A stretch of DNA of 64,000 nt from a virus. Shown here piece after piece: positions 1 through 64,000 of the stretch (positions are counted from its first letter, which is position 1; every line of letters starts with the position of its first letter). Location of the stretch: IMG/VR virus record IMGVR_UViG_3300032246_001180, positions 96,001 to 160,000 of that record. One strand, written 5' to 3'. The notes beneath the pieces were generated by a model. That model saw only the letters and a program-made list of their open reading frames with translations. It was not told where the DNA came from and did not search any database. The position numbers and the translations under genes were made by a program.

Positions 1-16
1 TGGTGACCTGCATTGT

Positions 17-229
17 ATGATTGAACTATTGCTTGAATCCAATGTTGTTGACCGAAATGAGATGCTTGAAGCAGCTGCTAATAAACGTGAAAAACTATTT
101 GTGTGGTCTAACATTTTCAAAGAAGAAAAAGAACCAGATATTCGGGTTAGGTGTGCCACATATCCTGCCTGTATTATGAATTCTTTTGATAATCTTACTG
201 TTAGAAAATTAGAATCTGATGAATACTAA
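17..229 (+). CDS. hypothetical protein, probably the 3' part of a gene starting upstream of the window (MazG-like end possible)
   Basis: frame appears open from the window edge (GDLHCMIELL...KREKL..W). Confidence 0.45.
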   Translation: MIELLLESNVVDRNEMLEAAANKREKLFVWSNIFKEEKEPDIRVRCATYPACIMNSFDNLTVRKLESDEY

Positions 230-347
230 TGGATATAAATGAATTACTCAGGAGATTACATTCGATCCGGTGTTATACATTTCATGGTAGCACCGCAAAA
301 CGAATGTTGACTGAATTGATTGTGCAATTAAGTAATGGCCAAAAACA

Positions 348-938
348 ATGATTAATCATTATTTTCCCACAGCAGTATTTTCTGAAATGAATATACCTTT
401 GGCTGAGGCTATGTTACCGGTTGCACGAAAATATCTGGATAATAAAGATTATGTTAGTAACAAATGGGGTTACAAGAACACTTTTGATAACTCTTGGAAA
501 TTGGCTGAACAACCTGATATCAAACCATACAATGATTATGTAACGGAAAAAGGTAAACAATTTTTAGATGAGATAGGTTATAATTCAAATGCTTTTGTTG
601 AATGGCATAACATGGTTTTTGTAAGTGAGATATTTAAAAACAATAATCATGAAAGACATTCACATCCTGATTGCACAATATCTGGACTTTTGTACTTACA
701 AGTTCCAGAAAATTCTGCACCGCTTATCTTTTTAGATCCTAGGCCGCACAGAGATTTTGTAGCTATGCCTAAATCATTACACAATACGGCCGCAAACAGA
801 GAGAAAATAGTTATTATTCCACGAAAAGGATTATTCTTAGCATGGGAAGCTTGGTTGCCTCATGCCATACCAAAATCAAATAATGAAGGTGAAGGAAGAA
901 TTACTATGGTTTTTAATTTAAAAGGTATTCAAAAATGA
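348..938 (+). CDS. putative 2OG-Fe(II) oxygenase (TIGR02466-like)
   Basis: HxH, ISGLLYL, F.DPRP, W.aWL.H and RITMVFN motifs. Confidence 0.85.
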   Translation: MINHYFPTAVFSEMNIPLAEAMLPVARKYLDNKDYVSNKWGYKNTFDNSWKLAEQPDIKPYNDYVTEKGKQFLDEIGYNSNAFVEWHNMVFVSEIFKNNNHERHSHPDCTISGLLYLQVPENSAPLIFLDPRPHRDFVAMPKSLHNTAANREKIVIIPRKGLFLAWEAWLPHAIPKSNNEGEGRITMVFNLKGIQK

Positions 939-1516
939 ATGAACATATTAATAAAATAAATGAGATGTTATCTAAGACTGGTAAACGCAGACCATCTTTT
1001 GAAATGATGGTTAGTCATGTTATGGCCATTGCCACGATTGACCGGCCATTAATTGTTGAAACTGGTTGTGCTCGCCAAGAGAATAACTATGAGGGTGATG
1101 GAATGTCTACACTCATCTTCAATGAAGTATCCAAAATCAAAGGTGAATTCTGGTCTGTAGATATCAATCCAGATAATATCGAATTTGCCAAAAAGAATTG
1201 TGATAATGCTAATCTAGTTTGTTCCGATTCTATTGCATTTTTATATCAGAAGAATAAAGAATGGTTACAGACAGGTCGTAAGATTGATTTGTTGTACTTA
1301 GATTCTTATGACTTTGACATGAGTAATCCGCATCCGTCTTCCTTACACCACATCCTAGAATTGACTGCAATCATGCCATCACTTAGAAAAGGCACGATGA
1401 TTTGTGTTGATGATAATTTTGGCGACATTGGTAAAGGTGGATATGTTAACCAGTTTATGCTTGCTTTAGGGAAAGAAAAAGTGTATAATGGTTATCAATG
1501 GATATGGATTCTATGA
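935..1516 (+). CDS. class I SAM-dependent methyltransferase-like protein
   Basis: IVETG, SVDI, CSDSI, IDLLYLDS, VDD motifs. Confidence 0.7.
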   Translation: MNEHINKINEMLSKTGKRRPSFEMMVSHVMAIATIDRPLIVETGCARQENNYEGDGMSTLIFNEVSKIKGEFWSVDINPDNIEFAKKNCDNANLVCSDSIAFLYQKNKEWLQTGRKIDLLYLDSYDFDMSNPHPSSLHHILELTAIMPSLRKGTMICVDDNFGDIGKGGYVNQFMLALGKEKVYNGYQWIWIL

Positions 1517-1692
1517 TAAAAGATTTAAAACTAATCGCTGACGAAGTAAATGGTATGTACTACTATGTACATGAGTTAGACCATTCTGTCCGTTTGTCGC
1601 CTAGTTTTGATTATCTTGAAGATGCAGAACAATGGAAGAATCGTACAACAGAAATATTTGACAACTTGGTAAAGGATGATAATAATGAGTAA
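1513..1692 (+). CDS. hypothetical protein
   Basis: ATGA overlap with upstream gene. Confidence 0.55.
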   Translation: MIKDLKLIADEVNGMYYYVHELDHSVRLSPSFDYLEDAEQWKNRTTEIFDNLVKDDNNE

Positions 1693-1879
1693 ACAACCTT
1701 GGCGTGAAAACGATTATGAACGAATCATCGAAGTCTTGGAAAGAGAACGGGAAATTCTCCTTAACGATTTCTACAAACCGCAAACCGAAGGCACCGGCCA
1801 TTTTAACACGGCCGCATCGGTACTAGAGATGCGTATCAACTCATACAAAGCGAAACTTGCGGTAGACTCCCTCAGATAA
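1685..1879 (+). CDS. hypothetical protein
   Basis: tightly packed ORF. Confidence 0.6.
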   Translation: MSKQPWRENDYERIIEVLEREREILLNDFYKPQTEGTGHFNTAASVLEMRINSYKAKLAVDSLR

Positions 1880-1926
1880 GCTAAGATTTTTTCAACGATT
1901 TCCGGCGCTTCCAAGGAGTTTCAGAT

Positions 1927-2274
1927 ATGCTCGATTCAGATACAGTATTTCCAATTTGGCCAGAGCAAACAAGAGCCAATCAAAATCCCAACCAATTAGA
2001 ATTTAAGTTTTTCTGGCCACTTACAGAGCAGATTCCGTTAGACTTAGATTTTACTGGTTGCGAAAAAGAAAAGGTTTACACTTATGGTACAGTTATTGGT
2101 GTTGGTAATGGTACCAGTTATACAATCGCTAACAACACTTGGACAACGACAAGTATTACGGCAGCCAATCTAACGCTTGACGTAGATACAACGACAATTA
2201 AAACATCAGGTAAACCACCCCTGATTCGCAGGTGGTTATATAAACTTTTAGGTTTAAAATGGGAGAGTAAGTAA
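1927..2274 (+). CDS. hypothetical protein
   Basis: AAGGAG SD upstream. Confidence 0.65.
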   Translation: MLDSDTVFPIWPEQTRANQNPNQLEFKFFWPLTEQIPLDLDFTGCEKEKVYTYGTVIGVGNGTSYTIANNTWTTTSITAANLTLDVDTTTIKTSGKPPLIRRWLYKLLGLKWESK

Positions 2275-2507
2275 TGGATATGGAAAGTGCAGCTTATTTT
2301 GTTTCAGGTAGTATTCTAGTAATGCTGGGTTTTGTAATAATCGCAATGGGTATTGTAGCAATCAACAATATCTTTGCAGCGTACTGGCAACCGGTGAGGT
2401 TATTCACACCAGACAGTTGGACAGGTTTCAATCCACCATACAAGGAAGAAATCAATAAGACTGATCCGCCTATGTTTGAAAAAGAAGAAGTAAAGAGAAC
2501 TAAATGA
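2274..2507 (+). CDS. hypothetical membrane protein
   Basis: one hydrophobic segment; TAATG coupling. Confidence 0.65.
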   Translation: MDMESAAYFVSGSILVMLGFVIIAMGIVAINNIFAAYWQPVRLFTPDSWTGFNPPYKEEINKTDPPMFEKEEVKRTK

Positions 2508-3145
2508 AAATACTTGATAACCAACTAGAACACAGTAGACTAATCAACAATCCGATATATCGTCTGACGGGTTGTATGGACACGACAAGGTTCTTCTCTA
2601 ACCTCGCCTCTGCCTGTGTGAAGTTCGGTTATCATGTGGAAGATAGAATCTTTGAACATATCGAAAACGTCAATCTACCTAAGTTAGACTTCATTGGCCA
2701 GTCCACTTTGTTTGGCAATGTAGAGAGATATATTCTAATCAAACCTAAGTTCGGTTCAGAAGTACCAGATGTGGTATTAGTAAATGATAATATAATTAAT
2801 GTATACGAAATCAAAGTAAATTTGAGAAGTTCTGACTCCAAGAAGGCTCATGGAGAAAGAGTGAAATATGAAAGATTGAAAGAATATCTACTGAAAAATT
2901 ATCCATCACATATCACCAATGTCTTTGCAGTAGACTTTCTAGGTGGCGGTGGTGGTGCAACTTCTCTGTATGAAAAGGCAGATGTATTCCAAGTAGTAGA
3001 CGGAGAATCTTTCTGTAGAACTATGGGTATCGATTACCAAAGTGTAATAGATGACCTAGAGAAAGACAGAGAGTATAACCAAGAGTTTATAAAAGATTAT
3101 ATGATATCTCTGTGGGAAAAACCAGCATTGGGATATAATGAGTAG
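2504..3145 (+). CDS. PD-(D/E)xK restriction-endonuclease-like protein
   Basis: PDVVLVNDNIINVYEIK fits the PD...ExK catalytic motif. Confidence 0.6.
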   Translation: MKILDNQLEHSRLINNPIYRLTGCMDTTRFFSNLASACVKFGYHVEDRIFEHIENVNLPKLDFIGQSTLFGNVERYILIKPKFGSEVPDVVLVNDNIINVYEIKVNLRSSDSKKAHGERVKYERLKEYLLKNYPSHITNVFAVDFLGGGGGATSLYEKADVFQVVDGESFCRTMGIDYQSVIDDLEKDREYNQEFIKDYMISLWEKPALGYNE

Positions 3146-3354
3146 AACCCTGTTAGGGGCTCCAGAAAAAAATTCCTAGGAAAAAAATTTCGTAGGACAC
3201 AGGTTTCCTCCAGAAAATAAAAGTTTGACTTAACGAGTTTGACCTCCATAGTTTTTTTTTATTAATGACTGCTCCCCATAGTTTTTCACTATCGGCACAA
3301 AAGCGCAAAACAGCGCAATACTTGACCAATCCGGTCAACCAATATCCCCAATAA

Positions 3355-3367
3355 AATCAACAGCTTA
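3355..3367 (+). promoter_or_regulatory. IHF-binding consensus site
   Basis: AATCAACAGCTTA matches WATCAANNNNTTR. Confidence 0.5.
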
Positions 3368-3386
3368 CCGGCGCAAAATCTAACGC

Positions 3387-3414
3387 TTGCCATTCTGGCC
3401 GGATTCTGTATAAT
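3387..3414 (+). promoter_or_regulatory. early sigma70 promoter
   Basis: TTGCCA-N16-TATAAT. Confidence 0.8.
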
Positions 3415-3486
3415 TGAACCCATGCACAAAGCGAAAAGCGTACAAAATACAAAACCGACCAAACCGGTCAAGTATTATTCTAACGC

Positions 3487-3514
3487 TTGCCATTCTGGCC
3501 AATTTGTGTATAAT
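3487..3514 (+). promoter_or_regulatory. early sigma70 promoter
   Basis: TTGCCA-N16-TATAAT; GACC-N5-GGTCA ends 16 bp upstream. Confidence 0.85.
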
Positions 3515-3544
3515 GGCTATATTGTTTAATTGAAAAGGAAAATT

Positions 3545-3916
3545 ATGTTTACATTTGCTTGTGCCTCTATTGAAGGCTTGACCCTTAACCAAAAGCGTGA
3601 AACCATCGCTGCTTTGCGTGCTTCTATCAAAGCTGACCGTGCCGCTCGCTCTGCCGGTGCTGCTCAGCGCAAAGCTGACCGTGAAGCCGCTAAACTGGCG
3701 AAAGCAGCAACCGCTGTCGCTAAGCGTGAAGCCGCTATCGCTAAGGCTCAGGCTCGCTTGCAAAAGCTGCTCGACAAGCAGAGCGCTCCCGTAGGCACAA
3801 AAGCTCGCAAAGCTAACAAAAAACCTGGCGCTGTGAAAATCACAAAATTCCAGGAAGAAGCTCGGGTTGCTAATGATATCGCTATGGCGCTCGCTGCAAA
3901 GCGCAAAAGCGCTTAA
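3545..3916 (+). CDS. Ala/Lys/Arg-rich basic helical protein (first early gene)
   Basis: AAGGA SD before ATG 3545; strongly basic, low complexity. Confidence 0.8.
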   Translation: MFTFACASIEGLTLNQKRETIAALRASIKADRAARSAGAAQRKADREAAKLAKAATAVAKREAAIAKAQARLQKLLDKQSAPVGTKARKANKKPGAVKITKFQEEARVANDIAMALAAKRKSA

Positions 3917-3919
3917 TTG

Positions 3920-3986
3920 ATAATAGCTGACCGTTTTGGTCAGCTATTATATCAAAGCTTGCCTTTTTGGTTGGTTTTGATATAAT
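3920..3986 (+). promoter_or_regulatory. 13-bp inverted repeat containing TGACC-N5-GGTCA, then a sigma70 promoter
   Basis: ATAATAGCTGACC-GTTTT-GGTCAGCTATTAT; TTGCCT(3959)-N16-TATAAT. Confidence 0.75.
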
Positions 3987-4011
3987 GGCTGCTTAATGAA
4001 AAGGAAATTTT

Positions 4012-4134
4012 ATGCAGGTTTTGATTGGTGCTTTTTTGGTGGTAGTAGGTGCTTATGCTCATGCTGCCGTTATCCCTGCCGTGGAAATTACGGCTCACGC
4101 TGCTCGTCAGCTTTTGATACAGGTGCTCAGCTAA
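4012..4134 (+). CDS. small hydrophobic protein (not in ORF track)
   Basis: AAGGA SD; MQVLIGAFLVVVGAYAHA...; stop overlaps the next ATG. Confidence 0.6.
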   Translation: MQVLIGAFLVVVGAYAHAAVIPAVEITAHAARQLLIQVLS

Positions 4135-4232
4135 TGACTTTGGCTAAATTTGAAAAAATAATGTTTCCTATAGTTTACGCTATAGCTCTGGTTGTGATAA
4201 TTCTTGATATGATGGTCTGGAGGCCTTACTAA
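4134..4232 (+). CDS. small membrane protein
   Basis: MTLAKFEKIMFPIVYAIALVVIILDMMVWRPY; TAATG coupling at both ends. Confidence 0.6.
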   Translation: MTLAKFEKIMFPIVYAIALVVIILDMMVWRPY

Positions 4233-4981
4233 TGAAATTGCTATCTACAGGTAACCCCAAAACGCTCAAAGGTGTTGAGCAGGGTTTTAATACCTACATT
4301 CTACACCTCGCTCCTGCTGATGTTTCAGGTTTCGAGGTTTGCCCAAAACGCACCAAAGGTTGCACCGATGCTTGCTTGAATTTAGCTGGTCGAGGTGGAA
4401 TGTTTAAGCGTGGCGAGGTTACCAATGTAATTCAAGAAGCTCGCAAGCGCAAAACCGTGTTTTTCAAGGAAGAGCGTGCTGGTTTCATGGAGTGGTTGGT
4501 TGCTGATATTGAGTTAGCGATTAAACAATCCAAGCGCATGGGATTGACTCCCGTTTTTCGCTTGAATGGCACCAGCGATATATCATGGGAAAAATATTCT
4601 GTGGTTCGCAAAGGTCAGGCATTCTCCAACATTTTCGAAGCTTTCTCTGAGGTTACATTTTATGACTATACTAAAGTGCTTGGTCGCCGTATTGCTGGTA
4701 TTGCTAATTATTCACTTACTTTTTCCGCTGCTGATGGTAATGAGCATGATGTTTATAATGCTATTAGCCAAGGTTATAATGTTGCCGTTGTTTTTGGTAT
4801 AAAGAAAACCCAACCGATGCCAGAATCCTATATCGGTCGCCCCGTGTTTAATGGTGATGATAGCGATTTGCGATTCCTTGATCCCAAAGGTGTGGTTGTC
4901 GGGTTGTATGCGAAAGGTAAAGCCAAAAAAGATACAACCGGCTTTGTGAAATATCCAACCATTATGCTGAAAGCTGCATAA
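4232..4981 (+). CDS. GP88-family phage protein (radical-SAM-like Cys motif)
   Basis: CPKRTKGCTDACL, RLNGTSD, FYDYTK, GDDSDLRFLDP. Confidence 0.8.
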   Translation: MKLLSTGNPKTLKGVEQGFNTYILHLAPADVSGFEVCPKRTKGCTDACLNLAGRGGMFKRGEVTNVIQEARKRKTVFFKEERAGFMEWLVADIELAIKQSKRMGLTPVFRLNGTSDISWEKYSVVRKGQAFSNIFEAFSEVTFYDYTKVLGRRIAGIANYSLTFSAADGNEHDVYNAISQGYNVAVVFGIKKTQPMPESYIGRPVFNGDDSDLRFLDPKGVVVGLYAKGKAKKDTTGFVKYPTIMLKAA

Positions 4982-4992
4982 TCACCAAAAGG

Positions 4993-5055
4993 TGTTGCGT
5001 AAAAACAACACCATTCTAAAGGACGCTTGACATTTTGCTGAGTATCCTTTAGAAT
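4993..5055 (+). promoter_or_regulatory. TGTTG-N8-CAACA palindrome plus sigma70 promoter
   Basis: palindrome 4993-5010; TTGACA(5027)-N17-TAGAAT. Confidence 0.85.
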
Positions 5056-5081
5056 GGTAGTTTAAATTGTGAAAGGTAATT

Positions 5082-5312
5082 ATGACTGATTTTGAAAAAC
5101 GCTGTTATGGTATGACTGAGCAGGAAATTCGTGAAGAATATATGCAAAGTCTTACTGCTCGCCTGTCTGGTCAGGAAATGGTTGTGATGGGTATTCTGTC
5201 TGATTGTCAACACCTGATGGAAATGGGTGATAATCGTGAGATGATCCGTAAAAACCTGAATGTCGCCAAGTTCATTCTTGCCGAAATGATGGAAAATCGT
5301 GAGGTTGCTTAA
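5082..5312 (+). CDS. hypothetical protein
   Basis: GAAAGG SD right after a promoter. Confidence 0.75.
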   Translation: MTDFEKRCYGMTEQEIREEYMQSLTARLSGQEMVVMGILSDCQHLMEMGDNREMIRKNLNVAKFILAEMMENREVA

Positions 5313-5313
5313 T

Positions 5314-5595
5314 ATGAATAAGAATTGGTTTATTGAGAGGTTGCAGCTAACTACTGATGGTGATAAATTCATCCAGTATGCTACACCTTTTCATAGAAGT
5401 ATTTTTTATAGAATACCAATCGCTGAGTTAGATAACTTTCGCAATTGGTTAGGTAAAGGTAATCGTGGTCTAGTTAAGATACGATATAGAGGTCCTCGTT
5501 TCAATACGCCTTCTGCTAATCGTAGAGGTTATTTGAGTAAACAATCGACCTGCTTAAAGGAAGATGCAACACATTTTTCTGTGTATACGCTGTGA
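5314..5595 (+). CDS. hypothetical basic protein
   Basis: GAGG SD, ATG 5314. Confidence 0.6.
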   Translation: MNKNWFIERLQLTTDGDKFIQYATPFHRSIFYRIPIAELDNFRNWLGKGNRGLVKIRYRGPRFNTPSANRRGYLSKQSTCLKEDATHFSVYTL

Positions 5596-5746
5596 GGTTT
5601 AGGTGAGCTGAGATGCTCACCGCTTTTTTCAAAGACGCTTAGATATGCTCTAGGATGCTTTGGAAAAGGTAGGAAAGAATCGGAGAATCGCATCCACAAA
5701 CTAAGAGCCGTTTCGGTATCATAGGTTGCGATAGGTTCTGCGACAC
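5581..5746 (+). ncRNA. candidate structured ncRNA (multibranched), family unknown
   Basis: nested stems GGTGAGC/GCTCACC, 12-bp 5623-34/5658-69, GGTTT/AAACT and AGAGCC/GGTTCT in a ~195-nt intergenic gap. Confidence 0.45.
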
Positions 5747-5789
5747 TTTTCTGCACTTTTTGACACTTTTTAACACTTGAAAGGTTTTT

Positions 5790-6014
5790 ATGGTTTGTTC
5801 TGAGTTTTCTTTATCGCCAGATAATCGTGAGGTAGCGATTACTATTCTGGTGGATAACGATTATGATTCTATTATCAATGGTGATGCACTAGAGCTATTG
5901 AATTCTTATCTGGAATTCGGTCATCGTGGTTATCGTGATTATACGGATATTGAGTTGGTTCGTGAATTGCAAGAGCGTGAATTGTTTGATTGTTTAACTA
6001 TGGAGAATGTATAA
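5790..6014 (+). CDS. hypothetical protein
   Basis: GAAAGG SD. Confidence 0.7.
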   Translation: MVCSEFSLSPDNREVAITILVDNDYDSIINGDALELLNSYLEFGHRGYRDYTDIELVRELQERELFDCLTMENV

Positions 6015-6595
6015 TGCCTAACTGGTGTAATAATGTGGTTGAGATATCCCACGAAGATCCTGCTATGATGCAACGGGTTAAAACATCATTTAATGATGGT
6101 CGGTTGCTTGATGAATTTATTCCTGTACCTAAAGACTTGCATATTACAGCAGGCAGGGTAGGTGATAAAGATTCACCTGAGCAAATTGAGTTAGAATCAC
6201 AAGAAAAAACCAATTTAGAAAAGTATGGTTATTCTACTTGGTATGATTATTGTGTGAATGAGTGGGGCACAAAATGGGATGTATCGCCATATGAACCTAT
6301 TACTGCCGATATTGAAAATAATCAAATGACCTTGTCTTTTGATACGGCATGGGCACCACCTGTTGCTGCATATGAAAAACTGGAAGAATTAGGTTTCACG
6401 ATAAAAGCATATTACTACGAATGTGGTATGGGTTTTGCGGGTATGTATTTCTCTGGTTATGATGATTATTATGAATTCGATTCTTTGAGTTCTGATGATG
6501 TTGAGAATATGTTGCCTGAAGATTTAAATGAAATGTTTAATATCTCTGAAAGTATGGCAGAGTGGGAAGCGGAAAACGAGGAAGAAAATGAGTAA
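6014..6595 (+). CDS. DUF1281/YubB-like ferredoxin-fold protein
   Basis: MPNWCNN start; WYDYCVNEWGTKWD; FDTAWAPP. Confidence 0.8.
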   Translation: MPNWCNNVVEISHEDPAMMQRVKTSFNDGRLLDEFIPVPKDLHITAGRVGDKDSPEQIELESQEKTNLEKYGYSTWYDYCVNEWGTKWDVSPYEPITADIENNQMTLSFDTAWAPPVAAYEKLEELGFTIKAYYYECGMGFAGMYFSGYDDYYEFDSLSSDDVENMLPEDLNEMFNISESMAEWEAENEEENE

Positions 6596-6781
6596 ATGGG
6601 ATTTTGTGATTAAAGAGTTGAAAGCACTCCAACAAGAAACGCCAGATACACCAGCAATCGTTGAAGCGTATGTTGAATGGGTTCTACTCAAAGGTTATAC
6701 GATTAAAAAAGGTCAATAATCAAATTATAACCGATTAGCGATAGTCGGTTATTGTGTGATTATTATAATGAAAGGTATATT

Positions 6782-7102
6782 ATGTGTTTGAAATTTGAAA
6801 CTTTGGAATCTGGTGATGTTGGCATGATTGCTAACGGTACTCACTTAGAAGGTTATGTTAATGCCTACTATCACCAGTTGGTCGAGGCGTTTGGCGAACC
6901 AACCTATTCTTCTGGTGGTGATAAAACCACGGTTGAATGGATTATTGAATTTGAAGATGGCGAGGTTGCTACCATTTATGATTATAAGTGTTATGAAACC
7001 CCGCTCGGTCAGTATCGTTGGCACATTGGTGGTTTTAATAATTCCGTGGTGGAAAGAGTCCAATTTGTTGTTTTTAAGCAACAAACAGCAGAAATTGCTT
7101 GA
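6782..7102 (+). CDS. conserved phage hypothetical protein
   Basis: GAAAGG SD; LVEAFGEP...KTTVEW...ATIYDYK. Confidence 0.7.
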   Translation: MCLKFETLESGDVGMIANGTHLEGYVNAYYHQLVEAFGEPTYSSGGDKTTVEWIIEFEDGEVATIYDYKCYETPLGQYRWHIGGFNNSVVERVQFVVFKQQTAEIA

Positions 7103-7126
7103 CTTCTCCATCCATACCTGTATAAT
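7066..7126 (+). promoter_or_regulatory. TGTTG-N8-CAACA palindrome plus sigma70 promoter
   Basis: palindrome 7066-7083; TTGACT(7099)-N16-TATAAT. Confidence 0.85.
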
Positions 7127-7152
7127 TGTTGTTTTAATAGTGAGGAAATCGA

Positions 7153-8052
7153 ATGTCTAATCTAAATCCCCATATCAAAGTTGTTGGTGGTAAGTATACG
7201 GCCGTTATCAACGGCAAGGTTGTCAAGCGCACCAAACTGGAACATATGGAGTATGTTTTGCGTAAAGCAGGCGTTATGACTGGCACCGCTAAGGCGCCCG
7301 TTCAAGTGAAAGAATCAAAATTCACTATCAACCAACGCTTCGGTTTTCTGTCAGATATGGTTACAATGCTCGCCAAAGGCGACCAACCATCTGTCGTTGT
7401 TACAGGACCTGGCGGTCTTGGCAAGTCCCACACCGTTGTAGCATCACTCACCAAGTCTGGCTTGCGTGATATGTCCGTCCTTGACGAATTCGATGTTGGT
7501 GCAGGCGTACCAAAAAATGCGTTTATCGTTATCAAAGGCTATTCTACGCCTAAAGGTCTGTACCGCACGCTGTATGAGAATCGTAACGCTACCATCGTTT
7601 TCGATGATTGTGATTCCGTCCTTAAAGATGCAGTTAGTCTTAACTTACTTAAAGGCGCTCTTGATTCATACTCCAAGCGTATCATCAGCTGGCGTGCAGA
7701 TATCAAAGACGAAGATTTGCCTACATCCTTTGAGTTCAAAGGTCGTGTAGTGTTTATCTCTAACATGGACTCTACCAGTCTTGACCAAGCGATTATCACT
7801 CGCTCGCTGGCCGTTGACCTGTCCATGACACCAGAGCAGAAAATCGAGCGTATGAAGTTTCTGTTGACTGAGCCAGAATTCATGCCTGACTTTGATATGC
7901 AACACAAGCGTGATGCGCTAGAGTTGATTTCTGACTTGGTTGCTGATGTAAAAGAATTGTCTTTGCGTACCTTGATTCAAGTTACCAAGATTCGTAAGTC
8001 CAACCCTAATGGTGCTTGGAAGAATTTGGCAGAATATGCCATCTGTGGTTAA
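7153..8052 (+). CDS. AAA+ family ATPase
   Basis: Walker A GPGGLGKS, Walker B IVFDDCD, sensor FISN. Confidence 0.85.
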   Translation: MSNLNPHIKVVGGKYTAVINGKVVKRTKLEHMEYVLRKAGVMTGTAKAPVQVKESKFTINQRFGFLSDMVTMLAKGDQPSVVVTGPGGLGKSHTVVASLTKSGLRDMSVLDEFDVGAGVPKNAFIVIKGYSTPKGLYRTLYENRNATIVFDDCDSVLKDAVSLNLLKGALDSYSKRIISWRADIKDEDLPTSFEFKGRVVFISNMDSTSLDQAIITRSLAVDLSMTPEQKIERMKFLLTEPEFMPDFDMQHKRDALELISDLVADVKELSLRTLIQVTKIRKSNPNGAWKNLAEYAICG

Positions 8053-8061
8053 TAGGAGATT

Positions 8062-8286
8062 ATGTTGAATAGAACCATTCGTGAACTGTTCAACCGTGCA
8101 GGCGGTTGGACGGAAGTGTGTGATGTAACACAAGATGAGGTATTGGATTTTAATGAGCATTTGGATCCTGAGAAATTTGCTCATTTAATCCTTGAAAAGG
8201 TGATGGATATCTGTGAAAAACTTGGCGACAAGGGACAGGACGGCCATTATTGTGTAGATGCAATTCGTAAACAATTTGGAGTTTAA
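8062..8286 (+). CDS. hypothetical protein (paralog of 10949 and 11155)
   Basis: AGGAG SD; EKFAHLI...IRKQFGV. Confidence 0.7.
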   Translation: MLNRTIRELFNRAGGWTEVCDVTQDEVLDFNEHLDPEKFAHLILEKVMDICEKLGDKGQDGHYCVDAIRKQFGV

Positions 8287-8288
8287 TT

Positions 8289-8696
8289 ATGGGAACTAGA
8301 TGTTTGACTTTTGTGTATGAGATGCGGAACAACAAAAAAGTTCCGTTGGTGAACCTGTACCGCCAGTATGACGGCTATCCGTCTGGTCATGGTGCTGACT
8401 TGGTAGATTTTCTGTCTACTCAAGGTCACAATGGTATGTCATGTTTGGCAGCATCACTGGTGGCGCATTTCAAAGAATCGGTTGGTGGGTTCTACATTCA
8501 CCCCGTTACCGATACTGACTGTGGCCAAGACTATGAATACCACATTTTCGAAGCACCTAATCGTTCCTTCTATGTTGAGGTTGTCGACCGTGGTATCAAT
8601 ATGTTCGGTCTGACTATGAGCGAGCGTAATGAAATTGTGTTCAAAGGCAATCTGGAAGAATTTACCAAGTTTTGTAAAGAAAAGGAACTAGCGTGA
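8289..8696 (+). CDS. conserved phage hypothetical protein
   Basis: MGTR...YRQYDGYP motif. Confidence 0.75.
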   Translation: MGTRCLTFVYEMRNNKKVPLVNLYRQYDGYPSGHGADLVDFLSTQGHNGMSCLAASLVAHFKESVGGFYIHPVTDTDCGQDYEYHIFEAPNRSFYVEVVDRGINMFGLTMSERNEIVFKGNLEEFTKFCKEKELA

Positions 8697-8876
8697 AAAC
8701 AGTTTATTTGGTTAAATCTGGTCAATATGATGCCAATATTGGTACGACCGATTGGTTGAATCTCCGTGCTTTTACTGATAGTGAAAAAGCCCACGCATGG
8801 GTTGAATCGGAAATTAAACGGGATCCAAGTTTTAATGAAAATTTTGATTCTTATCAAATTGAGGATATAACAGTAT

Positions 8877-9068
8877 ATGACTAATAAAGAATTGGTTGAT
8901 AGATTGACAAAAGCACAGGCGTTGCTTTCTGATGTATATCATTGGGCAAGCGAACAACAACCTGGTCTTTTGGTGAGAAATAGTGAAGTGGCCAGCCAAA
9001 TGAGTTGTGCCGACTCTTGTATTATTGATGCGCTTGACGCATTGGATTGGAATAGGGGAATTGAGTAA
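8877..9068 (+). CDS. hypothetical protein
   Basis: GAGGA SD; packed in operon. Confidence 0.6.
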   Translation: MTNKELVDRLTKAQALLSDVYHWASEQQPGLLVRNSEVASQMSCADSCIIDALDALDWNRGIE

Positions 9069-9307
9069 TGTCTAGAATGTCTGATTTGCACCTACAAATT
9101 GCTGATTTGTTGGATGAAGGTTATAAGGCGACCACGGTTGCCGCCATGTTGCAGGTACCAGTAGATATGGTGCATGATGTAATGGTGATGGTCGAAGAAG
9201 GCCAGGACGATTATTATGACGAAGGCGGTGAAACCGATGACGCTTGGGCTCTGCAAAGTGCAGGTTTTGGAACTGATGAGGATTATGGATATTATGGCGA
9301 TGAATAA
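9068..9307 (+). CDS. small HTH-like acidic protein
   Basis: EGYKATTVAAMLQVPVDMV; acidic tail. Confidence 0.6.
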   Translation: MSRMSDLHLQIADLLDEGYKATTVAAMLQVPVDMVHDVMVMVEEGQDDYYDEGGETDDAWALQSAGFGTDEDYGYYGDE

Positions 9308-9524
9308 AGAATATACAATCAGCGGATTAACCAAATCTCAAGTTGTGTTGCTCGACACAATGTGGGATATTGACGGCTATGATGAATACCTTGAATGGAA
9401 ATCAAAACTCAATATCAGTACCTTGCGTATGGTTGAAGTTTTTGAAGAAATGTTGATGTTGGCTGATATCGATGATGTTGATAATCTGGAACAAGCACAA
9501 AAAGTAATAGAATCAATTAAATGA
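9300..9524 (+). CDS. hypothetical protein
   Basis: ATG overlapping the upstream gene end. Confidence 0.6.
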   Translation: MNKEYTISGLTKSQVVLLDTMWDIDGYDEYLEWKSKLNISTLRMVEVFEEMLMLADIDDVDNLEQAQKVIESIK

Positions 9525-9694
9525 TTGCTCTATGGATTATTCTTGGCCTGTTCGCCTTTGAATTGATTGGCGGACTTATTGTAACGCTATGTCTTAGGAA
9601 ATGGGGAGTTTATGGACAAGGCTAATGCCATTTATTGTGTAACGATTATAGCGTTACTGTCTTTCCATTTGATATCTCAAAATGTGGTGGTAAT

Positions 9695-9841
9695 ATGAAC
9701 GAAAAAAAAGAAATAGATTGCCCATCATGTGGTGGTGGTTGGTTTATGGATTTGGATGAAGAAGGAAAACCTTACACTTGTTTTTGTTGTTGCAACGGCA
9801 CAATAAAATGTTTTGAAGGCGAGGACGAAGATGAGTCTTGA
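9695..9841 (+). CDS. small Zn-finger-like protein
   Basis: CPSCGGG...CFCCCNG. Confidence 0.5.
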   Translation: MNEKKEIDCPSCGGGWFMDLDEEGKPYTCFCCCNGTIKCFEGEDEDES

Positions 9842-10172
9842 TGTTGATTTGATGGTCGTTAAACCTGTATCGGTTTATAGTGCTAACATTACGCACAATC
9901 TTGGTAAAATGGCCGATGCTGTTGTTTTTGACAACGGCGTGACCTTGTATCATATTCTATGGCGACCTGAAGAAAAAGAATTTTACTTTGCTAAAGATAT
10001 TGTGGACTTTCTATACATTGCATGGAAAGAATTGATTTCTTATCCTGATGAATACAAACAATTCAATCCAGAAAATGGTTGGGGTTCTTATGATGGTTTG
10101 GTTAATTTCGTAAAGAACTACCATGCCGCTTGTATGGAAAATTTAGATGCTGAAATAAAGGTGTGTCGATGA
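9831..10172 (+). CDS. conserved phage hypothetical protein
   Basis: MSLDV..ANITHNL..NPENGWGSY. Confidence 0.7.
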   Translation: MSLDVDLMVVKPVSVYSANITHNLGKMADAVVFDNGVTLYHILWRPEEKEFYFAKDIVDFLYIAWKELISYPDEYKQFNPENGWGSYDGLVNFVKNYHAACMENLDAEIKVCR

Positions 10173-10597
10173 GTGAATATAGACCGAATCGATGGTTGGT
10201 CGTAAAGATTAACAGTAATGAACCACACTACCGTGTATTTGCTACATGGAGTGGTGGATATCTTGATGGTGATGAATGGAAACTAAATTCAGGCATCACC
10301 AAAGTATCTTTGATTGATAACTGTTATCATTTTGAAGGTAGTTCTGGTTCTGTGTATATCTGCCGTAAAACTTCGTATGGCTCAACTGGTTATGGTTGGA
10401 GTGTTTTGGATAGATTGAAAACCAATTTTGTCAAGGAAGATATGGGCACCATTGAAGTGTTGGATGAAAATATTGATTTTCTAACATTAGATTATGCCTG
10501 TGATATACACAATGATAAAGGTTACCAAGTTGGCACATTAGCAGATGCTGATGCCTTTGCTGAACAACGGAAAAAATCATGGAAAATAACCGATTGA
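10169..10597 (+). CDS. conserved phage hypothetical protein
   Basis: WSGGYLDGDEWKLNSGI; GSSGSVY. Confidence 0.7.
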   Translation: MSEYRPNRWLVVKINSNEPHYRVFATWSGGYLDGDEWKLNSGITKVSLIDNCYHFEGSSGSVYICRKTSYGSTGYGWSVLDRLKTNFVKEDMGTIEVLDENIDFLTLDYACDIHNDKGYQVGTLADADAFAEQRKKSWKITD

Positions 10598-10761
10598 ATC
10601 GTTTGTTGCTTTCTCTTTTAGGCAAAGAAGAATTGGTAGACCAATGGTGGGATAGCCCAAACTTGGCATTTGAATCAAAAACACCAAAACAAATGTTTGC
10701 CTTGCAACCACAAATGGTGATAAACTATATCTTAGGACAATTCAACGGAGATTATCTATGA
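10579..10761 (+). CDS. stand-alone Xre/MbcA/ParS antitoxin C-terminal-like domain (DUF2384-like)
   Basis: LLG.EELVDQWWDSPNLAFESKTP. Confidence 0.55.
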   Translation: MENNRLNRLLLSLLGKEELVDQWWDSPNLAFESKTPKQMFALQPQMVINYILGQFNGDYL

Positions 10762-10952
10762 GTGATGATGTGCATTTTTTAGTTGGTAAAACACCAGAAG
10801 GCCAAACTGTATTGAGAATTGGTGGTAGTGTTTCCACGACTTTAACTATGGGTCAAATATCCACGGTTGATTTGATTAGACTTTTAGTGGCCACACTTGA
10901 TGATGATAAATGGGCGTTTACTATTCAAATTGAACCAAAGGAAAAACTATGA
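10758..10952 (+). CDS. hypothetical protein
   Basis: GGAG SD; ATGA overlaps. Confidence 0.6.
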   Translation: MSDDVHFLVGKTPEGQTVLRIGGSVSTTLTMGQISTVDLIRLLVATLDDDKWAFTIQIEPKEKL

Positions 10953-11158
10953 ACGAACGAATTCGACTACTTGCCATTTCAACGGGGATATTTGATTCAT
11001 TGTGCGATCCATTCGATGAATTAAAGAATGGCGATTGTTATAGTTCGGTGATAATTGATTTGGAAAAGTTCGCCGAGTTGATTGTGCGAGAGTGTGCATC
11101 ACTAGCCTATGATGGACCTGGTGGTATTCTGGATCACTTTGGGTTAGTTGAAGAATGA
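10949..11158 (+). CDS. hypothetical protein (MNERI paralog family)
   Basis: MNERIRLLA...EKFAELIVRECA. Confidence 0.7.
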   Translation: MNERIRLLAISTGIFDSLCDPFDELKNGDCYSSVIIDLEKFAELIVRECASLAYDGPGGILDHFGLVEE

Positions 11159-11496
11159 ACGAACGATTTAAAAATTTGGCAGAACGGACAGGTTTCATGT
11201 TTTGGCAAAATGAGGAATGGAAACCTGAAGGCGCCGTGATTGATTGGGCGGCCAATTATGATAAAGAATTTGAAGAATATTCAAAACTGTTGGTTGCCGA
11301 ATGTGCTCGAGTTGCTCGAAAATACATTTTAGACACAACGGGCGCTGGCAATCGATATGGTGGAACTGTATTTGTAGAAGAAGAAATACGCAAAACCTTT
11401 GGTCTGGAACACACAGGGAGCGCTCCCCAAGCGTCTGGAAACGATTCTATGCACCAGTCTGGCGCCCATTCACTCACGCCACCATGGGAATGTTGA
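11155..11496 (+). CDS. hypothetical protein (MNERI paralog family)
   Basis: MNERFKNLA...LLVAECA...IRKTFG. Confidence 0.65.
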   Translation: MNERFKNLAERTGFMFWQNEEWKPEGAVIDWAANYDKEFEEYSKLLVAECARVARKYILDTTGAGNRYGGTVFVEEEIRKTFGLEHTGSAPQASGNDSMHQSGAHSLTPPWEC

Positions 11497-11498
11497 AC

Positions 11499-11559
11499 TG
11501 TTGTTTTTTTACAACAACATGGAAATAACGCTTGACTATTTCTACCAGACCTGTATAAT
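11499..11559 (+). promoter_or_regulatory. TGTTG-N8-CAACA palindrome plus sigma70 promoter
   Basis: palindrome 11499-11516; TTGACT(11532)-N16-TATAAT. Confidence 0.85.
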
Positions 11560-11589
11560 GGACTCTATTAATTCACTGGAGAAATCAAT

Positions 11590-11925
11590 ATGATGTTGGT
11601 CATTCGCACACAAATTCACGAAAATTACGCTTGGGTTGATGGTGAAATCCAAACTGGTTCTGGTGCCTATTGGAAAGCCAAAGGCGGAACAGAATACAAA
11701 ATCAAAAATATTCCGTTGAATGTTGATTATGATGCTATTGTAGAAATGGCAAATGTTGAGCGTGCTGATGATTATTTCATGGAGCACGTTGTTGATTGGT
11801 CTATCGAACCAGACGATTATTTGAGCTGGTTTGAAAAGAGCCAATTGGATTATGAAGGCGATATTGAATATGCTGAGCCATCGGTGGATTATTCTGAATT
11901 GAAAAATGTAGGAGTTGCAGCATGA
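11590..11925 (+). CDS. conserved phage hypothetical protein
   Basis: GGAG SD; TQ..ENY..YWKAKGG. Confidence 0.75.
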   Translation: MMLVIRTQIHENYAWVDGEIQTGSGAYWKAKGGTEYKIKNIPLNVDYDAIVEMANVERADDYFMEHVVDWSIEPDDYLSWFEKSQLDYEGDIEYAEPSVDYSELKNVGVAA

Positions 11926-12107
11926 GTCGAATTAAAGATATGTTAATGGATATTCAAGAATTGTATCATAGTGGCATGAAATCTCAAGACATTGCAGAAA
12001 TTTTAAATGTAAGTACCACTTTGGTAAATGATGCAATTTATAATTTTTGTGGTGTTACAAAAAAATACAAATACTATAAAGGTGAGGAAATTGGAAGTAA
12101 TGATTGA
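11922..12107 (+). CDS. small HTH-like protein
   Basis: SGMKSQDIAEILNVSTTLV. Confidence 0.55.
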   Translation: MSRIKDMLMDIQELYHSGMKSQDIAEILNVSTTLVNDAIYNFCGVTKKYKYYKGEEIGSND

Positions 12108-12266
12108 TTGGAAAACTTATGCTTGCCGTTCTTTTGATGGAGATTTCCATTTCATTGGTGGTGAAGATGTGCAAGATGCAATAGAATCTTATAAAAGAGT
12201 TTTACCCAACAAAAAAATAGAATCAGTTTATTTGTTGGTTTGGCAAGATGAACAGGAAGATGAATA

Positions 12267-12656
12267 ATGGAAATTGTTAAAGAAATTACGGTGTGGGATT
12301 CTGAATTCCAACCAAATCATACTTATTTGCTTTCTGACAAAGGCAAGATTATTGCTTATGCTAAAAATCATGGTGATGAAGTATTTGTATCACCATCAGG
12401 TAATATTCCACTCAATAAAAGTCGCCGTAAATTTGTAAACTCAAAACACGCCGCTCTGATGGAAATAATGAAATCGGTTTCTGTGCCGTCTTCTGTTAAT
12501 CCTAAATGGAAAGTCGAATCGGATTCTGGTAAGACTTACACCGTGGAATTGGTAAGTGGTAAATACACCTGCACCTGCACAGGTTACACTTACCGCTCGA
12601 AATGCAAACACTCCGACTCTGTTGCAAAAAAACAACAACTTGAAAATATCGCTTGA
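12267..12656 (+). CDS. SWIM zinc-finger protein
   Basis: YTV...CTCTGYTYRSKCKH. Confidence 0.75.
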   Translation: MEIVKEITVWDSEFQPNHTYLLSDKGKIIAYAKNHGDEVFVSPSGNIPLNKSRRKFVNSKHAALMEIMKSVSVPSSVNPKWKVESDSGKTYTVELVSGKYTCTCTGYTYRSKCKHSDSVAKKQQLENIA

Positions 12657-12680
12657 CATTTGCCGTGGTACCTGTATAAT
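12620..12680 (+). promoter_or_regulatory. TGTTG-N8-CAACA palindrome plus sigma70 promoter
   Basis: palindrome 12620-12637; TTGACA(12653)-N16-TATAAT. Confidence 0.9.
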
Positions 12681-12709
12681 GGTACACTCTTAACTGATAA
12701 AGGACGATT

Positions 12710-12928
12710 ATGAAATTGCCGTTGGCTGACATTAAAGTGTATGATAAAGAACCACAATTCATCAAAAACCCGTTTTCTGGTGAAGGTTGTATGTTGACAC
12801 CTGAAGCAATCGCTGTATATGATACATTGCGTGGTTGTGAGATGTTTGGTGATTATAAAGGTTTGCGTAAATGCCTTGATTGGTTTCGTAAATACTTTCC
12901 GCAAGAATACATGGTTTTACTAGATTAA
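12710..12928 (+). CDS. conserved phage hypothetical protein
   Basis: AAGGA SD; NPFSGE...AVYD...DWFRK..P.EYMVLLD. Confidence 0.75.
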   Translation: MKLPLADIKVYDKEPQFIKNPFSGEGCMLTPEAIAVYDTLRGCEMFGDYKGLRKCLDWFRKYFPQEYMVLLD

Positions 12929-12929
12929 A

Positions 12930-13076
12930 ATGGAAAAGAAAAAAACAAAAAAAACTAGAACACATTATGTTCTGTTTTGTATGAACACTCCGTTTAAACC
13001 AAAACGGGTTGAAAGCAAGGTCGCCTATAAACGGCGTGATAAACACAAAGTGAAGAAAGTTTTAGATTATGAATAA
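12930..13076 (+). CDS. small basic protein, ArfA (ribosome rescue factor)-like; not in ORF track
   Basis: 48 aa MEKKKTKKTRTHYVLFCMNTPFKPKRVESKVAYKRRDKHKVKKVLDYE; fills the gap between neighbours. Confidence 0.55.
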   Translation: MEKKKTKKTRTHYVLFCMNTPFKPKRVESKVAYKRRDKHKVKKVLDYE

Positions 13077-14232
13077 AAATGCAAAAGCATTCATTGTTGC
13101 TGCAGAATCACTCTTTGGTGAAAATTCGGTATTGACCCGTGATGAAATCACCAAAGTTTGTAATGAATCGGCCGCTCCATATCCTTACTGGCTTGTAACA
13201 AAAGCTGAGTATCGTTCTGGTCGTGGTTCTTATCGTGTCCCTAGTTCAGGAGAAAAAGTAGTGAAAAAATCTGTAGCACCAGTTGAAGAAATGGAAACCG
13301 AAGTAGCATATGCTCAAGTTGTTCATTTGCGCCAACCAAAGTTGGTAGATGAATCTGATTCGGCCGTTCCATCAAAATTCCCTGATTATGTGCCATTTGG
13401 TTTTTTCAAAGACCTTAAAGGTATCATTCAATCTCGACAATTTTATCCTGTGTTTGTTACTGGACTTTCAGGCAACGGCAAAACCTTGATGGTTGAGCAA
13501 GTGTGTGCAGATTTGCAACGTGAATGTATCCGTATCAACATTTCTATCGAAACAGATGAAACAGATTTGTTGGGTGGTTTTGCTTTGATTGATGGTAATA
13601 CAGTTTATCGTGATGGTCCTATTCTTCAAGCAATGAAGCGTGGTGCAGTTTGTTTGATTGACGAAGTTGACCGTGGTTCAAATAAACTTATGTGTTTGCA
13701 AGGTATCATGGAAGGCAAACCACACTATAACAAGAAAACTGGCGAAATGGTTTATCCAAAACAAGGATTTACCGTGATTGCTACTGCAAACACCAAAGGT
13801 CGTGGTAGTGATGAAGGCAAGTATCTTTCACAGATTCTTGATGATGCATTTCTTGAGCGTTTTCCAATTACTGTTGAACAGGAATATCCTGATGCACGAA
13901 CAGAAAAGAAAATTCTAAAACCATTGCTTAACGACCAAGATTTCGTAGAACATTTGGTTCAATGGGCTGATGTAGTTCGTAAATCATACCAAGAAGGTGC
14001 GACTGACGAAATTATCTCTACTCGCCGTCTTGTGCATATTGCCAAAGCATATGGAATTTTCAATGACCGTATGAAAGCAATTACATTGTGTGTCAATCGT
14101 TTTGATGAAGAAACGAAAATGGCATTTCTAGATTTGTATTCTAAAGTTGACGCCTCTGTAGCATCGCCTGCGAATACAAGTACCACTACCGTTACTACGG
14201 ATCCATCCGCAACCACGGAAGTACCGTTTTGA
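13069..14232 (+). CDS. cobS: MoxR/CbbQ-type AAA+ ATPase (phage CobS-like)
   Basis: GLSGNGKT, LIDEVDR, ATANTKG, AFLERF, ISTRRL; CbbQ-like C-terminus. Confidence 0.85.
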   Translation: MNKNAKAFIVAAESLFGENSVLTRDEITKVCNESAAPYPYWLVTKAEYRSGRGSYRVPSSGEKVVKKSVAPVEEMETEVAYAQVVHLRQPKLVDESDSAVPSKFPDYVPFGFFKDLKGIIQSRQFYPVFVTGLSGNGKTLMVEQVCADLQRECIRINISIETDETDLLGGFALIDGNTVYRDGPILQAMKRGAVCLIDEVDRGSNKLMCLQGIMEGKPHYNKKTGEMVYPKQGFTVIATANTKGRGSDEGKYLSQILDDAFLERFPITVEQEYPDARTEKKILKPLLNDQDFVEHLVQWADVVRKSYQEGATDEIISTRRLVHIAKAYGIFNDRMKAITLCVNRFDEETKMAFLDLYSKVDASVASPANTSTTTVTTDPSATTEVPF

Positions 14233-14257
14233 TTAGTGGTAAACAACCGATTAGGGC

Positions 14258-14286
14258 TTGCCAAACAAGTTCTAATCGTGTATAAT
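14258..14286 (+). promoter_or_regulatory. sigma70 promoter overlapped by a 13-bp hairpin
   Basis: TTGCCA-N17-TATAAT; CGATTAGGGCTTG/CAAGTTCTAATCG. Confidence 0.75.
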
Positions 14287-14341
14287 GGTAGGTGTAGCTG
14301 ATTCATGCTATATTATGTTTAATTTGATAGGAGTATATAAA

Positions 14342-14680
14342 ATGGCTTTAACTGTTCGTAAAGGCAAAATCAATCGCCACGAAAAAATCACCCAAGTGAT
14401 GTTGAGTGGCAAACCTGTAACGCCAGATGAAATCAAATCTGTGTTTGCTGGTACAGACCAAGAAGCGGTCTTGTATCGTTTGTCAACCAACATTTATAAT
14501 ATCCGCAAAGATGGCGGTATCGTAAAAGTTATCAAGAATGGCCGTAAGGTCGAGGCGTATCAGTTGGTTAACTATACAGAGTTTGATGCTAGTGGTCGTT
14601 TCAAAGGCGCAGCCAAAACTGCACCTAAGACTGTTGCACAAGCAGCTGCAATAGTCATGACTGAAACTGTTACAGCGTAA
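14342..14680 (+). CDS. putative winged-helix DNA-binding protein
   Basis: AGGAG SD; basic; RLSTNIYNIRKDG...YQLV pattern. Confidence 0.6.
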   Translation: MALTVRKGKINRHEKITQVMLSGKPVTPDEIKSVFAGTDQEAVLYRLSTNIYNIRKDGGIVKVIKNGRKVEAYQLVNYTEFDASGRFKGAAKTAPKTVAQAAAIVMTETVTA

Positions 14681-14687
14681 GTTCTAC

Positions 14688-14892
14688 GCCATTGTGGAGT
14701 GTGGCTTGTTGTGAAACACCCAATACATTCTACAATGGCACCTCATTAAGTGTTATCAAGGTATCGTTATAGGACGCTATGACTACTCGACAGTTAGGGT
14801 GCGACTGAAACTGTCTGATATAACTGCCACTCGCTCGCCAGTACTAGCTATATTTTTGGCAAATCGGCACGATAACACTTAATGAGGTGTCA
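14688..14892 (+). ncRNA. candidate structured ncRNA bounded by a 19-bp perfect inverted repeat
   Basis: 15-bp hairpin 14688-14739; IR 14739-14757/14871-14889 enclosing three hairpins. Confidence 0.6.
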
Positions 14893-14907
14893 TACATGGA
14901 GAATAAA

Positions 14908-15138
14908 ATGACTGGTTGGCGTAAAAAACAAATTGCAAAATCTGTTGAGTCTGATAATAGTGAATGGAGTATCAGCCAGCAACCTAATGCAGATTGGACT
15001 TACAAATGGAATGATAATGTTGTTTCATTTGAAGAATACAAGAAATTGGTTGCTGACCATGAAGATTTCGTAAAAGAAATTGAACGAAAAAAGTTGGAAG
15101 AAAATAAACCTGTTAAAACCAAAAAGGTTAAGAAATGA
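14908..15138 (+). CDS. hypothetical protein
   Basis: GGAG SD before ATG 14908. Confidence 0.65.
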   Translation: MTGWRKKQIAKSVESDNSEWSISQQPNADWTYKWNDNVVSFEEYKKLVADHEDFVKEIERKKLEENKPVKTKKVKK

Positions 15139-15497
15139 AAGTTGTAATCAATCGTTGTTTTGGTGGTTTTGGCCTGAGTGATGAAGCATTTGAAAAATTG
15201 TTGACTCGTAAAGGCATTCCATTTGAGAAAAAAGAAAGTGGAACTGCCTTTTTGGGTATGTCATACTACGAAGCAGGCCATGCGGGTGATGATGAGTATT
15301 ACCTGAGTGTGTATGCATACAGTTCGGATCGTGCGGATCCGGATTTGATTGCTGTGATTGAAGAAATGGGTGTAGAAGCTGCATCTGGCGGTTGTGCTGA
15401 ATTGTCCATCGTGGAAATTCCTGATGATGTTGAATGGCATATCAGCGAATATGATGGCAGCGAACACGTTGCTGAAAACCATAGGACTTGGTACTAA
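15135..15497 (+). CDS. conserved phage hypothetical protein
   Basis: KVVINRCFGGFGLS...R.DP.LI.V.EE..EIPDDV.W.I.EYDG.E. Confidence 0.8.
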   Translation: MKVVINRCFGGFGLSDEAFEKLLTRKGIPFEKKESGTAFLGMSYYEAGHAGDDEYYLSVYAYSSDRADPDLIAVIEEMGVEAASGGCAELSIVEIPDDVEWHISEYDGSEHVAENHRTWY

Positions 15498-15697
15498 TGA
15501 TTTACGCTCTGATTGTTGTTACTGCCATGGGTGCAACCGAGGCATACCAGTTTTCTAAACTAGATGATTGCAACAAGGCATCTGCCAAAATTGCACAATC
15601 ATTTTGTGCGGAGAAAAAGCCTGTCGATGTGAATGTTGAAATCGACAAAATGTTTGATATTATGAAACGAATGAAAGAAAAAATGGAGTTACTATGA
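15497..15697 (+). CDS. hypothetical protein
   Basis: TAATG coupling. Confidence 0.55.
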   Translation: MIYALIVVTAMGATEAYQFSKLDDCNKASAKIAQSFCAEKKPVDVNVEIDKMFDIMKRMKEKMELL

Positions 15698-15876
15698 GTG
15701 AAATTTCTGATAACACGGAATTGCGTGAAGAATGTTTTGCCTATTTGAACGAACTGCGTGAAAGTGGTGAAACAAATATGTTTGGTGCAGGTGTATACTT
15801 GCAAAGGTACTTTGGCCTCACTCGTTATGAAGCCAAAGATATGGTTCTGGACTGGATGAAAAACTTTAAGGGTTAA
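15694..15876 (+). CDS. conserved phage hypothetical protein
   Basis: LRESGETNMFGA motif. Confidence 0.7.
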   Translation: MSEISDNTELREECFAYLNELRESGETNMFGAGVYLQRYFGLTRYEAKDMVLDWMKNFKG

Positions 15877-15878
15877 TT

Positions 15879-16085
15879 ATGAAGCGAACTGAAAATATTA
15901 CAGGTATTATTTTAAGCCTTGTTTTTCTAGGACTATTCGTTGGTGGCATTTATGGTTGGGTCAACAATATTGTTGTTTTGTTTTCTGGCGCTGATGTATC
16001 ATTGGCATCGATTACACTTCTAACCGTTTTGCGTATCGTTGGTATTTTTGTTCCGCCACTTGGCGCCGTTTTGGGATGGGTCTAA
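15879..16085 (+). CDS. small membrane protein
   Basis: two hydrophobic segments; GWVNNI...RIVGIFVPPLGAVLG. Confidence 0.7.
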   Translation: MKRTENITGIILSLVFLGLFVGGIYGWVNNIVVLFSGADVSLASITLLTVLRIVGIFVPPLGAVLGWV

Positions 16086-16086
16086 T

Positions 16087-16401
16087 ATGAATCACACTTG
16101 GGAAATGAAAGATAGATTTGACTTTGAGCAATGCTTGCTCGAATGTTGGAAAGTTACCGATGAAGTCGGTTTGCTTAACAAGAATGTTTTGGAAGGAAAG
16201 ATTGGTGGTGGTGAAATGACTACTGATGAAATTTCCAATTTTCTGTTAGGAATTGAAACCATCTATAACCACAAATTTGAAACTTTGTGGGATGGATTCG
16301 AAAGAGTGATTATGAATATTGTGAGAGAAAATAAAAATCTCACAGATGAGTGTTCCGCTCTCCGTTCACAATTGGTAGAATCAACGAAAGTAACAGAATG
16401 A
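16087..16401 (+). CDS. hypothetical protein
   Basis: DRFDFEQ...W.VTD. Confidence 0.65.
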   Translation: MNHTWEMKDRFDFEQCLLECWKVTDEVGLLNKNVLEGKIGGGEMTTDEISNFLLGIETIYNHKFETLWDGFERVIMNIVRENKNLTDECSALRSQLVESTKVTE

Positions 16402-16616
16402 AATATATTGCAAAACCTCGCCTTGCCAATAACCTTGGTATGAAAGAATTTGATAACGAACTAGAGGCAGTCCAGTATCTTAACAGCGTCCTAAGCGCTC
16501 AGGAAGGCGATGGAGACCGCTTTGATTACACCTATGTCGTACCCTCGACCTCACCTAAGAAGTTGCGGAAGACTGTGGAGGAATATATGTGGATCGGAAA
16601 ATTGATTGTTGCATAA
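16398..16616 (+). CDS. hypothetical protein
   Basis: ATGA overlap. Confidence 0.6.
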   Translation: MKYIAKPRLANNLGMKEFDNELEAVQYLNSVLSAQEGDGDRFDYTYVVPSTSPKKLRKTVEEYMWIGKLIVA

Positions 16617-16667
16617 AAACAACAACTCAAAAATAATGGTTGACATTCTCCTTGGTTGTGTTATAAT
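16607..16667 (+). promoter_or_regulatory. TGTTG-N8-CAACA palindrome plus sigma70 promoter
   Basis: palindrome 16607-16624; TTGACA(16640)-N16-TATAAT with extended -10 TGn. Confidence 0.9.
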
Positions 16668-16698
16668 GGTATCACCTAATTGAAAAAGGATTTTTATC

Positions 16699-16830
16699 AT
16701 GTTTAACTTTATAGCTGGATGTGTTCTTGGTTTTTGTGTTGCAACAATGGGTTTTGCAGGCTTGGCCGCTAAACTCGACCAAGGCATTGAAACAATTAAA
16801 AGCACTTCTGTTACTGTGGAGAAAAAATAA
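16699..16830 (+). CDS. small membrane protein (not in ORF track)
   Basis: AAGGA SD; MFNFIAGCVLGFCVATMGFAG. Confidence 0.6.
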   Translation: MFNFIAGCVLGFCVATMGFAGLAAKLDQGIETIKSTSVTVEKK

Positions 16831-17132
16831 TGTCAGCCGTTTATGATTACACCGCAAAATTGTGTTCTGCATTAAAAACAAAATACAACAATGCTGGTTA
16901 TAGTTGTATCTCTCACGATTTTATAATCGAAGAAGGCCGCAAGTATTACAAAATTATTGGTGTTGGTGAACATCAACGAAGTGTTCACGCTTTCGTTGAT
17001 AAAAAAAATGGCGATTTGTATAAAGCCGCTTCTTGGGCTGCACCCGCAAAAGGTGTTCGTTATAACTTGATGAACGATTTGGATAATGTCCTCGCCAAAT
17101 GTGATTGGGCAGGTTCTTATCTGTACCGATAA
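16830..17132 (+). CDS. conserved T4-like phage hypothetical protein
   Basis: GRKYYKI..VHAFVDK..G.LYKAASW.APAKGVRY. Confidence 0.8.
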   Translation: MSAVYDYTAKLCSALKTKYNNAGYSCISHDFIIEEGRKYYKIIGVGEHQRSVHAFVDKKNGDLYKAASWAAPAKGVRYNLMNDLDNVLAKCDWAGSYLYR

Positions 17133-17144
17133 TTGGAGATGGAA

Positions 17145-17270
17145 ATGAAAAAACTATTAGTTGTATTTTTGATGTGTATTAGTTTGTGTGCGTGTTCAAC
17201 CGTGTCTGGTGTTGGTAAAGATTTATCATCTGTTGCTGATTGGACAAAAGAAAAAATGGGTGGAAAATAA
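17145..17270 (+). CDS. entericidin EcnA/B-like lipoprotein (not in ORF track)
   Basis: lipobox LCAC, then STVSGVGKDL; 41 aa. Confidence 0.7.
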   Translation: MKKLLVVFLMCISLCACSTVSGVGKDLSSVADWTKEKMGGK

Positions 17271-17503
17271 TGAAAAAGATTTTTGTATTATTGCCAATTT
17301 TGGCCGTAATGGTCGGTTGTTCTAGTACGCCTACGATTAAGAATTATGAAGGTCCAAAAGCCTTAGAACGTAATGCTGTAATTGAAGGTGCTCGTTCTTG
17401 TGTTAATACACGAATGAAACCACAAATTGTATATTTGCCACAAAAAACTGAATTTGGTTCTGTGTTGGTACCTGTGGATGTTCATTGTGAACCTTACAAA
17501 TAA
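17270..17503 (+). CDS. small lipoprotein
   Basis: MKKIFVLLPILAVMVGC lipobox. Confidence 0.7.
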   Translation: MKKIFVLLPILAVMVGCSSTPTIKNYEGPKALERNAVIEGARSCVNTRMKPQIVYLPQKTEFGSVLVPVDVHCEPYK

Positions 17504-17514
17504 TTGGTGAACAT

Positions 17515-17817
17515 ATGGAAATGTTCTATCAGTTTGGTTTAACACAAAGAATACTGGAGGCCGCCATTATTTTTGGTGGTGCCGCTATATTGATTGCCGC
17601 TCTTTGGAGATATCTTATCCTTGGCGCAGGTGTCATTTTGGTTGTGTATATCTTTATGCACCACGAACCTCAATCTGCAAATGCAAAACCTATCGATGAT
17701 ATGGCAAAAATAGAAGCGCAGAAAAAAGAATTTATGGAAGATTGTCTAAGTATAGCAATGAATGATAAATTTCAATGTGATGTGATTTGGCGTGAGCGTC
17801 AACAAGAAGAAAGGTAA
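17515..17817 (+). CDS. membrane protein
   Basis: two hydrophobic segments. Confidence 0.65.
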   Translation: MEMFYQFGLTQRILEAAIIFGGAAILIAALWRYLILGAGVILVVYIFMHHEPQSANAKPIDDMAKIEAQKKEFMEDCLSIAMNDKFQCDVIWRERQQEER

Positions 17818-17822
17818 ATAAA

Positions 17823-18221
17823 ATGGCAATATGGAAAATTGAACCTACATTTAAAAAGTCCATCAGGGACATTAATCATTGGCGTAATAGTGCAGGCCAA
17901 TTAATTACCCACGAAACTGGTTGGCGTTGGGGTGAATTCTTTATTGAAACTGAAGATGATAATCCGCCAGATTTGCCACTAGATGGTGGATTTGACATTA
18001 TGGATTGTGGTTATGAAATGAGTGATTTCTCAACTGATGATGGTTGTTGGGAAGAATATGAATTTGATGGTTTCACCGAAGAAGAAGAAGAAGCTATGCA
18101 AGAATGGCTTGATGAAAATTCCGTGTTCGATTTAGAAGATGAACGTGGTGAAGAAGGATGGTCCTGCGATGAAGCGGAAATGTTTATTGATTGCCCAATT
18201 ACTATCGAGCGAGCAGATTAA
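17823..18221 (+). CDS. acidic hypothetical protein
   Basis: very Asp/Glu-rich; GWRWGEF. Confidence 0.7.
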   Translation: MAIWKIEPTFKKSIRDINHWRNSAGQLITHETGWRWGEFFIETEDDNPPDLPLDGGFDIMDCGYEMSDFSTDDGCWEEYEFDGFTEEEEEAMQEWLDENSVFDLEDERGEEGWSCDEAEMFIDCPITIERAD

Positions 18222-18454
18222 TGGATGATGATAAATTCTTAAAATTGGTAGAAAAAACAGATATGTTTTTGGCCGAGATTGGCACCGAATTCTCATTAGA
18301 TGCTCTTAGTATGTCTGCTGTCGTGATGGCTAGACTAACATGGGTAAACAAAGAAGTTGGCTCTGTTGAGCAGTATTCAAAACTTATATCCAGTATACAA
18401 GAAAAAATTGAAAGTGGAGTTTTGGATTTAGAAAAAGATGTAAAAATTCATTAG
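18221..18454 (+). CDS. hypothetical protein
   Basis: TAATG coupling. Confidence 0.6.
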   Translation: MDDDKFLKLVEKTDMFLAEIGTEFSLDALSMSAVVMARLTWVNKEVGSVEQYSKLISSIQEKIESGVLDLEKDVKIH

Positions 18455-18514
18455 TGTTGTTTTTATATAACAACCAAAAATAATGCTTGACTTATATCTT
18501 GGTTGTGATATAAT
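18455..18514 (+). promoter_or_regulatory. degenerate TGTTG-N8-TAACA site plus sigma70 promoter
   Basis: TTGACT(18487)-N16-TATAAT. Confidence 0.8.
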
Positions 18515-18537
18515 ATTTTTTTAAACATGGAGTTATT

Positions 18538-19467
18538 ATGCGTATCGCTCTCGCATCGGATATTCATTTGGAATTTGCCGATATCAATCTACAAAATACC
18601 GACAACGCTGATGTATTGATTCTTAGCGGAGATATCTGTGTGGCTCGGGACATTGGTAGACCTGACCCAAACAATTTTATGGAAGGTGCGAAAAGTAATC
18701 GTATTACCGATTTCTTCAAGCGTTGTTCGTTTCAATTTCCTCATGTTGTGTATATCATGGGTAACCATGAACACTATCATGGTGATTTTGCTACAAGTGG
18801 AAATAAAATTCGTTCAATGTTGGAATCTAATATGTTGAGCAATGTGTATTTGCTTGACAAAGAATCTAAGACGATTGGTGATGTTACCTTTATTGGTGGT
18901 ACTCTTTGGACTGATATGAACAAGGAAGATCCAATTACATTGCTGCACATGAGAGGCATGATGAATGATTTCCGTTGTGTTGAAAATGGTAATCGTGTTG
19001 TTAACTATAAAGCACCAATCTATAAAAAAGATGCTGATGGTAAATACATCATGCAAAAGATTGGTGAAATCAATTCTATGGTTGAAGATGGTTTTGAATT
19101 CAAAACCCGTGTTGCAACATTTTCACCAGTTGATGCGGTTGAAGATTTTAAAAAGATGGTTGATTATATTCGAATTATAGTTGAAGGTAAATTTGACCAG
19201 AAGTTTGTTGTAGTTGGTCATCATGCGCCAAGTAAATCTTCTACTCATCCACGTTATGCGAAGGAAGAAATTATGAATGGTGGTTACAGTTCTGATTTGA
19301 ATTCTTTCATTATGGAACGACCTCAAATCAAATTGTGGACTCACGGTCATACACACGAAGATTTTGATTATATGATTGGTACTACCCGTGTCGTTTGTAA
19401 TCCCCGTGGTTACGATGGTTACGAAGATAGAGCCGATAGATTTCAATTGAAGTTTATGGAGGTATGA
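18538..19467 (+). CDS. calcineurin-like metallophosphoesterase
   Basis: SDIH, GDI, GNHE, GHH, HGHTH motifs. Confidence 0.9.
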   Translation: MRIALASDIHLEFADINLQNTDNADVLILSGDICVARDIGRPDPNNFMEGAKSNRITDFFKRCSFQFPHVVYIMGNHEHYHGDFATSGNKIRSMLESNMLSNVYLLDKESKTIGDVTFIGGTLWTDMNKEDPITLLHMRGMMNDFRCVENGNRVVNYKAPIYKKDADGKYIMQKIGEINSMVEDGFEFKTRVATFSPVDAVEDFKKMVDYIRIIVEGKFDQKFVVVGHHAPSKSSTHPRYAKEEIMNGGYSSDLNSFIMERPQIKLWTHGHTHEDFDYMIGTTRVVCNPRGYDGYEDRADRFQLKFMEV

Positions 19468-19664
19468 TGATTTCTTTGAATCGTAAACAAGCAGAAAAGT
19501 TTGTTAAATTGGTAGACCACTTTAAAGATGTAGAGTGGTTTACCATCGAAGAAGTCAAAGACAACGGAATTGGACCTGTAGTACAGGTTCGGTTCAATCT
19601 CTTTGGTGATAATGATAAAGATGATGATGTTAAGGTTGATATAACGGACGTTTCGACATGGTAG
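19464..19664 (+). CDS. hypothetical protein
   Basis: GIGP...DITDVSTW. Confidence 0.6.
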   Translation: MMISLNRKQAEKFVKLVDHFKDVEWFTIEEVKDNGIGPVVQVRFNLFGDNDKDDDVKVDITDVSTW

Positions 19665-20263
19665 ATGACCAATCTTTTATTGCATTAGATTTGGAGTTAA
19701 ACAATGCTCCGGATCATTCTACGCCCAACCCGAAGATTATTCAGGTTGGTATTGCCATTGGTGATTACCAAATGTATAAATCAAATACTTTGATATCTCA
19801 CCATTGGTATTTGAATCCAAACGAACCAATCTATCCTTTCATTACTGAATTGACAGGTATCACCGATGAAGATGTTACGACCAAATCTGTAACACATGAA
19901 GTTTTGCTTACACAATTGACTGGATTTATTCACAAGTACAAACCTTTTCTAAATCCTGTAACATGGGGTGGTGGTGATTCTACAGAACTGAAACAAGAAT
20001 ATATTGATAGACAAATTCCTTTTCCGCTTTTTGGTCGCCGTTGGATTGATGTAAAGACTTGGTATGTTTTGCATATGTTGACGAAAGGTAAAAGACCATC
20101 AGGCGGCTTGCGTTCCGCTATGGGAGAGTTTAAAATGAAATTCGAAGGCACACCGCACCGTGCTGACGATGATGCGTTAAATACTTTGCGGTTGTTTTTT
20201 AAAATTATGGAACAACAAAGAAAAATGTATGATATGATGGAGTTAGCTAAAGATGCGAGTTAA
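19658..20263 (+). CDS. DEDDh 3'-5' exonuclease
   Basis: LDLE, ELTGI, TWG..D, HRADDDA. Confidence 0.85.
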   Translation: MVDDQSFIALDLELNNAPDHSTPNPKIIQVGIAIGDYQMYKSNTLISHHWYLNPNEPIYPFITELTGITDEDVTTKSVTHEVLLTQLTGFIHKYKPFLNPVTWGGGDSTELKQEYIDRQIPFPLFGRRWIDVKTWYVLHMLTKGKRPSGGLRSAMGEFKMKFEGTPHRADDDALNTLRLFFKIMEQQRKMYDMMELAKDAS

Positions 20264-20453
20264 TGAATACTATGTGTTATCAGATTGTGTTGAACGTGGT
20301 GTTCAATTTGGTATGAGTCGTGCTTACAAACATACCGATTTTCCTACAGAAGAACAAATTAAAATCGCTTTAGTTGATGCTGTTTTATTAGAAATTAGTG
20401 AATACTTTAATTTTGATGATGCACAAACTATAGAGATTGATAAACAATCATGA
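20253..20453 (+). CDS. hypothetical protein
   Basis: RAYKHTD motif. Confidence 0.6.
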   Translation: MRVNEYYVLSDCVERGVQFGMSRAYKHTDFPTEEQIKIALVDAVLLEISEYFNFDDAQTIEIDKQS

Positions 20454-21286
20454 AAAAGATTTTAGTTACTGGTAGTAGTGGATACATCGGACAACATCTT
20501 TGCAAATTGTTGAAACAAACAGGTGAATATGAAATTCACGGTATGGATATTGTTTTTAATAATAAAAACCTTGATGTGTTTACAAAACAAAATGTTATGC
20601 AATATTCCAGAGGATTTGAAATAACAATACACAAGTATGATGCAGTTGTTCATTTGGCTGCATTGGTGCGAGTCAACGAAAGTGTGGAGAAACCTGATTA
20701 TTATTATAGAAACAATTTGTTTGGTACAATGAATGTACTTCAACAAATTAAGTATGACAATTTTATTTTTGCTTCAACGGGTGCAGCATCCAATCCTACA
20801 AGTCCTTATGGTTTGTCAAAACGGTGTGCTGAAGATGTTGTCAAAGAATACTGTAAGAAAAACAATAAACAATTTACTATGTTTCGATTCTATAATGTGA
20901 TTGGTTCTGATGGTATTCCTCCAACTAATCCTGATGGGTTGTTTTACAATTTAATCAATGCAGAAAAAACTGGAGAGTTCAACCTGTATGGTGATGACTA
21001 CAACACACCCGATGGTTCACCTGTTCGTGATTATGTTCATGTGATGGAAATTTGTCATGCGATTAAAACTGCAATTGAGTTGCCCGCTAATCGCTTAGAG
21101 AATCTTGGTCATGGCCACGGGTATTCAGTCAAAGAAATTATTGATATTTACAAAGATGTAAACAAGTGTAATTTCAAAGTTAATATTTTGCCACGCCGTG
21201 AAGGTGATTTAGAGAAAACTGTCCTAGATAAACCTTCTAGTTATTTAAAGTCCATGTATATTATTGAGGAGTTATTGAAAAAATGA
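20450..21286 (+). CDS. NAD-dependent nucleotide-sugar epimerase (GalE-like SDR)
   Basis: TGSSGYIG, HLAA, YGLSK, RDYVHV, RREGD. Confidence 0.9.
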   Translation: MKKILVTGSSGYIGQHLCKLLKQTGEYEIHGMDIVFNNKNLDVFTKQNVMQYSRGFEITIHKYDAVVHLAALVRVNESVEKPDYYYRNNLFGTMNVLQQIKYDNFIFASTGAASNPTSPYGLSKRCAEDVVKEYCKKNNKQFTMFRFYNVIGSDGIPPTNPDGLFYNLINAEKTGEFNLYGDDYNTPDGSPVRDYVHVMEICHAIKTAIELPANRLENLGHGHGYSVKEIIDIYKDVNKCNFKVNILPRREGDLEKTVLDKPSSYLKSMYIIEELLKK

Positions 21287-21432
21287 AAGAAGGATTTACT
21301 GATATTACACTCAACCTAGATACTGATGTGTTGTTTGAATTAATGTTTATGGCACATGAAAGAGATATTACATTGAACCAATTGGTCAATGAAGTTTTAA
21401 AAGCATATATTGAGGAGCATAAAAATGATTGA
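21283..21432 (+). CDS. small ribbon-helix-helix-like protein (not in ORF track)
   Basis: LNLDTDVLFELMFMAHERDITLNQLVNEVL. Confidence 0.55.
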   Translation: MKEGFTDITLNLDTDVLFELMFMAHERDITLNQLVNEVLKAYIEEHKND

Positions 21433-21940
21433 TGATGATGATTATGATTACAACCGTTATGAAATGGTTCTCAAACAACTTCTTGGTGCTATGTGGCGTG
21501 ATGAAGAAAATTTGGAAAGAGGTGAAAATATCTCCGATATTCCAGAAGTTAAAATTATGTTTGAATCTTACGCTGACAAAGAACTTGAAGATGACGATGG
21601 TAATTATGTTGAAACTATTGAGAATGGTGATACCAATCAAGAATGTTATTGCATATTCATTCACAAAGATTCTGGTCAAGAAGGTTTTGAATTCCCCGAA
21701 CATGATTCATATGCATTTACTTTTGGTAGTTTGATTCAACATCGACCTGCTGAAGAAGTGTGTATCTATGCATGGTATGATGTTAAAGAAGATGATTGGT
21801 CTATCAATTCATTAGAAGAAACATCGGAACACGAAATGACCAATAAACAGGTTATGGATATTTTAGAAACACTTTATAGTAGATATTATAAATCTACTGA
21901 AAACGATACAACATGGGATAATTGGAAGGCGATGAAATGA
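21425..21940 (+). CDS. acidic hypothetical protein
   Basis: GAGGAG SD. Confidence 0.7.
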   Translation: MIDDDDYDYNRYEMVLKQLLGAMWRDEENLERGENISDIPEVKIMFESYADKELEDDDGNYVETIENGDTNQECYCIFIHKDSGQEGFEFPEHDSYAFTFGSLIQHRPAEEVCIYAWYDVKEDDWSINSLEETSEHEMTNKQVMDILETLYSRYYKSTENDTTWDNWKAMK

Positions 21941-22884
21941 AATTGAAATTAATTATTGCAACTATGGCTCTGATAACATCTACAGCATTTGCTCAAGAGT
22001 GGCCACAAAAAACGGTTAAGGTTGTTGTACCTTTGGGTGCTGGCAGTTCTTTGGATATTATTACTAGAATTGTTTTTGAACAAGTTTCTAAACAAACAGG
22101 AAAACCTTTTGTAATAGAAAATAAACCAGGCGCTAGTGGTACGATTGCCGCTTCTGGTTTTGTAAAATCTGCGCCTGATGGCCACACTCTTTTTGTGAAC
22201 ACATGGACACAAACAATATTACCATCAGCATTTAAAAATTTAAGTTATAGTGTTGAAAATGATTTCACAAACATAACTGGACTCATTACACAGCCTTTTG
22301 TTTTTACGACCAAATCTAAATGGAAAAATTTCAATGACATGGTAAAGTATGGTCGAGAAAATCCAGAAAAACTGGCATATGCAACGGCAGGAAAAGGTAG
22401 TGGCGGACACTTTTGTATGGAAAAGTTTGCACAACAAGCGAATCTCAAAATGCTCGATGTACCATATAAGTCAACAACAGAACCTCTTATGAATATTATG
22501 AGTGGTGATATCGATACGTTTTGTAATACATTAACCCAAGCTATTCCGTTAGAAAAAGACAATCGTATCGTTTTAAGTGCTGTACTTGATTCTAAACGTT
22601 CACCGCTTTTACCAAATGTACCAACATTAAAAGAATTGGGTTACGATGTAAATCTTCATTATTGGATTGGAGTTTTTGGTCCTGCAAAAATGGATGAAGC
22701 ATTAGTTAATAAAATAAACAAAGAGATTCAATTGGCCATGGAAAACACCACAGTTAAAGGTAGGATTTGGGTTACAGGTTCCACACCTTTAACTATGACA
22801 CCAAAACAATTTGATTCTTTTGTTCATAAACAAATTAAAGAAAATGCAGGGATTGTAACCCGTTCTAAAATAACAATGGAGTAA
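21937..22884 (+). CDS. Bug/TctC tripartite tricarboxylate transporter substrate-binding protein
   Basis: signal peptide AFA-Q; WP.K.VKVVVP..AG..D, IENKPGASG, APDGHTL, VPYK, PNVPT.KE.G. Confidence 0.92.
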   Translation: MKLKLIIATMALITSTAFAQEWPQKTVKVVVPLGAGSSLDIITRIVFEQVSKQTGKPFVIENKPGASGTIAASGFVKSAPDGHTLFVNTWTQTILPSAFKNLSYSVENDFTNITGLITQPFVFTTKSKWKNFNDMVKYGRENPEKLAYATAGKGSGGHFCMEKFAQQANLKMLDVPYKSTTEPLMNIMSGDIDTFCNTLTQAIPLEKDNRIVLSAVLDSKRSPLLPNVPTLKELGYDVNLHYWIGVFGPAKMDEALVNKINKEIQLAMENTTVKGRIWVTGSTPLTMTPKQFDSFVHKQIKENAGIVTRSKITME

Positions 22885-23848
22885 TTATGAAATTGAAATT
22901 AATTATTGCAGCAATGGTTATGGTAACATCTACATCATTTGCTCAAGAATGGCCACAAAAACAGGTAAAAGTTATCATTGCTGGAACTCCAGGCAGTGTT
23001 TTAGATAATATCTCTAGAACCGTTTTTGAACAAGTATCAAAACAAACAGGTAAAGCATTTACAATGGAAAATAAAGCTGGTGCTGGCGGCACCATTGCTT
23101 CAACAATTGTTGCTAAATCTTTATCTGATGGCCATACATTACTTGTCAATACTATTACACATACTGTTGTTCCTTCAGCATATAAAAATTTGCCTTATAA
23201 TGTAGAAGAAGATTTTACAAATATATCTGGACTAATTTCTCAACCTTTTGCTGTTGCGACAAGTTTAAAATGGAAAACTGTAGGTGAAATTGTAAAATAT
23301 GGAAAAGAAAATCCTGGTAAATTGAATTATGGAACACCAGGAGTAGGAAGTTCAGGCCATCTTTTTATGGAAAAATTTTCACATTCAGCAAACTTTAAAA
23401 TGGAAAATATTCCTTTTCGTGGTTCTCCTGAAGCTATGATTGAATTAGCAGCTGGAAGAATAGATATCTTTCCGGCACCTGTCAGTCAAGCATTACCTTT
23501 TCAAAAAGATGGACGTGTTAATATTGTTGCTGTAACATCACCGAAACGTTCAGTAAATTTACCAGATGTACCCACAATGTCCGAATCAGGTGTTTTGGGT
23601 GCTACATATCTATATTGGATCGGTGTGTTTGGTCCATCTAAAATGGATACGAAGCAAACCTCAATCATTAATTCGGAGATACAGCGTGCTCTATCCTCAC
23701 CTGAAGTTAAATTGAAATTAAATGATTTAGGTATAACAGAAACATTTAAAATGACTTCAAACGAATTCGATAATTTTGTTAGAAGTGAAATTAAACACAA
23801 CGCAGAGATTGTAACCCGTTCTAAAATAACAATGGAGTAATTATGAAA
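22851..23848 (+). repeat. 42-bp exact direct repeat at the 3' ends of both Bug genes
   Basis: GATTGTAACCCGTTCTAAAATAACAATGGAGTAATTATGAAA at 22851-22892 and 23807-23848. Confidence 0.9.
22887..23840 (+). CDS. Bug/TctC substrate-binding protein (tandem paralog)
   Basis: same motifs; ENKAGAGG, GTPGVGSSGHL, IPFRG, PDVPTMSESG. Confidence 0.92.
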   Translation: MKLKLIIAAMVMVTSTSFAQEWPQKQVKVIIAGTPGSVLDNISRTVFEQVSKQTGKAFTMENKAGAGGTIASTIVAKSLSDGHTLLVNTITHTVVPSAYKNLPYNVEEDFTNISGLISQPFAVATSLKWKTVGEIVKYGKENPGKLNYGTPGVGSSGHLFMEKFSHSANFKMENIPFRGSPEAMIELAAGRIDIFPAPVSQALPFQKDGRVNIVAVTSPKRSVNLPDVPTMSESGVLGATYLYWIGVFGPSKMDTKQTSIINSEIQRALSSPEVKLKLNDLGITETFKMTSNEFDNFVRSEIKHNAEIVTRSKITME

Positions 23849-24469
23849 GTATACATGAATGGATATCCAGATAACTGGTTATCACCTTATACAATCTTGG
23901 AGAAGGTTTTCTTTTGGCGTGAGATTGATTATGATGAACCACTTATTGATAAATGGTCAAGCCGCCTAACGCCTTTCTGTAATGCATTGCAAAAGGTTCG
24001 TAGTTTTTTCAATCCTACAATTCGTTATGTGAAGATTGACCGTTACGATACATGGTCGATGGATCATACCTTGGCTCATATCATTCACCCAATGCTTATT
24101 CAGTTGAAGAAAGATAAGCATGGCGCCCCATTTGTTGATGATGAAGATGTGCCTGATGAAATTAAATCTATCAATGCACCACCTAAAAAAGAAGAATACG
24201 ATACCGATGCATTTCATTTCGACCGTTGGGATTGGGTTATGGATCAGATGATTTGGTCTTTTGAACAAGAACTCAGAGATGATGATGAACATCAATTTTT
24301 TGACCATTCAGAATATGATGATGTAGACAATCATAAACAATGGTTCAAAGATTTATCAGAAGGTAAATCCAAAACCAAAGTTGATTGGGATGGTCTTAAA
24401 GCACACCAAGCAAAAAAACAAAATGGATTCAGACTGTTTGGTAAATATTATCAAGCACTTTGGGATTAA
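23843..24469 (+). CDS. conserved phage hypothetical protein
   Basis: DTWSMDHTLA...GFRLFGKYYQALWD. Confidence 0.8.
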   Translation: MKVYMNGYPDNWLSPYTILEKVFFWREIDYDEPLIDKWSSRLTPFCNALQKVRSFFNPTIRYVKIDRYDTWSMDHTLAHIIHPMLIQLKKDKHGAPFVDDEDVPDEIKSINAPPKKEEYDTDAFHFDRWDWVMDQMIWSFEQELRDDDEHQFFDHSEYDDVDNHKQWFKDLSEGKSKTKVDWDGLKAHQAKKQNGFRLFGKYYQALWD

Positions 24470-24471
24470 TC

Positions 24472-24708
24472 ATGTTCTCTTACTACTACTATTGGCAATC
24501 AATCAAACGTTTCAAACTATCGGAGGAAACTCTCCGTATGATGGCACCTGATGTACCGCCAATGCTAGAAGCACAACACGAAATGATTCAGCGTGAAATG
24601 GAATATTACCGAAATGAATCTAACAAGTTTACCATTATATGGTTGATTTTTGTAATCGGTGCCTGTATAATGGGTACTCTATATGTGAAAGGACTGATTC
24701 ATGTTTGA
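24472..24708 (+). CDS. hypothetical membrane protein
   Basis: C-terminal hydrophobic segment. Confidence 0.6.
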   Translation: MFSYYYYWQSIKRFKLSEETLRMMAPDVPPMLEAQHEMIQREMEYYRNESNKFTIIWLIFVIGACIMGTLYVKGLIHV

Positions 24709-24967
24709 TAAACTCTATGTATGGATAGGTAAACATCTAATTGCTTTGTTTGTAACGGCATTGGTTATTACTCTGACAATGACTGTTGTTAATTTGATTG
24801 ATGTGGTTCGTAAACCTGCATCTATCAATGTTGCTGAAGGTAGTATTCAACATCGTTTGGTCTGGTCAACTAAAGGCGAATGTTTCTTTGTTCGACCATA
24901 TTCAAATGAAACTGTATATTTAATTCGTGTGCAAGATTGTGATAAAACTGAGAAAGTTGGTAAATGA
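24701..24967 (+). CDS. hypothetical membrane-anchored protein
   Basis: AAGGA SD; N-terminal TM segment; promoter-like TTGATT-N17-TATAAT at 24643-24671. Confidence 0.65.
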   Translation: MFDKLYVWIGKHLIALFVTALVITLTMTVVNLIDVVRKPASINVAEGSIQHRLVWSTKGECFFVRPYSNETVYLIRVQDCDKTEKVGK

Positions 24968-25140
24968 AACCTAATAAAGATTTTAAATTGAGCAAAACTA
25001 CTAAACGTATGTTAGCTAATTTTACGGACAAAAATCAACGTGGAGAATGGAAACGCTTGATGATTAGTGCAGAAATTGCTGAAAAGCAGGCTAGAATGGC
25101 CAAATTGACATTTAATAAATCCAACCAAGGAGATGAGTGA
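24964..25140 (+). CDS. small basic protein (not in ORF track)
   Basis: MKPNKDFKLSKTTKRMLA... Confidence 0.6.
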   Translation: MKPNKDFKLSKTTKRMLANFTDKNQRGEWKRLMISAEIAEKQARMAKLTFNKSNQGDE

Positions 25141-25415
25141 TGAGTTTATTTGTAGAAGTGAATAGCATTGATAAACAATGTAAAGTTATTATTAACTTAG
25201 ATGAGGTAGTTGAAATTGCCCCTTTAGTTGAAGGTGGTTGTGCCATTTTCTTTTCTGATGGTGCAGGCATGAACTCAAAAACTGCTATCAAAGTTAGTGA
25301 TGATTATGATATTTTCAAACAGTTTGTTTTGCAAACCGTATCAACTGAAGATATTCAGAAAAAAGTTAAATCACTCAAAGCACAAGTACCTGCATACGAA
25401 ATTCCTAAACTGTAA
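25140..25415 (+). CDS. hypothetical protein
   Basis: AAGGAG SD. Confidence 0.65.
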   Translation: MSLFVEVNSIDKQCKVIINLDEVVEIAPLVEGGCAIFFSDGAGMNSKTAIKVSDDYDIFKQFVLQTVSTEDIQKKVKSLKAQVPAYEIPKL

Positions 25416-25423
25416 CACATAAA

Positions 25424-25711
25424 ATGATCCATGATTTGTTCCGACCCACACTTGAATGGATAAAAGATGATTGGACTTCTAATCGCTTGCGTTTTGTTGT
25501 TGAGTTGTTTGCTTGGGCTATTAGCATCGGGTGTTCTATTACTATGGCAACCACAGTCCCGAATCCTCCTTTACTCACGCTATATCCTATTTGGATTTCT
25601 GGCTGTGCTATGTATGCTTGGGCTGCTTATACTCGGAAATCTTTTGGGATGCTTGCTAACTACCTACTGTTAACAACTATTGATACTATTGGTTTAATTC
25701 GGATGTTATAA
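25424..25711 (+). CDS. membrane protein (about 3 TM segments)
   Basis: hydrophobic segments. Confidence 0.7.
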   Translation: MIHDLFRPTLEWIKDDWTSNRLRFVVELFAWAISIGCSITMATTVPNPPLLTLYPIWISGCAMYAWAAYTRKSFGMLANYLLLTTIDTIGLIRML

Positions 25712-25860
25712 TGTGGCGACTATGGGCAAAAGCACTTGGAGAAAAATATGGTAGAACGGATCGTGAGGCGGATAAAATCGCTATCATCAGAACAATTATC
25801 GTTGTATCTTATCTCATTACTAATTCTTTTATTATTGCTGGGGTTTTAAGGCATTGGTAA
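25711..25860 (+). CDS. small conserved T4-like phage membrane protein (not in ORF track)
   Basis: MWRLWAKALGEK...IIAGVLRHW. Confidence 0.7.
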   Translation: MWRLWAKALGEKYGRTDREADKIAIIRTIIVVSYLITNSFIIAGVLRHW

Positions 25861-25863
25861 ACC

Positions 25864-26436
25864 ATGACATTTGAAACTATTGTTATTGATGATGTATTGC
25901 CAAAAGAATATGCCGATAAGATAGAAAGAATACACATTAGTGGATCCTTTCCTTGGACTTTCAACGTTGATATGACTTTGCCGGCTGAGTTAAGAACGAA
26001 ACTACCTAATTATATTAACACTCCAGGTTTTACCCATGCATCGGTACATCTTAAAAAACAAGTTAGTCAATATATTGCCCAATTTGCTAAAATAGTTTAT
26101 TATACTTTACAGAAAATAAACTATACAAAAAGTTATGAAATAATTGTTTGTCGTTCCTTTATGTTGTTGCCAACTCCTAAAGTTGAGGAATTTACAACTA
26201 AACATATAGATACGGAAACACCTCATTTGGTTATTTTATATTATGTGAATGATACCGATGGAGATACCTATTTATTCGGTAAAGAAAAAGATAGTGAGCT
26301 GGTACAAAAAGTTTCGCCTCAAAAAAATCGAGCTGTAATTTTTGACGGATCAAATTACCATGCAAGTAGTTTGCCAACCAACAAACATAGAATTGTAATG
26401 AACTTTAATCTTGAAATTGAAAATGATGACCTATGA
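25864..26436 (+). CDS. 2OG-Fe(II) oxygenase
   Basis: HID, LYYVNDTDGDT, P.KNRAVIFDG..YH, RIVMNFN. Confidence 0.85.
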   Translation: MTFETIVIDDVLPKEYADKIERIHISGSFPWTFNVDMTLPAELRTKLPNYINTPGFTHASVHLKKQVSQYIAQFAKIVYYTLQKINYTKSYEIIVCRSFMLLPTPKVEEFTTKHIDTETPHLVILYYVNDTDGDTYLFGKEKDSELVQKVSPQKNRAVIFDGSNYHASSLPTNKHRIVMNFNLEIENDDL

Positions 26437-27041
26437 ATATTTTTTATCTTGACAATCATCCACAAACGTGTGCAGAAATGCACGTTGATAAACATTGCAT
26501 AAAGATGATACTTGAATATGCTCAATTACTTTCTACCGCACACCGTGTTCTTGACGGCGTTCTTACTGTTGGTCTATCTGAGTCTGGTCGCAAACGGAAG
26601 CAATACGTTCTCTCTGATAGCCGTGAGCAAATGCTTTATTCCGCTACTCATGTTAATCATCCTTCAGCAGTTTGGGTAAGACAAAGTGTTCAAAACTATA
26701 TGTGGTTAGCTGAACTACTTGAATGTCTTTGTGGTGAATACTCTTATCGATATGGTAAAGTACATAAAGTACAACGTGATGGTCTTATGCAACTATTGAA
26801 GAATGAATTCCCTAAGAATCTTCCTATTGCACCGTTCACAGAACCCACACCAGCTATGCCTGATGATGTAAAAGTGGTAGGTGATTCTGTTGCTTCTTAT
26901 CACAATTATTATTTCAAAAACAAGCAACATCTTATTTCTTGGAAAGGTAAGATAAATAGTAGACCAACTCCTCCTTGGTGGAGTGAATTATGTTTGAATG
27001 CCTTATCAGAAGAAAATAGAAAACTTGGATTGGAATATTAA
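26433..27041 (+). CDS. pyrimidine-dimer DNA glycosylase-related protein
   Basis: MNIFYLD...DKH..KMILEYAQLLSTAH, THVNHPSAVW, EY.YRYGK.H. Confidence 0.75.
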   Translation: MNIFYLDNHPQTCAEMHVDKHCIKMILEYAQLLSTAHRVLDGVLTVGLSESGRKRKQYVLSDSREQMLYSATHVNHPSAVWVRQSVQNYMWLAELLECLCGEYSYRYGKVHKVQRDGLMQLLKNEFPKNLPIAPFTEPTPAMPDDVKVVGDSVASYHNYYFKNKQHLISWKGKINSRPTPPWWSELCLNALSEENRKLGLEY

Positions 27042-27322
27042 TGCCCACATATGATTTTATGAATAGTGTTACTAACGAAGTCGAAGAACATCGTATGTCT
27101 TACACCGAATTGGATGACTTTCTAAAAAATAATCCGAATTTATCTCGTCATTTTTCACCCGAAAATCTTCCAATTTTTGGTGATGGTATGCGTATGAATA
27201 CTCCTGGTATGGGTCAACCAGATTCTACTTTTGAAAAATATGTAATTGGTCGTATGAAAGAAACAATTCCAGGTAATACAATCAAAGACGGACACAAAAC
27301 AAAAGGATCAAGAGAATGGTAA
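27041..27322 (+). CDS. FmdB-like small protein of T4-like phages
   Basis: MPTYDF start; position before the exonuclease. Confidence 0.6.
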   Translation: MPTYDFMNSVTNEVEEHRMSYTELDDFLKNNPNLSRHFSPENLPIFGDGMRMNTPGMGQPDSTFEKYVIGRMKETIPGNTIKDGHKTKGSREW

Positions 27323-27477
27323 TTGACAAAGTGCAGATACCTTATCTTCTAACACCAAAGAAACCAACTCACCGTAAAGTTGAGCCTGTAACTCCTATTG
27401 TACCAACACAAAAAGTGCAACGGGAAATTCCTCGTTTGTTTACATATGAACCGAGTAAAAAAAGAAAATGATATATA

Positions 27478-28134
27478 ATGTTCAACTATTGTCCACCAAA
27501 AGAATTACCTGATTTACAATCAGAAACTTTCCCTGACGGAAAAAGATATTACAAATTACTTGATGGTACAAAACTACCTTCTGTAACTACCGTATTGGGT
27601 GCTATGAAAAAAGATGCAATCATGGCATGGCGCCAGCGTGTTGGTGAAGCCACCGCTAATGCAATATCAAAGAAAGCCACGGGTCGTGGTACTAACGTAC
27701 ATACTTTGTGTGAACGATATTTGAACAATGAAGATATGGGCACCATGATGCCTGATGCATTAGAGATGTTCTATTCTCTAAAACCATTTTTGAATAATAT
27801 CAATAATATACACTACCAAGAACAGGCACTTTGGTCTAAACAATTAGGTTTGGCCGGTCGTGTAGACTGTATTGGTGAATATAATGGCGAGTTATCAGTT
27901 ATAGATTTTAAAACTTCCAAAAAAATCAAAACCAAAGTTCAGATTGAAGATTACTTCTGGCAGACCGCAGCGTATGCTTTGATGTATGAGGAGATGATTG
28001 GACTTCCAATCAATAACCTTGTTGTTATTATGGCTGTAGAAAATGAACAACCTTTAGTATTTGAAGAAAAAACGGAAAACCACATTGATGGGTTGGTGAA
28101 AGCAATTCAATTTTATAAGGACCAATACAAATGA
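27478..28134 (+). CDS. PD-(D/E)xK (Cas4/RecB-like) exonuclease
   Basis: PSVTTVL, RGT.VH, AGRVDC, IDFKTS, Q..AYA. Confidence 0.9.
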   Translation: MFNYCPPKELPDLQSETFPDGKRYYKLLDGTKLPSVTTVLGAMKKDAIMAWRQRVGEATANAISKKATGRGTNVHTLCERYLNNEDMGTMMPDALEMFYSLKPFLNNINNIHYQEQALWSKQLGLAGRVDCIGEYNGELSVIDFKTSKKIKTKVQIEDYFWQTAAYALMYEEMIGLPINNLVVIMAVENEQPLVFEEKTENHIDGLVKAIQFYKDQYK

Positions 28135-28766
28135 GTTTACAATTGTTATTTGATTATATTTGGATTAGAAAATTAAATTTAAATGTTAATACGATTAAAC
28201 AATCATGTATCAAAATGGAAAGTTTTATCAATGAGAACTTTCCCGACTATAAACAAAATCCACTTTACGAACAAACAAACAAAGTATTGGAATCAAATTC
28301 ACCTGATACAACAAATGCATATTTTGATTACAATTTAATGTTGTATCCTCAACAAGGATTTCATGAGTTGTTTGTATCAATAAGAGAAACATTCAATTTA
28401 GTCAGAAAAAAAAATAATGTAAAATTTAATCAATTCTATATGCAATGTTGGTTGAATACTTATGATGTAGGTCAAAAATTAGAATGGCATGGCCATTTTC
28501 CACCAGAAGTTAAATCTTGGCATGGGTTTTATTGTGTGAATGTTAAAGATTCTGTAACCTCATACAGAATTCCACCAAATGGTAAATTAGTTAATCTAAA
28601 CTGTAAAGATGATTTACTGGTAATCAGTAAGAGCGATGGAGATACACATTGTACTTCAGATTGGAATTATGAAAACGACAAAAGAATTACAATTGCTTTT
28701 GATATCGTACCAGCTCCATTCATAGCTTCACAGAAGATGTTACTTAATCACTGGATACCATTATAA
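28131..28766 (+). CDS. 2OG-Fe(II) oxygenase-like protein
   Basis: QCWLN, WHGH, HGFYCV, RITIAFD. Confidence 0.7.
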   Translation: MSLQLLFDYIWIRKLNLNVNTIKQSCIKMESFINENFPDYKQNPLYEQTNKVLESNSPDTTNAYFDYNLMLYPQQGFHELFVSIRETFNLVRKKNNVKFNQFYMQCWLNTYDVGQKLEWHGHFPPEVKSWHGFYCVNVKDSVTSYRIPPNGKLVNLNCKDDLLVISKSDGDTHCTSDWNYENDKRITIAFDIVPAPFIASQKMLLNHWIPL

Positions 28767-28769
28767 ATA
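28762..28769 (+). promoter_or_regulatory. T4-type late promoter
   Basis: TATAAATA upstream of the nuclease gene. Confidence 0.7.
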
Positions 28770-28792
28770 TACCCCATACAAAAGGGGTAATA

Positions 28793-29629
28793 ATGAAAAC
28801 TATAAAAACAATCTTTGGTATCACGTTAATTGGTTTATTACTGATTTCGATTAACAATGCGTTTGCATGGACACAAAGACCTAATTTTCCACAAGAGCAA
28901 TGTGCAGTTCACGCACCTTACGGATTTCCACAGGCCGCAGGTTCACCAATCTGCCGTCAAGCATATTATGTTGACTATGATGCAGCTGCAAAGTTGCCAA
29001 AGGTTGTAACATACACTTTAACACCACCAAATGCAATAGGTTGTGTTGCTAGAACTAACGCATTTACAGCAGACCAATCGATTCAGAATGGCGCCAGACC
29101 AGATGACTACGCAGCCACAGGTTACGATAAAGGTCATATGGCACCTGATGGTGATTTAAGTTGGGACCAACAAGTTGAATATGAATCGTTTTTGATGACC
29201 AATATGAGTCCTCAAGCAGGTTCATTGAACAGAGGTATTTGGAAGTTGTTGGAAACATCTGTGCGTGGCTGGGTTGTACAACGCAATCAAGTATATACAA
29301 TTTATGTTGGTGGTGTTTACAACGCAAATGATAAACGAATTGGTACTGGTGTTGTTGTACCAAATGCATTTTATAAAATTGTAATTAATCAATCAACAAA
29401 CGAAGTTGCTGGTTGGTATTTCCCTCATGTGGCACCTTATCCAAATTTAGGTAATGATTTGACAAAGTTTAGAGCAAGTGTTGGACAAATACAACAAGCA
29501 GCAGGTGTACGTTTTGGTTTCCCAGCAACAGCAAGAGAGATAGCAGTTGGTCAAGAATGGCCAGTTGATTATGGTGCATTAACAAACGCTAAGCGTGCTA
29601 AATGTGGTAGTAATGCATCTGCTGATTGA
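28793..29629 (+). CDS. secreted DNA/RNA non-specific endonuclease (NucA/Serratia family)
   Basis: signal peptide; YDKGHMAP, SF.MTNM.PQ, NRGIW..LE, VP..FYK. Confidence 0.92.
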   Translation: MKTIKTIFGITLIGLLLISINNAFAWTQRPNFPQEQCAVHAPYGFPQAAGSPICRQAYYVDYDAAAKLPKVVTYTLTPPNAIGCVARTNAFTADQSIQNGARPDDYAATGYDKGHMAPDGDLSWDQQVEYESFLMTNMSPQAGSLNRGIWKLLETSVRGWVVQRNQVYTIYVGGVYNANDKRIGTGVVVPNAFYKIVINQSTNEVAGWYFPHVAPYPNLGNDLTKFRASVGQIQQAAGVRFGFPATAREIAVGQEWPVDYGALTNAKRAKCGSNASAD

Positions 29630-29654
29630 CTTTTTAGCAAGGAGCATATATAAT
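29626..29654 (+). promoter_or_regulatory. sigma70 promoter upstream of the tmRNA
   Basis: TTGACT-N17-TATAAT. Confidence 0.7.
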
Positions 29655-29784
29655 GAACTTTAAACGTAAAAAAACAAAGAGGTGCGTTCGTTGTACAATG
29701 TGTACACAGCATCGATGGTTAGGTAACAACAAAGGTCGTAAACCTATCCGTGATATGCGAAACGAACAAAAAGAATTGTTGTAA
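29653..29784 (+). CDS. small basic Cys-containing protein (not in ORF track)
   Basis: AAGGAG SD; MNFKRKKTKRCVRCTMCTQHRWLGNNKGR... Confidence 0.55.
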   Translation: MNFKRKKTKRCVRCTMCTQHRWLGNNKGRKPIRDMRNEQKELL

Positions 29785-30068
29785 TCCCTTCTAAGCGAAG
29801 GACTTCTGGACGGGGGTGCGAATCCCCCCAGCTCCACCAATTATCTACTTTTATCCGGAAACAGATAATTATTCGGATTAAATAAAAGTGTATAATTGAT
29901 GGGGCTGCATAGTTTCGACAGGGGTAGATAGTAAAGACGGCAACACGGTAGGCGATGACCGTTAATCAAGCAAAACAAGTAAACGCAAACGATAGCGAAT
30001 ACGCATTAGCAGCTTAAAGGCCGCTTAGGGTTTTTGGCAGTTTATCCTCGTAACAGAATTAAACTGCC
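29785..30068 (+). ncRNA. ssrA: circularly permuted (two-piece) tmRNA; tag ANDSEYALAA; outer ends approximate
   Basis: acceptor piece: T-arm GGGGG-TGCGAAT-CCCCC and CAGCTCC-A-CCA ending 29839; intervening hairpin 29840-29900; coding piece starts GGGGCTG at 29901 (G3.U70); tag frame 29985-30017; inter-piece pairing CTAAGCG/CGCTTAG. Confidence 0.95.
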
Positions 30069-30138
30069 TAAATAAATTTACTAGACAACACACACAATCG
30101 TCTAGTAATACACATAAACACACACAAGGAGTAAAAAT

Positions 30139-30414
30139 ATGAGTATGACACCCTATGAAATTCGCCTAGAACTTTTAAAAATGGCGAAAGATATGCTAAC
30201 TGACGAATACTACGGTAAACGTGAAGTAATCAGCAACGAATGGTCAACCAAGGTAGAAGAATCCAAAATCAACGGAACACCTTCACCATCCCATCCAGGT
30301 TTTCCATCATTCCCCTCGGAAGAAGAAATAATCAAAAAAGCAGAACTGCTTAACGGATTCGTTTCTCAAATTCCACAACAATCCGAAATAAAGACGAAAA
30401 AATCTAATTCGTAA
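30139..30414 (+). CDS. conserved T4-like phage hypothetical protein
   Basis: AAGGAG SD; MTPYEIRLELLKMA...II.KA..LNGFVS. Confidence 0.8.
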   Translation: MSMTPYEIRLELLKMAKDMLTDEYYGKREVISNEWSTKVEESKINGTPSPSHPGFPSFPSEEEIIKKAELLNGFVSQIPQQSEIKTKKSNS

Positions 30415-30471
30415 TTGGGGTACTCCGTACCTGCGATTCGTTGTGGGTACGGTCATCAACAAGGAGAGAAG

Positions 30472-30993
30472 ATGACAAAAACAAAAAATAATCTAGTAGT
30501 AGGTTTACTAACGATAACATTAATTGCATTTAATCTTATCAATCCAATATCGATAAGCTTTGCACAAGATTTTGTACGCAAAGAAGTTATCCAAGAATAC
30601 AATAAAGAAGTTGATTGCTTAGCAGAAAATATTTACTACGAATCTGCAAGCGAATCATTCGAAGGCAAATTGGCTGTAGCACAGGTAACAATTAACCGTG
30701 TTAAGTCGGGTAAATTTGCAGACAACATCTGCGGTGTTGTTAAACAAAAAGATACCATCAATGGTTCTATCGTTTGTCAATTTTCATGGACTTGCCAAGC
30801 GGTTAAACACATAGTACGCAACAAGTATCAATGGGAAGAATGTCAGATTGTTGCCAAAAAAGCACTAACACAATCCGTAGCACACGAATTGCTTTATGAA
30901 CAAGATGCAATGTACTATCATGCGGTGTATGTTAATCCTAAATGGAAATTAAAAAGAGTAACACAAATAGGTAATCATATATTTTATAGATAG
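30472..30993 (+). CDS. SleB/CwlJ-like cell wall hydrolase (Hydrolase_2)
   Basis: CLAENIYYE, AVAQVTINRV, CQFSW, YYHA.YV.P.W, IGNHIFY; N-terminal hydrophobic segment. Confidence 0.9.
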   Translation: MTKTKNNLVVGLLTITLIAFNLINPISISFAQDFVRKEVIQEYNKEVDCLAENIYYESASESFEGKLAVAQVTINRVKSGKFADNICGVVKQKDTINGSIVCQFSWTCQAVKHIVRNKYQWEECQIVAKKALTQSVAHELLYEQDAMYYHAVYVNPKWKLKRVTQIGNHIFYR

Positions 30994-30996
30994 TGC

Positions 30997-31025
30997 TTGA
31001 CTATGATAACTTAATGATGTATAAT
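30997..31025 (+). promoter_or_regulatory. sigma70 promoter
   Basis: TTGACT-N17-TATAAT. Confidence 0.8.
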
Positions 31026-31051
31026 GATGAATTACTGATTGGAATGAGAAT

Positions 31052-31273
31052 ATGCCTACTAAAGATGAGATTAAAGAATTCAGTTCGTTGATTGAAGAAA
31101 TGGCCAAACGATTGCGATGTACCCGTTTAGATGCCATTCTACACCATTGCAAAGAATCTGGATTAGAAGTTGAAGTGGCTTCAAGTTTGATATCGCCTGC
31201 TCTCAAGAGTCGCATCAAAGAAGAAGCACAAGATGCAAATATGTTGAAAAAGAGTTCACGTTTGCCGATATGA
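31052..31273 (+). CDS. gp33: late transcription coactivator gp33
   Basis: F...IE...DAI.H.C....EVE....LIS..LK.RI..EA...NML...LPI; synteny with gp59/gp32. Confidence 0.85.
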   Translation: MPTKDEIKEFSSLIEEMAKRLRCTRLDAILHHCKESGLEVEVASSLISPALKSRIKEEAQDANMLKKSSRLPI

Positions 31274-31890
31274 ATGAGAATACAGGCTTTGCAGCTTACG
31301 CTCTGTGGAATGCCTTGAAGCTGCACTTTACATCCGATTCGTATGATTATTTTAAATACAACGGCAAAACCAATGTATCAAAACAAACGTTTTCCATAAG
31401 AAAAGATAAGTACCAGTTTTATAAACTTAGTCGTAAGTATGGTTTAGAAGAATTGAAAAACTTTTATGTGGCAAACTTTGTATATGGTAAATCTGATTGG
31501 GTAGGTGAACTGTTGCAGGATGGCAACGAACATTATTTAAAGTGGCAAAAAACCATCCAGAGCTTGACTTATACCTTTGAAAATGATATAATATATTTGT
31601 TCGATTTGGTAGATGGTGCGGAGTTTTCAACCCGTGATGATATTTTAAAACCAATTGAAGGTGGTTGGCCAATGATTATTACCAAACTAATGAAAGGTAA
31701 AGTATCATTGGAATCTGTTTGTATTATGGTTGATGTTGTTGGTTGTATGCCTAGATGGGAAAAACAAATTACTGATGATATCATTTGGCCAACGTACCAT
31801 AGATTGATTAAGAAGTATACACCATTTATCGAATATGATAAAGAAAAATATACAAACATTTTGAAAGAAAAGATTAAAGAGTATGGCTGA
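31270..31890 (+). CDS. gp59: helicase loader gp59
   Basis: ALKLHFT..YDYFKYNGK, RKDKY.F.KL, KKY.PF. Confidence 0.9.
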   Translation: MNENTGFAAYALWNALKLHFTSDSYDYFKYNGKTNVSKQTFSIRKDKYQFYKLSRKYGLEELKNFYVANFVYGKSDWVGELLQDGNEHYLKWQKTIQSLTYTFENDIIYLFDLVDGAEFSTRDDILKPIEGGWPMIITKLMKGKVSLESVCIMVDVVGCMPRWEKQITDDIIWPTYHRLIKKYTPFIEYDKEKYTNILKEKIKEYG

Positions 31891-32368
31891 AATCACAACT
31901 ATCTACTTGGACATGGATGGCGTAATTGCTGACTTCAATAAACGGTATAAAGAATTGTTTGATATTGAACCGAGTGAAGCGGACAATTACAAAACATTTG
32001 AAAAATTCTTTTTGCAATTTATTGCACAAGAGCAATTTGCTACACTTGATTTAATGCCTGACGCTTTCAAACTTATTGATTATTTGAAATCTTTGCCAAT
32101 TGAAACTAAGATTCTTTCATCAACTTCATCCGAATCTAAAGATGAAGCGATTCGAGGTCAGAAGTTTAAATGGTTGCAAACACACAACATTACATTTGAA
32201 CCAATTCTTGTTCCAGGAAAAAGATTCAAACGTAAGTATGCCACTCCGTCCTCAATTTTAATTGACGATACTGAATCTAACATCAATCAATGGCATGAGG
32301 ATGGTGGTGTCGCCATACTACATACTAATATTGATGATACGATTAATCGTTTAAAGGCATACCTATGA
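31883..32368 (+). CDS. HAD-family 5'(3')-deoxyribonucleotidase-like protein
   Basis: YLDMDGVIADF, K..W, ILIDD...NI.QW..GG. Confidence 0.85.
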   Translation: MAEITTIYLDMDGVIADFNKRYKELFDIEPSEADNYKTFEKFFLQFIAQEQFATLDLMPDAFKLIDYLKSLPIETKILSSTSSESKDEAIRGQKFKWLQTHNITFEPILVPGKRFKRKYATPSSILIDDTESNINQWHEDGGVAILHTNIDDTINRLKAYL

Positions 32369-32955
32369 TTAAAGATTTTATTGGCGTTTTTGATAATGCA
32401 ATCAAACCTGAAACTTGCAAATATTTCATTAAACATTTTGAAAAAATGAAGTCTACTGGTTTTTCTTATAAAAGAACGGACGATGAACGTTCTATGAATA
32501 TGAAAAATGATGAGGCCATTAATCTTTACGATAATGAAAGTTTAAATATGCAATTGTGGGGTGTGGGTGGAAAAAATCCACACACCAATGATTTGATGCA
32601 AAGTTTTTGGAGTAAATACACCGAATATGCGGAAGAATATCCTTCTGTAAAACAACATGGTGAAATAGATATCTTAAATATTAAGATACAAAAAACTCTA
32701 CCCACTCAAGGTTATCATATATGGCATTTTGAAACTTCAGGACCAAGAAGTATGAATAGAATTATGGCATGGATGATTTACTTGAATGATGTGGAAGATG
32801 GTGGAGAAACCGAATTTCTGTATCAAAGTATGCGTATCAAGCCAAAACAGGGAACTTTGGTTCTATGGCCTGCACACTTTACACATATGCACCGTGGCAA
32901 TCCTCCGCTAAGCGGAGAAAAATATATTATGACCAGTTGGTTAGAATTTATTTAA
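32365..32955 (+). CDS. 2OG-Fe(II) oxygenase (prolyl-4-hydroxylase-like)
   Basis: GYHIWH.E, YLNDVE.GGETEF, WPA.FTH.HRGNPP, KYI.T.W. Confidence 0.9.
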   Translation: MIKDFIGVFDNAIKPETCKYFIKHFEKMKSTGFSYKRTDDERSMNMKNDEAINLYDNESLNMQLWGVGGKNPHTNDLMQSFWSKYTEYAEEYPSVKQHGEIDILNIKIQKTLPTQGYHIWHFETSGPRSMNRIMAWMIYLNDVEDGGETEFLYQSMRIKPKQGTLVLWPAHFTHMHRGNPPLSGEKYIMTSWLEFI

Positions 32956-33065
32956 TGGTAAATATGTTGTATGTGATTGACAAACGCCTAAATAATATGA
33001 TATAATGTATAAAGTGAAATACTCCGTTCACACACCGTTAATACTCCGTTTATAAAGGAAATACT

Positions 33066-33953
33066 ATGAGTTCATTTGCAAACCTCAAACGCCAATCTGG
33101 CAATCTCGATAAGCTTTCTAAAGCAATCGAAGCTCTCAACACTAGCGAGAGCGGTTCAGAAAAACAGGATAACTTCTGGCGACCAGAAGTAGACAAAGCT
33201 GGCAACGGCATGGCTACAATCCGTTTTCTCCCCGCACCCTCAGTTGATGGTGATGACGCACTACCTTGGGCAAAAGTCTTCTCTCACGGGTTCCAAGGAC
33301 CTGGTGGTTGGTTAATCGATAACTGTTTGACTACCAAAAATCAACAATGTCCTGTCTGCGAACATAATTCTGCTTTGTGGAATTCTGGCATCGAAGCCAA
33401 TAAAGATGTTGTTCGTAAACAAAAGCGTAAGCTGAATTATATCGCTAACGTCTACATTGTTTCGGATCCAAAACACCCCGAAAATGAAGGCAAAATCAAA
33501 CTCTTTAAGTTTGGTAAGAAAATCTTTGACAAGATTACTGAAGCCATGAACCCACAATTTGAAGATGAAACTGCAATCAATCCGTTTGATTTGTGGAAAG
33601 GTGCTAACTTCAAGTTGAAGATTCGTAAAGTTGAAGGCTATCAGAATTATGATAAATCCGAATTTGATTCTCCTTCTGCTCTATTGTCTGATGATGATGA
33701 GTTGGAGAAAATCTGGAAGAATGAATTCTCATTGGCAGAAATGACTGCTGAAAAAGAATTCAAATCGTATGACGCTTTGAAACAGCGCCTAGATAAAGTT
33801 CTTGGTTTGAATGGTGAAGCACCACGCACAACTGTTGAACAAACAAAGGCAAAGAACTTTGATGCACCTAAGAAAGCAACCGCTGAACCGGTTCTTGCTG
33901 ATGGTGATGAAGATGATTTGTCATACTTCTCAAAACTTGCTGAAGAAGAATAA
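33066..33953 (+). CDS. gp32: single-stranded DNA-binding protein gp32
   Basis: DKAGNG.A.IRFLP, HGFQGPGGW, CLTT..CPVC, FGKKIFDKI, acidic tail. Confidence 0.97.
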   Translation: MSSFANLKRQSGNLDKLSKAIEALNTSESGSEKQDNFWRPEVDKAGNGMATIRFLPAPSVDGDDALPWAKVFSHGFQGPGGWLIDNCLTTKNQQCPVCEHNSALWNSGIEANKDVVRKQKRKLNYIANVYIVSDPKHPENEGKIKLFKFGKKIFDKITEAMNPQFEDETAINPFDLWKGANFKLKIRKVEGYQNYDKSEFDSPSALLSDDDELEKIWKNEFSLAEMTAEKEFKSYDALKQRLDKVLGLNGEAPRTTVEQTKAKNFDAPKKATAEPVLADGDEDDLSYFSKLAEEE

Positions 33954-33973
33954 TCACTTCTTCAACATGGTCT

Positions 33974-34002
33974 CCACTCCCGTAAAACGGAGTGGTTTTT
34001 TT
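33974..34002 (+). terminator. rho-independent terminator
   Basis: CCACTCC...GGAGTGG followed by a T run. Confidence 0.8.
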
Positions 34003-34025
34003 ATGTTTGAAAATGGAGTGAAAAT

Positions 34026-35069
34026 ATGGAAATATTGAAACTTACAGATGGCCTCGGCTATCTATGGATGGTTTTCTTCATAATGATTTCTGCTGGACTA
34101 GCAAAAGAATATAACCTTTTTGCCCCAGCGTACTCTTATGTCAAGAACACTTTCCGGTCAAACAAATTTGTTATTGTTCTTTTATCTGCTATTGGTGGTA
34201 TTCTGCCAATTGAGGGTCGAGTAACAGTATCGGCAGGTTTGTTAGACACCGTTGCGCCAAAGGATGGCCAAGGTCGTGAAAAGATGGGTATTGTTGATTA
34301 TCTATCAACGCATCACTATTATATGTGGTCGCCACTAGAAAAGACAGTTGTTCTTCCTATCGCAGCTTTTGGTCTTACATACACAGCATTCATGGGAATG
34401 ATTGCACCATTACTGGTCGTTAGTCTTGGTTTTATTTCTTGGTATATTTGGCGAGAAGTAAAAGATGAAGATATCGTGGTTTCAAACCTAGATAATTTCA
34501 AACTAAGTTCAGTAATTCGTAATGTATTTCCAATGTTCGTTGCAATCGGCACTTACATTTATGTTGGTGGTGCAGATAACGTATTCACAATTTTTGGTTT
34601 GTTAGCTCTTTATTATGTGTTCATTACACAACAATGGAACTATAGAAAGCTTTCTAAATATATTAATTGGGAAGTTTTGGTTACTGTAGGTGTGGTTATC
34701 ATTCTAGGTAATCTGGCAAAATCCTATAACAACGAATATGTGTCATACATTAAAGGTGTGGGTTTCGATCCACACACTTTGATTGGAATGACTCTCATAA
34801 GCGTTGTCGGATTTGTGGTTAGTTTTTTGATGGGTAGTTCAGGTAAGTTTATTGCAATTGCAGTATTGATGGCACAAGTATTTGGCCTAGAATATTTTAT
34901 GTGGTTTTTTGCAGTAGATTATGCTGGTTACTTGTTGAGTCCTACTCACAAATGTGTTATGGTTGGAAACCGATATTTCGGCACACCACTCAAAACATAT
35001 TACAAGGCACTAGGTAGTTGGGCATTATTATTGCTTCTTACTGCCGGCGCATTTACTTTTTTAATTTAA
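34026..35069 (+). CDS. polytopic membrane protein, ion-transporter (citrate transporter/DUF401-like) superfamily
   Basis: about 10 hydrophobic segments; GGILPIEGR, SPLE, GSS, LSPTHKC. Confidence 0.7.
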   Translation: MEILKLTDGLGYLWMVFFIMISAGLAKEYNLFAPAYSYVKNTFRSNKFVIVLLSAIGGILPIEGRVTVSAGLLDTVAPKDGQGREKMGIVDYLSTHHYYMWSPLEKTVVLPIAAFGLTYTAFMGMIAPLLVVSLGFISWYIWREVKDEDIVVSNLDNFKLSSVIRNVFPMFVAIGTYIYVGGADNVFTIFGLLALYYVFITQQWNYRKLSKYINWEVLVTVGVVIILGNLAKSYNNEYVSYIKGVGFDPHTLIGMTLISVVGFVVSFLMGSSGKFIAIAVLMAQVFGLEYFMWFFAVDYAGYLLSPTHKCVMVGNRYFGTPLKTYYKALGSWALLLLLTAGAFTFLI

Positions 35070-35078
35070 GGGAATATA

Positions 35079-35639
35079 ATGAAGAAAATTTTAGCAATGT
35101 TGGCTTTGGCCACAGCAACCTCAGTATTTGCTGGCGACAGCATTACACTTGAGCGTTCTAGTATTGATAACGTTGGTGCTACCAACCAAACACAATATCA
35201 GATGATGTACAAGCATACTTTCACCAACAACTTGGCAGGTGATTTGCAGTTTCAAAATACCACAAATGATACAACAAGTGCTTTGAGCACTCGTATCGAA
35301 GGTGGTGTAACTGTGTCTGAAAAGGTTGCGGGTCCTATCGGTTTGTATGTTCGCACCGCAGCAGGTCAAAAGTATAGCAATACTACTGATTTCAGCTACT
35401 GGTCGGTTGAACCTGGCGTAACTGCTGATGTTCCTGGTATTTCTGGTTTGACAGCAAAAGTTGGTTATCGTTATCGTACCGCTTTTGATTCAACCAAAAA
35501 CAATGACCAAACAAATACAATGCGTTATGGTTTGAGTTATGCAGTAACTAAGGTTGATGCAATTGGTGTTCGTTATGACCGTGTAAATGGTGATAATGAC
35601 CAAAAGACTATTGCAGTTAACTATACCCGTTCCTTCTAA
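35079..35639 (+). CDS. outer-membrane beta-barrel / porin-like protein
   Basis: signal peptide; alternating beta-strands; C-terminal YTRSF. Confidence 0.8.
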   Translation: MKKILAMLALATATSVFAGDSITLERSSIDNVGATNQTQYQMMYKHTFTNNLAGDLQFQNTTNDTTSALSTRIEGGVTVSEKVAGPIGLYVRTAAGQKYSNTTDFSYWSVEPGVTADVPGISGLTAKVGYRYRTAFDSTKNNDQTNTMRYGLSYAVTKVDAIGVRYDRVNGDNDQKTIAVNYTRSF

Positions 35640-35654
35640 TTAAATTAGAAATGC

Positions 35655-35686
35655 AAAAAGAACCCCGCTTCGGCGGGGTTTTTTAT
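35655..35686. terminator. bidirectional terminator with cUUCGg loop
   Basis: AAAAAG-AACCCCGC-TTCG-GCGGGGTT-TTTT between convergent genes. Confidence 0.92.
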
Positions 35687-35689
35687 TGG

Positions 35690-37192
35690 TTAAACGGTTC
35701 TCGTACTACCAATAATCATATTTCGGAAAGATGGTTCTAAATTTCTTACAGGTGCAATTGGATTTTTAGTCGGTGCATTACTGCCAGAAGAATTGACAGC
35801 TGCCGAATTGACTGTTGTACTAGCATCAGGTGTTGAAGATGGTAGATTTAAGGCTGCATTTTCACTACTTGCACTAGGTAAGGCTGCACTAGTAGGCGTG
35901 GAAGCTGCGGCCGTAGCGGTGGACGCACCACCACCGGCAGATGGTGTCGCAGTAGATCCAGCTGTCGGAGAAGCGCCTCCTGATGAAGTTTCTGGCGCTG
36001 TTTCGGTAGCGGTACTTGCAGGAGTGGCAGCTGGCGCAGGCGCTGGGGTTGCCGTTTTCTTAGTGCCATCCTCATTATAATCTTTGCCATATTTTTCATC
36101 CCAAGCAGCTGCTCGTACACCACGGGCAAGATTTTTTCCACCTGTTCCTGGTTTACCTGCAATAAAATCGGCCTTTGGTGGAACATTTTCTTTTATTCCC
36201 AATTCAGCATCACTTCTTTGTGGCGGAACTTCATATACTTTTTCATCAGCAGCAATGGCTTTAACTTTATCTTCACCACCAGCAGCCAACATTGCTTTTC
36301 TTTTGGCTTCTTTTTCTTCTTCGGTGGTTTCTGGCATATTCAAAATGTCTTGAGCATTCTTTTTGCCATTCTTAATAATGTCTTCTAATTTTTCACGGCC
36401 GCCCATTGCTTCAATATCTCTAGCATTTCCATTTTGTAAAATTGCCTGTGCTTCATCAGGACTTAAAGCCTTCATATTAGGAGTATTTTCGGCCAATTTC
36501 TCCAAACCAAATTTTATCAAAGCAATAAGCGCAACCATCGAGGCTACACCCAACAATGCAAGACCAACAGGACTTGCAAACCAACCTAATACACTCATCA
36601 AAGTTTGTACAACAGCACGACCACCCAATAAAGTTTCTAATAAACTACCACCAGAATCTTGCGTTACCTTTGTGGCAGTTGCTTTGCCTGTGTATGGTTT
36701 GCCTGTAATTGCTTCAATAAGTTCTTTGTGTCGTTTTAACTTCTCAAGTTCATTTTCTTCTTTGTAGTTGTTTGCTTCTTCTCTACGTTTTGTTTCATCT
36801 TCAAAAGATTTGTTCATTAGATTATAAATCTTCTCTAACGTAGCATCAAAACCTCTACCGCCAGTACTAGTGCTTTTAATTTTATCGGCTGTATTTTTTG
36901 TATCTTGTAATTGCTCAGCTCTTTCACCTTTTTTTCTCGCACCAGTAAAGAAATTGATAGACTCTTGTTTTCTACCTGTGGCCTTACCCAACATAGCAGG
37001 CGCCCAATTAGAACCAAATGTCATAAATTTGGCAATATTCATTGGGTCAAAGAACTGTTTGATGCCTTCTGTTTTGGCTTTAGTTTTAAGACCGATAGCC
37101 TTTTTCATGGACGTGCCGAAGCCACCTTCTTGTTCTGCAAGTAAAGTGCCAAATGATTTTTTTCTTATCTCTTTTGCTTCTTTATAGTCCAT
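35690..37192 (-). CDS. baseplate hub/tape-measure-like protein
   Basis: downstream of gp26/gp51; helical, hydrophobic mid segment, Ala/Thr/Ser-rich tail; N-terminus paralogous to 37196-39406. Confidence 0.55.
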   Translation of the reverse strand: MDYKEAKEIRKKSFGTLLAEQEGGFGTSMKKAIGLKTKAKTEGIKQFFDPMNIAKFMTFGSNWAPAMLGKATGRKQESINFFTGARKKGERAEQLQDTKNTADKIKSTSTGGRGFDATLEKIYNLMNKSFEDETKRREEANNYKEENELEKLKRHKELIEAITGKPYTGKATATKVTQDSGGSLLETLLGGRAVVQTLMSVLGWFASPVGLALLGVASMVALIALIKFGLEKLAENTPNMKALSPDEAQAILQNGNARDIEAMGGREKLEDIIKNGKKNAQDILNMPETTEEEKEAKRKAMLAAGGEDKVKAIAADEKVYEVPPQRSDAELGIKENVPPKADFIAGKPGTGGKNLARGVRAAAWDEKYGKDYNEDGTKKTATPAPAPAATPASTATETAPETSSGGASPTAGSTATPSAGGGASTATAAASTPTSAALPSASSENAALNLPSSTPDASTTVNSAAVNSSGSNAPTKNPIAPVRNLEPSFRNMIIGSTRTV

Positions 37193-37195
37193 ATT

Positions 37196-39406
37196 TTATC
37201 TTCTTTGAGCAGCATCCATTGGTGATGAATCATCTCTGCGTTGACCTGGTCTGGCAGGCAATGTTTGATTATTGACTGTTGTATTATTTACGGTTGTTGA
37301 ATTACCACCTTGGTTATTTAACTCACCACGAAGTTGAGTATTTTCTTGTGATAGACCTAACACATTATACATCTTTTCACCTTCATGTAATTGAGTATTT
37401 AAATAAGTTGCTCTATCAGTACCACTACTAAAAGCTTTACGCACTTGTTCAACGTCCGCAATGTTTACTTTTCCTTTACCTGCTGTTAACAGAATTAAGG
37501 CCTTTTTTAAATCTTCTGGATTTTCATAAGAATTTAAAATTTTAAGACCTTTTTGATATCCAGCTTTTAATTGTTCAACGGTCAAAAGTGGACTTAAACT
37601 ATCAGCTGCCAACAAAGAAAGATAAGCTAAAGTTGCTGCTGAAGTTGTTTTTACATCTTTATTGATTAATTCAGGATTATTCACCAAGTCTAATCCCATT
37701 AATTTTCCAATAGCTTCATAGGTGTCTTTATGGGTTATACCAATTAAAGACCTGCCTTTGTATTTTTCCCCGCCTTTGTAACCAACAGCTTCAAAGAATT
37801 TACCTTCATTAGGATCATCTATTACCGATTTCCATTGTTCGGAAGACCATTTTTTTCCAAAAGTAAAATTCATATAAGCAGTGCCGGCGCCTGCACCGCT
37901 TTGCGGAGCATCTGCATTTTTTGCTTTTATTTTTTCATACTTGTCATTTGGAATTTTAGATTTACCTGATTCCATATTGCGCCAAGTATTTTTGTAAGCT
38001 ACTGGACCTTCTTCGCTTAATGTTTGTCCTGCTTGTGTTTCTTTTGCAGCAACAAGCATAACGCTAGCCGATAAAGCTGAAGAAGCACCCATAGAAACTA
38101 ATTCTTTTTTAATATTTGCACTTCTTTGAGCTGCATCTAAACCTTTTAGTCCTTCACCTTCTCTACCAACTTTTGTTGCTGTTGATGGTTTTGTCGTTGA
38201 TGGTTTTGCAGGTTGAGCTGAAGGTTCTTTCTGTTGACCAGGTCTTTGAGGTTGTTGTCTAGGTGCAGTTTGAGCTGGTGCTTGTTGCTGAGGTTGTTGA
38301 GCAGGTTGTTCTTCTTTTTTCTGTCTTGTTGCGGTTTCTCTATCAGTCTTATCTCTAGCATCTTTAGCTTCTTTATCGGCTTTTTCTTTAGCGTCTTTAG
38401 CTTCTCTGTCGGCTTTATCTTTTGCTGCCTTATTTTCTTTATCGGCTTTTTCTTTAGCGTCTTTAGCTTCTCTGTCGGCTTTTTGTTTAGCTTCTTTATC
38501 CGCTTTTTCCTTGGCAACACGGTCTTTTTCTGCACGGTCTTTATCCGCTTTTTCTTTAGCCTTAGTATCCTTATCTGCTTGTTTTTTATCAGTTTGAGAT
38601 TTATTTTCTTGGTTTTTAGAATCTCTTTCTTGTTGTCTTTGAGCAGGTTGTTCTTCTTTCTTAGCTGGCGGCTGTTCTTTTTTAACAGGTTGCTCTTCTT
38701 TCTTAGCTGGCGGCTGTTCTTTTTTAGCAGGCTGCTCAGTTTTCTTAGCTGGCGGCTGTTCTTTTTTAGCAGGCTGCTCAGTTTTCTTAGGCGGTTGTTC
38801 CGTCTTTTTAGTTGGGGTAGGCTTTTGGGTAGGCTTAGTTGGCTTTGGTGGCGGCTTCTGTTTTTCAGAAGGTTGTCCACCAGGTTTTTCTGTAGGCTTG
38901 GTTGGTTTTGAAGGTGTTACTCTTTTGAGTGAAAGAGCTTTCAATAATTCTTTGTGTCTTCTTTCTTCTTCTTTTTTATCTTTTTTATCAAACTTGTCAT
39001 CATTCTTATTCCACTTTTTGACCTCTTTTTCACGGTCTTTAATAAGTTTGTGAATTGCTCTGACAGATTCAATTGCTGGTGTAGGTGCATCTTCACCATC
39101 ATCATTATCGTTGACGGCGGCCGAACGACCCATTGTTTTGTTTTTTAATCTTGCACCGGTGAAATGTGCAATACTTTCGGCTTTTCTACCCGTCAGTTTA
39201 CCCAACATGGCTGGTGCCCAATTAGAACCAAAAGTCATCTTCTTAGCAATATTCATAGGGTCAAAAGTTTCCTTAAGACCTTCTATGTTTGCTCTTGTTT
39301 TTTGGCCAATTGCTGATTTTAAAGACGAACCAAGGCCTCCCTCTTGTTCAGCCAAAAGAGTGCCAAATGATTTTTTTCTTATCTTAGCAGCTGAACTATA
39401 ATCCAT
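37196..39406 (-). CDS. hub/tape-measure-like protein with repeats and a C-terminal GH19 lysozyme-like domain
   Basis: YKGRSLIGITHKDTY...GLDLVNNPELI resembles GH19; K/E/P-rich repeats. Confidence 0.65.
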   Translation of the reverse strand: MDYSSAAKIRKKSFGTLLAEQEGGLGSSLKSAIGQKTRANIEGLKETFDPMNIAKKMTFGSNWAPAMLGKLTGRKAESIAHFTGARLKNKTMGRSAAVNDNDDGEDAPTPAIESVRAIHKLIKDREKEVKKWNKNDDKFDKKDKKEEERRHKELLKALSLKRVTPSKPTKPTEKPGGQPSEKQKPPPKPTKPTQKPTPTKKTEQPPKKTEQPAKKEQPPAKKTEQPAKKEQPPAKKEEQPVKKEQPPAKKEEQPAQRQQERDSKNQENKSQTDKKQADKDTKAKEKADKDRAEKDRVAKEKADKEAKQKADREAKDAKEKADKENKAAKDKADREAKDAKEKADKEAKDARDKTDRETATRQKKEEQPAQQPQQQAPAQTAPRQQPQRPGQQKEPSAQPAKPSTTKPSTATKVGREGEGLKGLDAAQRSANIKKELVSMGASSALSASVMLVAAKETQAGQTLSEEGPVAYKNTWRNMESGKSKIPNDKYEKIKAKNADAPQSGAGAGTAYMNFTFGKKWSSEQWKSVIDDPNEGKFFEAVGYKGGEKYKGRSLIGITHKDTYEAIGKLMGLDLVNNPELINKDVKTTSAATLAYLSLLAADSLSPLLTVEQLKAGYQKGLKILNSYENPEDLKKALILLTAGKGKVNIADVEQVRKAFSSGTDRATYLNTQLHEGEKMYNVLGLSQENTQLRGELNNQGGNSTTVNNTTVNNQTLPARPGQRRDDSSPMDAAQRR
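38361..38790 (-). repeat. in-frame tandem repeats (42-bp and 66-bp periods)
   Basis: TTAGCTGGCG at 38661/38703/38745 (KKEQPPAKKTEQPA); KADREAKDAKEKADKE x2. Confidence 0.85.
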
Positions 39407-39409
39407 TTA

Positions 39410-39598
39410 CTATTTTCTTTGTTTCTCTTTTAGTCTTTGGTTTTCTTCTTCAATATATTGTATCAGCATGGTAACGTAGATATCCCTTTCCCAAGGAATC
39501 ATCGACTCAAGTTCAGTAAGACTATACTTATGGTGTTGCATCAAGGAAAAGTTAGTCTTGTAATAATTCTTTAAATTGTCATGACGAAGTGTTAGCCG
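39410..39598 (-). CDS. gp51: gp51-like baseplate hub assembly protein; first ATG at 39541 but frame open to the gp26 end (probable -1 frameshift)
   Basis: RHDNLKNYYKTNFSLMQHHKYSLTELESMIPWERDIY; absent from ORF track. Confidence 0.8.
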   Translation of the reverse strand, partial: RLTLRHDNLKNYYKTNFSLMQHHKYSLTELESMIPWERDIYVTMLIQYIEEENQRLKEKQRK

Positions 39599-40320
39599 AA
39601 AAAATCTTCAAGACCCTCCACAACAAGGTGGTGTTCAAAACCACACTTACTGCAAGTGATATCAATATCTTGTTTCATTCTTGGCAACTGATTGAAGAAC
39701 GCTTCAACCTTTTCAAACTGCTCTTGATTCATACTCTCAACGAATTCTAACATCTCACCAGCTTCTGCTTCTCTACCATAGTGAAATTCTTCTGTCGGTA
39801 CTTCATAGATGTATTCAATACTGTTAGCAATCATATTGAAAGTAACTTCATTAATATCATCCATGTTGATTGAATCTCTGACCAATCCAAATTCTGGATA
39901 TTTCATTTTGATAATGATTCGTTCTGAAAGTTTAATTTCAGGATTAATATCCGGTACATCAACCTTAACCGAATTCAAATCAACATCTTTTTCCATAATA
40001 TTTCCGCACTCTTTATCTTCAACTGTATTGTTGCAACGATAACGTGCCTGAATCATTTCACCTACTGACTTGGCACGCAAGTTTACAAAGTAATACTCAA
40101 CGTCAACAATAGGCAATTTATCGATTTCAACACCTTCTGTAACTGTACAGTTATAAAGAATATCATGTACGTTTTGTTGAATGGTTTCACTTTCACCAGA
40201 CTCTAACGCCATCAAAAGATTCTTTTGTTCTTTTACAAGAAACGGTCTATATTTAATTTTTCTTTTTGAAACCGGCAATTCTAATTCATATGTCGGCACA
40301 TCAAGTTTAGGCAACGCCAT
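39592..40320 (-). CDS. gp26: baseplate hub assembly protein gp26
   Basis: MALPK..P.YEL.LP, YRPFLVKE.K.LL.A.ES, LRAKSVGE, EGL..FF. Confidence 0.92.
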   Translation of the reverse strand: MALPKLDVPTYELELPVSKRKIKYRPFLVKEQKNLLMALESGESETIQQNVHDILYNCTVTEGVEIDKLPIVDVEYYFVNLRAKSVGEMIQARYRCNNTVEDKECGNIMEKDVDLNSVKVDVPDINPEIKLSERIIIKMKYPEFGLVRDSINMDDINEVTFNMIANSIEYIYEVPTEEFHYGREAEAGEMLEFVESMNQEQFEKVEAFFNQLPRMKQDIDITCSKCGFEHHLVVEGLEDFFG

Positions 40321-40344
40321 AATATCTCCTTAATAAAAAAATCA

Positions 40345-41031
40345 TTATCTACCAAAAACACCTTTGATAGATTCCATCGAACCACTAGCAACTGAATCAG
40401 GTAAAGAATTTATACCTGTTCCTAAACCACCAACAGCATTTAAACCACCAACAGCATCCGCAATAGCAGATATGCCAGCATCGACAATCTCCATACCAAG
40501 AGCTTGTAGTGAGTTGTTTTTCCAATATGTGTATGCAAAGGTTACTGATAATTTATGATAACCTTCACTAGACCAATCTAAATCTAATTGGTTCATAGAA
40601 ATAGGAAAAGCATCATACAAACTACAAGAATAAGAAATTTCATTCATTACATCATACTGTGAAATCGTAATAATCGAAGCGTAATCACTTTTGTATCTAT
40701 AATTGTAATTAAATGTTGGATTGATATAATTCATCCAAGCATCAAAGAAAACTTTTTGACTCATATCATCATCAACAATGAATGTTAGGTCAATATCATT
40801 ATATGTTGTTTCGTAAGGAAACTTTTCAATTGGGTTTGAACCAATCTTTTGTTCTGCGGTTGCAAAAGTTCTACCTGGAAGTTGTGCTTGTTCACAACGC
40901 ATAGACAAACCTCTTGCTGACTTAATATAAGGCAGTAAAGTCAAAGGCACAGGAATATCTACCAAAAACTTACTTGGTCTTGCAACGTCTTTTTTAAAAC
41001 TAGATTGAAACTCTGATATTGAACCAGCCAT
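40345..41031 (-). CDS. gp54: tail-tube initiator gp54-like (gp19-fold) protein
   Basis: ARP.KF.V, C..AQLPG, F.D.W.N, L.DAFP.S..Q.DL.W, V.FAY..W; synteny. Confidence 0.7.
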   Translation of the reverse strand: MAGSISEFQSSFKKDVARPSKFLVDIPVPLTLLPYIKSARGLSMRCEQAQLPGRTFATAEQKIGSNPIEKFPYETTYNDIDLTFIVDDDMSQKVFFDAWMNYINPTFNYNYRYKSDYASIITISQYDVMNEISYSCSLYDAFPISMNQLDLDWSSEGYHKLSVTFAYTYWKNNSLQALGMEIVDAGISAIADAVGGLNAVGGLGTGINSLPDSVASGSMESIKGVFGR

Positions 41032-41634
41032 TTAGTGTGTCCTTATTTCGTCTAACGATTCTTTCCAAACCTTTTGCGGTTTGGCTTTCTTAAATTGTTG
41101 CATAGGTAAGAATACTGCCGTTTCCCATTCATCGGGTTGTATGGCAAGTATCTTAGATTGAACGTGGTCATGCAAATACTTTTTAAAACATGGCCTAAAC
41201 TCTCTAAAACGCTTAGAGGACGATAGAATATCATATGTTACTCTTAGTCGTTTGATTTCGTTCTCATCGCTATACTGTGCATATGACATTAACTTGTTTA
41301 AAAATGCCACACGCCATTTAAGTGGTAAATAATGTAAATTTAGTCCTGTAAATCCGTCTTTTTGCCTATCTAGTATCAACACCAAAGGAAATCTATCGTA
41401 ATATGGTAATTGGTCTTTGGTTTTGGGGTCATAATAGAAACAATATAACCCACCTATAACAAATCTACTGACTTTACGAAATCCCTCTTTGTTTACTTCC
41501 ACAGCTATTCTGGAAGGATTTCTCAACGAAGCAATTTTCTCTAAAAACCATTTATAAGATTCTTTAGACAAAAAACCTAGCTGCGCTGCATTTTTCTCAG
41601 CGTTTATTAGTGTTAATTTAGATGAAGTGGCCAT
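41032..41634 (-). CDS. gp2: DNA end protector gp2
   Basis: YDPK.K..LPYYDRFPLV, G.NLHYL, C.K.YL..HV.S. Confidence 0.92.
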   Translation of the reverse strand: MATSSKLTLINAEKNAAQLGFLSKESYKWFLEKIASLRNPSRIAVEVNKEGFRKVSRFVIGGLYCFYYDPKTKDQLPYYDRFPLVLILDRQKDGFTGLNLHYLPLKWRVAFLNKLMSYAQYSDENEIKRLRVTYDILSSSKRFREFRPCFKKYLHDHVQSKILAIQPDEWETAVFLPMQQFKKAKPQKVWKESLDEIRTH

Positions 41635-41648
41635 GATTATTATTTAGT

Positions 41649-42083
41649 TCACAGTCCTAGGTGGTCTTCGGTTAATATTCTAAACTCCCATCCTCGGTCT
41701 GCACAATACTCATTAGCCGCTTTCCATTTGGCTTGATTGACACCCCAAGTGGTAACTTCATTGATATATTGTTTAGTTTTTCTGGTTTGTTGTTTAGGTG
41801 GTTGAGTTTGTTTTTTAGGTTTAACTTCAATCATTAATGTTTTCAGTTTACTATCTCTAGTTCTTAATTTAATAAGGAAATCGGGAAAATATCGATGAAA
41901 TCGTCCATCAACAGGAGATTTGTAAGGCACAGTCAATTCTTCAGAACCCCATGCAATAACATCAGGGTTTCTGTCTAACCAGTCCATGACCTTACATTCC
42001 CATGAAGAACGATAAACTATGTTTTTGTAATCACCAATATATTTTGAAGGATTTTTCGGTCTAAAGAGTCCACTATACGCCAT
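41649..42083 (-). CDS. gp4: head completion nuclease gp4
   Basis: P.NP.KY.GD, YRSSWE, W.SEE, HRYFPDF, IEVKP, NQAKW.AA. Confidence 0.95.
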   Translation of the reverse strand: MAYSGLFRPKNPSKYIGDYKNIVYRSSWECKVMDWLDRNPDVIAWGSEELTVPYKSPVDGRFHRYFPDFLIKLRTRDSKLKTLMIEVKPKKQTQPPKQQTRKTKQYINEVTTWGVNQAKWKAANEYCADRGWEFRILTEDHLGL

Positions 42084-42104
42084 ATAAAACTTCCAAGTTA
42101 ACCT

Positions 42105-42112
42105 TATAAATA
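42105..42112 (+). promoter_or_regulatory. T4-type late promoter
   Basis: TATAAATA upstream of the gp48 operon. Confidence 0.8.
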
Positions 42113-42147
42113 CTATGTATAACATTTCCCCAACCTAAGAGGACTTA

Positions 42148-43095
42148 ATGGCTATCATTTCAATCCCACAATCAATTGGTGGTATAACAATTCCCGGCAG
42201 CGTTACCAATGGACCGTTAGGTATGTTGTTTGGTAAAAAAGGCGCTGGCGGTCTACAATATCCTAGAGATTTAGGTTCGGCCACAAGAGGTCATTCTGTT
42301 AGGTTTGAAATTACGGAAATTCAACCAACTGGATATGAAGCGGGCAAAGAATATAATTTTTCATCAATTGGAAGTGGTCTTACTCAACAAACTACTGATG
42401 TTGCTTCTGCTGTTTCTGCTGCTGGTGGTTTTACATCTGGTGCAGGTTTAGCGGCAGGAGCTGCTAAATTGTCATTATCTCCACAAAAAAGTAAAATTAT
42501 ACAAACCATAGATTTATATATGCCCGAAACCATGGCCTTTTCATATGGCGCATCATATGATGATATTAGTTTAAAAGATGCAATACAAGAGGCTGTTCAA
42601 GGTGTTTCTTCAGCAATAGGTGTGGGTAATGTTGTGCAAGGTGTTAGTGGTGCAATAGATTCACAAGTTGCTAAGTTAGCCTTAAAATCTCAAGGCCTCG
42701 CAATCAACCCAATGAAGCAATTAGTCTTTCAAGGTATCTCATTTAGGGATTTTCAAATGACGTTTACTTTTACACCTTATTCTAAACAAGAAGCTCAGAC
42801 GGTTACAAAAATCATTGAAGCATTTAGAACGGCTGCAGCACCAACTATTAATAATGGTACTGGCGGTATGTTTTTTATTCCACCTTCAGTATTCAATATT
42901 AAATTTCTTTATAAAGGCAAAGAGAATAAAAACATCAATAAAGTTACCGAAGCGGCAATAACAACGATTGATGTTAATTACGCTCCAAACGGATGGTCTA
43001 CACACTCAGATGGTGCGCCGGTACAAACTCAAATGACTATAAGCTTTAAAGAAAATGCTCTTGTTGATAGAAACAAGATTAAAGAAGGTTATTAA
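42148..43095 (+). CDS. gp48: baseplate tail-tube cap gp48
   Basis: YP.DL, LYMP, NP....F.G..FR.F.F.F.P.S..EA, VNYAPNG. Confidence 0.85.
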   Translation: MAIISIPQSIGGITIPGSVTNGPLGMLFGKKGAGGLQYPRDLGSATRGHSVRFEITEIQPTGYEAGKEYNFSSIGSGLTQQTTDVASAVSAAGGFTSGAGLAAGAAKLSLSPQKSKIIQTIDLYMPETMAFSYGASYDDISLKDAIQEAVQGVSSAIGVGNVVQGVSGAIDSQVAKLALKSQGLAINPMKQLVFQGISFRDFQMTFTFTPYSKQEAQTVTKIIEAFRTAAAPTINNGTGGMFFIPPSVFNIKFLYKGKENKNINKVTEAAITTIDVNYAPNGWSTHSDGAPVQTQMTISFKENALVDRNKIKEGY

Positions 43096-43097
43096 AA

Positions 43098-43700
43098 ATG
43101 AAATATTTTGAAACGCTACCAAAAGTTGTTTATAATGATCCAGTATTAGGACAAAAATTACTAACGAATCTGATGGCTCGTGTTAGTATGATGCCACAAA
43201 CTTTACAAAATCCCTTGGTTTTTTATCCATACGACATACAAGAAGGTGATACTCCTGAAATTATTGCTTATAAGTATTATGGAGATTCTTATAGATATTG
43301 GATGGTATTGTTTGCAAATCAAATAATGGATCCTCAATGGCAATGGCCGGTAGACCAATTAACATTTGATAATTATTTGTCAAACAAATATCCTAACATA
43401 GATGTTAATACGACAATACATCATTATTTAAAAACTGTAACTTCGGTTGATAACACCAGTAGAACCTCAACTATTACTGAAACTATCATAGATTTAACTG
43501 CTTATAATAATTTAGCAAGAACCACAAGAACTTATACAATTTCAAATACTTCTACAGTTACAGTTACAACAGACAAATCAGCTGTTAATATTTACGATTA
43601 TGAAATGAGTGTAAACGAAAACAATAGAAATATACGTTTGGTAAATGCGATATATGCGGACCAACTGGAAAAAGAATTTCAAACTTTGATGGCAATTTAA
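43098..43700 (+). CDS. gp53: baseplate wedge protein gp53
   Basis: YF..LP, Y.I.EGDTPE.IA.KYYGD...W.VL..N.I.DP...WP. Confidence 0.92.
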   Translation: MKYFETLPKVVYNDPVLGQKLLTNLMARVSMMPQTLQNPLVFYPYDIQEGDTPEIIAYKYYGDSYRYWMVLFANQIMDPQWQWPVDQLTFDNYLSNKYPNIDVNTTIHHYLKTVTSVDNTSRTSTITETIIDLTAYNNLARTTRTYTISNTSTVTVTTDKSAVNIYDYEMSVNENNRNIRLVNAIYADQLEKEFQTLMAI

Positions 43701-43703
43701 AAT

Positions 43704-45074
43704 ATGGCAACCGTTACTTCAGTTCCAGCAGAAACTAAGGGTATAATACAACCTCAAGATTATGCTATAAAAACTCTAAATTTTTTGACCGCAAGTGGTC
43801 AAAGAACAGAGATAAAAAAACTCATGATATCTTTAGATTATTATGAAGACATATATTCTTTTGTAACCTCGGGTTCTGTTACAATATTAGATGCTCAAGG
43901 ATTTCCTGAACTGTTACAATTAACGGGAAATGAATTTATTGAAATTAATTTTGGTAAATATAAAGACGCACCAAACACAACAGACCAAATTTTTCGTGTA
44001 TATAAAATGGGTGAAAGAAAACCTCACGGAAATTTAAATACGCAAACTTTTACCTTATATTTTTGTTCTGAAGAATTGTTGTTATCGGAACAAATAAAAA
44101 TTAGTAAGTCATATACTGGTACTAAAGTAAAAGATATTATATCCAATATATTAATTGAACATTTAAAAGTGAAACCTCAAAAAATAAACGTTTTAGAAGA
44201 CACGTTGGGTGTTTATGATTTTTTGTTGCCAAGAATAAAACCATTTGAAGGAATCAGTTGGGTATCAACTTATGCACGACCAGCAAAAACTGATTTAATT
44301 GGTGCTGATATGTTGTTTTTTGAAACAAAAGACGGATTCAATTTTAGGTCTATACAGTCTATGGTTTCTGATAAACCTTATGGCACATACAAATATCAGT
44401 TACAGAATTTAGATAAAAAAAATGACAGTATAGCTGAAAAAATGTCTAGCATTATGGAATATGAATTTACAAAAACATATGATGCTCTTGGAGAAATTGC
44501 TAAAGGAACTTTTGCTAGTAGATTATTGACAATCGATCCATTAACACGTTCTTATCAAACAACAGATTATGATTACAGTAAATTTCAAAAAGACGTTAAA
44601 AGTTTAAATGACAATCCGGCAATAAATGACATGACCAATAGATTAGGTCAATCATTAACAAAAGCCGCAGAAGGTGTTTTTAAATTTATGACTTCAAATC
44701 CAAATCAATCTTCAGTAGGTTACATTAAAGAAAAACAAGCTGGAGTTGCTAAAGATATTTACGCTGAAACGTATGTATTGCAAAGAACCGCACAATTATC
44801 TTTAGCCAGTTATAATATTATTAAGTTGACAATTCCTGGTGATTCTGGTATTACAGCAGGACGAACAATAGAATTAAACTTACCAACAATACAACCTACT
44901 GAGAAAAAAAGAGAGTTGGATAAATTCTATTCAGGTAAATATTTAATAACGGCTGTAAGACATTCAATTACTGTGAATCAATTTACAACCATTTTAGAAA
45001 TTGCAAAAGATAGTTCTCCAACTAAACCTGGTGATACTAATAAAACAGACTATAAATCAAGTGTAACTGCATAA
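43704..45074 (+). CDS. baseplate hub protein (gp27/P2 gpD-like)
   Basis: between gp53 and gp5; YEDI, G.E, FFET..GFNF.S, IPGD, SGKYLIT.VRH. Confidence 0.7.
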   Translation: MATVTSVPAETKGIIQPQDYAIKTLNFLTASGQRTEIKKLMISLDYYEDIYSFVTSGSVTILDAQGFPELLQLTGNEFIEINFGKYKDAPNTTDQIFRVYKMGERKPHGNLNTQTFTLYFCSEELLLSEQIKISKSYTGTKVKDIISNILIEHLKVKPQKINVLEDTLGVYDFLLPRIKPFEGISWVSTYARPAKTDLIGADMLFFETKDGFNFRSIQSMVSDKPYGTYKYQLQNLDKKNDSIAEKMSSIMEYEFTKTYDALGEIAKGTFASRLLTIDPLTRSYQTTDYDYSKFQKDVKSLNDNPAINDMTNRLGQSLTKAAEGVFKFMTSNPNQSSVGYIKEKQAGVAKDIYAETYVLQRTAQLSLASYNIIKLTIPGDSGITAGRTIELNLPTIQPTEKKRELDKFYSGKYLITAVRHSITVNQFTTILEIAKDSSPTKPGDTNKTDYKSSVTA

Positions 45075-46729
45075 TGGAAAACTTTTTAGGAAAAAATGGC
45101 TTTGTTTGGTGGACAGGTGTTGTTGAAGACAGACTGGATCCTTTAAATTTAGGTCGCTGTCGTGTTCGTATTTTTGGTTGGCACACTGCTGATAAAATGG
45201 CGATGCCTACTGCAACATTACCTTGGGCATTACCAAAGTTGCCTGTCAATAATTCTAAAACATTTACCACGCCAGCCGAAGGTGAGTGGGTAACAGGATT
45301 CTTTTTTGACGGTGAATCTGGACAATTTCCTGTTTATGATGGCGTTCTTCCTGGTATAGCTAAAGGCGCTACTAATCCACAAACAGGATTTGCAGACCCT
45401 AGAACAGATGCACAGTTAACAGCCAGTCCTGCTTTTCCAGCTAAAACTGTTATTCCTACTGATGGTTCAGGTGCAGAAACAAATAATCAACCAGCACCTA
45501 GAAATCCTATAGATGTGGGATTTCCAAGCACAAATAAATTAGCAATTAATGATACTACAAATCAAGCTTCACAAATAGTCAGTAGAGCTTTTGCTACTAC
45601 ACAAAATATTGCTGGACCTGAAGCTAAAACATTAGGTACAGCTATTGCTGGTGCGGCTCAAGGTGCAGCACAGGTGTTACAAGGTATTCAACCTGATTTA
45701 GAAAAATTAGTACCTAAAGCTTCTGAGTTGGCGAATAGTATTGAACCTTCAATGAATTCATTAACAAAATCATTGCAGTCAAGTGGCGGAGGAATACCGT
45801 CATTATCGGGATTATTAAGTGGTGCTGCGCCGTCATTAAACTCTGCGATAGGTAGTTTAGGTGGTCCTGAAGCGCAAGCAAAATTTCAAAAAGATTTAGC
45901 CACAGCACAAAAGAATATGGCATCGGCTGAAACTTCTGTAAGTGAACAAATAGCAAAAGCACAAAAAGCAGCGAGCGAAGCAGCTGAAAAAGCAAAAGCC
46001 GCTTTAGAAAAAGATTTACCTACATTACAAGCCGAATCTAAAAATATTGCTGGTTCAATATCGGACAAATTAAAAGAATTATCTGCTGGAAATGTATCAA
46101 CAAAAACTCCGGTCATATTAAGTCCAGCAACAATAGGTAGTATAACTGCAGCCACAACAAGTTTTGAAAGTGGTCTATATAAAAACACACCAGATGACAG
46201 ATTAACATATAGTGGAATGGATTATATTATTTGGGACAGAACCAATGCGGAGAGATTAAGAAGAAAACTTCCTAGTTTAACAGAAATTGGTTCTCCTAGA
46301 CCACCAGAAGATGCACCAGCACAAGTACCTAAAGCAAACCTAGGTGCTGTTGCACCCGCACCATTGGTGGCAACTTTAGCACCAAACAAAATTCCAGACC
46401 AAGTACCTTTGGAAAAAACACCTAGTACACAAAAGAAATCATTTGAAAATTCTTTAGATTTATTTGGTAAAATGGTTGAAGAAGATACTTCTACTTTGTT
46501 AGCACAATTACCATCTGTAACAAATCGAGCCACCTTGCTTGTATTTTTTGAAAAACAAACTGCGCTTACTGCAAAATGGAATAGTATGGCCGATGAAATC
46601 CAAAGCGCACTCACAGGCGATGATAAACAAAAAGCTTTCACTTCAACATATTCCACAAAAAATAAGGCAATAAGGAATATAAAAAAGGCAACTGATGCAA
46701 GAATTGAAGTATTAAATGCACAAGGATAA
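45074..46729 (+). CDS. gp5: gp5 N-terminal OB-fold protein with a long Ala-rich extension
   Basis: GVVEDRLDPL.LGRCRVRIFGWH, LPWA, GEWV.GFF.DG. Confidence 0.85.
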   Translation: MENFLGKNGFVWWTGVVEDRLDPLNLGRCRVRIFGWHTADKMAMPTATLPWALPKLPVNNSKTFTTPAEGEWVTGFFFDGESGQFPVYDGVLPGIAKGATNPQTGFADPRTDAQLTASPAFPAKTVIPTDGSGAETNNQPAPRNPIDVGFPSTNKLAINDTTNQASQIVSRAFATTQNIAGPEAKTLGTAIAGAAQGAAQVLQGIQPDLEKLVPKASELANSIEPSMNSLTKSLQSSGGGIPSLSGLLSGAAPSLNSAIGSLGGPEAQAKFQKDLATAQKNMASAETSVSEQIAKAQKAASEAAEKAKAALEKDLPTLQAESKNIAGSISDKLKELSAGNVSTKTPVILSPATIGSITAATTSFESGLYKNTPDDRLTYSGMDYIIWDRTNAERLRRKLPSLTEIGSPRPPEDAPAQVPKANLGAVAPAPLVATLAPNKIPDQVPLEKTPSTQKKSFENSLDLFGKMVEEDTSTLLAQLPSVTNRATLLVFFEKQTALTAKWNSMADEIQSALTGDDKQKAFTSTYSTKNKAIRNIKKATDARIEVLNAQG

Positions 46730-46732
46730 AAT

Positions 46733-47587
46733 ATGCCATCAGAATTAGAACAAGCACTCAGTCAGTCCAATAAACAGTTGGCGGCTTTAACTGAAATTGT
46801 AGACAATAGAAAAAAATACGACCAAAAAGGCGACCAGCTTGAGGCAGTAATTTACCCAAATAATGAATCAAGTGAACCTGTAACATCATACGATTCAAAA
46901 TATCCGTATAACCACTCAACAATAACTGAATCTGGTCATACCTTTGAATTGGACGACACTCCTGGTGCTGAAAGAGTGTCTTTATCTCACAGAACAGGCA
47001 CTTTCTTTGAAGTTCATCCAGATGGATCCAAAGTAGAAAAGATTATGAATGATAATATGACAGTTATTGTTAAAAATAACGAAATCTATATTATGGGTGA
47101 TGAAAAAAGGTCTACACAAGGTAATTTGAAAGTCTTCATCAAAGGAAATGCTAAATTAGAAGTAGGTGGTGATGTAGAACTTCAGGTGAATGGTAATATG
47201 ACTATGAAAGTTGAAGGAATGTATACTGCAATGGCAGAATCATTCAATTTTGTTGGTCCTATTAACCACGTTGGTGATATTAACTGTACAGGTAATATTA
47301 TAAATCAAGGAAACATTTCATCCGCTAAGAATATTCAAGCGGAATTAGATTTTGTTGGCCACCAAGATTTATTGTTGGATAGAGATGCATCTATTGGTAG
47401 AGATGCAACGATTACCCGTGATGAATTTATTGGAAGAAACATTACATCCGGTACAAATGGTTCTGCAACCATGTCAGTTAATGGTTCTGCATCGTTTACT
47501 GGCGATGTAGTAGCAAATGGTATCAGTTTAGATAATCATACGCATCCTGATGCACAAGGCGGTAACACAGGACCGCCAAATGTTTAA
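46733..47587 (+). CDS. gp5 C-terminal beta-helix spike protein
   Basis: YPYN...TESGH..E.DDTPGAER..H.TGT..E.HPDG; beta-helix repeats; C-terminal NHTH. Confidence 0.85.
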   Translation: MPSELEQALSQSNKQLAALTEIVDNRKKYDQKGDQLEAVIYPNNESSEPVTSYDSKYPYNHSTITESGHTFELDDTPGAERVSLSHRTGTFFEVHPDGSKVEKIMNDNMTVIVKNNEIYIMGDEKRSTQGNLKVFIKGNAKLEVGGDVELQVNGNMTMKVEGMYTAMAESFNFVGPINHVGDINCTGNIINQGNISSAKNIQAELDFVGHQDLLLDRDASIGRDATITRDEFIGRNITSGTNGSATMSVNGSASFTGDVVANGISLDNHTHPDAQGGNTGPPNV

Positions 47588-48377
47588 TTCCAAAAATTCG
47601 AATTTTTCTGTTCCGGCTCAAGATTTTTTTCCGACAGCTTCAGGAGCTGGAAAAGCGATTTTAGTCCACGCAAAAGAAGATAGTGATGAAAGAATTTCAT
47701 GTGAAGTTGACATATTAGATGCAAGAGAATTATTAAATACATCACTAGACACCAATGGTTTTGTTTTATGTAACAATGAAACAAAGGTTAACAATTTTTT
47801 TGATCCACAAGAAATTTGCAACATTTATTATCCAGAAATTGTCAATTTATTAAAGAAACAAACTGGAGCTAAAAAAGTTTTTATATTTAATCATACGTTT
47901 CGTTCTGGTGACGAATTAGAAAGAATTACATTAAAAAATATGCGTCAAGCAGCTTTACCGCCAGCAAAAATGGTACATAATGATTATACTGATTGGTCTG
48001 GACCACAAGAACTTAAAATAAGACTTTCTGAAGAAACAAAAGAACGATTTGCAATTATACATACATGGCAACCAATAAAACCTGTATTATCTGATCCGTT
48101 AGCCATAGTAGATGCAAAAAGTGTGAATGAAAGTGATTTAATTGTCAAAACAATAGATTCTGGAAGTAGAATCAATCAAACTTACCATATGAAACATAAT
48201 TCCACACATAAATGGTATTATTATCCTAATATGCAACCAAATGAAGTGTTATTTTTTAAAGGTTATGACTCCGAAAAAGACGGTAGAACAAGATTTACAC
48301 CACACGCATCATTCAGTATGGGAAACGATACACCTTCAAGACAAAGTATTGAATTAAGAACATTTGTTTTCTTCTAA
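47580..48377 (+). CDS. CmcJ/NvfI (AsaB-like) family oxidoreductase; start uncertain
   Basis: YYPE, VHNDYT, W.PI..V.SDPLA, WYYYP.M...EVL.FK.YDS, PH.SF, R.SIE.R. Confidence 0.85.
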   Translation: MFNSKNSNFSVPAQDFFPTASGAGKAILVHAKEDSDERISCEVDILDARELLNTSLDTNGFVLCNNETKVNNFFDPQEICNIYYPEIVNLLKKQTGAKKVFIFNHTFRSGDELERITLKNMRQAALPPAKMVHNDYTDWSGPQELKIRLSEETKERFAIIHTWQPIKPVLSDPLAIVDAKSVNESDLIVKTIDSGSRINQTYHMKHNSTHKWYYYPNMQPNEVLFFKGYDSEKDGRTRFTPHASFSMGNDTPSRQSIELRTFVFF

Positions 48378-48398
48378 TTTAAGCGTAATAAATAAAGA

Positions 48399-48794
48399 AT
48401 GGCAACCAAACAACTAAACATATATTCCGATATAGATTTCACTTTCACCAAGAAACCGGTGACGGGTGATGTGGCTTTATCTTACAACGACAACGCTGTG
48501 ATTAGGTCAATAAGAAATTTGTTGTTGACGAATGAGTTTGAAAGACCATTTAATCCATCATTAGGTTCTAATATCAATGCGTTATTGTTTGAACCCGATT
48601 CACCATTTACGGCCAGTTCTTTAGAATCTGAAATAACGAACACGATAAAGAATTATGAACCAAGAGCTAATTTAGTTGATGTAACGGTGGTTCCTATGCC
48701 GGATAATAATGCATATAATGTGCAAGTAACCTTCTACATAGAAAATGCCACATTACCAACCGTTGTAACACTTCTTTTAGAGAGAAACAGATAA
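48399..48794 (+). CDS. gp25: baseplate wedge protein gp25
   Basis: YSD.D..F, A..RSIRNL.LT...ERPF.P..GS, YEPR. Confidence 0.95.
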   Translation: MATKQLNIYSDIDFTFTKKPVTGDVALSYNDNAVIRSIRNLLLTNEFERPFNPSLGSNINALLFEPDSPFTASSLESEITNTIKNYEPRANLVDVTVVPMPDNNAYNVQVTFYIENATLPTVVTLLLERNR

Positions 48795-48795
48795 A

Positions 48796-50877
48796 ATGGC
48801 AGGAGCTAACTCAAACATTCAAATGACCGACTTAGATTTTAATGATATAAAATCAAGTCTTAAATTATTCCTACAATCACAAGATACTTTAAAAGATTAC
48901 AACTATGAAGGTTCGGCTCTTTCAAATCTTTTAGATATTCTTGCATACAACACTCAATACAATGCATACTATCTAAACATGGTTGCTAATGAGATGTTTT
49001 TAGATTCTGCATTGCAGAGAGGTTCTGTTGTTTCTCATGCCAAACTATTAGATTATGTTCCAAAATCTGCGATTGCACCAACAGCACAAATTCAATTAAA
49101 AGTTAATCAAGTTACCGATTCATCATTAACTTTACCAAAATTTACAAGATTTATTTCTGAAGCAATTGACGGAGTAAACTATAGTTTTGTTACTACAGAC
49201 ACCAATACTGTAAACACAGTAAATAATGTGGCGACTTATGATAATTTACATATCAAACAAGGAACACCTGAAACATTAACATTCATGGTTGATTCTATTG
49301 CTAATCCAAAATATGTATTTGAAATACCAGATTCGGGCGTTGACACAACAACCATTTCGGTTACTGTGCAACAATCAACCTCAAACACATACTCAGATTC
49401 TTATAGTGTTGCAAGTAATTTCTTAATTTTAAATCCAGATTCTAAAGTATTCTTTTTACAAGAAAATATCAAAGGTAACTATGAAGTATACTTTGGTGAT
49501 GGAATTTTAGGTAAAAAACTAAATGATGGTAATGTGGTTATTGTAACTTATATTCTGACTAAAGGTACAGCAGGAGCATCTGCGAACGCTTTTGTATTAG
49601 TAGATTCAATCGGTGGATACGCTAACACCACCATCAACCCTCTAGTTGGTGCTACTACAGGCGGTAACAGAGAATCAATTGAGTCTATTAAATTTCAAGC
49701 ACCTAAGTCTTATGCATCACAAGGTCGTGCAGTTTCTAAGAACGATTATATTACTTTGATTCAACAAAATAAATTAGGTTATTCTTTTGATGCTGTTAAT
49801 GTTTGGGGTGGAGAAGAAAACTTGCCGCCTGTTTATGGCCAAGTATTTGTATGTTTAAAACCAACAGGCGCTTACGCTTTAACGGACACACAAAAACAAG
49901 ATATCATTACAGAAGTAATTAAACCTATTTCTGTTGTAACAGTTTCTCCAACAATTGTTGATCCAGATTATACATACATTCAAGTTAATGCTAATGTTGT
50001 TTATAATCCAACAAAAACAAATCTTAGTTCTAGCCAACTTAATTCAGCAGTTGCCTCAGCAATCCAATCTTTTAGTGATAGAACTTTAAATACTTTTAAT
50101 GCTACTTTTTTAGGCAGTCAATTAACGTCTGCAATACAATCAGTTGATGGTTCTATTTTGACAAGCGAATTAAATATTCAACTGCAAAAGAAATTTTATC
50201 CAAGTTTAACTGTATCAAAAACATATACTTTAAACTTTAACACACCGTTGAAAAAAGGTGTATTATTGTCTGGCATCAGTAGTTCTCCTGGTATTCAACA
50301 AAGAAACCCAACAACTCTATCACAAATTATTGATGGAATTTATTTTGAAGAGGTGCCTAGTTCTACAGGCGGAATTTCTTCTGTTTCAATTATCAATCCT
50401 GGTTTTTCTTATACATATGCACCGACCGTAAGCATATATGGTGATGGAACAGGTGCAACGGCTGAAGCCATTATTAATACAACCGGCCGAATAACCAAAA
50501 TTAATGTTACAAATGCTGGTACAGGTTATACTAGTGCGGTTGTGGTAATCACACCAAGCGCATATGATACAACCGGTCTTAATGGTGCAGCAACTGCTGT
50601 TCTAGAAGGTCAATTCGGCACACTTAGAAGTTTCTATTATAATTCTAATAACGTCAAAACAATTTTCAATAGTAACATAGGTAGTGTGGATTATGTAAAT
50701 GGTATTATTACTTTGACAGATTTTAATCCATATCAGATAGATAATCCATTAGGTCAATTAACAATATCTGTTGTACCAAACTCAACAATAGTTAGTTCTT
50801 CATACAATAAAATTATAACTGTAGACCCTTACGATGCAAATTCTATTACAGTTAATATGATATCTAAAACACAATGA
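48796..50877 (+). CDS. gp6: baseplate wedge protein gp6
   Basis: LDF..IK, DYN.EGS, LAYNT.YNA, E.FLDSA..R.SVVS.AK, Q.RAV...DY, WGGE. Confidence 0.95.
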   Translation: MAGANSNIQMTDLDFNDIKSSLKLFLQSQDTLKDYNYEGSALSNLLDILAYNTQYNAYYLNMVANEMFLDSALQRGSVVSHAKLLDYVPKSAIAPTAQIQLKVNQVTDSSLTLPKFTRFISEAIDGVNYSFVTTDTNTVNTVNNVATYDNLHIKQGTPETLTFMVDSIANPKYVFEIPDSGVDTTTISVTVQQSTSNTYSDSYSVASNFLILNPDSKVFFLQENIKGNYEVYFGDGILGKKLNDGNVVIVTYILTKGTAGASANAFVLVDSIGGYANTTINPLVGATTGGNRESIESIKFQAPKSYASQGRAVSKNDYITLIQQNKLGYSFDAVNVWGGEENLPPVYGQVFVCLKPTGAYALTDTQKQDIITEVIKPISVVTVSPTIVDPDYTYIQVNANVVYNPTKTNLSSSQLNSAVASAIQSFSDRTLNTFNATFLGSQLTSAIQSVDGSILTSELNIQLQKKFYPSLTVSKTYTLNFNTPLKKGVLLSGISSSPGIQQRNPTTLSQIIDGIYFEEVPSSTGGISSVSIINPGFSYTYAPTVSIYGDGTGATAEAIINTTGRITKINVTNAGTGYTSAVVVITPSAYDTTGLNGAATAVLEGQFGTLRSFYYNSNNVKTIFNSNIGSVDYVNGIITLTDFNPYQIDNPLGQLTISVVPNSTIVSSSYNKIITVDPYDANSITVNMISKTQ

Positions 50878-53800
50878 TACCTAACGACCAAAGAACCTCT
50901 TTATTAATCCCATCACAACTTCCTGGATTTATTCGGGATGAAGCTGATTCTGGTGGTGCATATGAAAATTTTGTTCACTTCATTCAAGCTTACTATGAAT
51001 GGATGGAAGAAAATGGGAATGTAATTGATAGAACTAAAAATATTTCACAGTATACGGATATTGATGCCACAACAAGTGAATTTATAGATTATTTCTTAAA
51101 TGATTTTCTTGCTTATTTTCCTAAAGATTCTTTAACAAATAAACAGCAAGCAATTAAAGTTGCTCGCCAACTATATCAATCAAAAGGTACAATTTCATCG
51201 TATCAACTTCTTTTTAGAATGTTGTTCAATTCAGATTTTGATATTTTTTATACAAAAGATGCGGTACTTAAAGCATCATCAGGTATTTGGTACGTTCCAA
51301 AAAGTTTGAAACTTTCTACAAATGATACCAGATTCTTAGACATTAAAAATCTTAGAATTTTGGGTGAAACCTCAAAGTCAATTGCAACAATTGAAAATTC
51401 AATTTATGCAAGAAATAAAACAGAAGTTTTTATCTCCAACATTGAACGACTATTCAATTCAGGAGAATTTGTTCGTATTGTAGATTCAAATAATCAAGAT
51501 GTTATTATTAACGGAACAAATCTTAGAGCAAAAATTGTAGGACAAATTAGCCAAATTAACGTAGCTAAAGATATTTTAGGTAATGCTTTGCGAGGTTCAA
51601 ACTATGGCACAGGCGATCCTGTTGTAGTTTATGGTGGTTTGAATACTGAAATTACTAATCCAGTCGGTGCTCAAGCTGTAGTTGGTCAAACAACATCTGG
51701 TTCTATTCAAAGCATCACAGTAACATCAGGTGGATTTGGTTACAGATTAAGTCCAAATACTGTTATAAATTTTGGTGGACTAGATGCTTCTGCACAAATT
51801 CCAACTGCGGTTGTAGCATCTATTGATCCATCAGCATCCAACTCTGCAAATGTAACCTACTTACCACAAGAAATTATTAGTTACAAATCATCTGTTGTAA
51901 TAGGCAATTCAAATTACTTTTTTGCAAATGGTTATACATTAAACGTCAATACAAGTTTGTATTCGGTTAATGCCAACACATTTAAAATTAGTGAAACTCT
52001 TTACCAAGGTCCTAGTGGCAATCCAACCTTTTCTGGCGTGGTATCGAGATGGGATTCATCCAATGGTATTATTAAATTTAGTTCTGCGAGTGGTACTCCT
52101 ACTAGAAACGCAAATGTAATTAGTAGTTCAACATCCAATGTAGCAAACGTTAGAAGTTATTATACATCAAACGCAAACACAGCTATAGTTGAAGCTTTAA
52201 CTTTTATATCTTTTGAAACTTTTCCAATATCATCTGTTTTGGTCAACAGTCAAGGCGGCGGCATTAGAACACAACCAACCGTTGTAGCCGACACACTTTA
52301 TCCTTCCGACATATATGATGCAACTAAAACTGGAAATTTAAGAAACATAGGTATCTTAGGTCCTATTCAAATCAATAATGGTGGAGTGGGTTACAGAGCA
52401 AATGATAGAATTGTTTTTTCTGGAGGTTCAGGTTATGGAGCATTTGCAAACGTAACTAATGTAAGTTCTACCGGTGCAATTACAGAAATAAAATATGTTC
52501 AAAACAACAGTTCAATTTATCCATTAGGTGGTCAAGGTTTTAATTATGCTCTACCAACAATAACAGTTAACTCATCTAATACTGCGGCTTATAATGCATC
52601 GTTGTCTGTAACATCTACTTTAGGCGATGGAGCTGTATTTGATACTACTTTAGATAGAGTTGGAACTGTAACATCAATTGTTGTTACCGAACCAGGAGAA
52701 GATTATATTGGTGCACCAACAATTTCATTAAAAGTTATTGATTTATTGGTACAAGGCGCAGATGTTTTGAATTTACCAAATAAAACTATGAAGGTGTATC
52801 AGGGTACTGATATTAACACCGCATCTTTTTATGCTAACGTAGATTCTATTGCAGCGATTACTTCTACAACTAATATAAATCCAGCACTAACAGATTACTT
52901 GTTGAGAATTTATAATTATCAATCATTACCTTCTACTTCACAAGTATTGAAGTTTACTAATTCAAATATTCAATTAACAATCGACCCACAAACAGTTTCG
53001 GCTAATGCTTTCTATACAGGAAGTCCATCATTTCAAGATGGCATTAGAATATACGGTGATGGAAATGCAAAAGCTGATGCATCTTTCTTAAACGGTCTTG
53101 TTATTGGCCAAGGACAATACTTAAACTCACAAGGACAACCAAGTTCTTATGATATATTACAAAGTCAAAATTTCAATAACTTTACCTATCAAATCACGGT
53201 AGAAAAAGAGATATCAAAATATAGAGAAGCTTTATTAAATCTACTTCATCCTACAGGAATGAAAGTCATTGGCCGTTTCAAACTGGTTTCAGAAGGAGAT
53301 AATAATAATACTCTACATTCAGTTGTATTTAATAAAGCTAGAACTTTATATTACTATACTAATGATAACAGTTCTAATGCTGTTATGAGAACAGACTTTT
53401 CAAACACAAGTACAAATACAGTTATTTTCTATAATATTGGTGTTGGAACAAATATTGCTAATATTATTTTTGCAAACAGTTCTATCTTCTTAGGTCCAAC
53501 CAATGGTCCAGACGTATATTCTAAAGTCAAAACGGTTGATTATGCAAACAACAAAATTGTTTTAACAGAAGATATTTTCTTAACCTATTCTAACGTTGCT
53601 CATGCAACCGGATCCATTGGTTCAAGCACTATAAATATAACGTCCATATATACCGATAGATACAACATCGTTAATAATGGAGTGTACAGTAATACCGCAT
53701 ACCCGTTGAAGGATATTATATTTGCTGGTGACCAGATTTTAGTTGCAAACAATACTGCCAAAACAGTACAGAGTATCAATTATGTAACAGGAACAATAAC

Positions 53801-53996
53801 ATTAACTACAAACCTGACAGCAAATACGAATTCAAATGTGGCGGTCAGTAGAACATTTTCTGCTGGTGGAACTGTATCAAATAAACAACAAGTTAAGATT
53901 TATGGTACTGTAGGAACTCAATACTATCCAGAACTTGTAACCGAAAATGGCGATTCATTAATAACAGAAGATGGCGACTTAATTCTTTTAGACTAG
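50874..53996 (+). CDS. baseplate wedge initiator gp7-like protein
   Basis: F..AYYEW, LY.SKGT..S...LFR, LLHP.G; between gp6 and gp8. Confidence 0.75.
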   Translation: MIPNDQRTSLLIPSQLPGFIRDEADSGGAYENFVHFIQAYYEWMEENGNVIDRTKNISQYTDIDATTSEFIDYFLNDFLAYFPKDSLTNKQQAIKVARQLYQSKGTISSYQLLFRMLFNSDFDIFYTKDAVLKASSGIWYVPKSLKLSTNDTRFLDIKNLRILGETSKSIATIENSIYARNKTEVFISNIERLFNSGEFVRIVDSNNQDVIINGTNLRAKIVGQISQINVAKDILGNALRGSNYGTGDPVVVYGGLNTEITNPVGAQAVVGQTTSGSIQSITVTSGGFGYRLSPNTVINFGGLDASAQIPTAVVASIDPSASNSANVTYLPQEIISYKSSVVIGNSNYFFANGYTLNVNTSLYSVNANTFKISETLYQGPSGNPTFSGVVSRWDSSNGIIKFSSASGTPTRNANVISSSTSNVANVRSYYTSNANTAIVEALTFISFETFPISSVLVNSQGGGIRTQPTVVADTLYPSDIYDATKTGNLRNIGILGPIQINNGGVGYRANDRIVFSGGSGYGAFANVTNVSSTGAITEIKYVQNNSSIYPLGGQGFNYALPTITVNSSNTAAYNASLSVTSTLGDGAVFDTTLDRVGTVTSIVVTEPGEDYIGAPTISLKVIDLLVQGADVLNLPNKTMKVYQGTDINTASFYANVDSIAAITSTTNINPALTDYLLRIYNYQSLPSTSQVLKFTNSNIQLTIDPQTVSANAFYTGSPSFQDGIRIYGDGNAKADASFLNGLVIGQGQYLNSQGQPSSYDILQSQNFNNFTYQITVEKEISKYREALLNLLHPTGMKVIGRFKLVSEGDNNNTLHSVVFNKARTLYYYTNDNSSNAVMRTDFSNTSTNTVIFYNIGVGTNIANIIFANSSIFLGPTNGPDVYSKVKTVDYANNKIVLTEDIFLTYSNVAHATGSIGSSTINITSIYTDRYNIVNNGVYSNTAYPLKDIIFAGDQILVANNTAKTVQSINYVTGTITLTTNLTANTNSNVAVSRTFSAGGTVSNKQQVKIYGTVGTQYYPELVTENGDSLITEDGDLILLD

Positions 53997-54004
53997 GGTA
54001 ATAA

Positions 54005-55171
54005 ATGTCAACAGTAAAAATATCACAACTACCACTCATCACGGCATTAAATGCCAACACAGCCAATAGTTTGTTTATGGGTGTGGATATTCCAACAGGT
54101 GTTACCGGTAAATTTACCGCACATACGTTGGCGGCAAACCTTTACTCTAACGAAATATTAAATGTTGGTGTCAATCAACAGAACTTACCTAATACGATTG
54201 CACAATTTTCTTTGGGTGGCGAATCATATATCCAAACCAACCTCGTCAATACGAATGATGGTGGTACTGCTGACATAGTTGTAACCGCCAACGTAGGTTC
54301 TGGTGGTACGGATGCGGCCAACTTTATCGATATGGGTTATGCAAACAAGAACTATCAACCAGGTTCGGAATTTAATAATATTGGTAATGCTGTTAATCCA
54401 AAAGATGGTTATCTTTATGTTCAAGGTACCGCAGGATCAAACGGTGGTAACTTAATTGTTGGTACAACTACATCGAATACAACATTAAAGTTTATTGTTG
54501 GTGGTGGTACAAGTGCAAATATTGTTGCTTCGATGACTTCTAATAGTCTTGTGTTGAATACACAATCGTTTATTACTTTTGCTGATGGCACAAAACAAAT
54601 TACAGCTGCAGCTTCTAATGCGTATTCACAGGCAGCTTTTGCACAGGCAAATTCAGCAGCATCAAATACAATTATATCTCAAGGTATAAGTTCTACTCAA
54701 AATACAAACATTCAATCTGCATGGAACCAAGCGAATACCGCAAATAGTATTGCAAACACCGCATTACAAAACACCGCAAGTATTATTACGGCTGGTAACT
54801 TAACGGTTACTGGTAATTTACTAATAAATAACACAATTAATCCAGGAAAAGGTTTCATCTACACACCAAATATTTTTCCAAATTCGCAGACTGCAATTAC
54901 GATTGACTTTGCAAATAACTCGGTTGTTCGTGCTCAGACAGCTGCAGGTTTAGTTGTAACATTATCAAACTTTGTAACAGGTAAAGTTGTTGATGCATGG
55001 ATTACAAATACTGCTGGCACAAACCAAACATTTACTCATGGTGTTTCTGCTCTTAATTCAACAATTAATGCGACAACCTATAATATTCCAGGCACATCAA
55101 CCATCTATGTAAAATACTGGAGTATGGATGGTACATTAACAAATACTTTCTGTTCGATTGTTCACGCTTAA
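54005..55171 (+). CDS. virion structural/fibre-like protein
   Basis: VKISQLP start; Asn/Thr/Ala-rich; in late operon. Confidence 0.65.
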   Translation: MSTVKISQLPLITALNANTANSLFMGVDIPTGVTGKFTAHTLAANLYSNEILNVGVNQQNLPNTIAQFSLGGESYIQTNLVNTNDGGTADIVVTANVGSGGTDAANFIDMGYANKNYQPGSEFNNIGNAVNPKDGYLYVQGTAGSNGGNLIVGTTTSNTTLKFIVGGGTSANIVASMTSNSLVLNTQSFITFADGTKQITAAASNAYSQAAFAQANSAASNTIISQGISSTQNTNIQSAWNQANTANSIANTALQNTASIITAGNLTVTGNLLINNTINPGKGFIYTPNIFPNSQTAITIDFANNSVVRAQTAAGLVVTLSNFVTGKVVDAWITNTAGTNQTFTHGVSALNSTINATTYNIPGTSTIYVKYWSMDGTLTNTFCSIVHA

Positions 55172-55184
55172 TAAATAAGAAACT

Positions 55185-56543
55185 ATGGCAAATAAACAAC
55201 TATTAACATGGGGTTCCAAAGTTGCTCAAGTAGAGCAGGCTTATTATGCTCCGTCCGCAGGAACATTGACAACTTATATGTTTTTGGCAAACGTTGACCC
55301 TTGGACTGACGATGAAAATCCTCCCACACCAACACAAGACCAAGCTTCAATCAAAAGTTTATTCAAAAAAATCTTTGCTGCAAAATTAGTTACTGTAAAT
55401 GATATTGCTCCAGTGATAGAGAGAATTGATTGGACTTCTGGCGTAACATATGACTATTATCGTGATGATATTGATATGTTTGAAATTGATGTTAATGGTT
55501 ATTTGATTAGAAAATTTTATGTTAAGAACAAATACGACCAAGTTTTTAAATGCCTTTGGAACAATAACGGCGGTGCATCCGTAAGTGAACCTTATTTCCA
55601 ACCAGGAAATTATAGTACCAACAATATTTTCCAAGGTGCAGATGGTTACAAATGGAAATACATATACACAATTGAGATTGGTACAAAAGTAAAATTCATG
55701 GACACAGATTGGTTGCCTGTACCAGCTGGCGACAAGACACCTAATCCAATCAATAGTCCTGTTGGTGTTGGAAGTATCGATGTTGTTAATGTTGTTAATG
55801 GTGGTTCTGGTTATGCTCCAGGTACAGCGCCTATTACGGTAACAATTACAGGCGATGGGACAGGTGCAACAGCAACTGTAGGAAGTGTAGTCAATGGATC
55901 AATCCAAGATATTGTTGTTTTGACTCCAGGAGCTGGTTATAACTACGCTAATGTATCAGTAACAACAGCAAATGGTTCTGGCATAATTACTAATTCATTT
56001 ACATCACCGATTGGTGGCCACGGTTACGACCCAATATCTGAACTTGGTTGCGCTCATGTTATGTATTGTGTTGAATGGAACTCGGATGAATACACCAACG
56101 GAGTTGTTAATGTTCCAACAAATATAACATATTATCAAGTTGGATTAGTGGCCGATCCAGTATCTTTAGTAACTACACCATATCCTGCAAACAATTCAAT
56201 ATATAAAACCACAACAGATTTAACCGTTGCATCTGGATTTGGATCCTATATTTCAGATGAGATTTTATATCAAGGTCCATCAGTATCTAATCCTACATTT
56301 AAAGGTACAGTAGTAACACATGATACAGGAAACAATGTGGTTAAGATGATAAATACAACTGGATATCTAACATACAATGCTCCTGTTTTTGGAAATACAT
56401 CACAGACTGTGAGAACCTTGTTGACTAGTTCATCTCCTTCTTATGTGTCTTCATCTGGATACCTGACATACATTGAAAACAGGTCAGGAATACAAAGAAG
56501 TTCTGACGGTATAGAACAATTTAAAATTATAATAGGATTCTAA
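55185..56543 (+). CDS. gp8: baseplate wedge protein gp8
   Basis: R.DW.SG..YD, V.KCL.N, DGYKWKY.YTI, GGHG.D, SG...YIENR. Confidence 0.9.
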   Translation: MANKQLLTWGSKVAQVEQAYYAPSAGTLTTYMFLANVDPWTDDENPPTPTQDQASIKSLFKKIFAAKLVTVNDIAPVIERIDWTSGVTYDYYRDDIDMFEIDVNGYLIRKFYVKNKYDQVFKCLWNNNGGASVSEPYFQPGNYSTNNIFQGADGYKWKYIYTIEIGTKVKFMDTDWLPVPAGDKTPNPINSPVGVGSIDVVNVVNGGSGYAPGTAPITVTITGDGTGATATVGSVVNGSIQDIVVLTPGAGYNYANVSVTTANGSGIITNSFTSPIGGHGYDPISELGCAHVMYCVEWNSDEYTNGVVNVPTNITYYQVGLVADPVSLVTTPYPANNSIYKTTTDLTVASGFGSYISDEILYQGPSVSNPTFKGTVVTHDTGNNVVKMINTTGYLTYNAPVFGNTSQTVRTLLTSSSPSYVSSSGYLTYIENRSGIQRSSDGIEQFKIIIGF

Positions 56544-56552
56544 AGGAAAAAA

Positions 56553-59500
56553 ATGGCTCTGAACTTTAACGTAGACCCTTACTATGACGATTTTGATCCG
56601 TCTAAGAATTTCCATCGTGTGCTTTTTAAACCAGGTGCTGCTGTACAGGCTCGAGAACTCACTCAAGCTCAAACTATTTTACAGAATCAAATTTCAAATT
56701 TTGCAGACAGCATTTTTTCACAGAATACACCTGTTACCGGTGGTAAGATAACAACAAACCTTAATTGCCATTATTTAAAATTAAATTTACAATATAACAA
56801 CGTTGATATTACAGCTGCGTCTTTCTTAAATAAAGTTATTCAAGACCCGACTGGTACTATTATTGCAAAGGTTATTGCAACAGCTGAATCTACTGGCACA
56901 TCAACTACTGCTGGTGACCCACCAACCTTAATACTATCATATAGATCCGGTATTCATTTTAGTGATGCTACTGTTATTATACCGTCCGATGGAACAAACA
57001 TTGGTGGAACTACAATTGGTACAACTGGTGGAACAACGTGTAGCGGATTATCTTCGGTTGCTTCTATCTCTGACGGTGTTTTCTATGTCGTTAATGGTTA
57101 TTCACAGTCTTCTGTGGCTAATTCAGATGGTAGTTTTACCAAATACTCAATTGGTAACTTTGTTGCGGTACAACCACAAACAACAATACTTTCCAAATAT
57201 AGTAACACCCCATCCTATCGCATAGGACTGTCTATAACTGAAACGATTGTTGATTACGTCAACGATGCATCGTTACTTGACCCCGCCGTTGGAGCGTCTA
57301 ATTATCAAGCCCCAGGCGCTGATAGATATGCTATCATATTAACATTAACTTCAATACCACTTGCATTAGGATCCGATGATGCCTTTATTGAATTGGTGAG
57401 AATGGAAAACGGTGAAATTACCAAACAAGTAGACAATACCGTTTATTCGGTAATTGATGACTACTTTGCTAAACGTGATTTTGAAAGCAATGGTGATTAT
57501 ATTGTCAATGATTTCAAATTAACTCCATCCGCAAACACAATCGATAGCTCTAAGTATAACCTTGGTATTGGTAAAGGTGTTGCATATGTTCATGGTTATC
57601 GTATTGAGAACCAATCTCCATTAACTCTTGTAAGCGATAGAGCCAGAACAGTACAATCTGTTGGTACAAACAATGTTTACTTGGACTATGGTAACTACTT
57701 TTTTGTAGATACAGCCAATGGTACATTTGATGTTACTACTATGCCAACGGTTGATTTACACCTTGTGCCTGCAATTAACATTGCATCAAACAACAATATG
57801 GTTAGTGCTAATGCTAATAGTTACAATTCAACAGTCATTGGCACCGCTAGAGTAAGAGATATTCAATATGTTTCTGATACCAGCAGTTCAAATACACAAA
57901 CATATGTTTATAAGTTATTTGTTTCCAACATACAGTCAAGAACTATTTCTGGTGTAGCAGACTCCACAGGTTCATCTGCCACTACTATAAAGGTAAATGA
58001 TGCAAGTCGTGCTAACTTTTCTAACGTAGCAAATGCTTACTACGGTACGACAATTAATGTTACTGGTGGTACATCTATTGGTGATATTCGAACAATTGTT
58101 TCTTGGAGTGGTGCTACTAAGATAGCTACTGTTTCTCAACCGTTTACATTTGTTCCTGATGCGACAACAACCTTCACTTTAAACTTAGCACCAAAAGATG
58201 TTGACTCGATTGTTGTTAAAGATGGTGCTTATTCTTTCTCGGCAAATGCAAACATCAACGTTATTAATGGAAAAGAAAACGCACTCAATACTAATCCTAC
58301 AATATTTGGTAATCCTGGATATCCCGAGATGTTATTCTCTATAGGAAATCCTTACGTTGCTAATCTTTCTAGTTCTAGTTATAGTTCAACTAAAATTTAT
58401 CGCAATCAATCGTTGTCAAGTTCAACACCGTTGACACTATCAGCACAAGGATCATTTACCTTTGTTGGTAACGGCACATTGAGTTCTGATGCCAAGAAAC
58501 AAAACTTTATTGTTATCAGTAAGACCGCTACACCAGGTAAGATATTAGATTTCTCTACCACAGGCAATACAATTGCAGTTTCTAGTTCACAAGCAACATT
58601 CACAACATCATATTATAATGACACGGTTGATATTATTGCAAACATTAATGTGCCTTATGCGGACCATGCAACTGATGGTGGTTTGGTATTAAAGGCAAAG
58701 AGTTTAGTTACTGGTAATACAACAGCACTTGGTTCTTTTAGTTCAATTTCTGGAGTATCAAATACAACTATTGATTTGGCCAAAGGTCAAACATATATTA
58801 CAAAAGTTGGTACAACAAGTTCTCAAGTATCTTTATATGTTTCTGATGTTAAGAAGATTAGAAAAATTATTGATACTGGTTCTTCTACTGTTTCTCCAAC
58901 AGTTGCAATGTTAACATCGGCTTCATATGATGTAACATCTCAATATCAATTGGTAAACGGTCAACAAGATTCTTATTATGACCATGCTTACTTGAAGCCA
59001 TTGGTTGGTGGTGCAAAAGGTAATCTATTAGTGATGTATGATTATTACAATCATACAGGCGGTGATGGTTACTTTAGTGTACTCTCATATCTATCTACTG
59101 GTGGTGGTTTTTCTACTTCACCTGAAAATTATGCAGAGATTGGTAATTATACGGCCGCTTCAGGTATAACATATAATTTAACCGATGTTTTAGATTTTAG
59201 ACCTAAACGCACAAACGCCACAGGCACTTTTGCTTTTGATTATGCAACAGCAGGTAACTTTAGAGGTATGTTGTTGCCTCAAGATTTGACTCAATTCCAA
59301 AGTTCATATTCATATTATCTTGGTAGAAAAGATTTATTAGTATTAAGTAAAGATAAGAGTTTTAGTATTGTTTCGGGTATTCCTTCATTGACACCAACTT
59401 TCCCCACAACTCCGGATGGTTCGATGTTGTTGGCTAAACTAACTCTTGATCCTTATACTGCATATGTTCCTGGTGAAAATACTGGCCAAGTTGTATCAAA

Positions 59501-61391
59501 CTTATCACTTGAAAAAGTTTCTCATAATCGTTGGGCAAAAAGTGATATTTCCAATTTACAAACCCGTGTTAACAACTTAGAATACTACACATCATTAAGT
59601 GTGTTGGAACAAAGCGCACAGTCATTACAAGTTCCTGACGTTAATGGTTTGAACAGATTTAAAAATGGTATTTTAGTTGATGACTTTAGTTCTTTTGGCA
59701 CGGCTGATACGGCTAATCCGGACTACTCAGCAAATATTAATATCAGAACAAGACAATTAAAACCGTTGACACCTATAACCAACTTCCAATTACAAAACTT
59801 GCAAGTGTTAAATGGTTTAGGAACATTATCCAATACAAACATTTATAATGTTTCCAGTATAAACGGTACAGGTACAAACATCTTTACATTACCATACACT
59901 AAAGCAAATGTTGTAACTCAACCACTTGCATCATCAACGATTAGTTTGAATCCGTTTAGTGTGAATATTTTCCAAGGAACAGCTGCACTAACACCTCCTT
60001 TAGACAATTGGGTTGATACTTGGAACGCACCAGCTATATTGATTAGTGATCCTAATTTACAAATGTATCAAGTAGATGGAGTTTCTAATGCTTTAAGTGC
60101 GGGTGATTTTGCTACTGTTATTGGAACACAAGCACCAACAGGCACAAAAGGTGGATCCTCAACAGGCATGGGTAACGGTACAGACACCACAACTTATGCG
60201 AACGCAATTACCACTTACAATCCAGTTTCGGTTGCAATGAATCAACAAAATGGTTACATAACCAACGTTACATTGTTGCCTTATATTAGACCACAAGAAA
60301 TTGGTATTCGTTCTAAAGGTTTATTAATTAACACACCTATATCAACATTTTTTGATGGAGTAAATGTCGACCAATACATTACTTCACCTGACACCTTAGA
60401 ATTAAAACAAGTTGGTGGAAATTTCCAAGAAGATGATGTTGTTGGATTCTTTACAAACAACAACTTCTATCCTACTGCTCGTGTCATGGGTGTTTACAAT
60501 TATCCTGGAACAGCCAACACACGATTGTACTTGTCAACAGTTCCTGGCGGACCAACATACACATCGACAGCAGTATTGCAACGTGGTGATTTTGACGAAA
60601 ACGGAAATTATATTACGTCAAGTAACACCGCATGGGGTTTCTTAGCTTCAGATACAGGTCGTCAATCAATTAGTTTACAAGGTAGTATTACTGGTGTTGG
60701 TGGTTTGTATTTACCAAACTCAATAAGTCCTGTAACGATTTATAAAGTTTATTATCCAAATATTTGGAACAGCTTTATGAATCAGTATGCCATTTGGGGA
60801 GATTTAAACCAAGGTACATCTTTCACATACAACAATGTGAAGTGGACACCATCAGTTGCAGGTGTGCATACAATCACAGCATCTTCTACAGGTACAAGTC
60901 AAACGGTAACTGCAAACGGAACTTCTGTTGGATTAGGAACATTAAATTACTCAACAACAACTTCTGTAAATTACACAGTTACAACATTAGGGACAGTTAC
61001 ACTAAACGTTGCTGTAACAGGCGGAACAACCGGTTCATTTGAACCAGGTTTTGCAATGATTATTAAAGACCCTACCGGTACTGTCGTGTATAGAACAGAT
61101 GCACCGCCAAATTCTTTATATTCAGGTGTAACTGGAGAAGAAAATCTTCCAGAAGGTGGAACATATTTTACAGGTGTTACAACCGTTCAATTAGATTCTA
61201 AAGCTTCGTCTGCAAATAATTATTATGTTGGTACAGAAATAAATGTTACTTCAAAATATGTTTACCAAGTCGTACAACAAACAGCGACATATCATCCAGC
61301 CAGATACTATCGTTCACCCGATGGTGATTCTAGTTGGAGTGCTCCAGCTTATGCTACATTTGAAAATAAGTCTGCGGACTATTCACTATAA
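56553..61391 (+). CDS. large virion structural protein (DUF4815/VrlC-like), N-terminal part
   Basis: NVDPYYDDFD..KNFHRVLFKPG.AVQARELTQ.Q, APGADR, RV.NLEYYT.LS.LE, RFKNG..VD.F. Confidence 0.85.
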   Translation: MALNFNVDPYYDDFDPSKNFHRVLFKPGAAVQARELTQAQTILQNQISNFADSIFSQNTPVTGGKITTNLNCHYLKLNLQYNNVDITAASFLNKVIQDPTGTIIAKVIATAESTGTSTTAGDPPTLILSYRSGIHFSDATVIIPSDGTNIGGTTIGTTGGTTCSGLSSVASISDGVFYVVNGYSQSSVANSDGSFTKYSIGNFVAVQPQTTILSKYSNTPSYRIGLSITETIVDYVNDASLLDPAVGASNYQAPGADRYAIILTLTSIPLALGSDDAFIELVRMENGEITKQVDNTVYSVIDDYFAKRDFESNGDYIVNDFKLTPSANTIDSSKYNLGIGKGVAYVHGYRIENQSPLTLVSDRARTVQSVGTNNVYLDYGNYFFVDTANGTFDVTTMPTVDLHLVPAINIASNNNMVSANANSYNSTVIGTARVRDIQYVSDTSSSNTQTYVYKLFVSNIQSRTISGVADSTGSSATTIKVNDASRANFSNVANAYYGTTINVTGGTSIGDIRTIVSWSGATKIATVSQPFTFVPDATTTFTLNLAPKDVDSIVVKDGAYSFSANANINVINGKENALNTNPTIFGNPGYPEMLFSIGNPYVANLSSSSYSSTKIYRNQSLSSSTPLTLSAQGSFTFVGNGTLSSDAKKQNFIVISKTATPGKILDFSTTGNTIAVSSSQATFTTSYYNDTVDIIANINVPYADHATDGGLVLKAKSLVTGNTTALGSFSSISGVSNTTIDLAKGQTYITKVGTTSSQVSLYVSDVKKIRKIIDTGSSTVSPTVAMLTSASYDVTSQYQLVNGQQDSYYDHAYLKPLVGGAKGNLLVMYDYYNHTGGDGYFSVLSYLSTGGGFSTSPENYAEIGNYTAASGITYNLTDVLDFRPKRTNATGTFAFDYATAGNFRGMLLPQDLTQFQSSYSYYLGRKDLLVLSKDKSFSIVSGIPSLTPTFPTTPDGSMLLAKLTLDPYTAYVPGENTGQVVSNLSLEKVSHNRWAKSDISNLQTRVNNLEYYTSLSVLEQSAQSLQVPDVNGLNRFKNGILVDDFSSFGTADTANPDYSANINIRTRQLKPLTPITNFQLQNLQVLNGLGTLSNTNIYNVSSINGTGTNIFTLPYTKANVVTQPLASSTISLNPFSVNIFQGTAALTPPLDNWVDTWNAPAILISDPNLQMYQVDGVSNALSAGDFATVIGTQAPTGTKGGSSTGMGNGTDTTTYANAITTYNPVSVAMNQQNGYITNVTLLPYIRPQEIGIRSKGLLINTPISTFFDGVNVDQYITSPDTLELKQVGGNFQEDDVVGFFTNNNFYPTARVMGVYNYPGTANTRLYLSTVPGGPTYTSTAVLQRGDFDENGNYITSSNTAWGFLASDTGRQSISLQGSITGVGGLYLPNSISPVTIYKVYYPNIWNSFMNQYAIWGDLNQGTSFTYNNVKWTPSVAGVHTITASSTGTSQTVTANGTSVGLGTLNYSTTTSVNYTVTTLGTVTLNVAVTGGTTGSFEPGFAMIIKDPTGTVVYRTDAPPNSLYSGVTGEENLPEGGTYFTGVTTVQLDSKASSANNYYVGTEINVTSKYVYQVVQQTATYHPARYYRSPDGDSSWSAPAYATFENKSADYSL

Positions 61392-61403
61392 CGGAAAATA
61401 AAA

Positions 61404-63566
61404 ATGTCTATTCAATCGGCAATATATAATTTTAAGTCAACAATAACTGCATATAATGGTGTAACCAAAGTTGCAACATTAAGTTCGCCTGTGGAAATTT
61501 CTTTAGGGTATAATGGTACCTTAGGTCAATTAACATCACAATATACGTTATCAGGAAACAACACAAGTATTCTTGCAGCTATTAGAGATGGTACACAACC
61601 AAATCAATTATCTACTGATGAAAATGGAAGTTTTTATGGCATTCTTAATGTGCCACCAGGAACATTTAAAGTTGGTTCTAGAGTTTTTCGTTTAGACAAT
61701 AGAACAATTGATAATGATCCATCGACAGCAACAACTTATGCTGAAGCAACCTTCACTGCTGCAGGTCTTTCTACAACATCACAAACGTTGCAATTTTCTC
61801 CGTCAACAGATTCGGCATCAGTAAAATTTACACCAACACAGTACCAATCAAAACAACAAATTAGTACGATTGCCAGTTACACTCAATTTGATCCTGTTGC
61901 ACAATCATTTATTGTACCAAAAGAAAACTATCCAAACGGTGTGTTTATTCTTTCGGTAAAACTTTTCTTTAGAACAAAACCTACTACAACAAACACTCCT
62001 GTTGTTGTTTCTATTGTACCAACATTGAATGGTTATCCAAATGGCGATGCATTGGACTATTCTACTGTTTCACTACACGCAGACCAAGTTCAAACAAGCA
62101 CAACACCACATTATTTGGACGCTTCATCATACACGGAATTTATGTTTAAGGCTCCCGTGTATATTAAAGCTGGCGAAACATATGCAATATTGATTCAAAC
62201 AAGTTCGCCTGATTATACTGTTTACTATGCTCAACAAAATTCTACTGCTGTTGCTTCAACAGCGAGAGCTTTACCAACAGATAGTATACCTTCAAACCCA
62301 ACAAAAATTGGTGCTGTACCTAATAGTGGTGCATTTTTTGAATCACAAAATGGTTCAACATGGACTGCGGATTTAACCAAAGATTTGATGTATGTAATTG
62401 ATAGATGTGTGTTTAATACTGCTATCACACCACAAATTAATTTCGTTGTGCCGCAAGGAATGCCTAAGAGAAAACTTCTTACTAGCGATATTCAATATAA
62501 ATTGGATCCAGATTTAGTAAACGGAATTTATCGTAGTGCAGGTGGTAGTCAACGTGTTGATGCTCTAAATGTAACCACAACTGACTTTTCTCCTACAAGT
62601 ACCGCAATTAATTATCAATATACGGGAACACTATTGAAAGGAAATATAACAGATGGTCCTTATAGTATTATTCCTGGAAAATATGCATCACCTTTATCAG
62701 AAGAAATTCATTTAAATGATGGTAAAGGCGCTCGTGTTTTATTGGCAAACACAGACAGCTCATTCACATTAGCTGCAACTCTTTCATCAAATGATTCAGC
62801 GGTTAGTCCAATTCTATCAGATGATGGTTTAACATTGTATAATGTTCGATACTCTATTAACAATATGGGTTTATCTAATCCTGTTATTTCGATTGCAAAT
62901 ACTGGTGCTGGATATAATGCGAATACAACTAGTGTAACAGTAAGTTCTCCAGATATTGGTACAGATATTGCCGTATGTTCTGCAAACGTACAAAGTGGAA
63001 ACGTTGTTTCTGTTACAGTAACTTATCGTGGTTCAGGATACTTAACTACACCAACAATCACAGTATCAGATTCTACGACCCGTGGCGGTAATGCAAACTG
63101 TGTAGTGGTTGTTTCAGGTGAAACAAGTCCTGCCGGTGGAAACGGAATTACCAAATACTTCACTAAGAAGGTTGTGCTTGCTGCTGGACAAGACTCAGGT
63201 GATTTGCGTGTGTATTATTCTGCATACAAACCAGTTGGTACTGGTGTATATGTCTACTACAAAATATTAAGTAGTAACGACACACAAAAATTTGAAGAAG
63301 GAAATTGGCAACTAATGACACAAGTTGGAGGATATAATACATACTCCGCCAACAGAAATGATATTATAGAATATGAATGTGCGCCAGGTTCATTTACTAG
63401 TGGTTTGGCCAACAATTCAATTTCTTACACAGGCATTAATGGTCAAACGTATAACAACTTTATTCAGTTTGCAATTAAAGTCGTAATGGCTACCAAAGAT
63501 TCAACTAATATTCCTATCATAGAAGACATCCGTGCGTTAGCGTTACCATCAGGAACAGGAATTTAA
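61404..63566 (+). CDS. virion structural protein (DUF4815/VrlC-like C-terminal region)
   Basis: DP.AQSF, G.F..SV.LFF..K, F.SQNGSTW, F..FAIK.V...DIRA.AL. Confidence 0.8.
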   Translation: MSIQSAIYNFKSTITAYNGVTKVATLSSPVEISLGYNGTLGQLTSQYTLSGNNTSILAAIRDGTQPNQLSTDENGSFYGILNVPPGTFKVGSRVFRLDNRTIDNDPSTATTYAEATFTAAGLSTTSQTLQFSPSTDSASVKFTPTQYQSKQQISTIASYTQFDPVAQSFIVPKENYPNGVFILSVKLFFRTKPTTTNTPVVVSIVPTLNGYPNGDALDYSTVSLHADQVQTSTTPHYLDASSYTEFMFKAPVYIKAGETYAILIQTSSPDYTVYYAQQNSTAVASTARALPTDSIPSNPTKIGAVPNSGAFFESQNGSTWTADLTKDLMYVIDRCVFNTAITPQINFVVPQGMPKRKLLTSDIQYKLDPDLVNGIYRSAGGSQRVDALNVTTTDFSPTSTAINYQYTGTLLKGNITDGPYSIIPGKYASPLSEEIHLNDGKGARVLLANTDSSFTLAATLSSNDSAVSPILSDDGLTLYNVRYSINNMGLSNPVISIANTGAGYNANTTSVTVSSPDIGTDIAVCSANVQSGNVVSVTVTYRGSGYLTTPTITVSDSTTRGGNANCVVVVSGETSPAGGNGITKYFTKKVVLAAGQDSGDLRVYYSAYKPVGTGVYVYYKILSSNDTQKFEEGNWQLMTQVGGYNTYSANRNDIIEYECAPGSFTSGLANNSISYTGINGQTYNNFIQFAIKVVMATKDSTNIPIIEDIRALALPSGTGI

Positions 63567-63567
63567 A

Positions 63568-63798
63568 ATGGCTTTAGTTAAGGTTACAGATACATCTTTT
63601 CTCCGAGATACCAACTCCAGAGCATTGTTAAATATGGATCAGACTGCAAAGAATGATTATTTAACTAAGGTTAAAATGTTAAAGACCCAAAAGGATGAAA
63701 TAAATACTGTAAAATCAGAGATATCAGCAGTAAAAGAAGATATGTTGGAAATAAAACAACTGCTGTTCAAATTATTAGAAAAAGGCTCCAATGGCTAA
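63568..63798 (+). CDS. small conserved T4-like protein
   Basis: RD.NS.A.LN.D...K.D..EIK.LL..L. Confidence 0.75.
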   Translation: MALVKVTDTSFLRDTNSRALLNMDQTAKNDYLTKVKMLKTQKDEINTVKSEISAVKEDMLEIKQLLFKLLEKGSNG

Positions 63799-64000
63799 TA
63801 CAGTTTCCATTCTAAGTTATGCCAACACTTTTGGTGATTGGTTGGTTGCGACCAACGCCATAGGCAAAGAGCATAATGACCTAGTGTCCAATAATTGGAC
63901 AAAATCCACAGGAACGTTATACTTAAACGATTCTAGTTTGGGTTTACAAGTAGGTTCAGGTGCAATTTTTGCTGGTGCTTTGCAAGTTCAAGGTACAGGT
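63791..64000 (+). CDS. tail fibre/structural protein, runs off the window end
   Basis: MANTVSILSYANTFGDWLVATN; frame open to the end. Confidence 0.65.
   Translation, partial: MANTVSILSYANTFGDWLVATNAIGKEHNDLVSNNWTKSTGTLYLNDSSLGLQVGSGAIFAGALQVQGTG

Follow-up and report, generated by a model that had tools for sequence, protein, structure and literature searches.

The stretch of DNA considered here (the window, 64,000 nucleotides in all) runs from position 96001 to 160000 of an IMG/VR virus record of 168,242 bp, which is rated complete; the GC content is about 36%. Its CobS-like protein has its nearest counterparts among cultured phages in Pelagibacter myophages and cyanomyophages, at about 50% amino-acid identity, which on sequence grounds identifies the source as an uncultured T4-type phage. 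The genome carries 24 tRNA genes, all of them ending in NCCA and located at 42.2-47.1 kb, as well as a permuted tmRNA, while the 64-kb window contains no tRNA gene. The tmRNA, which is phage-encoded and two-piece, occupies positions 29724-30108 of the window, has the tag ANDSEYALAA and is matched by the tmRNA model for beta-proteobacteria; an ORF for a basic, Cys-rich protein of 40 aa (29654-29776) overlaps the 5′ region of this RNA, and tmRNA models are the only ones matching the whole window at the Rfam gathering score. Elsewhere in the window (10848-11000) a 15-bp inverted repeat, ATGGGTCAAATATCC / GGATATTTGATTCAT, encloses 123 nt. Neither an RNase III gene nor a Ro/TROVE gene was found in the genome of this phage. 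A reverse transcriptase (PF00078) is also absent from the complete 168-kb genome, control genomes being positive, in agreement with the first-pass annotation of this DNA, which had remarked that none is present.

The locus in question follows a gene for a CobS-like AAA ATPase (13069-14232). The next gene, up112 (14342-14680, plus strand), encodes 112 aa and was defined from the ORF list and from Pfam/PHROG scans; upstream of it a sigma-70-like promoter, TTGCCA-17-TATAAT (14258-14286, plus strand), was assigned by consensus match only, with 11 of 12 positions matching. No terminator-like site occurs between this promoter and the element described below, and the promoter is the likely source of the element-bearing transcript. 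The stop codon of up112 lies 8 nt before the start of the element, and the intergenic gap (14681-14895) holds both structures of which the element consists. Beyond the gap there is an orphan ORF of 80 aa (14896-15138, plus strand), for which no relatives were found and which has, in addition to the ATG at 14896, an alternative start at 14908 with its own GGAG (14898-14901) situated outside the long stem. Among GenBank phages no match was obtained for the element or for the 10 kb around it (blastn/megablast), nor for the 112-aa protein (tblastn).

Hairpin 1, the upstream structure (14688-14739, plus strand), pairs 14688-14702 with 14725-14739 over 15 bp, 87% of them Watson-Crick, the remainder being two G.U pairs. 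It is made up of a 7-bp basal stem, GCCAUUG/CAAUGGC, prolonged to 15 bp here, and of an inner 4-bp hairpin with a GUGA tetraloop (14707-14718). Directly behind it stands ACC (14740-14742), in the position of the discriminator and CC of a tRNA and at the same time within the 5′ arm of the long closing helix, P1. This arm, the "stalk" (14735-14757, plus strand), overlaps the 3′ strand of hairpin 1 by its first 5 nt and ends with 9 inner nucleotides, AGUGUUAUC, that are invariant in the family considered below; the 3′ arm (14871-14893, plus strand) contains GAGGUG (14884-14889), which may serve the ATG at 14896 as a Shine-Dalgarno sequence. In the repeat search the arms measure 23 nt each, are 96% complementary (one G.U) and enclose 113 nt. 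The first-pass annotation, made from the letters of the window, had described a long inverted repeat with one G.U around 113 nt and a separate 15-bp hairpin with two G.U pairs preceding it; both were found again, the former at 23 bp and the latter at 14688-14739.

The plus strand folds at -79.5 kcal/mol (z = -5.8, none of 200 shuffles being as good), against z = -3.6 for the minus strand. The inner stems pointed out in the same annotation (GTTATAG/CTATGAC, GACAGTT/AACTGTC and TGCC/GGCA with GCCAG/TTGGC) are all contained in the minimum-free-energy fold and coincide with P2, P3 and P4 of the covariation analysis. The element is single-copy in its own genome, and stems of at least 20 bp enclosing 20-280 nt number only two in the whole 168 kb, namely P1 and one located in the tRNA array. 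P1 is an uninterrupted double-stranded RNA of about two turns, with 23 bp here, as an RNase III processing stalk requires (at least about 20 bp); the closing helix thereby has the length of an RNase III substrate, and cleavage may be predicted from this length.

The enclosed RNA and its family

The RNA enclosed by P1 (cargo Y, 14758-14870, plus strand) is predicted to form a four-way junction of 113 nt, the connecting segments of which are invariant: AAGGUAUCGU (J1/2) between P1 and P2, ACUA after P2 and CUGAUAUAACUGC after P3. P2 (14766-72/14777-83) has 7 bp and a GACG loop, P3 consists of 6 bp (14789-94/14810-15) plus 2 bp (14797-98/14805-06), and P4 is three-part (14825-28/14866-69, 14837-40/14857-60 and 14842-43/14851-52). 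The spacing between P4 and P1 is 0-1 nt, and the order of helices is cloverleaf-like. GCGA in the P3 loop (14801-14804) pairs with UCGC on the 5′ side of the P4 internal loop (14831-14834), giving a pseudoknot. The row of the window copy in the family alignment, AGUGUUAUC...AAGGUAUCGU...ACUA...CUGAUAUAACUGC...GAUAACACU with P2-P4 and GCGA:UCGC, contains all invariant columns and pairs.

Homologs were collected by exact-word scans, and the statistics of their contexts are therefore biased to copies keeping those words. With a 17-nt interior word, 7 viral contigs were recovered, each of them having the whole 113-nt interior; more word scans brought the collection to 73 distinct variants in viral contigs, in addition to metagenome-contig copies, and 71 sequences were aligned (alignment A2), the cores of which are between 54% and 95% identical to the window copy. 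An early reading of the interior as unconserved, which came from a blastn search of the element against 80 relatives of the up112 locus that gave no match, was overturned by these scans. The first-pass annotation had named lack of conservation of the interior as one of the outcomes that would speak against it, and the interior turned out to be conserved among 71 variants, the window copy keeping all invariant positions.

The alignment supports the fold in several respects. Pairing is found in 97% of cells versus 75% in shuffles, both partners change at 33 of the 50 pairs, and the covariation score of 0.556, versus 0.169, was reached by 0 of 500 shuffles; when the partners are slid by 1-3 columns, pairing falls to 34-44%. 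The pseudoknot (columns 70-73 x 101-104) is 100% paired, as GCGA:UCGC in 51 sequences and as GCCG:CGGC or GCUG:CAGC in 20. P1 measures 17-24 bp, most often 19-21, in 68 of the 69 distinct copies, with a cargo of 109-114 nt; its inner 9 bp are sequence-invariant, and the 8-12 bp outside them covary freely, the window having other outer pairs than the tRNA-array copies, with changes on both sides at 11 of 20 pairs of the stem. The covariation analysis which had been advised from the outset, run on the 71 variants, gave covariation in every helix and in the pseudoknot, and the earlier suggestion of selection at the RNA level is sustained by G.U pairs and compensatory changes in every helix, on the plus strand.

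The window copy scores 182 bits with the covariance model R1, of whose ten training sequences it is one, and has E = 5.5e-39 in nhmmer. It is 90-95% identical to the closest tRNA-array copies, the figure for orthologous tRNAs of these phages being mostly 75-90%. Comparison of the variants strongly supports the four-way junction with its loop-to-internal-loop pseudoknot, and by the same comparison the element is an intact member of a large, widespread and uncatalogued family of pseudoknotted phage RNAs. A natural deletion derivative was encountered at L314:93-170, which retains the stalk and the initial ~25 nt of Y behind a tRNA end but has lost P3 and P4 (...GTGTATGGACGCAT|CGATAACACT...).

Searches of catalogues gave no counterpart. 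The covariance models of Rfam 15, which cover hammerhead, twister, hairpin, HDV, pistol and hatchet ribozymes, riboswitches, YrlA, GOLLD, ROOL and tRNA, had no match in 14640-14940 at E<=10, and the idea of a ribozyme, raised in the first-pass annotation, finds no support as far as the ribozyme and riboswitch families of this release are concerned. For a second member of the family (L306) there was one chance-level match (E 9.9), and at three tRNA-array loci only tRNAs and sub-threshold matches appeared at E<=1, none of them on Y or on the neighbouring RNA X introduced below. An invariant 18-mer, sought in 185,579 prokaryote genomes, met one unrelated chance match and no homolog, and the family appears to be phage-only as far as exact words tell; the exact 19-nt arm had 0 matches in viral contigs. 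No published description of the conserved words or of tRNA-array stem cassettes was found in the literature searched.

tRNA arrays and the same mRNA site in relatives

Apart from the window, Y was found in 80 other distinct contexts, all of them in phage tRNA arrays and on the tRNA strand. In about 45 of these 80 the upstream tRNA, mostly tRNA-Glu(UUC) and sometimes that for Asp, Gly or Leu, ends 7-8 nt before the invariant GUGUUAUC, and its (A)CCA opens P1 by pairing with UGG(U) at the 3′ end. Another stem-closed RNA, X (~200 nt), separates tRNA-Glu from Y in about 22 contexts, and five contexts have no upstream tRNA within 400 nt. On the other side, most contexts have the following tRNA beginning 12-17 nt beyond the invariant ...CACU of the 3′ arm, immediately behind the stem; in relatives with adjacent X and Y both are located between tRNA-Glu and tRNA-Tyr. 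The window copy is the only copy of Y found without a neighbouring tRNA, its helix starting on ACC behind the acceptor-like hairpin.

The source phage also has stems of this kind in its own tRNA array, at least three more of which start at CCA, and Y lies 67 kb from the array that contains X. The X of this genome (43538-43759, L240:1539-1760) has an interior of 176 nt and a 23-bp stem starting on the CCA of tRNA-Glu, gave no match in Rfam and is homologous to the ~200-nt RNA preceding Y in L204-L210. Two more CCA-started stems of the same genome (L240) enclose ~55 nt at 43883-43982, behind tRNA-Lys, and ~100 nt at ~42966-43095, behind a tRNA-like stretch (~42880-42968) not called by ARAGORN.

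The mRNA site itself was followed in relatives of up112, of which 145 were found in viral contigs and 80 kept, a CobS-like gene being upstream in 72 of the 80 kept loci. Many of these relatives have no gap after the gene, or an ordinary terminator. About 20 distinct ones share a two-part layout, namely a conserved hairpin, existing in two forms each with a GNRA tetraloop, and a long perfect stem beginning at its foot, with the ribosome-binding site of the next gene at or just after the 3′ arm. The content of the stem varies. It is empty in L010, L022 and L035 (an 18-bp hairpin with three G.U pairs), it is filled by a three-way junction of 45 nt in L009, L013, L019, L023, L030 and L068, and it holds inserts of ~85 nt in L015-17 and of ~90 nt in L041; the outer part of the window stem (CACCUCAUUAA-G) matches that of L023, L041 and L068, which hold other inserts. 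Since four or more unrelated inserts, or none, are found in the same stem across relatives, the stem is to be regarded as a slot with exchangeable cargo.

Some of these inserts recur elsewhere. The 45-nt module, which can be written as ACGAA / CCGA..CUGG / UAGCAAA / GGC-GNRA-GCU, is also seen just after a promoter and directly upstream of a permuted tmRNA in L099:6300-6370, L200:7350-7410 (minus strand), L190 and L191. Its interpretation as a hammerhead and as a glutamine riboswitch, the latter prompted by a paper on the Melnitz phage (PMC9004378), was rejected on inspection by eye and with Rfam. Two more copies of the ~90-nt insert of L041 were met at L032:3774-3878 and L051:747-833, one placed after a different gene and one ~60 nt upstream of cobS, which is a further sign of module mobility. 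In ten of the 80 relatives a lone tRNA-Tyr and/or tRNA-Glu is found among small ORFs near the pair of cobS and the 112-aa gene, in nine of them just upstream of cobS (L041:1081-1669, L004, L010, L011, L016, L022, L028 and L035 are among the ten). X and Y are flanked by this same pair of tRNAs in the arrays, and tRNAs are thus not foreign to this neighbourhood.

Hairpin 1 was compared in 13 relatives (alignment A3). Pairing holds in as many as 99.3% of cells, both partners vary at 6 of the 11 pairs, and none of 500 shuffles reaches the covariation score; the 7-bp basal stem always starts with G-C, the inner 4-bp stem with its GUGA loop is a constant part of the structure, and ACC is invariant (13 of 13). 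The second form of the hairpin in relatives ends in ...GGCC-G-CCA, the long stem starting exactly at CCA. Because the tRNAs of this phage end in NCCA and the CCA of this second form opens the stem, the hairpin stands where the acceptor end stands in the arrays, and hairpin 1 may be treated like a tRNA end. Neither ARAGORN nor Rfam gives a tRNA match for hairpin 1, its upper part is a GNRA hairpin and not a T-arm, and in the window U, not A, follows ACC. Its origin as a leftover 3′ end of tRNA-Glu was considered and dropped, the sequences not being convincingly alike. A promoter-like motif inside it (TTGTGA-16-TACAAT) was likewise discarded, in that the motif covaries as a GNRA hairpin and relatives are without the -10 element.

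Possible biogenesis and competing interpretations

Y, an RNA gene in the tRNA arrays of other phages, is located here in an early operon behind an acceptor-like hairpin, and we consider it reasonably probable that it gives rise to an excised trans-acting RNA with concomitant release of a Shine-Dalgarno sequence. According to this proposal the element would be transcribed together with the 112-aa gene, and RNase III of the host would cut the two-turn stem; the phage being without an RNase III of its own, such processing would depend on the host. The ends may also, or instead, be set by tRNA-end processing, with RNase P acting at the next tRNA in the arrays and with the acceptor-like hairpin taking part here. 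The product would be a nuclease-resistant, helix-capped RNA of ~150 nt acting in trans, and the same cut would uncover the Shine-Dalgarno sequence of the downstream gene, since GAGGUG (14884-89) belongs to the 3′ arm and lies 6 nt before the ATG at 14896. The second start at 14908, with its GGAG outside the stem, makes the link with translation uncertain, and weak if this start is the one used. We infer the roles of RNase III and RNase P/Z only from the length of the helix and the likeness to tRNA ends. RNase III takes part in processing of the T4 tRNA-cluster precursor.

Regarding the function of the enclosed RNA, its near-exclusive company of tRNAs together with the presence of a tmRNA in the genome points to a role in translation or in tRNA-directed host defence. 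That relatives have empty stems speaks for a stem able to work without cargo, and conservation of the cargo above that of the phages' tRNAs speaks for a separate function of the cargo itself. A wider generalization is offered as a tentative one: a CCA-type end followed by a stalk of ~20 bp may constitute a portable slot for RNA cassettes, a self-contained processing and stabilising signal effective anywhere in a transcript, with Y as a new class of RNA acting on the translation or tRNA machinery. Phages of this group would then insert, swap and relocate functional RNAs, be they decoys, regulators or catalysts, and the window copy would represent a natural experiment in which a minimal acceptor-like hairpin replaces the tRNA.

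The same observations were weighed against other interpretations. The stem might act purely in cis, processing or stabilising the polycistronic early mRNA and gating the downstream ORF by hiding its Shine-Dalgarno sequence, the interior being a passenger at its present site. Pairing of GAGGUG within the stem 6 nt before the ATG at 14896, occurrence of the same stem without insert in L010, L022 and L035 (the 18-bp hairpin with three G.U) and, in relatives, a ribosome-binding site of the next gene placed at the 3′ arm or shortly behind it are all in line with this. We nevertheless hold it unlikely as a complete account, because the interior, with all invariant positions and the pseudoknot intact, exceeds the phages' tRNAs in conservation, because in 80 other contexts Y stands between tRNAs with no ORF to regulate, and because a GGAG outside the stem could serve a second start of the ORF; a role in cis is possible for the stem and does not explain the cargo. 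It is quite unlikely, in our estimation, that Y is a decoy or mimic addressed to a host defence or RNA-binding factor such as a tRNA-directed nuclease, one of many that can be swapped in a common stem. The variety of unrelated structured cargos in the slot, the association of Y with phage tRNAs and its cloverleaf-like order of helices, with 0-1 nt between P4 and P1, would suit such a role, and phage tRNAs themselves are thought to counter tRNA-targeting defences. Against it, Rfam reports no similarity to tRNA, Y RNA or crRNA, and the genome is without a Ro/TROVE partner.

A new class of self-cleaving or otherwise catalytic RNA, cutting for instance at the boundary of CCA and stem and thereby freeing the 3′ end of the upstream tRNA or minihelix, appears very unlikely. 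Invariant junction nucleotides combined with a covarying pseudoknot are a pattern typical of ribozymes and aptamers, and the stem starts exactly at the CCA of the upstream tRNA in ~45 of 80 contexts; yet no known ribozyme family matches at E<=10, ~22 contexts follow X instead of a tRNA, and five have no upstream tRNA within 400 nt. Moreover, unrelated cargos and empty stems fill the same slot, and release of the upstream end therefore cannot depend on the Y cargo. Finally, a DNA-level element, whether a MITE-like transposon, a cruciform or recombination site or a retron-like msr/msd, is hardly credible in spite of the long terminal inverted repeats, the presence of the same interior at several genomic positions in different phages and the exchange of cargo between stems. 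The G.U pairs would be A.C mismatches on the other strand, which folds less well; the outer arms differ between copies and are still complementary, with both-side changes in 11 of 20 stem pairs; the element is single-copy in the genome; and there is no target-site duplication beyond a 3-nt ACA. These properties do not fit the MITE-like insertion that the first-pass annotation had considered. Its analogy with the a1/a2 arms of retrons fails as well, as the genome has no reverse transcriptase, and the 23-bp flanking repeat bears a superficial likeness only. We retain excision of a trans-acting RNA as the preferred explanation: the feature is real and belongs to a well-supported uncatalogued RNA family as judged by comparison of sequences, and the biogenesis outlined above is plausible.

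Relation to known systems

Since species 1 and 2 of T4 it has been known that phage tRNA clusters can include stable RNAs other than tRNAs. These two RNAs, rnaC (139 nt) and rnaD (119 nt), encoded at 70908-71171 of AF158101, resemble Y as non-tRNA stable RNA genes located in the tRNA cluster of a T4-type phage, on the tRNA strand and adjoining a tRNA. The resemblance does not go further: rnaC ends in a tRNA-like T-arm and is without a 20-bp closing stem, whereas Y is a four-way junction with a pseudoknot set in a long stem, and its window copy lies outside the tRNA cluster. Covariance model R1 had no match in the T4 tRNA region, and homology to rnaC/rnaD was rejected on account of the different folds and of this result. 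GOLLD and ROOL are large, ornate, pseudoknotted RNAs of phages and prophages, often found near tRNA islands (bioRxiv 10.1101/2024.12.08.627333). They are five to seven times larger than Y, which differs also by its long closing stem and by its fixed position relative to tRNA ends, and neither model matched the window element (E<=10) or the three tRNA-array loci (E<=1). YrlA (RF02553), of the Y RNAs of bacteria and phages, shares with Y a similar size and a long stem of 5′ and 3′ ends closing a multi-helix tRNA-like domain; its conserved sequences are unrelated, and the window element has no YrlA match at E<=10, nor does the genome have a Ro/TROVE gene.

As to processing, P1 is comparable to the RNase III stalks of the 16S/23S rRNA leader-trailer, the early-mRNA sites of T7 and the lambda N leader, where, in a polycistronic transcript, a stable RNA is enclosed or cistrons are separated by a helix of about two turns; the predicted cut would likewise free the enclosed RNA and could expose the downstream ribosome-binding site. 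P1 differs from the known RNase III sites by starting on the CCA of a tRNA or on an acceptor-like ACC, and the sequence invariance of its inner 9 bp suggests more than a requirement for length. A tRNA or tRNA-like structure directly upstream of a hairpin RNA is found in the tRNA-like/pre-miRNA units of MHV68 and in MALAT1-mascRNA, and with such a layout at the Y locus the ends of the passenger RNA could be determined by RNase P/RNase Z. Both of these are eukaryotic or viral nuclear systems, and at the Y locus the stem pairs with CCA itself and its processing is a prediction.

The fixed geometry of P1 with respect to the CCA ends of tRNAs points to a defined processing pathway, and the position of the window copy behind an acceptor-like hairpin of 52 nt suggests a minimal upstream signal for it. 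If the idea of a slot is true, these phages possess a general way to exchange non-coding RNA genes, and the stem with its hairpin could serve as a tool releasing defined RNAs from longer transcripts. To our knowledge none of T4 species 1 and 2, GOLLD and ROOL has a known function. Being compact (~113 nt) and having strong comparative support that includes a covarying pseudoknot, Y is suited for structure determination and biochemistry. To the RNAs already recognized in phage tRNA clusters the window adds the comparative structure of Y, a copy of it outside a tRNA array and an mRNA slot which in relatives is occupied by other cargos.

Follow-up and report, generated by a model that had tools for sequence, protein, structure and literature searches.

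tmRNA is the RNA that rescues stalled ribosomes. Work on Caulobacter showed that one precursor is cleaved there to give two RNAs held together by base pairing (Keiler, Shapiro and Williams 2000, cited in PMC9004378), and a two-piece tmRNA is also described for Betaproteobacteria (Sharkady and Williams 2004, cited in PMC9004378). Among phages, one-piece tmRNAs are carried by the mycobacteriophage Bxz1 group and Bacillus phage G (PMC4131195). Two-piece forms accounted for 53 of 133 unique tmRNA structures in 402 phages, 50 from aquatic samples, and phage Melnitz is among the published examples (Buchholz et al. 2022, PMC9004378). The 2025 tmRNA database holds 79 bacteriophage sequences (PMC11915505).

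The gene analysed here is located in a window of 64,000 bp, bases 96001-160000 of a 168,242-bp virus record (IMGVR_UViG_3300032246_001180) rated 100% complete. This tmRNA gene is phage-encoded, complete and circularly permuted, and its tag frame is intact. The order of acceptor piece, spacer and coding piece is the same as in Caulobacter, whose tmRNA belongs to the alpha lineage and is chromosomal, whereas the window gene is a phage gene. With the betaproteobacterial two-piece tmRNA (RF01850) it shares the helices, the PK1 sequence of Alcaligenaceae and the 3' pseudoknot hairpin, and the tags are similar (ANDESYALAA in Alcaligenaceae, ANDSEYALAA in the window). Unlike the betaproteobacterial genes, it resides in a phage, is only ~77-80% identical to the closest bacterial genes found, has no terminal terminator hairpin, possesses a CCTTC/GAAGG hairpin, has its promoter ~120 nt upstream instead of adjacent, and carries a G at position 55 of the T-loop.

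The nearest cultured relatives are the phages Melnitz and HTVC008M, with ~39-40% identity to the window phage in gp6. Like the window phage, they combine a permuted ssrA with a T4-like (Kyanoviridae-like) genome and a replication/late-transcription module containing gp33 (PMC9004378); they also resemble it in that no phage SmpB was found and in the G at T-loop position 55. Their tmRNAs are of the alphaproteobacterial type (RF01849), whereas that of the window is of the beta type. A glutamine riboswitch lies just downstream in Melnitz, whereas the Rfam search found no riboswitch in the window, where, in contrast to both phages, orf91 and a cell-wall hydrolase gene stand between the tmRNA and gp33. 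The one-piece tmRNAs of the Bxz1 group and phage G are likewise phage ssrA genes that presumably use the host SmpB, but they have the standard gene order.

Anatomy and structural conservation of the gene

ARAGORN returned one permuted tmRNA at 29747-30108 (+) with the tag ANDSEYALAA. The Rfam model tmRNA_permuted (RF04321) matched 29777-30017 with 150.9 bits against a cut-off of 47 (E = 6.4e-30), covering model positions 1-213 of 213, and a search of the phage's own genome gave the identical result. The model beta_tmRNA (RF01850) matched 29724-30071 with 140.8 bits against a cut-off of 84 (E = 5.8e-43), covering model positions 1-331 of 331; this alignment has two non-canonical pairs in a single 4-bp helix and a deletion of the model's terminal terminator hairpin, which the window gene lacks. 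Such a combination of features is far above chance. The parts of the gene are as follows.

29777-29839, plus strand: acceptor piece (3' tRNA-like half), from sequence, ARAGORN and Rfam
29777-29781, plus strand: outer-helix strand TGTTG of the acceptor piece
29802-29808, plus strand: P2a strand ACTTCTG, pairing with CAGGGGT at 29919-29925
29812-29828, plus strand: T-arm GGGGG-TGCGAAT-CCCCC, with the T-loop TGCGAAT at 29817-29823
29829-29835, plus strand: acceptor 3' strand CAGCTCC, with the discriminator A at 29836
29837-29839, plus strand: encoded CCA, end of the acceptor piece
29840-29900, plus strand: intervening spacer of 61 nt, a hairpin, presumably excised
29840-29844 with 29892-29896, plus strand: spacer closing stem, extending the acceptor stem
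29901 to about 30068, plus strand: coding piece, from sequence, Rfam and ARAGORN
29901-29907, plus strand: acceptor 5' strand GGGGCTG, with G29903.T29833 as G3.U70
29908-29918, plus strand: D-loop analogue CATAGTTTCGA of the coding piece
29919-29925, plus strand: P2a strand CAGGGGT of the coding piece
29941-29945, plus strand: outer-helix strand CAACA (within GGCAACA) of the coding piece
29946-29961, plus strand: PK1 hairpin CGGT/ACCG of the coding piece
29985-30017, plus strand: tag frame from GCA at 29985 to TAA at 30015-30017, ANDSEYALAA-stop, from ARAGORN
30009-30024, plus strand: stop-codon stem containing an A.C mismatch
30036-30068, plus strand: 3' hairpin with a 9-bp stem and a pseudoknot-forming loop that can pair with upstream AGGG
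30078-30108, plus strand: downstream hairpin TTACTAGAC...GTCTAGTAA with a 12-bp stem and a CA-rich loop of the CACACA type

The acceptor piece of the window gene carries the CCTTC/GAAGG hairpin as a local element. The GTAAAC context upstream of the resume codon GCA is conserved.

The preliminary description had placed the 3' tRNA-like half upstream of the 5' half, and both the sequence and the permuted ARAGORN call agree. The hairpin-forming spacer of 61 nt that it had noticed is located at 29840-29900, and the G3.U70 pair, the ACTTCTG/CAGGGGT pairing, the PK1-like stem, the tag ANDSEYALAA and the atypical T-loop were all found at the positions it gave. It had also proposed ARAGORN in permuted mode and the Rfam models as checks; these returned the permuted call and scores above the cut-offs of RF04321 and RF01850. 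One further pairing, between CTAAGCG (29791-29797) and CGCTTAG (30022-30028), stood only in part: the two segments are complementary in the window, but among 31 homologues they are paired in 42% of cells against a shuffled mean of 41%. As a conserved pairing it was rejected, as it displays neither conservation nor covariation and clashes with the stop-codon stem; CGCTTAG overlaps the 3' strand of this stem and the start of the 3' pseudoknot.

The structural analysis was based on an alignment of 31 homologues, comprising 22 viral contigs, two phage-like contigs from metagenome-assembled genomes (MAGs), six bacterial sequences and the window. The proposed structure is paired in 83.7% of cells against a shuffled mean of 71.8%, and 33 pairs were changed on both sides, a number reached by none of 500 shuffles. 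When the partner columns were slid, pairing fell to 43-54%. Pairing reaches 92-100% in six core helices, one of them the spacer closing stem, and compensatory changes are numerous: the T-arm (100%), the acceptor stem (100%, its G.U invariant and three pairs changed on both sides), P2a (99%), the outer helix (96.6%), the spacer closing stem (93.5%, four of five pairs changed on both sides) and the PK1 hairpin (91.9%). The 3' pseudoknot stem is paired in 87.7% of cells, and the stop-codon stem, at 68.4%, is weaker than the core helices. The low column count of the 3' hairpin is due to alignment register only; checked sequence by sequence, a perfect stem of 7-9 bp is present in 23 of the 31, with unrelated stem sequences and the conserved loop TCCTCGTAACAGAAT.

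The spacer folds into a hairpin of -20.3 kcal/mol (z = -3.56), and none of 200 shuffles folds as well. Conservation is confined to its closing stem; the spacers of relatives are between 2 and 175 nt long, and in the close relative L240 the 28-nt inner hairpin is missing. The covarying closing stem and the freely varying interior lend indirect support to the predicted cutting of the precursor. The spacers of up to 175 nt in L053 and L109 resemble protein-coding sequence. A possible promoter inside the spacer (TGTATAAT, directly ahead of GGGG) is not conserved in relatives and was treated as chance.

The hairpin at 30078-30108 may be a 3' boundary or processing element. Next come a CA-rich leader and the strong Shine-Dalgarno sequence of orf91, which starts with the ATG at 30139 (region 30078-30138). 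Downstream hairpins with other stems and CACACA-type loops also occur after the tmRNA in L008, L018, L114 and L058.

Genomic context and the upstream small gene

The phage is a T4-like myophage with the baseplate genes gp5, gp6, gp7 and gp8 (hub and wedge) and with gp59, gp32 and gp33. These last three encode a helicase loader (gp59), a single-strand DNA-binding protein (gp32) and a late-transcription coactivator (gp33). The tmRNA locus belongs to the DNA-replication/late-transcription module, upstream of gp33, gp59 and gp32. The genes before it are, in order, a PD-(D/E)XK exonuclease, a 2OG oxygenase, a DNA/RNA non-specific endonuclease and a 43-codon ORF, and the tmRNA is followed by orf91, a SleB-type cell-wall hydrolase, gp33, gp59, a deoxyribonucleotidase (dNMPase), a second 2OG oxygenase and gp32. 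The record contains 24 tRNAs, clustered away from the tmRNA. A search of the complete phage record for SmpB (PF01668) gave no match, so the host SmpB would be needed. Neither a megablast of 20 kb against cultured phages nor a tblastn of orf91 against phages gave a match. The features surrounding the gene are listed below.

28793-29629: DNA/RNA non-specific endonuclease (PF01223), flanking the tmRNA upstream
29626-29654, plus strand: promoter-like site TTGACT-17-TATAAT of the sigma-70 type, 11 of 12 consensus matches
29653-29784, plus strand: 43-codon gene for a small basic CxxC protein, frame kept with respect to L240
30415-30993: SleB-type cell-wall hydrolase (PF07486), flanking the tmRNA downstream

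The families PF01223 and PF07486 also flank the tmRNA in L124, a contig considered below.

The site at 29626-29654 is the only strong promoter-like site, ~120 nt upstream of the tmRNA gene, and its -10 box runs into the start codon (ATG) of the 43-codon ORF. Both hexamers and their spacing are retained in L240, and the pre-tmRNA transcript likely starts from this site. Most relatives and the bacterial genes have a TATAAT box a few bases before the first helix. Since this single good promoter is ~120 nt away and runs into a real small gene, the 5' end given for the acceptor piece is provisional.

The last codons and the stop of the 43-codon gene lie inside the region of the 5' outer-helix strand of the tmRNA. 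It differs from L240 at 15 bases, 10 of these differences being synonymous; judged by these substitutions and the kept frame, the gene is real and under purifying selection. The protein has an invariant block FKRKKTKR followed by CTxC and then RWLGN, and it matches no Pfam or PHROG family. Metagenomes yielded six homologues, and the contigs of three were fetched: those in L336 and L338 lie within phage tRNA arrays, and that in L337 lies beside protein genes with no tRNA. An ArfA-like rescue factor with an mRNA truncated by processing was considered for this ORF and rejected, because the homologues end differently and have no tmRNA nearby. Since the homologues occur elsewhere without a tmRNA, the overlap was treated as compaction and not as a functional link.

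Distribution and origin of the gene

Viral contigs were scanned twice. The first scan, with a universal 3' tRNA-like motif, gave at least 119 loci, of which 96 of those listed have a permuted tmRNA; the second, with a 36-nt motif specific to the subtype of the window, gave at least 120 loci. Together the two scans revealed at least 201 viral loci with a permuted tmRNA. Homologues of the exonuclease, gp33, gp59 or gp32 are present in the fetched flank of 121 of 201 such loci among the matches listed. Above the cut-off of RF04321 are also Melnitz (113.4 bits), HTVC008M (90.6 bits), Pseudomonas phage SM1 and a 169.5-kb relative of the window phage.

The SM1 gene (L002/L184, KU245542.1 54071-54370) is a beta-type permuted tmRNA of 118.6 bits with the tag ANDTSFDVRLAA. 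PaMx31, UF_RH6, PA_L9 and FBPa45 match by BLAST alone and, with SM1, are 93-kb Pseudomonas siphophages. Records of the SM1 type either have no annotation at the match site or place a 'hypothetical protein' over it; for SM1 itself the former applies. Some related phage tmRNAs (loci L218-L335) have tags of 23-33 residues, e.g., a family ending GAANESRFALAA.

The identical tag ANDSEYALAA is present in at least nine other viral contigs. L240, which has the same tag, aligns collinearly with the window over 5.9 kb with 90.8% identity, and in L332 133 nt of the coding piece are identical to the window before the contig ends. The flanks of L240 are 91% identical to those of the window, and from GTTTCGAC as far as the 3' hairpin the mature coding pieces of the two do not differ; on this comparison the tmRNA is under purifying selection.

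These results alter two statements of the preliminary description. It regarded phage tmRNAs as mostly one-piece, which is at odds with the published 53 of 133 (PMC9004378) and with the loci from our scans. It also tied the novelty of the gene to the lack of a near-identical catalogued relative, and the novelty falls because of the contigs with the same tag, the collinear L240 and the identical coding piece of L332. Phage two-piece tmRNA genes are already published and are common in aquatic T4-like phages, and the window gene is an ordinary member of this group.

With regard to origin, the exact 29-nt PK1 motif was detected in Alcaligenaceae (Advenella, Pelistega and Brackiella, tag ANDESYALAA) and in two MAG-binned contigs. 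The nearest bacterial tmRNAs found are those of Alcaligenaceae, ~77-80% identical to the window, and a DNA search of 401 sampled Burkholderiales genomes gave no closer match. Of 151 that were scored, only 4 were above the beta_tmRNA cut-off. In the genome collections, the nearest neighbours of the window gene are L136 (from an 'Alteromonadales' MAG) and L124 (from a 'Crocinitomicaceae' MAG), with 78-91% identity. Their contigs have 38-40% G+C and carry phage-type endolysin, nuclease and hydrolase genes, and they are probably phage contigs binned into unrelated bacterial MAGs. A quick maximum-likelihood tree grouped the window with L136 and L124 (SH-aLRT 96) and then with other viral sequences, and placed this phage group as sister to the Alcaligenaceae clade with weak support (86).

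As the bacterial sampling was biased by the motif used to find the genomes, the claim about origin is limited to two points: judged by the model match and the tree, the permutation came down from the beta lineage, and the later evolution of the gene took place in phages. The independent permutation that the preliminary description had offered as one option was rejected because of the full-length beta_tmRNA match and the shared, covarying helices; the position in the tree next to Alcaligenaceae also speaks against it. Recent capture from a sequenced bacterium is unsupported, with a best bacterial match of ~77-80%.

Relatives at the same phage locus are of either the beta or the alpha type, the latter comprising Melnitz (L185), HTVC008M (L186), L071 and L017; L187, L044 and L081 were set beside the window in this comparison of types at the exonuclease/gp33/gp59/gp32 module. 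The occurrence of both types at one locus suggests replacement in place, or an exchange of RNA genes between phages of different host classes.

The tRNA-like elbow and the proposed function

In a canonical T-loop, T54, pseudouridine 55 and C56 contact the GG of the D-loop, and the contact between G18 and pseudouridine 55 is established for tRNA elbows. The window T-loop TGCGAAT has a G at position 55, where U or pseudouridine is expected, and its D-loop (29908-29912) has AG. Across 176 non-redundant permuted tmRNAs among the matches listed, the combinations were U55 with GG (110), G55 with AG (58), G55 with GG (7) and U55 with T at this D-loop position (1); U55 with AG occurred in 0 of these 176. 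To explain G55 on the tree of phage permuted tmRNAs, at least 14 changes are required, and six independent pairs with good support show the D-loop changing in one consistent direction (median p ~0.03). The window and L240 (3800-4420) differ in the mature RNA by a compensatory T-stem pair, by G55/A59 against U55/U59 in the T-loop, and by CATAG against ACAAGG in the D-loop. By analogy with the G18 contact of tRNA, the G55/AG combination looks like a compensated tertiary pair and not like decay. The G55 pattern was detected in 0 of 401 sampled bacterial genomes, all of them Pseudomonadota, against 20 of 81 for the U55 version, and the pattern of the first viral scan favoured A or T at position 59. 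In the second scan, in which the T-loop was unconstrained, G55 was present in 8 of 76 among the matches listed, and most keep U55. The idea that G55 is strictly phage-specific was softened, given that the bacterial sample consisted of Pseudomonadota only. No paper on the coupled T-loop/D-loop switch was found among those searched.

The window gene is genuine and, by homology, almost certainly functional. It is very probably a working betaproteobacterial-type two-piece tmRNA of a lytic T4-like myophage, a reading that draws on its anatomy, family, covariation, conserved position and spread, from which we infer the following course of events. The gene would be transcribed as a single precursor, probably from the early-type promoter at 29626-29654, and in the folded precursor the spacer hairpin would prolong the acceptor stem. 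Host RNase P would cut 5' of G29901 and host 3'-processing enzymes would trim to the CCA at 29839, whereby the 61-nt spacer would be lost. Three helices would then hold the two pieces together, with 7 bp in the acceptor stem, 7 bp in P2a and 5 bp in the outer helix. The host AlaRS would charge the RNA via G3.U70 and the A73 discriminator, and the host SmpB and EF-Tu would bring it to ribosomes stalled on broken mRNAs, where translation would resume at the GCA at 29985 and add ANDSEYALAA. This tag keeps the xNDxxYALAA pattern, which is recognised by SspB and ClpXP in E. coli. Together with the 24 tRNAs, the likely benefit would be that ribosome rescue is kept up while phage nucleases and host shut-off create truncated mRNAs. 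Points that count against this reading are the G at T-loop position 55, the A.C mismatch and weak pairing of the stop-codon stem, the lack of the terminal terminator hairpin and the distant promoter within reach of a small gene.

The recurrent change of the elbow at a fixed locus could mean that the phage tmRNA is functionally distinct, a protected or orthogonal rescue RNA, which we consider unlikely. If true, through a variant without pseudouridine 55 or one escaping a factor that reads the T-loop, the phage would carry a rescue RNA distinct from that of the host and not a spare copy. It is quite unlikely that the gene is a defence-proof replacement for a host tmRNA destroyed by a defence nuclease or inactivated by the phage, with the G55/A elbow making it distinguishable or resistant. 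The recurrence of G55 together with the D-loop change in phage tmRNAs, its distribution in the sampled Pseudomonadota given above and the endonuclease gene directly upstream would suit such a replacement; no defence or nuclease link was found, U55 is the state of most phage permuted tmRNAs (G55 in 8 of 76 in the second scan, among the matches listed), and the tmRNA of the close relative L240, identical in other respects, has U55.

The recycling of host proteins, speculated for Melnitz (PMC9004378), appears very unlikely as the distinguishing role of the window gene. Here an early phage tmRNA would tag truncated host proteins for recycling or shut-off and turn their amino acids to phage synthesis, in keeping with the early sigma-70 type of the upstream promoter-like site, the canonical degradation ending YALAA of the tag and the published suggestion itself. 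This proposal differs from ribosome rescue in the proposed benefit only, and tagging is limited to stalled ribosomes whatever genome the mRNA came from.

A non-functional passenger, i.e., an accidentally captured bacterial tmRNA, an attachment-site fragment or mis-assembled bacterial DNA, can scarcely be credited: tmRNA genes are common integration sites of which phages can carry fragments (PMC4131195, PMC9004378), and the tmRNA region has 42-43% G+C against ~36% in the window, but both halves, the tag frame and the core helices are intact and covarying, more than 100 T4-like contigs retain the same locus, the mature RNA shows no change relative to a contig with flanks 9% diverged, and no sampled bacterial tmRNA exceeds ~80% identity.

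The window gene leaves existing knowledge unchanged, and its value lies in the annotation of a gene that is missed by ORF-based pipelines. The coupled T-loop/D-loop switch offers a small, testable structural point on the tmRNA elbow. The gene adds to the evidence that ribosome rescue is within the translation toolkit of large aquatic phages.

Follow-up and report, generated by a model that had tools for sequence, protein, structure and literature searches.

A -1 frameshift within the tail assembly chaperone genes is a conserved feature of long-tailed phages (Xu, Hendrix and Duda 2004; reviewed by Atkins et al. 2016, PMC5009743), and that review describes the G-T frameshift as conserved in long-tailed phages "except T4". 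In T4, gp26 (208 aa) and gp51 (249 aa) are listed as hub assembly chaperones in Table 2 of Leiman et al. 2010 (PMC3004832), and the same paper has gp51 as required for assembly and absent from the particle, as a chaperone would be. [quoted passage not shown] The PRFect paper cites this work for the observation that some T4-like phages carry a short gene together with a fused long gene and use no frameshifting, while a 2025 paper in Viruses cites it in connection with the poly-T -1 slippery sequences of the "TAC-N genes of T4-like phages". The first-pass annotation of the DNA described here had taken a frameshift between gp26 and gp51 to be not yet established for T4-like phages; that part of it has to be given up, since the passages concerned in both citing papers credit the 2022 prediction. 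As for experiment, our search of the literature found no proof of the frameshift in the present phage or in any T4-like phage.

The gp26-gp51 junction of an uncultured phage

The locus lies within a 64,000-nt stretch of DNA, all of which was analyzed and is referred to below as the window. It belongs to an uncultured phage that is without a counterpart in the isolate collection, the best isolate match having 40% identity; its best relatives in culture are cyanophages and Methylophilales and Pelagibacter myophages, at approximately 40% identity. The relevant features, read 5' to 3' along the minus strand, are as follows:

40345-41031, minus strand: tube-family gene, 228 aa (phrog_45 "tail tube", E 2e-41; Pfam matches to Phage_TTP_2 and gp19, both weak)
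39592-40320, minus strand: gp26-like gene, 242 aa, the putative short-form chaperone gene (TAC-N), identified from the list of open reading frames, PF12322, phrog_150 and an AF2 model
39610-39608, minus strand: TGA closing the -1 frame upstream of the heptamer, from the sequence
39606-39604 (GAT), 39603-39601 (TTT), 39600-39598 (TTC), 39597-39595 (GGC) and 39594-39592 (TAA), minus strand: last codons of the 0-frame
39604-39598, minus strand: slippery heptamer T_TTT_TTC in the X_XXY_YYZ phase of the gp26 frame, from the sequence
39410-39598, minus strand: -1 extension (gp51-like, TAC-C), 62 sense codons followed by a TAG at 39412-39410
37196-39406, minus strand: 736-aa protein (residues 542-588 match Pfam Glyco_hydro_19, E 5e-6, with atlas structure matches to GH19)
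35690-37192, minus strand: 500-aa paralogue, having its N-terminal ~180 residues in common with the 736-aa protein

The 3' end of the gp26-like gene (minus strand, 40320-39592) reads CTT GAA GAT TTT TTC GGC TAA, which leaves one sense codon between T_TTT_TTC and the gp26 stop. Upstream of the slip, the -1 frame is open for just 3 codons; past the TGA it reads AGA TTT TTT CGG and onwards, with 62 sense codons after the slip (39598-39413). Due to the TGA in the -1 frame and the TAA in the 0-frame, a change of frame is confined to 13 nt (39607-39595), of which the heptamer occupies 7. The -1 peptide is RLTLRHDNLKNYYKTNFSLMQHHKYSLTELESMIPWERDIY..., the predicted fusion has a length of 241 + 62 = 303 aa as compared to 242 aa for the short form, and the 736-aa ORF starts at 39406, 3 nt past the stop of the -1 ORF. 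The junction itself is in exact agreement with the first-pass annotation, which had described the same gene end, the same heptamer, the TGA preceding it, 62 open codons and the peptide RLTLRHDNLKNYYKTNFSLMQHHKYSLTELESMIPWERDIY, and had estimated a fusion of about 303 aa.

Based upon these features and the comparisons described below, we consider it very probable that the gp26-like gene makes both a 242-aa and a 303-aa form of a tail chaperone through a -1 slip on T_TTT_TTC. [quoted passage not shown] Most ribosomes would decode GAT TTT TTC GGC and stop at the TAA, yielding 242 aa, while a minority, with tRNA-Phe in both the P and A sites on U_UUU_UUC, would slip back by one base and translate 62 more codons in the -1 frame to yield the 303-aa long form, the extension of which would correspond to the annotated "gp51". 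The site itself fits tandem slippage of two tRNA-Phe. We infer that the slip is ribosomal in nature and, by analogy, that its efficiency is a few percent; the partner of the chaperone would presumably be the downstream 736-aa protein, the 500-aa protein, or both. The two forms would parallel both gpG/gpGT of lambda and gp26/gp51 of T4, the latter phage having apparently replaced the frameshift by two separate genes.

A heptamer of this type is not a rare occurrence within the window, which has a GC content of 36.5% and in which 4 of the 71 ORFs of at least 100 aa have a comparable motif by chance (scored as an in-frame XXXYYYZ no more than 15 codons from the stop, together with a -1 extension of at least 40 codons), and consequently the case relies upon comparative evidence from 129 related loci and their 86 unique junctions. 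Elsewhere in the window, the ORFs at 31883-32368 (+) and 348-938 (+) contain in-frame heptamers (TTTAAAG and TTTAAAA) 5-6 codons before their stops, with a -1 frame that is open for approximately 197-199 codons. Those -1 frames probably belong to the next overlapping gene in each case.

Conservation of the heptamer and of the -1 frame

The junction was compared in two sets of relatives. The first was made up of 84 junctions, taken from S-T4, Melnitz, Mosig, the window and 80 IMG/VR loci whose gp26 identity is 66-87%. In all 84, T_TTT_TT[C/T] lies at the corresponding position and in an unchanged phase, over a range of 38-87% gp26 identity to the query. Among those loci that are long enough, the -1 ORF extends for 62-66 codons, with conservation of the peptide starting at the first post-slip residue. 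The second set, 43 loci having 25-45% identity to another family member (P0024), contains T_TTT_TTT, T_TTT_TTA and T_TTT_TTC as well as a single G_TTT_TTT. The heptamer can also be found in Lowelvirus, Pootjesviridae, Schizotequatrovirus, Ralstonia phage RSP15, Pseudomonas phage pf16, Citrobacter phage Ci1 and Ceceduovirus, and both the heptamer and the -1 phase are retained across gp26 proteins down to approximately 25% identity. The 86 unique junctions obtained from the 129 loci comprise TTTTTTC (61), TTTTTTA (13), TTTTTTT (11) and GTTTTTT (1). These junction counts overstate the number of independent events, as the sequences share ancestry; despite this, the pattern recurs in lineages with less than 40% identity. 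Comparing gp26-gp51 junctions was the check proposed in the first-pass annotation, and the result was a U-rich heptamer in the same -1 phase throughout the 129 related loci, with neither a variable phase nor a missing heptamer among the 86 unique junctions.

The composition of the individual codons indicates what is being conserved. The residue preceding the two Phe varies (D, S, N or G, with codons GAT, AGT, AAT, GGT and TCT), whereas the third base of its codon is T in 85 of the 86 unique junctions, and the first Phe codon is TTT in all 86. As a background, codons ending in T occur at frequencies of 0.71-0.80 in the same genes and TTT at 0.74. TTA takes the place of the second Phe codon in 13 junctions, which changes the 0-frame residue to Leu and leaves the run of T intact. 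These patterns show a constraint upon the heptamer beyond that required by the protein. A departure from this pattern is found among the Ackermannviridae, such as Escherichia phage ECML-4 (L090, ~2220-2245) and Dickeya phage Kamild (L092, ~1985-2010), which keep a homologous -1 ORF (NFHL[I/M]FE.DLLSYF...MPWHLDLL) next to the site GAA ATT TTC ATT TAA, with four T. That site permits only a single-tRNA slip on U_UUC, which implies either a degenerate signal or a different one.

Candidate stimulatory elements were sought on both sides of the heptamer. A downstream hairpin or pseudoknot was rejected, as the fold is no better than that of shuffled sequences (MFE -12.4 kcal/mol, z = 0.11) and there is no consensus structure: RNAalifold identified no pairs in 21 relatives, and the local folds are weak and differ from one relative to another. 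Upstream, the window contains an SD-like GAG GGT (GGAGGG) located 9 nt 5' of the heptamer, which was likewise rejected, since the Glu codon is GAA (GAA GGN) in 47 of 52 close relatives and the GAGG is accordingly judged not to be conserved.

Conceivably, the long form could arise at the level of transcription, with RNA polymerase adding one U on the run of T such that part of the mRNAs encode the 303-aa protein in-frame. Polymerase and ribosomal slippage give an identical protein, and sequence data, the comparative protein evidence included, do not separate the two. Longer runs do exist in some relatives, including eight T in Melnitz (AGT TTT TTT TAA), L100 and L104 and seven in certain others, and there is no RNA structure of the kind that is often paired with ribosomal -1 shifts, both of which are compatible with a polymerase origin. 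However, appreciable slippage by bacterial RNA polymerase needs approximately 8-9 A or T, whereas the window and 61 of the 86 unique junctions have six T followed by C, a short run by that measure. In addition, the run never departs from the X_XXY_YYZ phase, and in the Ackermannviridae homologues the -1 ORF is retained next to a run of just four T. We consider it unlikely that in this lineage, with its six T here and seven to eight in some relatives, slippage of RNA polymerase is the source of all or part of the long form. If it were, tail assembly chaperones would have gained a mechanism that has not been described for them, and the missing stimulatory RNA element would be accounted for. Slippage of the ribosome on the heptamer is the reading that we favor.

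The beginning of the -1 ORF bears upon a further alternative, in which the small ORF would be a gene of its own, translated from a TTG or ATG at codons 19/20 and perhaps coupled to the termination of gp26. The first start codons of the -1 ORF are indeed a TTG at codon 19 and an ATG at codon 20, one or the other is found near codons 19-20 in most relatives, and GenBank records annotate such a gene, the databases presenting it as a separate gene of 44-60 aa termed "baseplate hub assembly catalyst" or "hypothetical protein". In opposition to this, purifying selection in the -1 frame is stronger on codons 1-19 of the -1 ORF than on the end of gp26, with entropies of 0.23/0.11/0.93 by codon position vs. 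0.52/0.25/1.08 for the last 40 gp26 codons. There is no SD-like motif upstream of any candidate start of the -1 ORF in either the window or the relatives compared, the start positions vary between relatives, and one relative lacks any start codon in the stretch of codons 1-19. Furthermore, the match of the -1 peptide to phrog_634 ("baseplate hub assembly catalyst", gp51; E 1.3e-29) starts at residue 2, well 5' of any start codon, the homology to T4 gp51 similarly starts at the slip site, and T4 gp51 itself has the makeup of a full-length fusion. Conservation of this kind shows codons 1-19 to be coding in the -1 frame, and both the entropy and the phrog_634 match agree with the earlier reading that the gp51-like sequence begins about 19 codons before its first ATG, which has no SD. 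The small ORF as an independent gene was rejected on the entropy of codons 1-19, the missing SD and the variable start, and we regard it as highly improbable.

Residues 1-201 of T4 gp51 (249 aa) span the full PF12322 domain, and its residues 200-249 align to the -1 peptide of the window from the slip-site Phe onwards (BLASTP, E 6e-7). Judged by this alignment, T4 gp51 corresponds to the predicted fusion encoded in a single frame, and T4 gp26 to the short form. T4 gene 26 (L084, 3803-4429) ends with GAG TTC TTT GAG TTA CTA TAA, which keeps the two Phe and has no slippery run, and the corresponding point of T4 gene 51 (L084, 4480-5229) is GTG TTT AAG; the two genes are adjacent and divergently transcribed. 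On this comparison, T4 gene 26 constitutes a natural control, having lost the heptamer in the presence of a separate gene for the long form. The two-gene state of T4 looks derived, as Straboviridae outside of the T4 subgroup retain the heptamer. The abstract of the 2022 prediction is said to describe the frameshift as conserved in several T4-like groups, with the T4 group using separate genes. In a further reading, the heptamer would be a mere by-product of two consecutive Phe in a genome rich in AT, with the -1 ORF as a remnant from which no joined product is made. Chance does produce a heptamer with a long -1 extension in 4 of the 71 window ORFs, but a neutral remnant cannot be reconciled with wobble bases, a phase and a -1 peptide that are conserved over 129 loci and across several phage families, nor with the loss of the heptamer exactly where a separate gene 51 exists. 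The comparative data effectively refute this reading.

Protein family, fold and neighboring genes

The 242-aa protein matches Pfam PF12322 (T4_baseplate) across profile positions 2-218 of 219 (E 3.8e-57; 193.9 bits vs. a cut-off of 24.5) as well as the gp26 profile phrog_150 (E 2.9e-60), and the -1 peptide also matches the C-terminal end of phrog_150. NCBIfam contains no family for either the gp26-like protein or the -1 peptide. Separate short and long genes like those of T4 were not found in the source genome, a 168,242-bp virus record that is rated 100% complete and has a single PF12322 gene, nor was an in-frame fusion of approximately 300 aa present among the best 150 relatives. The gp51-type C-terminal extension was found in the -1 frame only.

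An AF2 model of the 242-aa protein was built on 143 family members (pLDDT 96.2, pTM 0.90) and compared exhaustively to 48,161 chains using VIA-align. The top three ranks were 3fgx (Z 7.0), 3klu (Z 6.6) and 2ob9 (Z 6.4), with the next match at Z 4.4, and these values call for some caution, as they are below 8 and pertain to the N-terminal 95 residues only. In each case, 85-86 residues within positions 1-95 of the 242-residue model were aligned to most of the target chain at 7-9% identity. The three proteins, which are Geobacillus Rbstp2171 (3fgx), B. subtilis YqbN (3klu) and the HK97 chaperone (2ob9), are all described as phage tail assembly chaperones in PMC9603447. When the same model was compared to the PDB using Foldseek, none of the matches reached E ≤0.001 and the HK97 chaperone came up at a probability of only 0.44, and a sequence-profile search of the PDB with the gp26-like protein yielded nothing relevant. 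As far as can be judged from a predicted structure, the assignment of a tail assembly chaperone fold to the N-terminal domain of gp26 is supported, which provides independent support for the analogy to lambda G/GT.

The C-terminal half of the model (residues 96-242) had no clear structural match. It contains four Cys, C96, C105, C223 and C226 (CX8C...CXXC), of which C105, C223 and C226 are each at least 90% conserved among the 143 relatives. This set of Cys suggests a zinc-ribbon-like site, and the zinc fingers of DnaJ and ZitP appear as weak structural echoes of this half of the protein (Z 3.1-3.3).

With respect to gene order, the first-pass annotation had proposed a lambda-like arrangement of tube-like, gp26, gp51 and tape-measure-like genes. 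A tube-family gene is present upstream, as indicated by its phrog_45 match, although the gene is of the type annotated as a gp54-type initiator: its syntenic counterparts in Mosig, Vibrio phage R10Z and Citrobacter phage Ci1 are annotated as tube initiators. The 228-aa protein had no significant BLAST match to T4 gp54; it is probably a gp54-type tube initiator rather than the major tube protein. On the downstream side, the tape measure assignment derives from position and is unaccompanied by similarity to gp29 or PF25671. The 736-aa and 500-aa proteins are 46% identical over residues 1-181 (BLASTP, E 1e-42); the former contains a long repeat region rich in K/E/P/Q as well as a muralytic domain that is GH19-like, and the latter contains a long hydrophobic segment and has no Pfam match at all. 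Searches of both proteins for similarity to T4 gp29 (BLAST) and PF25671 (Pfam) were negative, and a comparison to the downstream genes of six cultured relatives (S-T4, Melnitz, Mosig, R10Z, pf16 and ACG-2014d) found no copy of their shared N-terminal module. A language-model comparison placed the 500-aa protein with the PF25671 T4_Tape_measure cluster (score 0.88), which is a lead only. Both proteins are considered tape-measure candidates, the 736-aa protein by virtue of its position.

The other neighbors are T4-like as well, with gp4, gp2 and the tube-family protein encoded upstream and genes for gp48 and gp53 located on the opposite strand. At 41649-42125 (minus strand), the gp4-like head completion protein (phrog_218, E 2e-63) also matches the Pfam Tn7_TnsA-like_N endonuclease domain (E 3e-27). 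Further away, the window contains a permuted (two-piece) tmRNA at 29724-30071 (+), for which ARAGORN predicts the tag peptide ANDSEYALAA and Rfam gives 150.9 bits for tmRNA_permuted and 140.8 bits for beta_tmRNA. A tmRNA of the betaproteobacterial type may provide a hint as to the host.

Relationship to the lambda and T4 systems

We regard the site in this phage as real and well supported, but as an example of a type for which a bioinformatic description already exists, and its novelty is low. Since credit for the insight seems to be due to the 2022 paper, the value of the present example lies in its confirmation within a new uncultured lineage; the conservation of the wobble bases, the TTC TTT of T4 and the structural match serve as added controls, which are perhaps already included in that paper. 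Hundreds of T4-like records list a gene of 44-60 aa at this position, whereas the real product is most likely a fusion of approximately 300 aa, in which case these records are misannotated, and the frameshift product is still absent from database annotation. The comparison also ties the gp26/gp51 pair of T4, long a puzzle, to the chaperone frameshift that is near-universal among long-tailed phages, and presents the two-gene state of T4 as a natural case in which gene duplication has taken the place of recoding.

When the locus is set beside the described systems, several parallels to lambda G/GT can be drawn. In both, the -1 slip is placed a few codons ahead of the chaperone stop codon and would generate a short and a long form, the downstream ORF is without a start of its own, and a large gene follows immediately, which in this phage is the tape-measure candidate. 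The apparent lack of a stimulator likewise resembles the unstimulated, low-level shift of lambda G/GT, and the N-terminal domain of the gp26-like protein has its predicted fold in common with the HK97 chaperone. The first-pass annotation had named the site a lambda G/GT-like frameshift, a description now backed by conservation at 129 loci, by codons 1-19, by the gp51 homology and by the fold of the N-domain. There are differences as well: there is no sequence similarity to the lambda proteins, the heptamer is U_UUU_UUC rather than the G_GGA_AAG of lambda, gp26 is about twice as long as gpG and has an extra C-terminal half with four conserved Cys, and the gene resides among baseplate-hub genes, unlike its lambda counterpart. 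Relative to the T4-like genes of Vladimirov et al. 2022, as these are presented in the citing papers, the family and the concept of a short (TAC-N) and a long (TAC-NC) form are the same, and the present phage is an uncultured one. As for T4 itself, PF12322 is found in its gp26, in its gp51 and in the gp26-like protein of the window, and the C-terminus of its gp51 is homologous to the -1 peptide. T4 accomplishes this with two separate, divergent genes and no slippery site in gene 26, whereas the window genome has a single gene with a heptamer.
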